A DNA stretch of 21,020 bases from an uncultured archaeon (GTDB lineage Archaea; Asgardarchaeota; Lokiarchaeia; Sigyniarchaeales; Promethearchaeaceae), in the NCBI GenBank assembly GCA_964426185.1, contig CAYRPF010000062.1, positions 1 to 21,020 on the forward strand, in the 5' to 3' direction. The notes beneath the pieces were generated by a model, which saw nothing but the letters and a program-made list of their open reading frames with translations, searched no databases and was not told the DNA's origin. Of the stretch, positions 1 to 21,020 are shown in pieces (position 1 is the stretch's first letter; each line of letters begins with the position of its first letter). The position numbers and the translations under genes are program-made.

Positions 1-245
1 AAATTGATGTAATCGCTGCGGGAACTACAGATGACACCACTACAGATGACACCACAACAGATGACACCACTACGGATGACACCACAACAGATGACACCAC
101 TACGGATGACACCACAACAGATGACACCGATAATGATGATTTATCCTTTGGTATAAACAACATTCCTGGTTTTAATCTCTGGATTCTCGTATTAGCGGTT
201 TCTATCACAGTTATTATTATTTTATGGAAAAGAATTGAGCGTTAA
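1..245 (+). CDS. 3' end of a surface/secreted protein with Thr/Asp-rich linker and C-terminal PGF-CTERM/Loki-CTERM-like sorting signal (5'-partial)
   Basis: Frame from base 3 reads IDVIAAG(TTDDT)7DNDDLSFGINNIPGFNLWILVLAVSITVIIILWKRIER, then TAA at 243-245. IPGF + hydrophobic helix + basic tail. Absent from the ORF track because it has no start codon in the window. Confidence 0.85.
   Translation, partial: IDVIAAGTTDDTTTDDTTTDDTTTDDTTTDDTTTDDTTTDDTDNDDLSFGINNIPGFNLWILVLAVSITVIIILWKRIER
24..128 (+). repeat. Coding tandem repeat, 7 x 15 bp (ACW ACR GAT GAC ACC) encoding TTDDT
   Basis: Units at 24, 39, 54, 69, 84, 99 and 114 differ only at synonymous positions. The last five alternate between two variants, giving a 30-bp higher-order period. 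Confidence 0.95.
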
Positions 246-327
246 GCACAGATAAGCAATTTTTTTCCAACTTTTTAATATCTTTCCGATTTTTAGCTTC
301 ATTAGAATTTTTGGATTATTTCAGAAA

Positions 328-723
328 TTATAGAATAAAACCGATTGATTGCAGCCTTTTTTCCACAAATTTCAAATACCGAGGATAACACCAAGAAATA
401 AATCGCATTGGAGAATTTTCAAGGGTAGAGCGTTCCAAAGCTTTAAAGTAAGGGTATTGGTTTTTATGCAAAATGAAGTTCATAATTAAACGTGAAATTC
501 GTCCATTTCCATCTTCAAAGGGTTGAATGAACACAAATTTATAATGAAAGACCGCAGCCAGAAAAGAAGGATTATATATTTCTCGATTTACATTATACCA
601 ATCAAATAATTCATTTAGCAAAATATCCAATTCATCACGAGATGGTGGTGGGACATAGTTGCTTCCATAAATAAAAACAGGCCCGTTACGAATTTGTCCC
701 GCATGATCTGGATGGATTTTTTT
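328..723 (-). pseudogene. Truncated Fic-family protein
   Basis: Fic-like frame extends upstream of the called TTG (HPDHAGQIRNGPVFIYGSNYVPPP...) to an in-frame TAA at 724-726 next to an A9 run, with no ATG. Motif reads IQPFEDGNGRISR (canonical HPFxDGNGRxxR), so the catalytic His is Gln. The segment after NQYP looks shortened. Confidence 0.75.
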
Positions 724-951
724 TTATTATGATGTGCAATATAAGTTGACTTTTTAAATTTTAACCCTTATAATGTAAAAATATTAATTTGAAATTTATG
801 ATTTGTAAGGGTTTATTTCTATTTTGCATCTCTGAAATGCTGGAAAGCTGCAAATTGGTAAATAGGAAAAAAAGAAAACAGAAAAGTGGCATGAAAAGAA
901 GAAAAAATAATGGAAAATCTTGATATATTTAGAAAAATTATTCCTGAATTT

Positions 952-2139
952 TTAGATTATTCCTAATTTCTTGCCAACCTTTTCGATGGAAGTAAGGGCA
1001 TAATCCAAATCTTCTTTGGTCAACAGGGCATTCATCTGTACCCGAATTCGGGAAAGTTCACGGGCTACCATTGGAAAAACTATAGGTGTTGTAAATATAT
1101 TCTCCTCCTTGTAGAGAGTATCTGCCAAATTTTGAGCTTTTCCGGGTTCTCCAATAATTAATGGAATAATTGGTGTGCATGAATTTCCTGTATTAAAACC
1201 CAAATCTTGCACTTTTCCTCTGAAATATTCAGTATTTTTCCATAATATTTCCACATGCTCTGGTTCTTCCTCAATTACACTTATTGCAGCATCTGTTGCG
1301 GCGATAATAGCAGGAGGATGTGCAGTACTTAAGAGATAAGAACGGGATTTATTGCGAACATAATCAATTAATGCCTTTGAACCTGCCACCGAACCACCGA
1401 AAACTCCAAATCCTTTACTCAAAGAACCACCTTCTACATGAACTTTACCTTGCAAGTTAAAATGAGCCACAATTCCTCTTCCGTTTCCTAACATTCCTTC
1501 TCCATGACAATCATCTACATAAACCATTGCACCGTACGGTTCACATTTTTCTACAATTTTATCTAAAGGTGCCATATCACCATCCATGGAAAAGACTCCA
1601 TCTGTAATTACCAAAATTCGGCGCGCATTATCAGCATCGGCAATTTTTAATTGCTTTTCTAAATCTTCCATATCATTATGTTTATAAACTCCACGTTTTG
1701 CGCTTGACAATCGAACTCCGTCAATGATGGAGCCGTGATTTAATTGATCGGAAATAATATAGTCACCTTTCCCAACCAATTGGGGGATAACACCTTGATT
1801 AACCGCAAATCCTGTTTGAGCAATTAAAGCAGCTTCTACATGCTTAAACTTTGCTAAATGCTCTTCTGCTTTTCTGGTTAAATCGAATGTTCCTGCGATA
1901 ACAGGAACAGCTCCGGCACCCACTCCGTATTTCTCGATGGCATCTAGTGCTGCCTTACGGACTTTTGGATGAGTTGCCAAACCTAAATAATTATTAGTGT
2001 TTAACATTAAGACTTTTTTCCCATCTACTATTGTGTGAGCTTGTGAAGCCCCTTCTAAATGGCGAATAACCCAATTCAAGTGAGAATCATATAAATGTTT
2101 CAATTCTTCATGCAAAAATGCTTCTGGATCTCTTTTCAT
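952..2139 (-). CDS. kbl: Glycine C-acetyltransferase (2-amino-3-ketobutyrate CoA ligase), PLP-dependent AONS/KBL family
   Basis: Motifs NNYLGLA, SDQLNHGSIIDG, TDGVFSMDGD, DDCHG, SLSKGFG (PLP Lys), RIRVQ. Divergent from tdh. Confidence 0.88.
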   Translation of the reverse strand: MKRDPEAFLHEELKHLYDSHLNWVIRHLEGASQAHTIVDGKKVLMLNTNNYLGLATHPKVRKAALDAIEKYGVGAGAVPVIAGTFDLTRKAEEHLAKFKHVEAALIAQTGFAVNQGVIPQLVGKGDYIISDQLNHGSIIDGVRLSSAKRGVYKHNDMEDLEKQLKIADADNARRILVITDGVFSMDGDMAPLDKIVEKCEPYGAMVYVDDCHGEGMLGNGRGIVAHFNLQGKVHVEGGSLSKGFGVFGGSVAGSKALIDYVRNKSRSYLLSTAHPPAIIAATDAAISVIEEEPEHVEILWKNTEYFRGKVQDLGFNTGNSCTPIIPLIIGEPGKAQNLADTLYKEENIFTTPIVFPMVARELSRIRVQMNALLTKEDLDYALTSIEKVGKKLGII

Positions 2140-2470
2140 ATGTAATCCTTCCGAAAGTTAGTATTGAATAATTTGGTAGAAGATCTATATCAGCAATCTG
2201 GAAGATGTAACTACCCTATTGATTGCAATTATCATTTACTCCACACACAATATTAACTTTGTCATATTTTCGAGTGGAACTTATTCCCACAGAACTCAAT
2301 CAGAAAATGCACTGAATTACATATCTCCATTACTGAGAAGTAGATTGATAACAACATTTTTATGGAACGCAACGCTTGATCACCCACTTAATGGGTATTC
2401 TGCCAAATTCTTATGGTTATTCATGACCCATTGGTATTATCACCTAACAAACTCATCAGTTGAGATTACC

Positions 2471-3436
2471 GTGCCCAAAATTCTTGTAACTGGGGCTTTA
2501 GGCCAAATTGGGAGCGAATTAGTTCCCATGCTACGCAAAAAATATGGAAATGAAAATGTTATTGCCACCGATATTCGCCCTAATCCACCTATCTTCATCA
2601 CTAATACAGGTATATACGAAATCTTGGATGTTTTAGATGATGCTCGTTTAGAAGAATTGATCCAAAAATATGAAATTACTCATGTATATCATCTAGCAGG
2701 TATATTATCGGCCACGGGTGAAAAATTTCCACAGAAAGCATGGGATCTGAATATTAACAGTTTATTTTCAGTTTTAGAACTTGGTCGAAAATATGGATTC
2801 AAGCGAATTTTTTGGCCGAGTTCAATTGCTGCTTTTGGACCTACTACCCCGAAAGACAACACCCCAAATGATACGATTCTTCAGCCGAATACCATGTATG
2901 GGGTAACCAAAGTATCAGGAGAACTTTTATTAGAATATTACTGGTATAAATACGGATTAGATACGCGATGCATGCGATTACCTGGAATAATCAGTTCAGA
3001 AACACCTTGCGGCGGTGGAACCACGGATTATGCAGTCGAAATCTTTTATGAGGCAATAAAACATAAGAAATATACTTGTTTTGTTGGACCAGAAACAAAG
3101 CTTCCGATGATGTACATGCCTGATCTGTTGAATTCAATAATGATGTTGATGGAAGCAGACAACTCAAAATTGAAACATCATGTTTTCAATATTACAGCCA
3201 TGAGTTTCACTGCTCAAGAATTAGTTTCAGAAATTCAAAAACACATTCCAGATTTTACCGCAGAATATAAACCTGATTTCCGCCAATCTATTGCAGATTC
3301 TTGGCCCCGTTCAATTGATGATAGTGCCGCTCGTGAAGAATGGGGTTGGAAACATGAGTTTGGTTTACAAGAAATGACAAAAGATATGATTGAAAAATTA
3401 GAAAAAAAAACTAAAATCTTGAACCCTAAGCGCTAA
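2471..3436 (+). CDS. tdh: L-threonine 3-dehydrogenase, SDR/NAD-dependent epimerase type
   Basis: ILVTGALGQIG Rossmann motif, HLAGILSATGE, PSSIAAFG, YGVTK, GGGTTDYA, LPMMYMPD, ADSWP. Start moved to GTG 2471, where the family-like sequence begins. Paired with kbl. Confidence 0.9.
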   Translation: MPKILVTGALGQIGSELVPMLRKKYGNENVIATDIRPNPPIFITNTGIYEILDVLDDARLEELIQKYEITHVYHLAGILSATGEKFPQKAWDLNINSLFSVLELGRKYGFKRIFWPSSIAAFGPTTPKDNTPNDTILQPNTMYGVTKVSGELLLEYYWYKYGLDTRCMRLPGIISSETPCGGGTTDYAVEIFYEAIKHKKYTCFVGPETKLPMMYMPDLLNSIMMLMEADNSKLKHHVFNITAMSFTAQELVSEIQKHIPDFTAEYKPDFRQSIADSWPRSIDDSAAREEWGWKHEFGLQEMTKDMIEKLEKKTKILNPKR

Positions 3437-3480
3437 TTGCCATTTTAAGAGAAATCCATCTATCCATTAGATAAACGCCC

Positions 3481-3514
3481 AAAAGAAAAAAAAAAATGAC
3501 CGTCAACACGGTCA
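3481..3514 (-). terminator. Hairpin + T-run terminator of the minus-strand operon
   Basis: Perfect 7-bp stem TGACCGT (3497-3503)/ACGGTCA (3508-3514) with a 4-nt loop. On the minus strand it is followed by a long T tract (complement of 3481-3496), ~50 nt after the stop at 3561. Confidence 0.65.
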
Positions 3515-3560
3515 GCAGATATCATTCACCCTGAGGGGGAATGAATGTGATATTTTATTT

Positions 3561-4907
3561 TTATTCTTCTTTGATAAATTCGCAATCTTGTAAAATCTCT
3601 GTAATATCTGCCACGGTTAATCCAGAATTGCTTTCATTAGCTGCTTGATACAAGTTATTTTTACAAAAGACACAAGAACTTACCATCCACTCTGAATGAG
3701 TTTCTTCTGCTTCTTTTAATCGATCTGCTCGTAATATCTCTACACAATTTGAAGACTCACCCAAGCGATTCGTGGCGACAGTTGTGGCAAGTTCTCCATA
3801 AAGAGTTTTTACACCTCCCCCTGCACCGCAACATCTTGACATATTTCGAATGTGCTTCATTTCCACCAATTTTACGCCCTCGATCATCTTAATTAATTCT
3901 CTAGGTGGATCATAAACACCCATATATCGTCCTAAATGGCAAGGATCATGATAGGTAACAACAAGAGGATCTTCTTTTGTTCGTTTAGTATATTTTATGT
4001 TGATGTTGTGCTCTTTCACGTATTTCGGAACGAATTCCGCCATATGGTAAAGGTTGAATCCTAATTCCTCGCCTAGCAATCTGGGATATTCCAAAGATAA
4101 TGTTGAAAAACAGCCAGAACATGAAAATACAACATCTTCTACCCCAAAATCACGAATCATTTTAGTATTATGCTTAACCAAATCATGAATATGGTCTTCT
4201 AAACCAGTTCGATATGATACGGAACCACAACACCATTCATTTGGAAACAGAACAAACTCAATACCAAGCTTTTCTAATATAGTACACGTGGCAATAGCTA
4301 GCTCAGTATTCCTAAATGCTGAGGTACAGCCCACGTAATATCCTACTCGATACTTTTTCTTCTCAGAACCTGTTTCGATAGCCTTCAAAACTTCTATACC
4401 GCGTTTTAATGCTTTTTGTGCAGGAACACAATCCTTCGTCCAATTAAATCGATCGTCTGGATTTTCATTATATGGATTTTTTAACTTTCCAACCCTTTCA
4501 TCCAAAATACCCAATTTCCTAGGAAGAACACCTTTGTGAATGGCATCCTTTCGAAATTTTTGAAATACTTTGACTGTATCTATCCCTACGGGGCAAACTT
4601 CGCGACAATTCCCACATAGAGTACAGCGAAAAATACTATCCACAATTCCTTCCTTGTCGAAGCTTATTTCTTTATTGGCCAGTGCCTTGAGGATCCTGTT
4701 ACGACCTCCAGCATAATCTAACTCACTATACGTCACATCGTAAACCCGGCAAACACTTCGACAATACCCGCATTCTACACATCGTTGGAAATCATCTGTT
4801 AATATGCGAGGTTCGAGTAAATTATCTCGGTGTGGAGAAAATAGACCTGCTACGGGGGGACCAGTGGTAACTATGTTTTTAACATCACTACTTTTATCTT
4901 TACTCAT
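3561..4907 (-). CDS. Fe-S oxidoreductase, GlcF/GlpC/HdrD-like (two 4Fe-4S motifs + two CCG domains)
   Basis: CVECGYCRSVC and CTLCGNCREVCP; GCTS..CCG..CSGC; HDPCHLGR..CCGAGGG..CVFC. Start moved to ATG 4907, preceded by AGGAGTGA, which removes the overlap with the upstream gene. Confidence 0.88.
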   Translation of the reverse strand: MSKDKSSDVKNIVTTGPPVAGLFSPHRDNLLEPRILTDDFQRCVECGYCRSVCRVYDVTYSELDYAGGRNRILKALANKEISFDKEGIVDSIFRCTLCGNCREVCPVGIDTVKVFQKFRKDAIHKGVLPRKLGILDERVGKLKNPYNENPDDRFNWTKDCVPAQKALKRGIEVLKAIETGSEKKKYRVGYYVGCTSAFRNTELAIATCTILEKLGIEFVLFPNEWCCGSVSYRTGLEDHIHDLVKHNTKMIRDFGVEDVVFSCSGCFSTLSLEYPRLLGEELGFNLYHMAEFVPKYVKEHNINIKYTKRTKEDPLVVTYHDPCHLGRYMGVYDPPRELIKMIEGVKLVEMKHIRNMSRCCGAGGGVKTLYGELATTVATNRLGESSNCVEILRADRLKEAEETHSEWMVSSCVFCKNNLYQAANESNSGLTVADITEILQDCEFIKEE

Positions 4908-4926
4908 TTTTTTCACTCCTTCACTT

Positions 4927-6390
4927 TTAACCCAATCTATAAAGGAACTTTGCAATTGCAAATAAGAGTTGAACCCTCCAAAATTTCATTTTTGCTTTAA
5001 TAAATCGATATGAATTAACCAAATCGTCTGGATCAAGCTTTTCTTTCAATTTTTTCATGTATTCTACCTTTTCGCGGTTATATTTCAGAAAATAGAAGGT
5101 ATTAACCACTCCGATAGAATAGAGGCTATCTTGTTGGCTGAAAGCAAATTTGGCTAATTTATTAAAACCTGCTTTAATCCCAAAAAATTCTCTAGAATTA
5201 TCGATATCAGACAGCCCAAAAATCTTTATTCGATTACATCCTTCGACCCCGGCCATAATGTAAAAGGCATTTTTATAGTCAACATTCTTGATTTCTTTAG
5301 CATATTTCTCGTAAAATGCTTGGCATCTCTCATCAGCAATCCAATACTCTTGAAATACAGGATTTCGACATAGTCGACCCAAATTTAATTCTGTATCTGC
5401 TATATCTCTCCATTTCTCCTTTAAATACCACTCTTCAGCACTAAGTCCATCATATTTTTGGGCGATTTCTTTAGCATAAGCTATTGCTTTTCCAGTTTGT
5501 TCCGGATTGTCTAAAAATACACCATATACAAAGAAATTTCGGGACGGTAATGTCTTATGAGCCAATTTTTCAAATTTCTTATTTGAAAGTGAAAGGAAAA
5601 ATGGTTTATTGACGGTATTCTCTTTCAAACCCAAATAATACTCAAATGCTTTACTGAAAGTTTTGAAACCATATCCGACTATTTCCAGCGATGTACTCAT
5701 ATGGGTAATTTTCATTTCTACTTCTGCAATGGCACCATAAATACCTAGAGATCCCACGATATCATCCAGTTTTAGTTCTCCTTTTGATTCTTCAGAAATT
5801 TGCTCAATTGTGCCATCTGGTTTAACAATCGTAACAGATAAAATCGAGTCTCGGATGCTCCCGTGCTTCAGAACCCCGATGCCTGCTTTACCAGCAGAAG
5901 CAACATAACCACCAAGACATGATGCTTTGTAACTGGTAGGATAACAAGTTGGGGCTAAACCATAATCAAGTAGTTTTTCCATGAGTTTCAACCATGAAAT
6001 ACCTGCATCACATTTCACTATCATATTGTTCACATCGATTTTATGCACAGAGTTCATCCTTCGTGTATCGATGATTGCTCCTCCTCTGGTTGGAGAACTC
6101 GCCGAAAAACAAGAAGTTGCAGCCGCTCGAATGGTGACAGGAATTGAATATTCTCGGCATTTCCTCATAACTTTCGAGAGCTCTTCCGTGTTTCTTGGGC
6201 GTATAACAAAGCTCGCCCGAAATTCTTCTTTAAATTTATAGTGATATTTCGGTAGAAGAGATAGATCACTGGAAGTTACTTCAATCTCGTAAGGGTCTGT
6301 ACTGAAATCAGAAGGAGAGATGATCTCTTGCATTTCTTTAGTAAAGCTTTGAATTTGTTCCAATTTTTGTGTTTTATCCATTTTTATCAT
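4927..6390 (-). CDS. FAD-binding oxidoreductase, VAO/PCMH (GlcD/D-lactate dehydrogenase-like) family
   Basis: VIRPRNTEEL..PVTIRAAATS, CDAGI, YPTS..CLGG, GSLGIYGAI.E, and C-terminal LKEKLDPDDLVN. Adjacent to a GlcF-like gene. Confidence 0.85.
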   Translation of the reverse strand: MIKMDKTQKLEQIQSFTKEMQEIISPSDFSTDPYEIEVTSSDLSLLPKYHYKFKEEFRASFVIRPRNTEELSKVMRKCREYSIPVTIRAAATSCFSASSPTRGGAIIDTRRMNSVHKIDVNNMIVKCDAGISWLKLMEKLLDYGLAPTCYPTSYKASCLGGYVASAGKAGIGVLKHGSIRDSILSVTIVKPDGTIEQISEESKGELKLDDIVGSLGIYGAIAEVEMKITHMSTSLEIVGYGFKTFSKAFEYYLGLKENTVNKPFFLSLSNKKFEKLAHKTLPSRNFFVYGVFLDNPEQTGKAIAYAKEIAQKYDGLSAEEWYLKEKWRDIADTELNLGRLCRNPVFQEYWIADERCQAFYEKYAKEIKNVDYKNAFYIMAGVEGCNRIKIFGLSDIDNSREFFGIKAGFNKLAKFAFSQQDSLYSIGVVNTFYFLKYNREKVEYMKKLKEKLDPDDLVNSYRFIKAKMKFWRVQLLFAIAKFLYRLG

Positions 6391-6396
6391 CTCTTT

Positions 6397-7173
6397 TTAT
6401 ACGTTCGTAAATTCAATAAAAAATCCTAAAAGATAAGCCAACCACCAGCAACCTAGGGTGGTATATCCTGTAACTTTTGCCAGTCTTCGCTGGCCTGATA
6501 GCCCGAATAAGGCGCTAGCAAATCCGAATGTCAAGCCCATGGCCCCACAAATTATATGTAATGCATGAATCCACCCTGAATAACCCTTCATGATTTCTTG
6601 GCTTAACGAAAACAATAAGAGTACATTTAGAAATGTAATTATCCATGCACCTCCAGCGCTAAAACCATGATATAATGTGAACTTTGGTTCATTATAGATG
6701 ACGATAATAGTTCCTATGGTGACTAAGATTAATGCAGGGAGACCCAACGTTGAGCCTAAATGAAGACTGTCATATTGAATAATTCCATCAACCCAAATTT
6801 TTATTGCTATAAAGAATAGAAAGAAATAAAACACGGCAAGAACCCCAAGGAAAATACCCTTATTAACATCTTTTTTAAGGTGTTCTGATAATAAAATCCC
6901 GCTAATAGTCACAATCATTATACAAATTGTGATTATGAATAACCAGATTTCAATTAGGTTCAATGCTACAACTGTAATTTCATATACTCCAATTACAAGT
7001 AAAGCTAAAAGCAATAACATAAGAGGGGTGATTAGAAGAATCAATTGCTTTTTCTTATCTCCTCTTTTGAAATAGTCTATAAATAAAATTGTTCCAAGTA
7101 AAATCAACATAATTGCAATTGTAATAGTAATTTGAACAATTCTAAGCGGTTCTAATTCTGTTATGTTTACCAT
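6397..7173 (-). CDS. Integral membrane protein (~8 TM); C-terminal 4 TM resemble DUF420/cytochrome b561-like proteins
   Basis: About eight hydrophobic segments. His138, His169, His203 and His206 lie at helix starts. Terminal helix is RRLAKVTGYTTLGCWWLAYLLG. Confidence 0.6.
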   Translation of the reverse strand: MVNITELEPLRIVQITITIAIMLILLGTILFIDYFKRGDKKKQLILLITPLMLLLLALLVIGVYEITVVALNLIEIWLFIITICIMIVTISGILLSEHLKKDVNKGIFLGVLAVFYFFLFFIAIKIWVDGIIQYDSLHLGSTLGLPALILVTIGTIIVIYNEPKFTLYHGFSAGGAWIITFLNVLLLFSLSQEIMKGYSGWIHALHIICGAMGLTFGFASALFGLSGQRRLAKVTGYTTLGCWWLAYLLGFFIEFTNV

Positions 7174-7188
7174 GATAATTCCCTTCTT

Positions 7189-8715
7189 TTAATCTGAATT
7201 CTCCTTCATTAATTTTCGTTTTTTTATATAAGATCTAAAGACAATGAAGATTCCCAATACAAATCCTAGGATCATAATCCAAACACCAACAAATGTCCAA
7301 ATCATGGTCGGATGTAGGCCGTCTTCAACAACGTCAAATGGTGAACGCATCATATATGCATTGGCAGCTGTGAAAGCCCAAGTTCCCCCAATCCCCAATA
7401 ACCATGCGGAGATTGTTTTTAATTTGCTTTTTTCTCGGTGAAAATGATTAATTATAATTAAAATTAACAATTCCGCCAGTAATACCGCAAGAACATGCCA
7501 ATGACCAACGTTAAAATCATATTCAACATCGAACCATTCGTGCAATCGATAAATTTCCCTTGTTTGGAGGCCAACGATAATACCACAAATGGTGACGACT
7601 ATTTGGGCATAGAGATAGATCCAATATAAATTAAATAATACTGGATCTCCAAGCATACCTTTCAATTTGGTACCAAAAGAGGCAGATTCATATTTTTCTC
7701 CTAAATAATCTTTTGAAATCTCTATTAAGCCATTTACAGAGAGAGCAATGGTGCAGAGAATTAGTATTCCTGCTCCAACCCAGATTAAATAATGGTTTAA
7801 TACCCATGCGCCGTAAGAAATACATAGAATTCCAATTGGACATAAGAAGAGCATGATTTGATAAACTTTGCCTTTAATTTTAGAAATTTTATAACCAATC
7901 ATGGTAATCATGGCCGCAGTTAGAGACAGCTGAATATGAAGATGAGATACAATAAACTCTTCTGGATAGTCGTGATGTATAATTTTAACTACTTCTTCTG
8001 CGAGAAATGCATCTTGATTTAGCCTTTCTAATCCCCAAATTGAATTTGTAAAAACTTCCATCCCCGCCAGCGCTCCATAAGCCACAGAAACAAGGACACA
8101 AAATGCTAGAAGGACCATAGAATAATTTTCAAGATCTAAACCGTAGAATAGTGCCCCCTCTGTCGCTTTCTCTGGATCTGGAAATTTATTAGGCACAGGC
8201 CATGATGCAACGATAAAAAGAACTCCACCAAAAAAGACCAAAAACAACCCAAAGATGAATAATTCATGAAAAACTCGAATCCGAGTATAAGCAAAAATTA
8301 ATCCACAAATTCCAGACACGAACGAGCCACTTACTATTGTTACTTTCATGCTGGGAATATATTTTTCTCTTACCTCAAAGTATTCTAAACACCAAAAGGT
8401 GGTTTCGGCTACAAAAGGTGTTGCAATTGAATGGTATATCAAAACAAGCCGGGCAGATCTTCCCATGATTGCATCATCGTAGATGTTGAATAATGGATCT
8501 CCTCCCCAAATAAAGGATAATGGTTCAGAAAAAGTGAGAAGGAATAAAACTTGACAACTTAACAAGATAATCAAGCTGATGTGGATTTTATCAAAATTAT
8601 ATCGCTTCTCTTCCTTTAATACTTGAGTTTCCATAGGGCTTTCTATCGATTCGTTTGGAGAAACGGGTTTTTCTTCCGTGATCTCCTTCACTATATTGGT
8701 ATCATTAACTGTCAT
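7189..8715 (-). CDS. 12-TM His-rich membrane protein, possible distant heme-copper oxidase subunit I homologue
   Basis: Twelve hydrophobic segments counted by eye. YHS (H95, TM2), SHLH (H258/260, TM6), GHWH (H405/407, TM10). ATG directly abuts the upstream TAA and is preceded by AGGAGTGA. Confidence 0.6.
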   Translation of the reverse strand: MTVNDTNIVKEITEEKPVSPNESIESPMETQVLKEEKRYNFDKIHISLIILLSCQVLFLLTFSEPLSFIWGGDPLFNIYDDAIMGRSARLVLIYHSIATPFVAETTFWCLEYFEVREKYIPSMKVTIVSGSFVSGICGLIFAYTRIRVFHELFIFGLFLVFFGGVLFIVASWPVPNKFPDPEKATEGALFYGLDLENYSMVLLAFCVLVSVAYGALAGMEVFTNSIWGLERLNQDAFLAEEVVKIIHHDYPEEFIVSHLHIQLSLTAAMITMIGYKISKIKGKVYQIMLFLCPIGILCISYGAWVLNHYLIWVGAGILILCTIALSVNGLIEISKDYLGEKYESASFGTKLKGMLGDPVLFNLYWIYLYAQIVVTICGIIVGLQTREIYRLHEWFDVEYDFNVGHWHVLAVLLAELLILIIINHFHREKSKLKTISAWLLGIGGTWAFTAANAYMMRSPFDVVEDGLHPTMIWTFVGVWIMILGFVLGIFIVFRSYIKKRKLMKENSD

Positions 8716-9357
8716 TTAATGCTTCACTCCTTTTTGTCTTTTTCTAGCAATTGTGCGCCTTATCACCAAGGGGATCATTACAATTACAGAACATACCAAA
8801 GTTGGGACAACTGCTTCTATAATATGATGTTCTGGGTCATACCATGGATGCCCTGAAATTAAAGTCTGAGTAAAGCTACCGTTCATATTGCAATATGCAG
8901 TAACTACAACTAATGTCCATTCAGGGCATTCTATGGTATAATTATAATGAATGATTAGATCTTCAGCTTGGCTTGTATAATTTACTTCTAGTTTTAAAGT
9001 TTTATTCATTTCGTTAAGATCTATCACGTCGAAGACATCTCCTTCTTTAATCTTTATTGTTCCGAATCTTTCGATTTCTCCTTCACCCACAATTTCACGA
9101 CTAGGATCTGATGTGAATTCTTCTATCAATGAATCCGGAAGTTGACAAAATTCAATTTTCACCTTGTTTATGTAATGGCGACTTGAATTTGATATACCAT
9201 GTACAATATAGACGCTTAAGACTTGATCATCTTCATAATACTTAAGATCTATATATCTGGGATCATGGGCGCTAATATTCTTAACACCGGTGGTAAAACT
9301 GATGATCATTATGAAGAACATAAGCGAAACCCATATCTTTTTTTTATTTATTTTCAT
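8716..9357 (-). CDS. Exported, membrane-anchored desulfoferrodoxin/superoxide-reductase-like protein
   Basis: Signal peptide ending ISA|HDP; VH(53)G, RH(61)YI, AYC(156)NMNG (SOR has HYI...YCNxHG). C-terminal TM helix and basic tail. Confidence 0.6.
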   Translation of the reverse strand: MKINKKKIWVSLMFFIMIISFTTGVKNISAHDPRYIDLKYYEDDQVLSVYIVHGISNSSRHYINKVKIEFCQLPDSLIEEFTSDPSREIVGEGEIERFGTIKIKEGDVFDVIDLNEMNKTLKLEVNYTSQAEDLIIHYNYTIECPEWTLVVVTAYCNMNGSFTQTLISGHPWYDPEHHIIEAVVPTLVCSVIVMIPLVIRRTIARKRQKGVKH

Positions 9358-9447
9358 TTTCCTTTCCTGTTTAAATGAATTTTTGTAAATGTTTAAAGTT
9401 GAAATTTATGCTAAATTTCTTACTCTTATTTGTAATTTTGTATTTAT

Positions 9448-9459
9448 CTTATATATAAG
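9448..9459 (-). promoter_or_regulatory. Candidate TATA box for the 5-gene operon
   Basis: Palindromic CTTATATATAAG ~90 bp upstream of ATG 9357, preceded on the minus strand by purine-rich GGTAAAAA (BRE-like). Confidence 0.4.
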
Positions 9460-9844
9460 TATTTTTACCAATTTCTATTCATTCTTCATTTATATTCTCT
9501 CTACTTTATGGATAATAACTATAATAATTACTTCAACCTATGGGGGGGATCTTTGTAGTTTTTTGTAACTTTATTTCTTCTAACTTAAGGAAATGTTATT
9601 ATGCAACAATTTTTACATTTTAATGAATAAAATTGAAGCAAAAATGTTATAATTTAAGGGCGAGAATGAATTTTATAATGGAAAAATGGAAAAAATGGCG
9701 TTAAATCCAAAATCAACACTTAAAGAAAAATTGTAATGAAATCCCAAATGCACAGAATTAACACAAATGTATTTAACCATTAAAATGTCGGTTATTTCTT
9801 GATTTAGATAGATTTTTCAGCAACAAATTAAAATAAGACGTTTC

Positions 9845-9852
9845 TTTATATA
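9845..9852 (+). promoter_or_regulatory. Candidate TATA box for the WD40 gene
   Basis: TTTATATA ~45 bp upstream of ATG 9899. Confidence 0.4.
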
Positions 9853-9898
9853 AGATATTAGAAAATAGAAATAAACAAAATCAAAAGTGGGGATTTTT

Positions 9899-10903
9899 AT
9901 GCGGTTATTAAAGGATAGGTTTCAAAAAGGTATCAGCGAATCAGAAATAATTAGTGTTTCCTTCGAACCTCGCCAGAAATTCGTTGCCAGTTCCGCTTTT
10001 GAAGAACCAGTCCAAGTTTTTCGATATCCATATATGAAATTGTTTAAAAAAATTATCCATCGAGAAAAACTACCGGAAATGAATCAAGAAAATGCACTTA
10101 TTTATATGAAGCAAACTGGGAAAATTGATGAATCGCAATTGGATAAACTAGAAGCAATCCAAAACAACCAACTTAAATTGAAAGGAAGAATTATCACGGC
10201 TTCTTGTATAACTTTCACACCTAACGGTCAATTCTTGGCAATTGGTTACGCTAATGGAGATTTTTTGGTTTACAATACACGCACATGGAAGAAAGTCTTT
10301 GAAAATGAATTTAACTCGAAAATCATCGGAATGCGGTTTTTTAATAAAAATAATGACTTGATTGTAAATCTGGCCAATTGGGAAATTATTTTTCTAAATA
10401 TGACTTCTTGGGAAATTAAGGATGTCAAGCGGGTTTCCACCCAAAACATAGGGGAAATATTAGTTAATGAGAGTAAAACTCTATTGGGTTTAATTGTGGA
10501 TCGAAAACGAATACTACTGATTAATTATAAGGATGAACAAGAACTCTTCAGATTAAAAGCGCATAATTCAGGGATTAACATGATTCGTTTTTCACCAGAT
10601 CAGCAAATGATTGCCAGTTGTGGTAATGATGGAAAAATAAGCCTATTTGATGTCAATACTGGCGAAATTATGACCCATTTGATTGGTCATACTGATGAAG
10701 TTCATGCATTTGCCTTTTCTCCCAAAGGAAATTATTTGGTTTCAAGTTCGGAAGATAATTCCCTTAGATTATGGGATATTCAAACCTTTAAATGTGTTAA
10801 GATAATTAAAAATATCCCAGCGGCCTACACCATGCAAATTCAAGGGCAATATTTAATTTTGGGAAATGTAGAAGGCGGAATAATGATTTTTAAAATGTTT
10901 TAA
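9899..10903 (+). CDS. WD40-repeat beta-propeller protein
   Basis: AHNSGINMIRFSPDQQMIASCGNDGKISLFD; GHTDEVHAFAFSPKGNYLVSSSEDNSLRLWD; ITFTPNGQFLAIG. Start is ATG 9899 or GTG 9887. Confidence 0.9.
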   Translation: MRLLKDRFQKGISESEIISVSFEPRQKFVASSAFEEPVQVFRYPYMKLFKKIIHREKLPEMNQENALIYMKQTGKIDESQLDKLEAIQNNQLKLKGRIITASCITFTPNGQFLAIGYANGDFLVYNTRTWKKVFENEFNSKIIGMRFFNKNNDLIVNLANWEIIFLNMTSWEIKDVKRVSTQNIGEILVNESKTLLGLIVDRKRILLINYKDEQELFRLKAHNSGINMIRFSPDQQMIASCGNDGKISLFDVNTGEIMTHLIGHTDEVHAFAFSPKGNYLVSSSEDNSLRLWDIQTFKCVKIIKNIPAAYTMQIQGQYLILGNVEGGIMIFKMF

Positions 10904-11009
10904 CTTTAGATCTTTATATTTCGCTTCTCCTTGTACATTTTACTGTTAGTAAGCTTTGAAGCAAGCTTTATTGTGAAATATGAGCTAATTATTATGATAA
11001 GTGGTAATT

Positions 11010-12536
11010 ATGGGTAAACAGCAGAAAAGAAAGAAATCTCATCTAAAGAAAGAAGTGATCTCTAAATCAAAATTACAAAAACAGCAAATAGAAGAAAAAC
11101 GTGCAGAAACAGAAATTACAAAGCACAATCCATTCAAATTTTCTGCTAAAAATAGCCTAAAACCCGGAAAAATTAATGATATATTCCAAATTGATTTTGA
11201 TTTTCCTTCCAATTCTTTCCTTTTTAACGAGAAATTTAATTTTAAAGTTCGGTTAACCCTTGCTGGAAAATTTCGAAGCGGTGAAACATATTTTTATAAA
11301 TTATATTATGTATCACACCAGTCACAACGTTTCATTTTAAATTATGGAAAAAAAAAATTAAAAAGGGAGTTAAAAATAAAAAAAACCTTTCAATTTTCAC
11401 CCAAATATCCTCCAAGTCCATTGATTCATTTTGAATTAGAACTCTATTCCAATAACATTCTGGTAAAAACATTTTCTTCAGAAGAAATCATAGTTGATAT
11501 GTCTGACGCAGAACAAAAAATCAAGATTCATGAAATATCTTTCTTTTCTTCGGTGTTAATCCCCGAAAACCCCTTTGTTTTTTGGATCCATGCCAGTTCT
11601 TACCCCCTTCCTGAAGCAGTTTCTCTTTCAGTTCATTTTCAACTTCTGGATCATCGCCTATTATTATCAGAAGCATCGTTTCCCCTTAAAATTGGGGGAC
11701 CTAATGCAGATCACAATTTGGTTGCAAAGTACCCCTTTCAAGTAGTCATACCTGCCATGGAGAATAAGGACAAACGGTTGAAAATTAAGGTGGAGATTCT
11801 TGATTCCCAAAAACAATCGGTACTGTTTTCTCAAAAAGAATCACTACCCATGGAAATATCACTAACGGGTCTAAAAATTGAGCACGTAGGATATAAACGT
11901 GATATCCCACTTGGTGAAATCGCTTATATGTTGGGAGATATTGTTAATAAAACACCCTATGAAATTAAAGGCAGGGCAAAATTTATTTTTTTCACCACTT
12001 CTGGGGACAATGTTCTGTGTTTTGACCGTAAATTCAAGATTCCGGAAAAACAATATGAAAAATTGTCGGAGGATGTTCCTTTACTAGAATTTTTAGGCGG
12101 TAAACAATATTGGGTGCACTGTTTGATAAAAATAAAGGCTAATGGAATTTCTTATCGTCTTGAATCAATTTCAGAACCCCGTTTTGCCGTAATATCAAAG
12201 ATGCCCTCTTTTTTCGCAAAATTGCGGGCTAATTTACCCAAAGAACCTCTTAAAATTAATCAAATAATTCCAGTGGGTATTGACACCCGTATTCGCGCGG
12301 AAAATGAGTTTAATCCAGTTTACTGCGAAATATATGAAAATTACGAAAATATCAGAAATAGGAAATTATTCCGATTCAAAATAAAGAATTTTGAAGCAGA
12401 TCGTTCCAAATTTCACTGGAAAATTCCAGCACAATATGGAAAATATGTACTTCAAGTACGATTTTGGTATAAATACACAAAGATTGATTCCGCGAATATT
12501 GAAAGCAACAAATTAGAATTTACCATCTTTCCGTAG
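11010..12536 (+). CDS. Hypothetical protein, Lys-rich N-terminus followed by beta-rich (possibly Ig-like) domains
   Basis: Long ORF with alternating hydrophobic/polar strand patterns, no signal peptide or TM. Start is ATG 11010 or GTG 11001. Confidence 0.75.
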   Translation: MGKQQKRKKSHLKKEVISKSKLQKQQIEEKRAETEITKHNPFKFSAKNSLKPGKINDIFQIDFDFPSNSFLFNEKFNFKVRLTLAGKFRSGETYFYKLYYVSHQSQRFILNYGKKKLKRELKIKKTFQFSPKYPPSPLIHFELELYSNNILVKTFSSEEIIVDMSDAEQKIKIHEISFFSSVLIPENPFVFWIHASSYPLPEAVSLSVHFQLLDHRLLLSEASFPLKIGGPNADHNLVAKYPFQVVIPAMENKDKRLKIKVEILDSQKQSVLFSQKESLPMEISLTGLKIEHVGYKRDIPLGEIAYMLGDIVNKTPYEIKGRAKFIFFTTSGDNVLCFDRKFKIPEKQYEKLSEDVPLLEFLGGKQYWVHCLIKIKANGISYRLESISEPRFAVISKMPSFFAKLRANLPKEPLKINQIIPVGIDTRIRAENEFNPVYCEIYENYENIRNRKLFRFKIKNFEADRSKFHWKIPAQYGKYVLQVRFWYKYTKIDSANIESNKLEFTIFP

Positions 12537-12574
12537 TAAAGTGTAAATTGAATCGCTTCCTTTTTTTTCTTAGG

Positions 12575-12946
12575 ATGACAGATCCCACCGCACTTGGATT
12601 TCATTATTTAATTGAACTGTATGAATGTAACCCCACCAAAATTCAAGATGGGGATTGGTTAGAAGACTTAATGACAAAAACTGTCCAAAAAAGCCAAGCA
12701 CATGAAATTGGCCGCGTATTTCATCGATTTTCACCCCATGGTGTCAGTGGTGTGGTTTTAATCTCCGAATCTCATTTTTCCATCCATACTTGGCCGGAAC
12801 ATCAATATATCGCGGTGGATTTATTCACTTGTTCCGCAGAAACAAATGTTTCAGGCGCTTATGCCTATTTGATTAAGGAATTAGAAGCTAAACGCTATTC
12901 AATCACTGAAATAAAACGTGGTATCGAGATTAACCTGAGCTCATAA
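12575..12946 (+). CDS. speD: S-adenosylmethionine decarboxylase proenzyme (pyruvoyl, short class 1B type)
   Basis: LGFHYLIELYEC, FSPHGVSGVVLISESH (E|S autocleavage site), HTWPE, DLFTC. Start moved to ATG 12575. Confidence 0.88.
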   Translation: MTDPTALGFHYLIELYECNPTKIQDGDWLEDLMTKTVQKSQAHEIGRVFHRFSPHGVSGVVLISESHFSIHTWPEHQYIAVDLFTCSAETNVSGAYAYLIKELEAKRYSITEIKRGIEINLSS

Positions 12947-12978
12947 AAATTTTAAACACTAAAAATGTTATTTTTCTT

Positions 12979-13185
12979 ATGCCATCGATTATTATAGAAG
13001 GACCAATTCTGCATGATTTGGACCAAAAGCGTGAATTGGTAAAGAAAATCACCGAGATCGCTGAAGAAATATATCATGTTGATAAATCACACATTACTAT
13101 TACCATCCGTGGATATCCTCCCGAGGACGTAGGCGTGGGAGGAGTTCTAATCAGTGATCTAAGAGCCAGACGAAATTCCTCTTAG
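12979..13185 (+). CDS. 4-oxalocrotonate tautomerase family protein (archaeal DmpI-like)
   Basis: Catalytic Pro after Met, DQKRELVKKIT, C-terminal VGVGGVLISD, 68 aa. Confidence 0.85.
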   Translation: MPSIIIEGPILHDLDQKRELVKKITEIAEEIYHVDKSHITITIRGYPPEDVGVGGVLISDLRARRNSS

Positions 13186-13261
13186 TTGTATTAATAATGC
13201 GCCCATTGTCGATTATTGACTTTTTTTACGATTTTTCTTAGCCGATTCATTCTCATCTCAA

Positions 13262-13291
13262 ACCCCTTTTGCCATTTACCCCTTTTGCCAT
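13262..13291 (+). repeat. 14-bp direct repeat ACCCCTTTTGCCAT x2
   Basis: Exact copies at 13262-13275 and 13278-13291 in an intergenic region. Confidence 0.85.
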
Positions 13292-13368
13292 GCAAAAACA
13301 AGTGCTTTTTAAAGCATTGAAACAAAAAAAATACATTTATTATGGTTTATGTCCAAATTTAATCAACG

Positions 13369-13629
13369 ATGAGCGAAACCAAGTGCACCTTGACCAACAA
13401 CCTAATCGAAGGTTTTTTATACGAAATCTTAGATGAATGGAAAGATCTCGACACAATCATTAAAGCACTCCACGAACGATTTGGAGATGATGTATGCGTT
13501 CCTTCTGATCTATCCAAGAGCGGTGAACCAAGATATATCAGCAAAGTTAAAAAAACACTCGAGCGAGGTAAAAGAAATAATATCTATGTGTTTGATGAAG
13601 CCACTCAACGATATAAAAATAATCAATAA
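13369..13629 (+). CDS. Small hypothetical protein, possible winged-helix (Mrr N-terminal-like) domain
   Basis: ATG-started 86-aa ORF. Helical pattern with SGEPRYISKVKKTL followed by a short beta-hairpin-like end (IYVFDEATQRYK). Confidence 0.6.
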   Translation: MSETKCTLTNNLIEGFLYEILDEWKDLDTIIKALHERFGDDVCVPSDLSKSGEPRYISKVKKTLERGKRNNIYVFDEATQRYKNNQ

Positions 13630-13690
13630 TGCACCTTTTGAAAAAATTCGCTGTTTTTTATCCTCCTTGTAATTTGATTAGCGAATTTCA

Positions 13691-13972
13691 ATGTTACCAA
13701 TTATCACCACTATTCAAGAACAAGAAAACAACAATTTATTTGAAAAAAAAAACGACAATTCCAACCCCATTTATACAAGCATGGTAAAATGCCCAATGTG
13801 CCACCAAAATTTAACATACCATATCTCAAATACAACTTTCTGCAAAATACGCAATTTCCCCTCCCCACATGCACTTATCCATGGAGAACCCTCTCACGCT
13901 TTAATTATTTATCTGGATCAAAATAGGAAAATTCGTGCCTTCGAAATTGCTAATTCAGTAGAAATTCTCTAA
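13691..13972 (+). CDS. Small hypothetical protein with CxxC and His pair (putative metal-binding domain)
   Basis: VKCPMCH...HALIHGEPSHALIIYLDQNRKIRAFE. Confidence 0.65.
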   Translation: MLPIITTIQEQENNNLFEKKNDNSNPIYTSMVKCPMCHQNLTYHISNTTFCKIRNFPSPHALIHGEPSHALIIYLDQNRKIRAFEIANSVEIL

Positions 13973-14139
13973 AATTTATTTTATGAAAAACGATAAGTAA
14001 CCATCCCACTCTCTTCCCCCAAGAGCAATCCAAAATATTTTTGTGTTAAATCTCATTTACATACACACGACCTTACCTAGAATGACGGGTCATTCCCGCC
14101 ATCCAAGAGTAAAGTAACCATTTCAACGAGGTTATCATT

Positions 14140-14334
14140 ATGGGAGATTACAAAGTTATTATTGATTTCGATGCCTGCACTGGCTGTGGTGAATGCTTTT
14201 CCGTTTGCCCAAGTGAAGTGTATGATGAACCTGTGAACGGAAAGACGGTGGTAGCTCGAGAAGATGATTGTGTTGGCTGCCAAGCATGTGTCTCCGCCTG
14301 TCCAGAAGAAGCTATCACTATTGAAGAAAACTAA
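14140..14334 (+). CDS. 2[4Fe-4S] ferredoxin
   Basis: CTGCGECFSVCP and CVGCQACVSACP, acidic, 64 aa. GAGGT RBS at 14128-14132. Confidence 0.95.
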   Translation: MGDYKVIIDFDACTGCGECFSVCPSEVYDEPVNGKTVVAREDDCVGCQACVSACPEEAITIEEN

Positions 14335-14428
14335 AGTAATGAAATTTTTTTGGGATTTGTATATTTCAAATTTTTTTTAATTATTTTCTTTTCATGCAAA
14401 ACTCCATTACTAAAAAACAAGAAAAAAA

Positions 14429-14770
14429 TTAGAGATTTGCTTTTTCTGGAGGACATCCGTATTGATCTCGCACTTTACAGCGATCTCGAGTGGATGAGCC
14501 TTCACAATCGGCACATTCAACTTCACGAAGCATGTTAAGTATTTCGTCATTTGAGCGGGGTTTAACATCGCTATCATCGGCTAACATTTCATCTTCCATT
14601 TCTTCTAGATCTTCTTCAAAACCATCGGGGCCATCTTCTTCTTCATCGATTTCATCGTCCTCGATAGGTGCCTTTTTAGGCTTTGATTTAGCTCCAGTTT
14701 TCTTGGTAGATTTCTTTGCAGCGGCGGTGCGCTTAGTTTTCTTCGCGCCTGTAGTTTTCTTTTTCGCCAT
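14429..14770 (-). CDS. Small protein: Lys/Ala/Thr-rich N-tail, Asp/Glu tract, C-terminal Cys4 motif
   Basis: MAKKKTTGAKKTKRTAAAKKSTKK..., EDDEIDEEED..., C-x2-C-x8-C-x7-C-PP. T-rich tract after the stop. Confidence 0.8.
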   Translation of the reverse strand: MAKKKTTGAKKTKRTAAAKKSTKKTGAKSKPKKAPIEDDEIDEEEDGPDGFEEDLEEMEDEMLADDSDVKPRSNDEILNMLREVECADCEGSSTRDRCKVRDQYGCPPEKANL

Positions 14771-14969
14771 ATATGATGTTATTTAAATAATCAAAAAAAG
14801 TTTTGCCTTTCGATCGGTGTATCTGAATAGGATAAATAACACACACATGCTCTACTTTGCTCTAATTTCGATTCTTAAGTGCATTTTGCTAAAAAAAACC
14901 CTTAAAGCTCATATTTTTTACTTGAAATTAGAAAAAGAGCAAGGAAATAAAAAAAGAAAAATAGCCTAT

Positions 14970-16061
14970 TTAGACATCCAAATGTAGAACTTTCTGATTA
15001 CGCGTTGCTCCAGCCGCATAACCACGATCTTTTTGGAATTTACGGCGCAAAGACTGAAATACCAAATCAAGAGGAATGTTCATTGGACAATTTGTTGCGC
15101 ATCGCCCGCATTCAACACAAGTATCACCCACATGAGTAAATCGGGTCGTGATGAACATGACAGGATCCATGGTTTTCGCTTTCACTTGCGCGGTCAAATT
15201 GCAAACTGTACAATAACATACTGCGCAAGATTTTACGCAAATCCCACAACCTGTACACTTGGTTAATAGCATAAACCGATCTTCATCGGCTAAAAATGCA
15301 TCTAAATCTTTTTCACGTTTGGCTGCGCATCTATCGATGATATTTTGGGCGATATTTTCGTATTTTTCGCCAAGTGCTGCATCGATTGCTTTGGAATCCC
15401 ACCCTAAATTCTTAATAACATTTCGAGCCCGATCGGATTGAGGGGTTAAAATGTAGTTTTCCGCATCTTCAGAGACGCTGTAGGTACTCAATAAGAAATC
15501 TGCCAGCGAATGGCTTTTTTCAACACAGCGGGTGCAGTTTCCGGCCACATTGAAACTATCTGAGAGTTTTTCTTTTTTCAAAGAACCATCTTTCATATGA
15601 AGAATAAATTCTGTTTCGGTGAGTTTCTCGCTTAAAATTGCAGATTCATCGATTTTTTCCTTTTTGAACCATTTTCTCAACAGTTTATTGGGAAGATAAC
15701 CCATGTCGTGAAAACCAATCAAGAACAGATTTTCCCACTTCAGTTGTTTTTTCTTCTCCAGTTCAACCATGGCTCTTATATCGCACGCTCGTGCTACCAC
15801 TGCTACGGAAATATCTAAGGCTTTTTTGGTATGCAAAAGTGTATTTGCAGCAGAATCGGTGCGGGTATAGCCGTATGTTAGCAATTGGCTTAAAGGGAAA
15901 TTTTCAAGTTTCTTAGGATCAGAAACAAATTCCGGCACTATCGCATAGCGATTTTTCTTTTCGACGCCCGAAAGGACTTCAGAAACATAGCTTTTTTCCA
16001 GCAAATAAGAAAGTAATTGTATGAATTCCGGTTTAGTAATTGAATATCGTGTGAGGGACAT
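14970..16061 (-). CDS. FdhB/FrhB-like (F420-dependent dehydrogenase beta subunit family) protein with C-terminal 4Fe-4S motifs
   Basis: VAVVARACDIRAMVEL..LIG, NCTRC, ADF, CTGCGICVKSCAVCYCTVC, HVGDTCVECGRCATNCPMNIPL. Start is ATG 16061 or GTG 16079. Confidence 0.82.
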   Translation of the reverse strand: MSLTRYSITKPEFIQLLSYLLEKSYVSEVLSGVEKKNRYAIVPEFVSDPKKLENFPLSQLLTYGYTRTDSAANTLLHTKKALDISVAVVARACDIRAMVELEKKKQLKWENLFLIGFHDMGYLPNKLLRKWFKKEKIDESAILSEKLTETEFILHMKDGSLKKEKLSDSFNVAGNCTRCVEKSHSLADFLLSTYSVSEDAENYILTPQSDRARNVIKNLGWDSKAIDAALGEKYENIAQNIIDRCAAKREKDLDAFLADEDRFMLLTKCTGCGICVKSCAVCYCTVCNLTAQVKAKTMDPVMFITTRFTHVGDTCVECGRCATNCPMNIPLDLVFQSLRRKFQKDRGYAAGATRNQKVLHLDV

Positions 16062-16207
16062 GATGTAGGTAATCTCCACGTCGATGTAATTGGAAATTGG
16101 ATAATTAAACGAACTATAAGCAGATCAATATGGGATGAATTATGAATGTTTGCTACCCCCTTTACCCGATCAATAACCTACGATAGTAATGCAATTTATT
16201 CTCACAA

Positions 16208-16903
16208 CTATTTTATTTTAATCTCGATTTGGCACACATTATCACCCTTCAGAACAGATTTCAACACTTTAACCCTTACTGGTGAATTCAAGAGATATTC
16301 CCACAAACCTCGATAAAATCCCGCACCGCATAAGCAATATGTGCTGTTCAACTCAGGAATTCCTTTTCGTAAGGATTCACGAACACGGGGGCAATGGCAA
16401 TACCGGTATCTTTTCATCCATTCATCAGTTTCCTTAAAATATTGATGATATTCTTTAGGTATTTTAGTGGCAATTATTCTATCTGAGTGAAGAGTGCCAG
16501 CTAAGCCCCAACCCTTAGATAGAATTTTGTCAATTTCTTTATCGGTGAGATTTTTGGTAGGTTTAATATCCTTTCTGAACAAATCTTGGACCATTCTATG
16601 TGTTCCGGCCAAGTTCTTAGTAGATTGATAATAATCTCTAATGGGTTGAAGCGGTTCTCTGGGATATTGACATGCACAGGCTGTGATTATGTCGTGAATC
16701 TTTCCTGAATCAAATGTTTTATCTAGATGTTTCAATTCTTCCAATCTGGTGATAACTTTTTGGGTCCACTCAACGGGATCATTTTCTACTGCGAGTAATG
16801 CAGCATCTTTTTCTGGAAAAACCAGACTTAAGGTGGCTCTATCGATATTAGAAGCCAGAGAATTTCGGAGTTTTTTCCGCCAAGCTTGATCAAAATCCGC
16901 CAT
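16208..16903 (-). CDS. DUF6144-like Cys-rich protein (V4R-like C-terminus)
   Basis: ACAC, YCHCP, YCLCGAGFY, PVRVKVLKSVLKGDNVCQIEI. Confidence 0.7.
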   Translation of the reverse strand: MADFDQAWRKKLRNSLASNIDRATLSLVFPEKDAALLAVENDPVEWTQKVITRLEELKHLDKTFDSGKIHDIITACACQYPREPLQPIRDYYQSTKNLAGTHRMVQDLFRKDIKPTKNLTDKEIDKILSKGWGLAGTLHSDRIIATKIPKEYHQYFKETDEWMKRYRYCHCPRVRESLRKGIPELNSTYCLCGAGFYRGLWEYLLNSPVRVKVLKSVLKGDNVCQIEIKIK

Positions 16904-17032
16904 ACATTTTGATATTGCTGAGTGTTTTTAAAATTTTTGAACGCATTAAACGTAAAATTACTTCTTCGACCACTTTTTCATGAAATCGAGAATTAGGAAA
17001 CATTTTTTAATACCAATCCAGATAATGAATTC

Positions 17033-18067
17033 ATGCAAAAAATGGCTCTATGGCACCTCTATCACACCATGTTAAAAACTCGTTGTTATGAAGAACTGGT
17101 TAAGAAATTGTGGGAAGAAGGCTTAATTCAAGCGGAGATGCACATGGGAATTGGGGAAGAAGCTTTGATGGCAGCAATCTTTTCTCAATTAAACGACAAA
17201 GATGCAATCGCAGTTGACCATCGCGGAACAGCACCCATGCTCCTTAAAGGTGTTGATCCCGTATCTTTACTCCTGGAATTTATGGGTCATGAAAAGGGGC
17301 TCTGTAAAGGAAAAGGTGGACATATGCATCTTTTTTCGAAAAAACACCTTGCAGCTTCTTCAGGTATAGTAGGTGCAGGAGGACCAAACGCTTGTGGGTT
17401 TGGTTTGGCAGCAAAATATCAGAAAACAGGAGGAATTGCAGTAGGTTTTTTTGGAGAAGGTGCCATGAATCAAGGTATGCTGTTAGAATCCATGAATTTG
17501 GCTGCGACTCTTAGGTTGCCGGTTCTTTTCGTATGTAAAGATAATGGTTGGGCGATTGCCACTCAGTCAAGAAAAGTAACAGCAGGGAGTCTTGTAGAAC
17601 GGGCAAAGGGATTAGGATTGCATGTTGTAGAGGTTAATGGATTGGATTCGGAGGAAACTTGGCAGGTTTGTCATGAGGTAATTCCAAAAATTAGAAAAAA
17701 ATCAGAACCCTATTTTCTCTATGCTCAAGTCATGCATAGAGAAGGTCACTTTCTCGGCGATCCTTTGCTACGATTTTATCATTCTCCCAGTAAGATGATA
17801 GCAGATACGACGGGACCGTTAATTAAATCGGTAACCAAATTGAAAGGGGCAGGCATTCATAAAAGAGCGGGGAGTTTAATAACAATATTTTCTCTTATCG
17901 CAAAATTTCACCAGCAGTTAAAAGATACTAAAGATCCGCTCCTGATACTCTTCAAAAAATTGAAAGAAGATAAAGATCATATAGTAAAAATTGAAAAAGA
18001 AGTGGAAGAAGAAATAAATCAAATTCTTGCTAAAACTCTGGCAATTTACGAAGGAGGGATGATTTAA
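17033..18067 (+). CDS. TPP-dependent 2-oxoacid/acetoin dehydrogenase E1 alpha subunit
   Basis: HMGIGEEA, DHR, GLCKGKGGHMH, SGIVG, TPP motif GEGAMNQG...KDN, EGH. Confidence 0.9.
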   Translation: MQKMALWHLYHTMLKTRCYEELVKKLWEEGLIQAEMHMGIGEEALMAAIFSQLNDKDAIAVDHRGTAPMLLKGVDPVSLLLEFMGHEKGLCKGKGGHMHLFSKKHLAASSGIVGAGGPNACGFGLAAKYQKTGGIAVGFFGEGAMNQGMLLESMNLAATLRLPVLFVCKDNGWAIATQSRKVTAGSLVERAKGLGLHVVEVNGLDSEETWQVCHEVIPKIRKKSEPYFLYAQVMHREGHFLGDPLLRFYHSPSKMIADTTGPLIKSVTKLKGAGIHKRAGSLITIFSLIAKFHQQLKDTKDPLLILFKKLKEDKDHIVKIEKEVEEEINQILAKTLAIYEGGMI

Positions 18068-19077
18068 TGAAAATTATGCACTTTACTGAAGCAATTGATG
18101 ATGCACTGGCTCAAGCGATGGGAGAAGATAAAAAAATTATAATGATGGGAGAAGATATTCACGCACTTCGGTTGACCTTATTTTCTCGCTTTGGAAAAGA
18201 TCGGGTAATCTCCACACCTATTAGTGAAAGTGCTTTTCTGGGTACAGGCGTTTCAGCAGCCATGGCCGGTTTGAGACCCATTGTGGATTTATACATGGTC
18301 GATTTCCTTGGCGTAGCAATGGATGCTTTACTAAATCATGCTACAAAGAATTACGATTTCTCAGGAAATAATTGGAAAGTTCCTTTGGTAATTAGAGCTG
18401 GCTGTGGTGGTGGATATGGAGATGGGGGTCAGCATGAGCAGAGTTTATGGGGTTGGGCAGCGCATCTTCCCAATTTAAATGTGGTTGTTCCCTCAAATCC
18501 CGCAGATGCAGGTGGGTTAATGCTTTCAGCTGTTCAATCGGAACATCCGGTTTTATTTTTAGAACATAAACTGCTCTCAGAAGTTTACCGAGATTACTTA
18601 GGGCATGGAGGGCGGGATACAGTCCAATATAATATTCCTCCAGCGGGAGAAAAGGGCGAAGTGCCGGAAAAATGGGAACCTATACCATTTGGAAAATTAA
18701 AGGTATTAAGAGAAGGAACAGATATAACTTTGGTAAGTTTGGCCGTTGGCGTACATCGTTGTATGGAGGTGGCTTCAATTCTTGAGAAATCGGGTATTTC
18801 TGCAGAAGTGATTGATCTTCGTACAGTTCAACCGCTGGATGAAGAAAATTTGATTAAATCGGTCGAGAAAACCAAAGCAATTTTGGTTATAGATGAAGAT
18901 TACAAGCGTTTTGGACTATCTGGAGAAATTTCTGCAATTCTCTTGGAAGCAGGACTGGTTTTTAAATTCGGTCGAGTATGTACTGAAACTGTAATACCCT
19001 TTTCAAGAAAATTGGAAGAAGATACACTCCCAAATACCGAAAAAATAACTCAGCTGGCCTACAAAGTGCTAAAATAA
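18067..19077 (+). CDS. 2-oxoacid/acetoin dehydrogenase E1 beta subunit
   Basis: MGEDI, TPISESAFLG, GLRPIV, GGQH, PSNPADAGG, LEHK, IDLRTVQPLD. TAATG overlap with the alpha gene. Confidence 0.9.
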   Translation: MKIMHFTEAIDDALAQAMGEDKKIIMMGEDIHALRLTLFSRFGKDRVISTPISESAFLGTGVSAAMAGLRPIVDLYMVDFLGVAMDALLNHATKNYDFSGNNWKVPLVIRAGCGGGYGDGGQHEQSLWGWAAHLPNLNVVVPSNPADAGGLMLSAVQSEHPVLFLEHKLLSEVYRDYLGHGGRDTVQYNIPPAGEKGEVPEKWEPIPFGKLKVLREGTDITLVSLAVGVHRCMEVASILEKSGISAEVIDLRTVQPLDEENLIKSVEKTKAILVIDEDYKRFGLSGEISAILLEAGLVFKFGRVCTETVIPFSRKLEEDTLPNTEKITQLAYKVLK

Positions 19078-19132
19078 AATTTATGGAGAATCCTCTAATC
19101 CTCTATTATTCAAAAATTAAAGAAAAAAAAAA

Positions 19133-19582
19133 TTAGTTAGAGCGGGGTTTAAAGCCAATATCCCACCGATAAATAGGCTGACCTTCCTTATCCTTCCCAA
19201 TTTCGGTCTTTAAAAAGGTGGTCTTCACAGGCATTCCAATCCAATAAGTTTTCGGATCATTTTCATCGATATCAACCAGCTGACCTGAAACAGAAGGACC
19301 TTCATCCATCTTTACCACCGCAAAAACATACGGATGCTTTCTATCGTATCCTTTCTTTGTCATAACTTCAGAACCAACATAGATGGCGGTAAATGTCTCG
19401 AGCGTGCCGTTTCCGGAGAATTCCATCCATTCTGATTCAGCCAGGCAAGCGGAGCAAAGTCGTCGAGGAGGCAGATCGATGTTCCCGCATTGAGGACATT
19501 TTGCACCCATTACCTTCTTTTGGCTCAAGTACTCAAAATATTGATTCACAGAAATCTTTGATGTTGTTGACATATTTGACAT
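19133..19582 (-). CDS. DUF35 Zn-ribbon/OB-fold acyl-CoA-binding protein
   Basis: CPQCG..PPRRLCSAC, GTLETFT, PYVFAVV, IGMPV, FKP. GGAGGA RBS. Directly downstream of the thiolase. Confidence 0.9.
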   Translation of the reverse strand: MSNMSTTSKISVNQYFEYLSQKKVMGAKCPQCGNIDLPPRRLCSACLAESEWMEFSGNGTLETFTAIYVGSEVMTKKGYDRKHPYVFAVVKMDEGPSVSGQLVDIDENDPKTYWIGMPVKTTFLKTEIGKDKEGQPIYRWDIGFKPRSN

Positions 19583-19594
19583 AATTAATCCTCC

Positions 19595-20869
19595 TTAGAT
19601 TTTCTCCTTGGTGATGATGCTCACCACGGCAGTAGCTCCTGAACCGCCTAAATTATGAGTCATTCCCGCTTTTAGGTTTTTCTTTACTTGACGTTCACCT
19701 TCAGCATATTCCCTCAATTGTTTGAAAATTTCCACTACCTGACCGGCTCCCGTGGCACCGACTGGATGACCTTTCGTTTTTAAACCTCCACTGGTATTTA
19801 CCGGTAATTTTCCATCTCGGCGGGTTTCACCTCTGGCAATACCTTTTACGGCATCTCCAGGTTGATAAAAACCAAGATCTTCCAAAGCAATTAATTCAGC
19901 AATGGTAAAGCAGTCATGAACTTCGACTAAGTCAATATCTTTCGGAGTTAATCCGCTCATTGAATAGGCAGTTTCTGCAGCTGTCTTTGTCGCCTGCAGA
20001 GATGTAATAGCGCCATCCTTCCGATCATGCAAGCTTAAAGAATCACTCCCTTGACCAATTCCGCTGATCCAAAGCGGTTCATCGGTGAAATCATATGCTC
20101 GCTCTTCTGACGCCAGAAACAGCATAGCAGCACCATCAGTAATCAAACTGCAATCGTAAAGTCTTAAAGGGGCAGCAATCAGAGGATTTTTCGAAGATTC
20201 CAAGAAATCGAATTCATCTTTCCAATCAGGCTCGGGTTGACCCTTAGCTGCTGCTCTTTTACGATATTTTTCCATTACTTCTGGGATAGTGCTCTGAACT
20301 TGAGCAAACGGATTATGTTTCCCGTTTTCATAGTCTTTTATAGCTATCCTCATCAAATCTTTGGATGTGGTCCCATATTTATGAAAGTGTGCATTCGCAA
20401 TTGCCCCATATAAGCCTGGAAATGTGGCACCTGCATAGTATTCATAAGTAGTATCCGCCGCGGCCGCCAAAGCGCTGGTCACGCCGGTTGTATTTAACTC
20501 ATGCATTTGTTCCACACCCCCCACGCACACCACGTCATTTACTCCGGAAGCTATGCTCATAACACCTTGCCTGAATGCAATTCCCGAACTGGCGCAAGCA
20601 CCTTCAAACCGGGAAGCAGGTTTGGGATTTAAACCAATTAAATTTGCCATTTGAGGTGCCATATGTCCTTGATGATTGAACAAATCAGCAGTGAAATTTC
20701 CCAAGAAAAGTTCATCAATATCTTTAGAATCTATTCCTTTATCGGTTAATTTCTTGGCTTCCAGCCATGCTTCCTGCCATAGGTCGATGCTTCGCAGTTT
20801 GGGATAATGAACTCCAAAACGAGACATTCCAGCGCCAACCAAAGCAACTCTTCTTTGTAATTTTCCCAT
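19595..20869 (-). CDS. Archaeal/SCP2-type thiolase (acetyl-CoA acyltransferase)
   Basis: EGACASSG (catalytic Cys), DCSLITDGAA, EVHDCFT, NTSGGL, KGHPVGATG, HNLGG. Start moved to ATG 20869, preceded by GGTGA. Confidence 0.92.
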   Translation of the reverse strand: MGKLQRRVALVGAGMSRFGVHYPKLRSIDLWQEAWLEAKKLTDKGIDSKDIDELFLGNFTADLFNHQGHMAPQMANLIGLNPKPASRFEGACASSGIAFRQGVMSIASGVNDVVCVGGVEQMHELNTTGVTSALAAAADTTYEYYAGATFPGLYGAIANAHFHKYGTTSKDLMRIAIKDYENGKHNPFAQVQSTIPEVMEKYRKRAAAKGQPEPDWKDEFDFLESSKNPLIAAPLRLYDCSLITDGAAMLFLASEERAYDFTDEPLWISGIGQGSDSLSLHDRKDGAITSLQATKTAAETAYSMSGLTPKDIDLVEVHDCFTIAELIALEDLGFYQPGDAVKGIARGETRRDGKLPVNTSGGLKTKGHPVGATGAGQVVEIFKQLREYAEGERQVKKNLKAGMTHNLGGSGATAVVSIITKEKI

Positions 20870-21020
20870 AAAATAGTTCACCAAATATAAAATTCTTGAT
20901 TAAAGATCAATCAAAAAATGTCATTAAATGCAAGTATGTTTCTATTTATGCAATTTTATTTAAATGATACCCACTTAGTTCTAAAAAAAATTATAGATGG
21001 GATTTCAAAATAGATTAAGA

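Follow-up and report, generated by a model that had tools for sequence, protein, structure and literature searches.

The window analysed here, a stretch of 21,020 nucleotides from a Lokiarchaeales genome, carries on its minus strand five co-directional ORFs between positions 3561 and 9357, with intergenic gaps of 0, 15, 6 and 19 bp. The ORF coordinates bear out the tight, co-oriented arrangement reported in the initial annotation of this DNA. The locus is composed of the following features, given in the direction of transcription; the last three genes are referred to below as the trio.

9448..9459, no strand assigned: TATA-like palindrome CTTATATATAAG, about 90-100 bp 5' of the first gene (identified by sequence, function presumed)
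8716..9357, minus strand: gene for the candidate SOR-fold ectoprotein (213 aa; exported, with a C-terminal anchor)
7189..8715, minus strand: gene for the 12-TM HCO-fold protein (508 aa)
6397..7173, minus strand: gene for the His4 membrane anchor (258 aa; about 8 TM)
4927..6390, minus strand: gene for the FAD-linked oxidoreductase (487 aa; VAO/PCMH family)
3561..4907, minus strand: gene for the GlcF/HdrD-like Fe-S protein (448 aa, counted from the ATG behind GAAGGAGTGA)
3486..3514, minus strand: hairpin (3497-3514) and T run, between the end of the operon and a convergent threonine dehydrogenase gene

The TATA-like palindrome pointed out earlier is present; on the minus strand it is preceded by an A-rich, BRE-like stretch, and a similar TTTATATATA is found at a comparable upstream place in the relatives L033, L036 and L040. 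RBS-like motifs, which had been described for the operon, stand ahead of four genes, while the FAD gene has a weak one only. The downstream hairpin with its T run likewise exists (fold z = -2.3 for positions 3497-3514), but terminator-like sites as a class are no commoner than chance (2 found by the scan vs 4.0 expected), and in view of this count and of its position between convergent genes the hairpin taken alone does not rise above chance. A sigma-70 scan gave matches at chance level.

The 508-aa protein has no Pfam match, PF00115 included, among the 39 members searched, none of which matched NnrS in Pfam at E 0.1, and NCBIfam and PDB sequence searches gave no match. Its AF2 model (pLDDT 87) was compared with known structures by VIA and aligns with the cbb3 oxidase 3mk7 at Z 22.9 and an rmsd of 3.8 Å over 396 residues; ten HCO/NOR chains top the VIA list (Z 19-23), the next unrelated fold reaching Z 10.7, and all 50 of the Foldseek matches listed are HCO or NOR chains. 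The HCO-like label given earlier is therefore confirmed for the fold. The protein consists of three homologous four-helix units, the HHalign comparisons of its thirds giving probabilities of 85-97% (E 6e-6 to 7e-10). This 12-helix, three-fold architecture is common to HCO subunit I (cbb3 CcoN 3mk7, cNOR NorB 4xyd, ba3, bo3 and aa3), as are a helix-II His, a helix-X HxH, a link to heme O synthase and a membrane-anchored outer beta-sandwich partner. The 12-TM protein differs from HCO subunit I by an identity of 9-13%, by having no PF00115 match, no helix-VII His-His and no cross-linked Tyr, by an additional HxH in helix VI and a His where helices IV and VIII begin, and by a partner of SOR fold or FGE fold instead of CuA or cytochrome c.

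Seven His are conserved in the 12-TM protein (H95, H150, H258, H260, H308, H405 and H407), as well as R89, Y143, E240, R390 and E398. The seven His and the Arg/Glu residues are kept in at least 117 of 121 homologues, and H95, H405 and H407 in all 121, the counts for H258 and H260 being partly circular because the Anaerolineae rows of this alignment were filtered on containing HLH. In a distant set to which no such filter was applied, invariance is limited to H258 and H405; conservation is 90% for H95 and H407, and H150, H260 and H308 are missing in some archaeal members. At the sequence level (alignment prob 68%, E 5e-5), H95 corresponds to the helix-II His of COX1 and GHWH to AHFH; the heme ligands of helix II and helix X thus appear to be matched, with an uncertain register for H95, and two His registers are possible, one following the COX1 alignment and the other the alignment of the internal repeats. 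Active-site definitions (Murali et al. 2024, PMC11214002) give the O2 reductases (A/B/C) a CuB on three His, and the NO reductases (cNOR, qNOR, eNOR, sNOR, gNOR, nNOR and bNOR) a high-spin heme with FeB/CuB on three His (two plus Asp in gNOR) and Glu/Gln. Both helix-VII His are missing here: this helix ends in GAWVL, without His, and the HH of COX1 aligns to non-His residues. No Tyr suited to cross-linking is found four residues after H258 or H260, none is conserved in helix VII, and the invariant Y143 sits in another unit. Since the canonical binuclear centre is absent, the mechanisms known for O2 and NO reduction cannot be carried over directly to this protein; E240, E398, H260 and H308 could form an alternative, putative site.

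Heme O synthase (cyoE), which had been missed in the initial annotation, accompanies the 12-TM protein more constantly than any other partner. In HCOs heme O is known to occupy the ligand-binding site, and it is also the precursor of heme A. The cyoE gene is present in 52 of the 54 Asgard genomes carrying the 12-TM gene, 38 of these without COX1, and the 12-TM gene is present in 38 of the 41 Asgard genomes that have cyoE but no COX1. In the genome studied here cyoE lies on another contig (C47:2558-3424), and the five-gene block is consequently not the self-contained chain that it had been taken for, its constant partner being encoded elsewhere. This CyoE scores 199 bits against TIGR01473 (cut-off 210), the linked homologues scoring 196-214 with TIGR01473 as best family each time, and it groups with the operon-linked copies in a cyoE tree whose long branches leave the direction of transfer unresolved. 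COX1, COX2 (PF00116), CtaA, CydA and HemB were found neither in this genome nor in four relatives, so that no other consumer of heme O is visible in these Loki carriers; no MenA/UbiA quinone prenyltransferase was recognised in this genome. All five Anaerolineae (5/5) have a second cyoE beside the 12-TM gene, in addition to a cox-linked CtaA-CtaB fusion. Three further membrane genes accompany the 12-TM gene elsewhere and are scattered in this genome; they are assigned no role in the model proposed below.

The association with cyoE could also point to heme handling, the 12-TM protein capturing, modifying or delivering a prenylated heme (CtaA-like or in uptake) in heme-auxotrophic cells, and the trio taking electrons from heme or prenyl oxidation. 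The 12-TM gene adjoins cyoE as ctaA does, hemB is absent in 5/5 Loki carriers, and prenol-kinase-like and isopentenyl-phosphate kinase genes come after cyoE. We nevertheless find heme handling very improbable, as neither COX1 nor another consumer of heme A is present in the Lokiarchaeales carriers and the cox locus of the Anaerolineae already has CtaA-CtaB; a heme A synthase-like role is in addition disfavoured by the fold, which is that of an HCO and not of heme A synthase.

The ectoprotein encoded by the first gene has a signal peptide, a mature chain predicted to begin at H31, and six N-glycosylation sequons. The protein itself gave no match in Pfam, NCBIfam and PDB sequence searches, and PF01880 matched at E 0.014 in one relative. 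Its top Foldseek matches are neelaredoxin-type SORs (E 4e-4; model pLDDT 70), a ranking which agrees with the earlier SOR-like label; an Ig-like SOR fold is assigned with modest confidence, because the VIA comparison with SOR (Z about 7) is level with that of other Ig folds. The candidate metal site is of the His3Cys type (H31/H53/H61/C156), with H53, H61 and C156 invariant and H31 kept in 12 of 15 aligned members. The fourth His of SOR (CxxH) is missing in 15/15, which read C156-x-x-(N/G/E/Q)-G. The fold and the H..H..H..C ligand order are common to 1Fe superoxide reductase (neelaredoxin), from which the Loki protein differs in being exported and membrane-anchored, in lacking the fourth His and in the acidic insertion of its subfamily; canonical SOR identity is ruled out by the missing His and the export. 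With the first His as predicted N-terminus, the site would be histidine-brace-like.

The complex of the SOR-like and 12-TM proteins was predicted with a score of 0.66 (best control 0.00). Among solved complexes 58 of 80 attain the mark used, and among mismatched pairs 2 of 110; the prediction is rough, since hemes and own alignments were used. At least 78% of the contacts agree between runs, with a partner pLDDT of at least 80. The SOR-like protein is thus predicted to cap the 12-TM protein, which gives a predicted inter-subunit interface of the kind that had been suggested as a check on the operon. The external metal site had been regarded as the end of the chain; the heme-bearing 12-TM protein is the likelier, putative reaction site, and the outer His/Cys site would serve as an accessory cap.

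No family match was obtained for the 258-aa protein in Pfam, NCBIfam and PDB sequence searches, and its earlier DUF420/cytochrome b-like label is not supported. HHalign against an Asgard DUF420 and against COX3 gave probabilities of about 1%, the Atlas leads (0.83 and 0.78) are weak, and identity with either family is unsupported. In cytochrome b561 each of four helices contributes one His to two bis-His hemes, a pattern that does not occur here. The last four helices form a bundle with four His (H138, H169, H203 and H206), three outer and one inner, spread over three helices, the last helix having none; all four are invariant down to 28% identity. The gene is always located directly 5' of the FAD gene, and paralogues are fused to exported CxxCH/CH domains. 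The protein is probably a heme-b membrane anchor for the FAD/CCG pair.

The FAD enzyme matches PF01565 (E 5e-30), and the Fe-S protein matches PF13183 and, twice, PF02754, with two cubane [4Fe-4S] motifs and two CCG domains; the best PDB match of the latter is the iron-sulfur-binding reductase 9ojn (E 2e-34). The GlcD/GlcF-type pair proposed earlier holds insofar as a FAD_binding_4 enzyme goes with a CCG Fe-S partner, but the metal motifs of 2-hydroxyacid dehydrogenases (HAGDGNxH and EHGxG) are absent from the FAD enzyme. Their places are taken by xxGxxGxxR and LY(S/T)xG, the invariant Y424 occupying the position of the His in the HGIG motif of LctD, and the GlcD model gives 94 bits vs a cut-off of 568. 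Judged by its motifs, the enzyme belongs to an Asgard VAO/PCMH subfamily without the 2-hydroxyacid metal ligands and is not a canonical GlcD; a 2-hydroxyacid was rejected as its substrate because the His/Glu metal ligands are missing. The top PDB match of the enzyme is alkyl-DHAP synthase, with the alignment confined to the FAD domain. HdrDE, GlcDF, LctD and the 9ojn-type ETF:quinone reductase share with this set the combination of a FAD_binding_4 enzyme, a protein with 2x[4Fe-4S]/2xCCG and a His-rich membrane subunit; the Loki set is set apart by the missing His/Glu metal ligands and by an anchor that matches no family. Taken together, the products carry the candidate redox ligands noticed from the start, namely conserved His, a His/Cys site, a FAD domain, and two cubane and two CCG motifs.

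The FAD enzymes of the five-gene operon form one clade (99/98), the sister of which consists of copies whose anchor bears an exported c-heme domain beside ccmF/ccmA, in loci that also adjoin multiheme cytochromes. We read the two trios as the same wire with a different outer end. The c-type heme ends and adjoining cytochromes of the sister trio, the multiheme cytochromes added in 8/80 Anaerolineae loci and the SOR fold on the outside would also suit an all-bis-His multiheme wire without gas chemistry, in which the three pores hold electron-transfer hemes and the SOR-like site is terminal, serving metal oxide, humics or a syntrophic partner outside, or the oxidation of superoxide or Fe(II). By symmetry, the repeat register would pair H95/H258 and H260/H405 across the pores. 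Such a wire seems to us quite unlikely, since it offers no easy explanation for a dedicated heme O synthase, the odd His count leaves one site open and the SOR-like site is one His short.

The 12-TM gene is spread over many Asgard families (54 of 301 genomes) and hundreds of bacterial genomes, mostly Anaerolineae, with 389 stretches confirmed by an alignment-based scan. The order 12-TM-(cyoE)-anchor-FAD-CCG is kept in 12/12 same-order loci from two families, with gaps of 0-300 bp, and the cultured P. syntrophicum has the same five-gene block. The membrane genes and the FAD/CCG pair, on whose linkage the proposed operon depended, are thus linked in these 12 loci, while the five-gene combination is limited to Lokiarchaeales; the His/Cys ligands of the 12-TM, SOR-like and anchor proteins are conserved, as had been anticipated. 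The SOR-like gene is found in 76 genomes without the 12-TM gene, the trio without the 12-TM gene in at least 8 Loki genomes and about 30 of another family, and the 12-TM gene without an adjacent trio in 39 Asgard genomes outside Lokiarchaeales and 80 Anaerolineae-type loci. In Lokiarchaeales, three modules that are also found singly are combined into a mosaic: HCO-fold protein and CyoE; the trio of His4 protein, FAD enzyme and CCG protein, elsewhere with c-type heme ends; and the SOR-like ectoprotein.

This independent occurrence would be compatible with co-regulation only, the three modules sharing a stress- or heme-responsive promoter in Lokiarchaeales instead of forming one chain; the trio would then be a membrane-anchored dehydrogenase passing electrons to an acceptor of its own, and the 12-TM/CyoE module would rely, as elsewhere among Asgards and in Anaerolineae, on the three small membrane proteins and on other donors. 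The better conservation of cyoE and these three membrane genes than of the trio as 12-TM neighbours, and the SOR-like gene being inverted, 2.6-3.2 kb off or on another contig in 5/12 loci, argue in the same direction. The constant gene order, the dedicated FAD clade, the separation of the two trio types in genomes that have both and the predicted cap argue against it, and we consider it unlikely.

Starting from the genes, folds, ligand conservation, cyoE linkage, dedicated FAD clade and predicted cap obtained computationally, we infer the heme content, the path and direction of the electrons, the acceptor and the absence of a quinone as follows. A cytoplasmic substrate would reduce the FAD enzyme, and electrons would travel via [4Fe-4S] clusters of the cubane and CCG types to the His4 heme anchor, then to the hemes of the 12-TM protein. 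The latter would be a divergent member of the HCO superfamily without a copper site, binding two or three hemes, at least one of them prenylated heme O made by the dedicated CyoE from scavenged heme b, and would serve as the electron sink at the end of a short chain that probably involves no quinone. The SOR-fold ectoprotein would lie over the outer mouth, subunit II-like, and add a His3(amine)Cys Fe/Cu site. We give an even chance to such a heme-O-dependent sink for NO (or O2), fed without quinone and serving detoxification and not respiratory growth; within this reading NO reduction is somewhat more probable than O2 reduction. More tentatively, and at less than even probability, the family may represent a separate, widespread HCO-superfamily branch able to reduce NO or O2 although it lacks a CuB/FeB centre of known type. 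Its members would be heme proteins with three pores in a nearly symmetric arrangement, served by a heme O synthase of their own and covered by an exchangeable cap, of SOR fold in Lokiarchaeales and of FGE fold in Anaerolineae; the Loki copies would be wired to a flavin/Fe-S donor.

HCO-homology (HCOH) proteins, including NnrS, belong to a context of NO detoxification. They are said to have been described by Pei et al. in 2014, most three-unit HCOHs reportedly keeping two His. They resemble the 12-TM protein in having three four-helix units and no CuB site, and the 12-TM family differs in keeping seven His versus two and in having its own CyoE; it may be one of these HCOH families. A literature search, with most subscription papers outside its coverage, found neither the family nor the operon described.

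Sequence searches miss the 12-TM protein, and the Loki host has no recognised terminal oxidase; in two recent preprints on the oxygen metabolism of Asgards, Cox is confined to Heimdallarchaeia (10.1101/2025.02.26.640444; 10.1101/2024.07.04.601786). The 12-TM protein would explain why Loki- and Thor-type genomes that lack COX1 retain heme O synthase. Should it reduce NO or O2, lineages deemed to be without terminal oxidases, P. syntrophicum included, would have a sink for these gases, the scoring of aerotolerance and nitrosative-stress defence in the relatives of eukaryotes would change, and an active-site design would be added to a long-studied enzyme superfamily. The protein would also be a candidate for the missing NOR of nirS-positive Anaerolineae: NirS is present in 3 of 4 Anaerolineae carriers, where the single PF00115 match is the cox-linked oxidase. 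NirS is absent from the Loki genome studied here, for which NO would therefore be external. The leads towards NO come from few, related MAGs. The Anaerolineae operon further contains a Crp/Fnr regulator without Cys cluster and an FGE-family lipoprotein, and TTGAC-N4-GTCAA-type boxes were found in 15/80 Anaerolineae loci vs 0 in shuffled sequences. A YgbA (PF11756) gene lies near Loki loci, and a flavodiiron protein gene is located ahead of the P. syntrophicum copy.

The operon lies in the window, contig C62 of a Lokiarchaeales genome that is 92% complete and whose proteins match Promethearchaeota/Lokiarchaeales, and comprises, in order of transcription:

8716-9357, minus strand: exported SOR-like protein
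7189-8715, minus strand: 508-aa 12-TM protein
6397-7173, minus strand: 258-aa membrane anchor
4927-6390, minus strand: FAD enzyme
3561-4907, minus strand: CCG Fe-S protein

The five co-oriented genes with gaps of 0, 15, 6 and 19 bp were confirmed on the sequence, as were the RBS-like motifs, the palindrome (9448-9459) and the hairpin (3497-3514), sites of the latter class being no commoner than chance. P. syntrophicum has counterparts of the three hypothetical genes (DSAG12_01127, DSAG12_01126 and DSAG12_01125). The gene layout of the initial annotation is confirmed, and its interpretation, a self-contained electron chain across the membrane, is partly supported. The reading we favour, at roughly an even chance, is that the system may work like a heme-copper oxidase (HCO) or NO reductase (NOR) terminal reductase.

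Pfam, NCBIfam and PDB sequence searches with the 12-TM protein returned no match, nor did those with 39 diverse members of its family. Its AlphaFold model is confident (pLDDT 87) and bears out the proposed HCO-like fold, with Z scores of 22.9 against cbb3 and 19.9 against cNOR subunit I, the next unrelated fold reaching 10.7. All among the Foldseek matches listed were HCO or NOR, at E above 0.001, and the three four-helix units are still mutually alignable. The distant homologues P0198, P0268 and P0288 carry long C-terminal extensions, with an FGE-family domain in P0198 and a beta-propeller in P0288, supporting an exchangeable outer domain. In another genome, G261, two divergent 12-TM paralogues flank a SOR-like gene (L041:7706-14289).

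Conservation of the seven His (95, 150, 258, 260, 308, 405 and 407) was verified; together with R89, Y143, E240, R390 and E398 they are kept in 117 or more of the 121 homologues aligned from Asgards and Anaerolineae, the Anaerolineae rows having been pre-filtered on HLH, which makes the H258/H260 counts partly circular. Profile alignment to Asgard COX1 matches H95 with the heme ligand of helix II and GHWH with AHFH, and finds neither the helix-VII His-His nor the cross-link Tyr; by the active-site definitions of O2 reductases and NORs (PMC11214002), the protein therefore qualifies neither as an O2 reductase nor as one of the NORs described so far. In the first of two candidate layouts H95/H407 would hold a low-spin heme, H405 a high-spin heme, H260/H308 a reduced metal site and H258/H150 a third site; in the second, following the repeat register, H95/H258 and H260/H405 would bind bis-His hemes and H407 an open heme. 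Either would leave one open site; that the system is a plain multiheme wire seems to us unlikely. It stands outside every defined family in a comparison made apart from the HCOH families of Pei et al. 2014, and our literature search found no paper describing the 12-TM family or operon. An HCO-family subunit adjoining a cyoE in genome G181 (L210:1464-3140, minus strand) has altered active-site motifs, HYI for HP.VY, LYH for HH and HGT for HFH.

Contrary to the earlier claim, the block is not self-contained: the heme O synthase gene cyoE is a recurrent partner, adjoining the 12-TM gene in 33 of 39 Asgard loci, and here lies on contig C47, with genes which in the closest relatives come after the operon. 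Among 301 Asgard genomes the 12-TM gene occurs in 54, with cyoE in 52 of these; 38 of the 41 Asgard genomes with cyoE and without COX1 have the 12-TM gene; and in the two most-sampled Lokiarchaeales families both genes occur in the same 15 genomes and neither alone, counts that include kin and are hence not independent. The pairing recurs in Anaerolineae (73/80 loci), where all five genomes tested hold a 12-TM-linked cyoE besides a CtaA-CtaB fusion at the cox locus. COX1, COX2, CtaA, CydA and HemB are all absent from the host genome and four relatives; heme is therefore probably scavenged, the 12-TM protein being the only visible heme O consumer. Heme handling as the function of the system is improbable in our estimate; a terminal reductase remains our preference, and a heme O synthase dedicated to the system is consistent with a high-spin heme that binds gas, be it NO or O2. 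Downstream of cyoE at four loci (L193, C47:31-5255 of the host genome; L033; L040; L192) come a prenol-kinase-like gene and one for an isopentenyl phosphate kinase, which suggests prenol salvage for heme prenylation.

Structure comparison upheld the SOR-like fold of the exported protein, whose site consists of three His and one Cys; in contrast to SOR, the fourth His is absent, and the amine of H31, the predicted first residue after cleavage, may complete the site. When it was co-folded with the 12-TM protein and two hemes, the score was 0.66, and the best control scored 0.00. The mark applied, which 58 of 80 solved complexes and 2 of 110 mismatched pairs attained, is roughly applicable here; runs agree in at least 78% of contacts, with partner pLDDT of at least 80. 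In the predicted complex the SOR-like protein lays its ligand face (31-39, 48-61, 158-162) over the outer ends of 12-TM helices II, VI and X and packs its C-terminal helix against the bundle, a cap predicted to sit much as HCO subunit II does. We know of no such complex. Three helices of the anchor carry four invariant His between them. It showed no match to DUF420, cytochrome b561 or COX3, and its former DUF420/cytochrome b-like label is unsupported; context suggests a heme-b anchor. The FAD enzyme lacks the GlcD/LctD metal ligands, in contrast to the GlcD-type enzymes, oxidisers of 2-hydroxyacids, to which it was first likened, and the Fe-S protein is, as suspected, of ordinary GlcF/HdrD type. 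No quinone prenyltransferase was recognised in the incomplete host genome, which fits direct electron transfer.

The supposed linkage of the membrane genes to the FAD/Fe-S pair stands in 12 of 12 same-order loci (12-TM-(cyoE)-anchor-FAD-CCG), the SOR-like gene lying immediately upstream in seven, but the modules also occur apart. P. syntrophicum keeps the order without cyoE. Outside Lokiarchaeales the 12-TM gene neighbours cyoE, a regulator and three small membrane proteins, the latter common to Asgards and Anaerolineae and without Pfam match; these families (about 205, 235 and 270 aa) are found at L194, L195 and L193 (host contigs C63, C61 and C47) and at Anaerolineae loci L077-L156. Anaerolineae loci add an FGE-family lipoprotein, in one case fused to the 12-TM protein. 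The trio of anchor, FAD enzyme and Fe-S protein also occurs without the 12-TM gene, adjoining ccmF/ccmA and multiheme cytochromes, its anchor fused to an exported CxxCH or CH domain. The FAD enzymes encoded by this operon group as a separate clade (99/98), whose sister group is made up of the cytochrome-linked copies; both types coexist in several genomes. We read the trio as a transmembrane wire duplicated once, one copy of which serves the 12-TM protein alone. Of 301 Asgard genomes, 91 carry the SOR-like family, in 76 cases with no 12-TM gene; a co-regulated mosaic is doubtful, if the least so of the alternatives to a terminal reductase. A large conserved cluster in family f9 genomes (L185-L188), a candidate extracellular electron-transfer locus, has four FAD/CCG pairs of the subfamily without metal ligands, two His4 anchors, of which one bears a fused exported domain with heme motifs, as well as a flavin amine oxidase, DUF2231, a multiheme cytochrome and ccm genes.

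As to the substrate the 12-TM protein may reduce, the leads favour NO. NirS is present in three of four Anaerolineae carriers, where the sole PF00115 gene is cox-linked, and the Anaerolineae operon has a Crp/Fnr regulator lacking conserved Cys, plus FNR/DNR-like boxes. YgbA is encoded close to Loki loci with either type of trio, 12-TM-linked or cytochrome-linked, and a flavodiiron protein precedes the P. syntrophicum copy. NO regulons include FGE-like NirV proteins, Dnr-type regulators and YgbA. The host genome lacks NirS, and the role there would therefore be defence against outside oxidants.

The rest of the window encodes:

3-245, plus strand: surface-protein C-terminus, DDTTT tandem repeat, then PGF-like motif, TM helix and basic tail (archaeal sorting signal)
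328-630, minus strand: short Fic-domain-like fragment (QPFEDGNGR), probably truncated
952-2139, minus strand: PLP aminotransferase-I/II enzyme, 2-amino-3-ketobutyrate CoA ligase-like
2219-3436, plus strand: NAD-dependent epimerase-family protein, threonine dehydrogenase-like
14429-14770, minus strand: 113-aa protein with Lys/Ala-rich N-terminus, acidic tract and four-Cys tail, no convincing Pfam match
14970-16079, minus strand: FdhB/FrhB-like Fe-S protein, ordinary in appearance
17033-19077, plus strand: TPP dehydrogenase E1 alpha/beta pair, likewise ordinary-looking
19133-20884, minus strand: DUF35-like protein and thiolase, also ordinary-looking

The divergent pair at 952-2139 and 2219-3436 is ordinary threonine catabolism.
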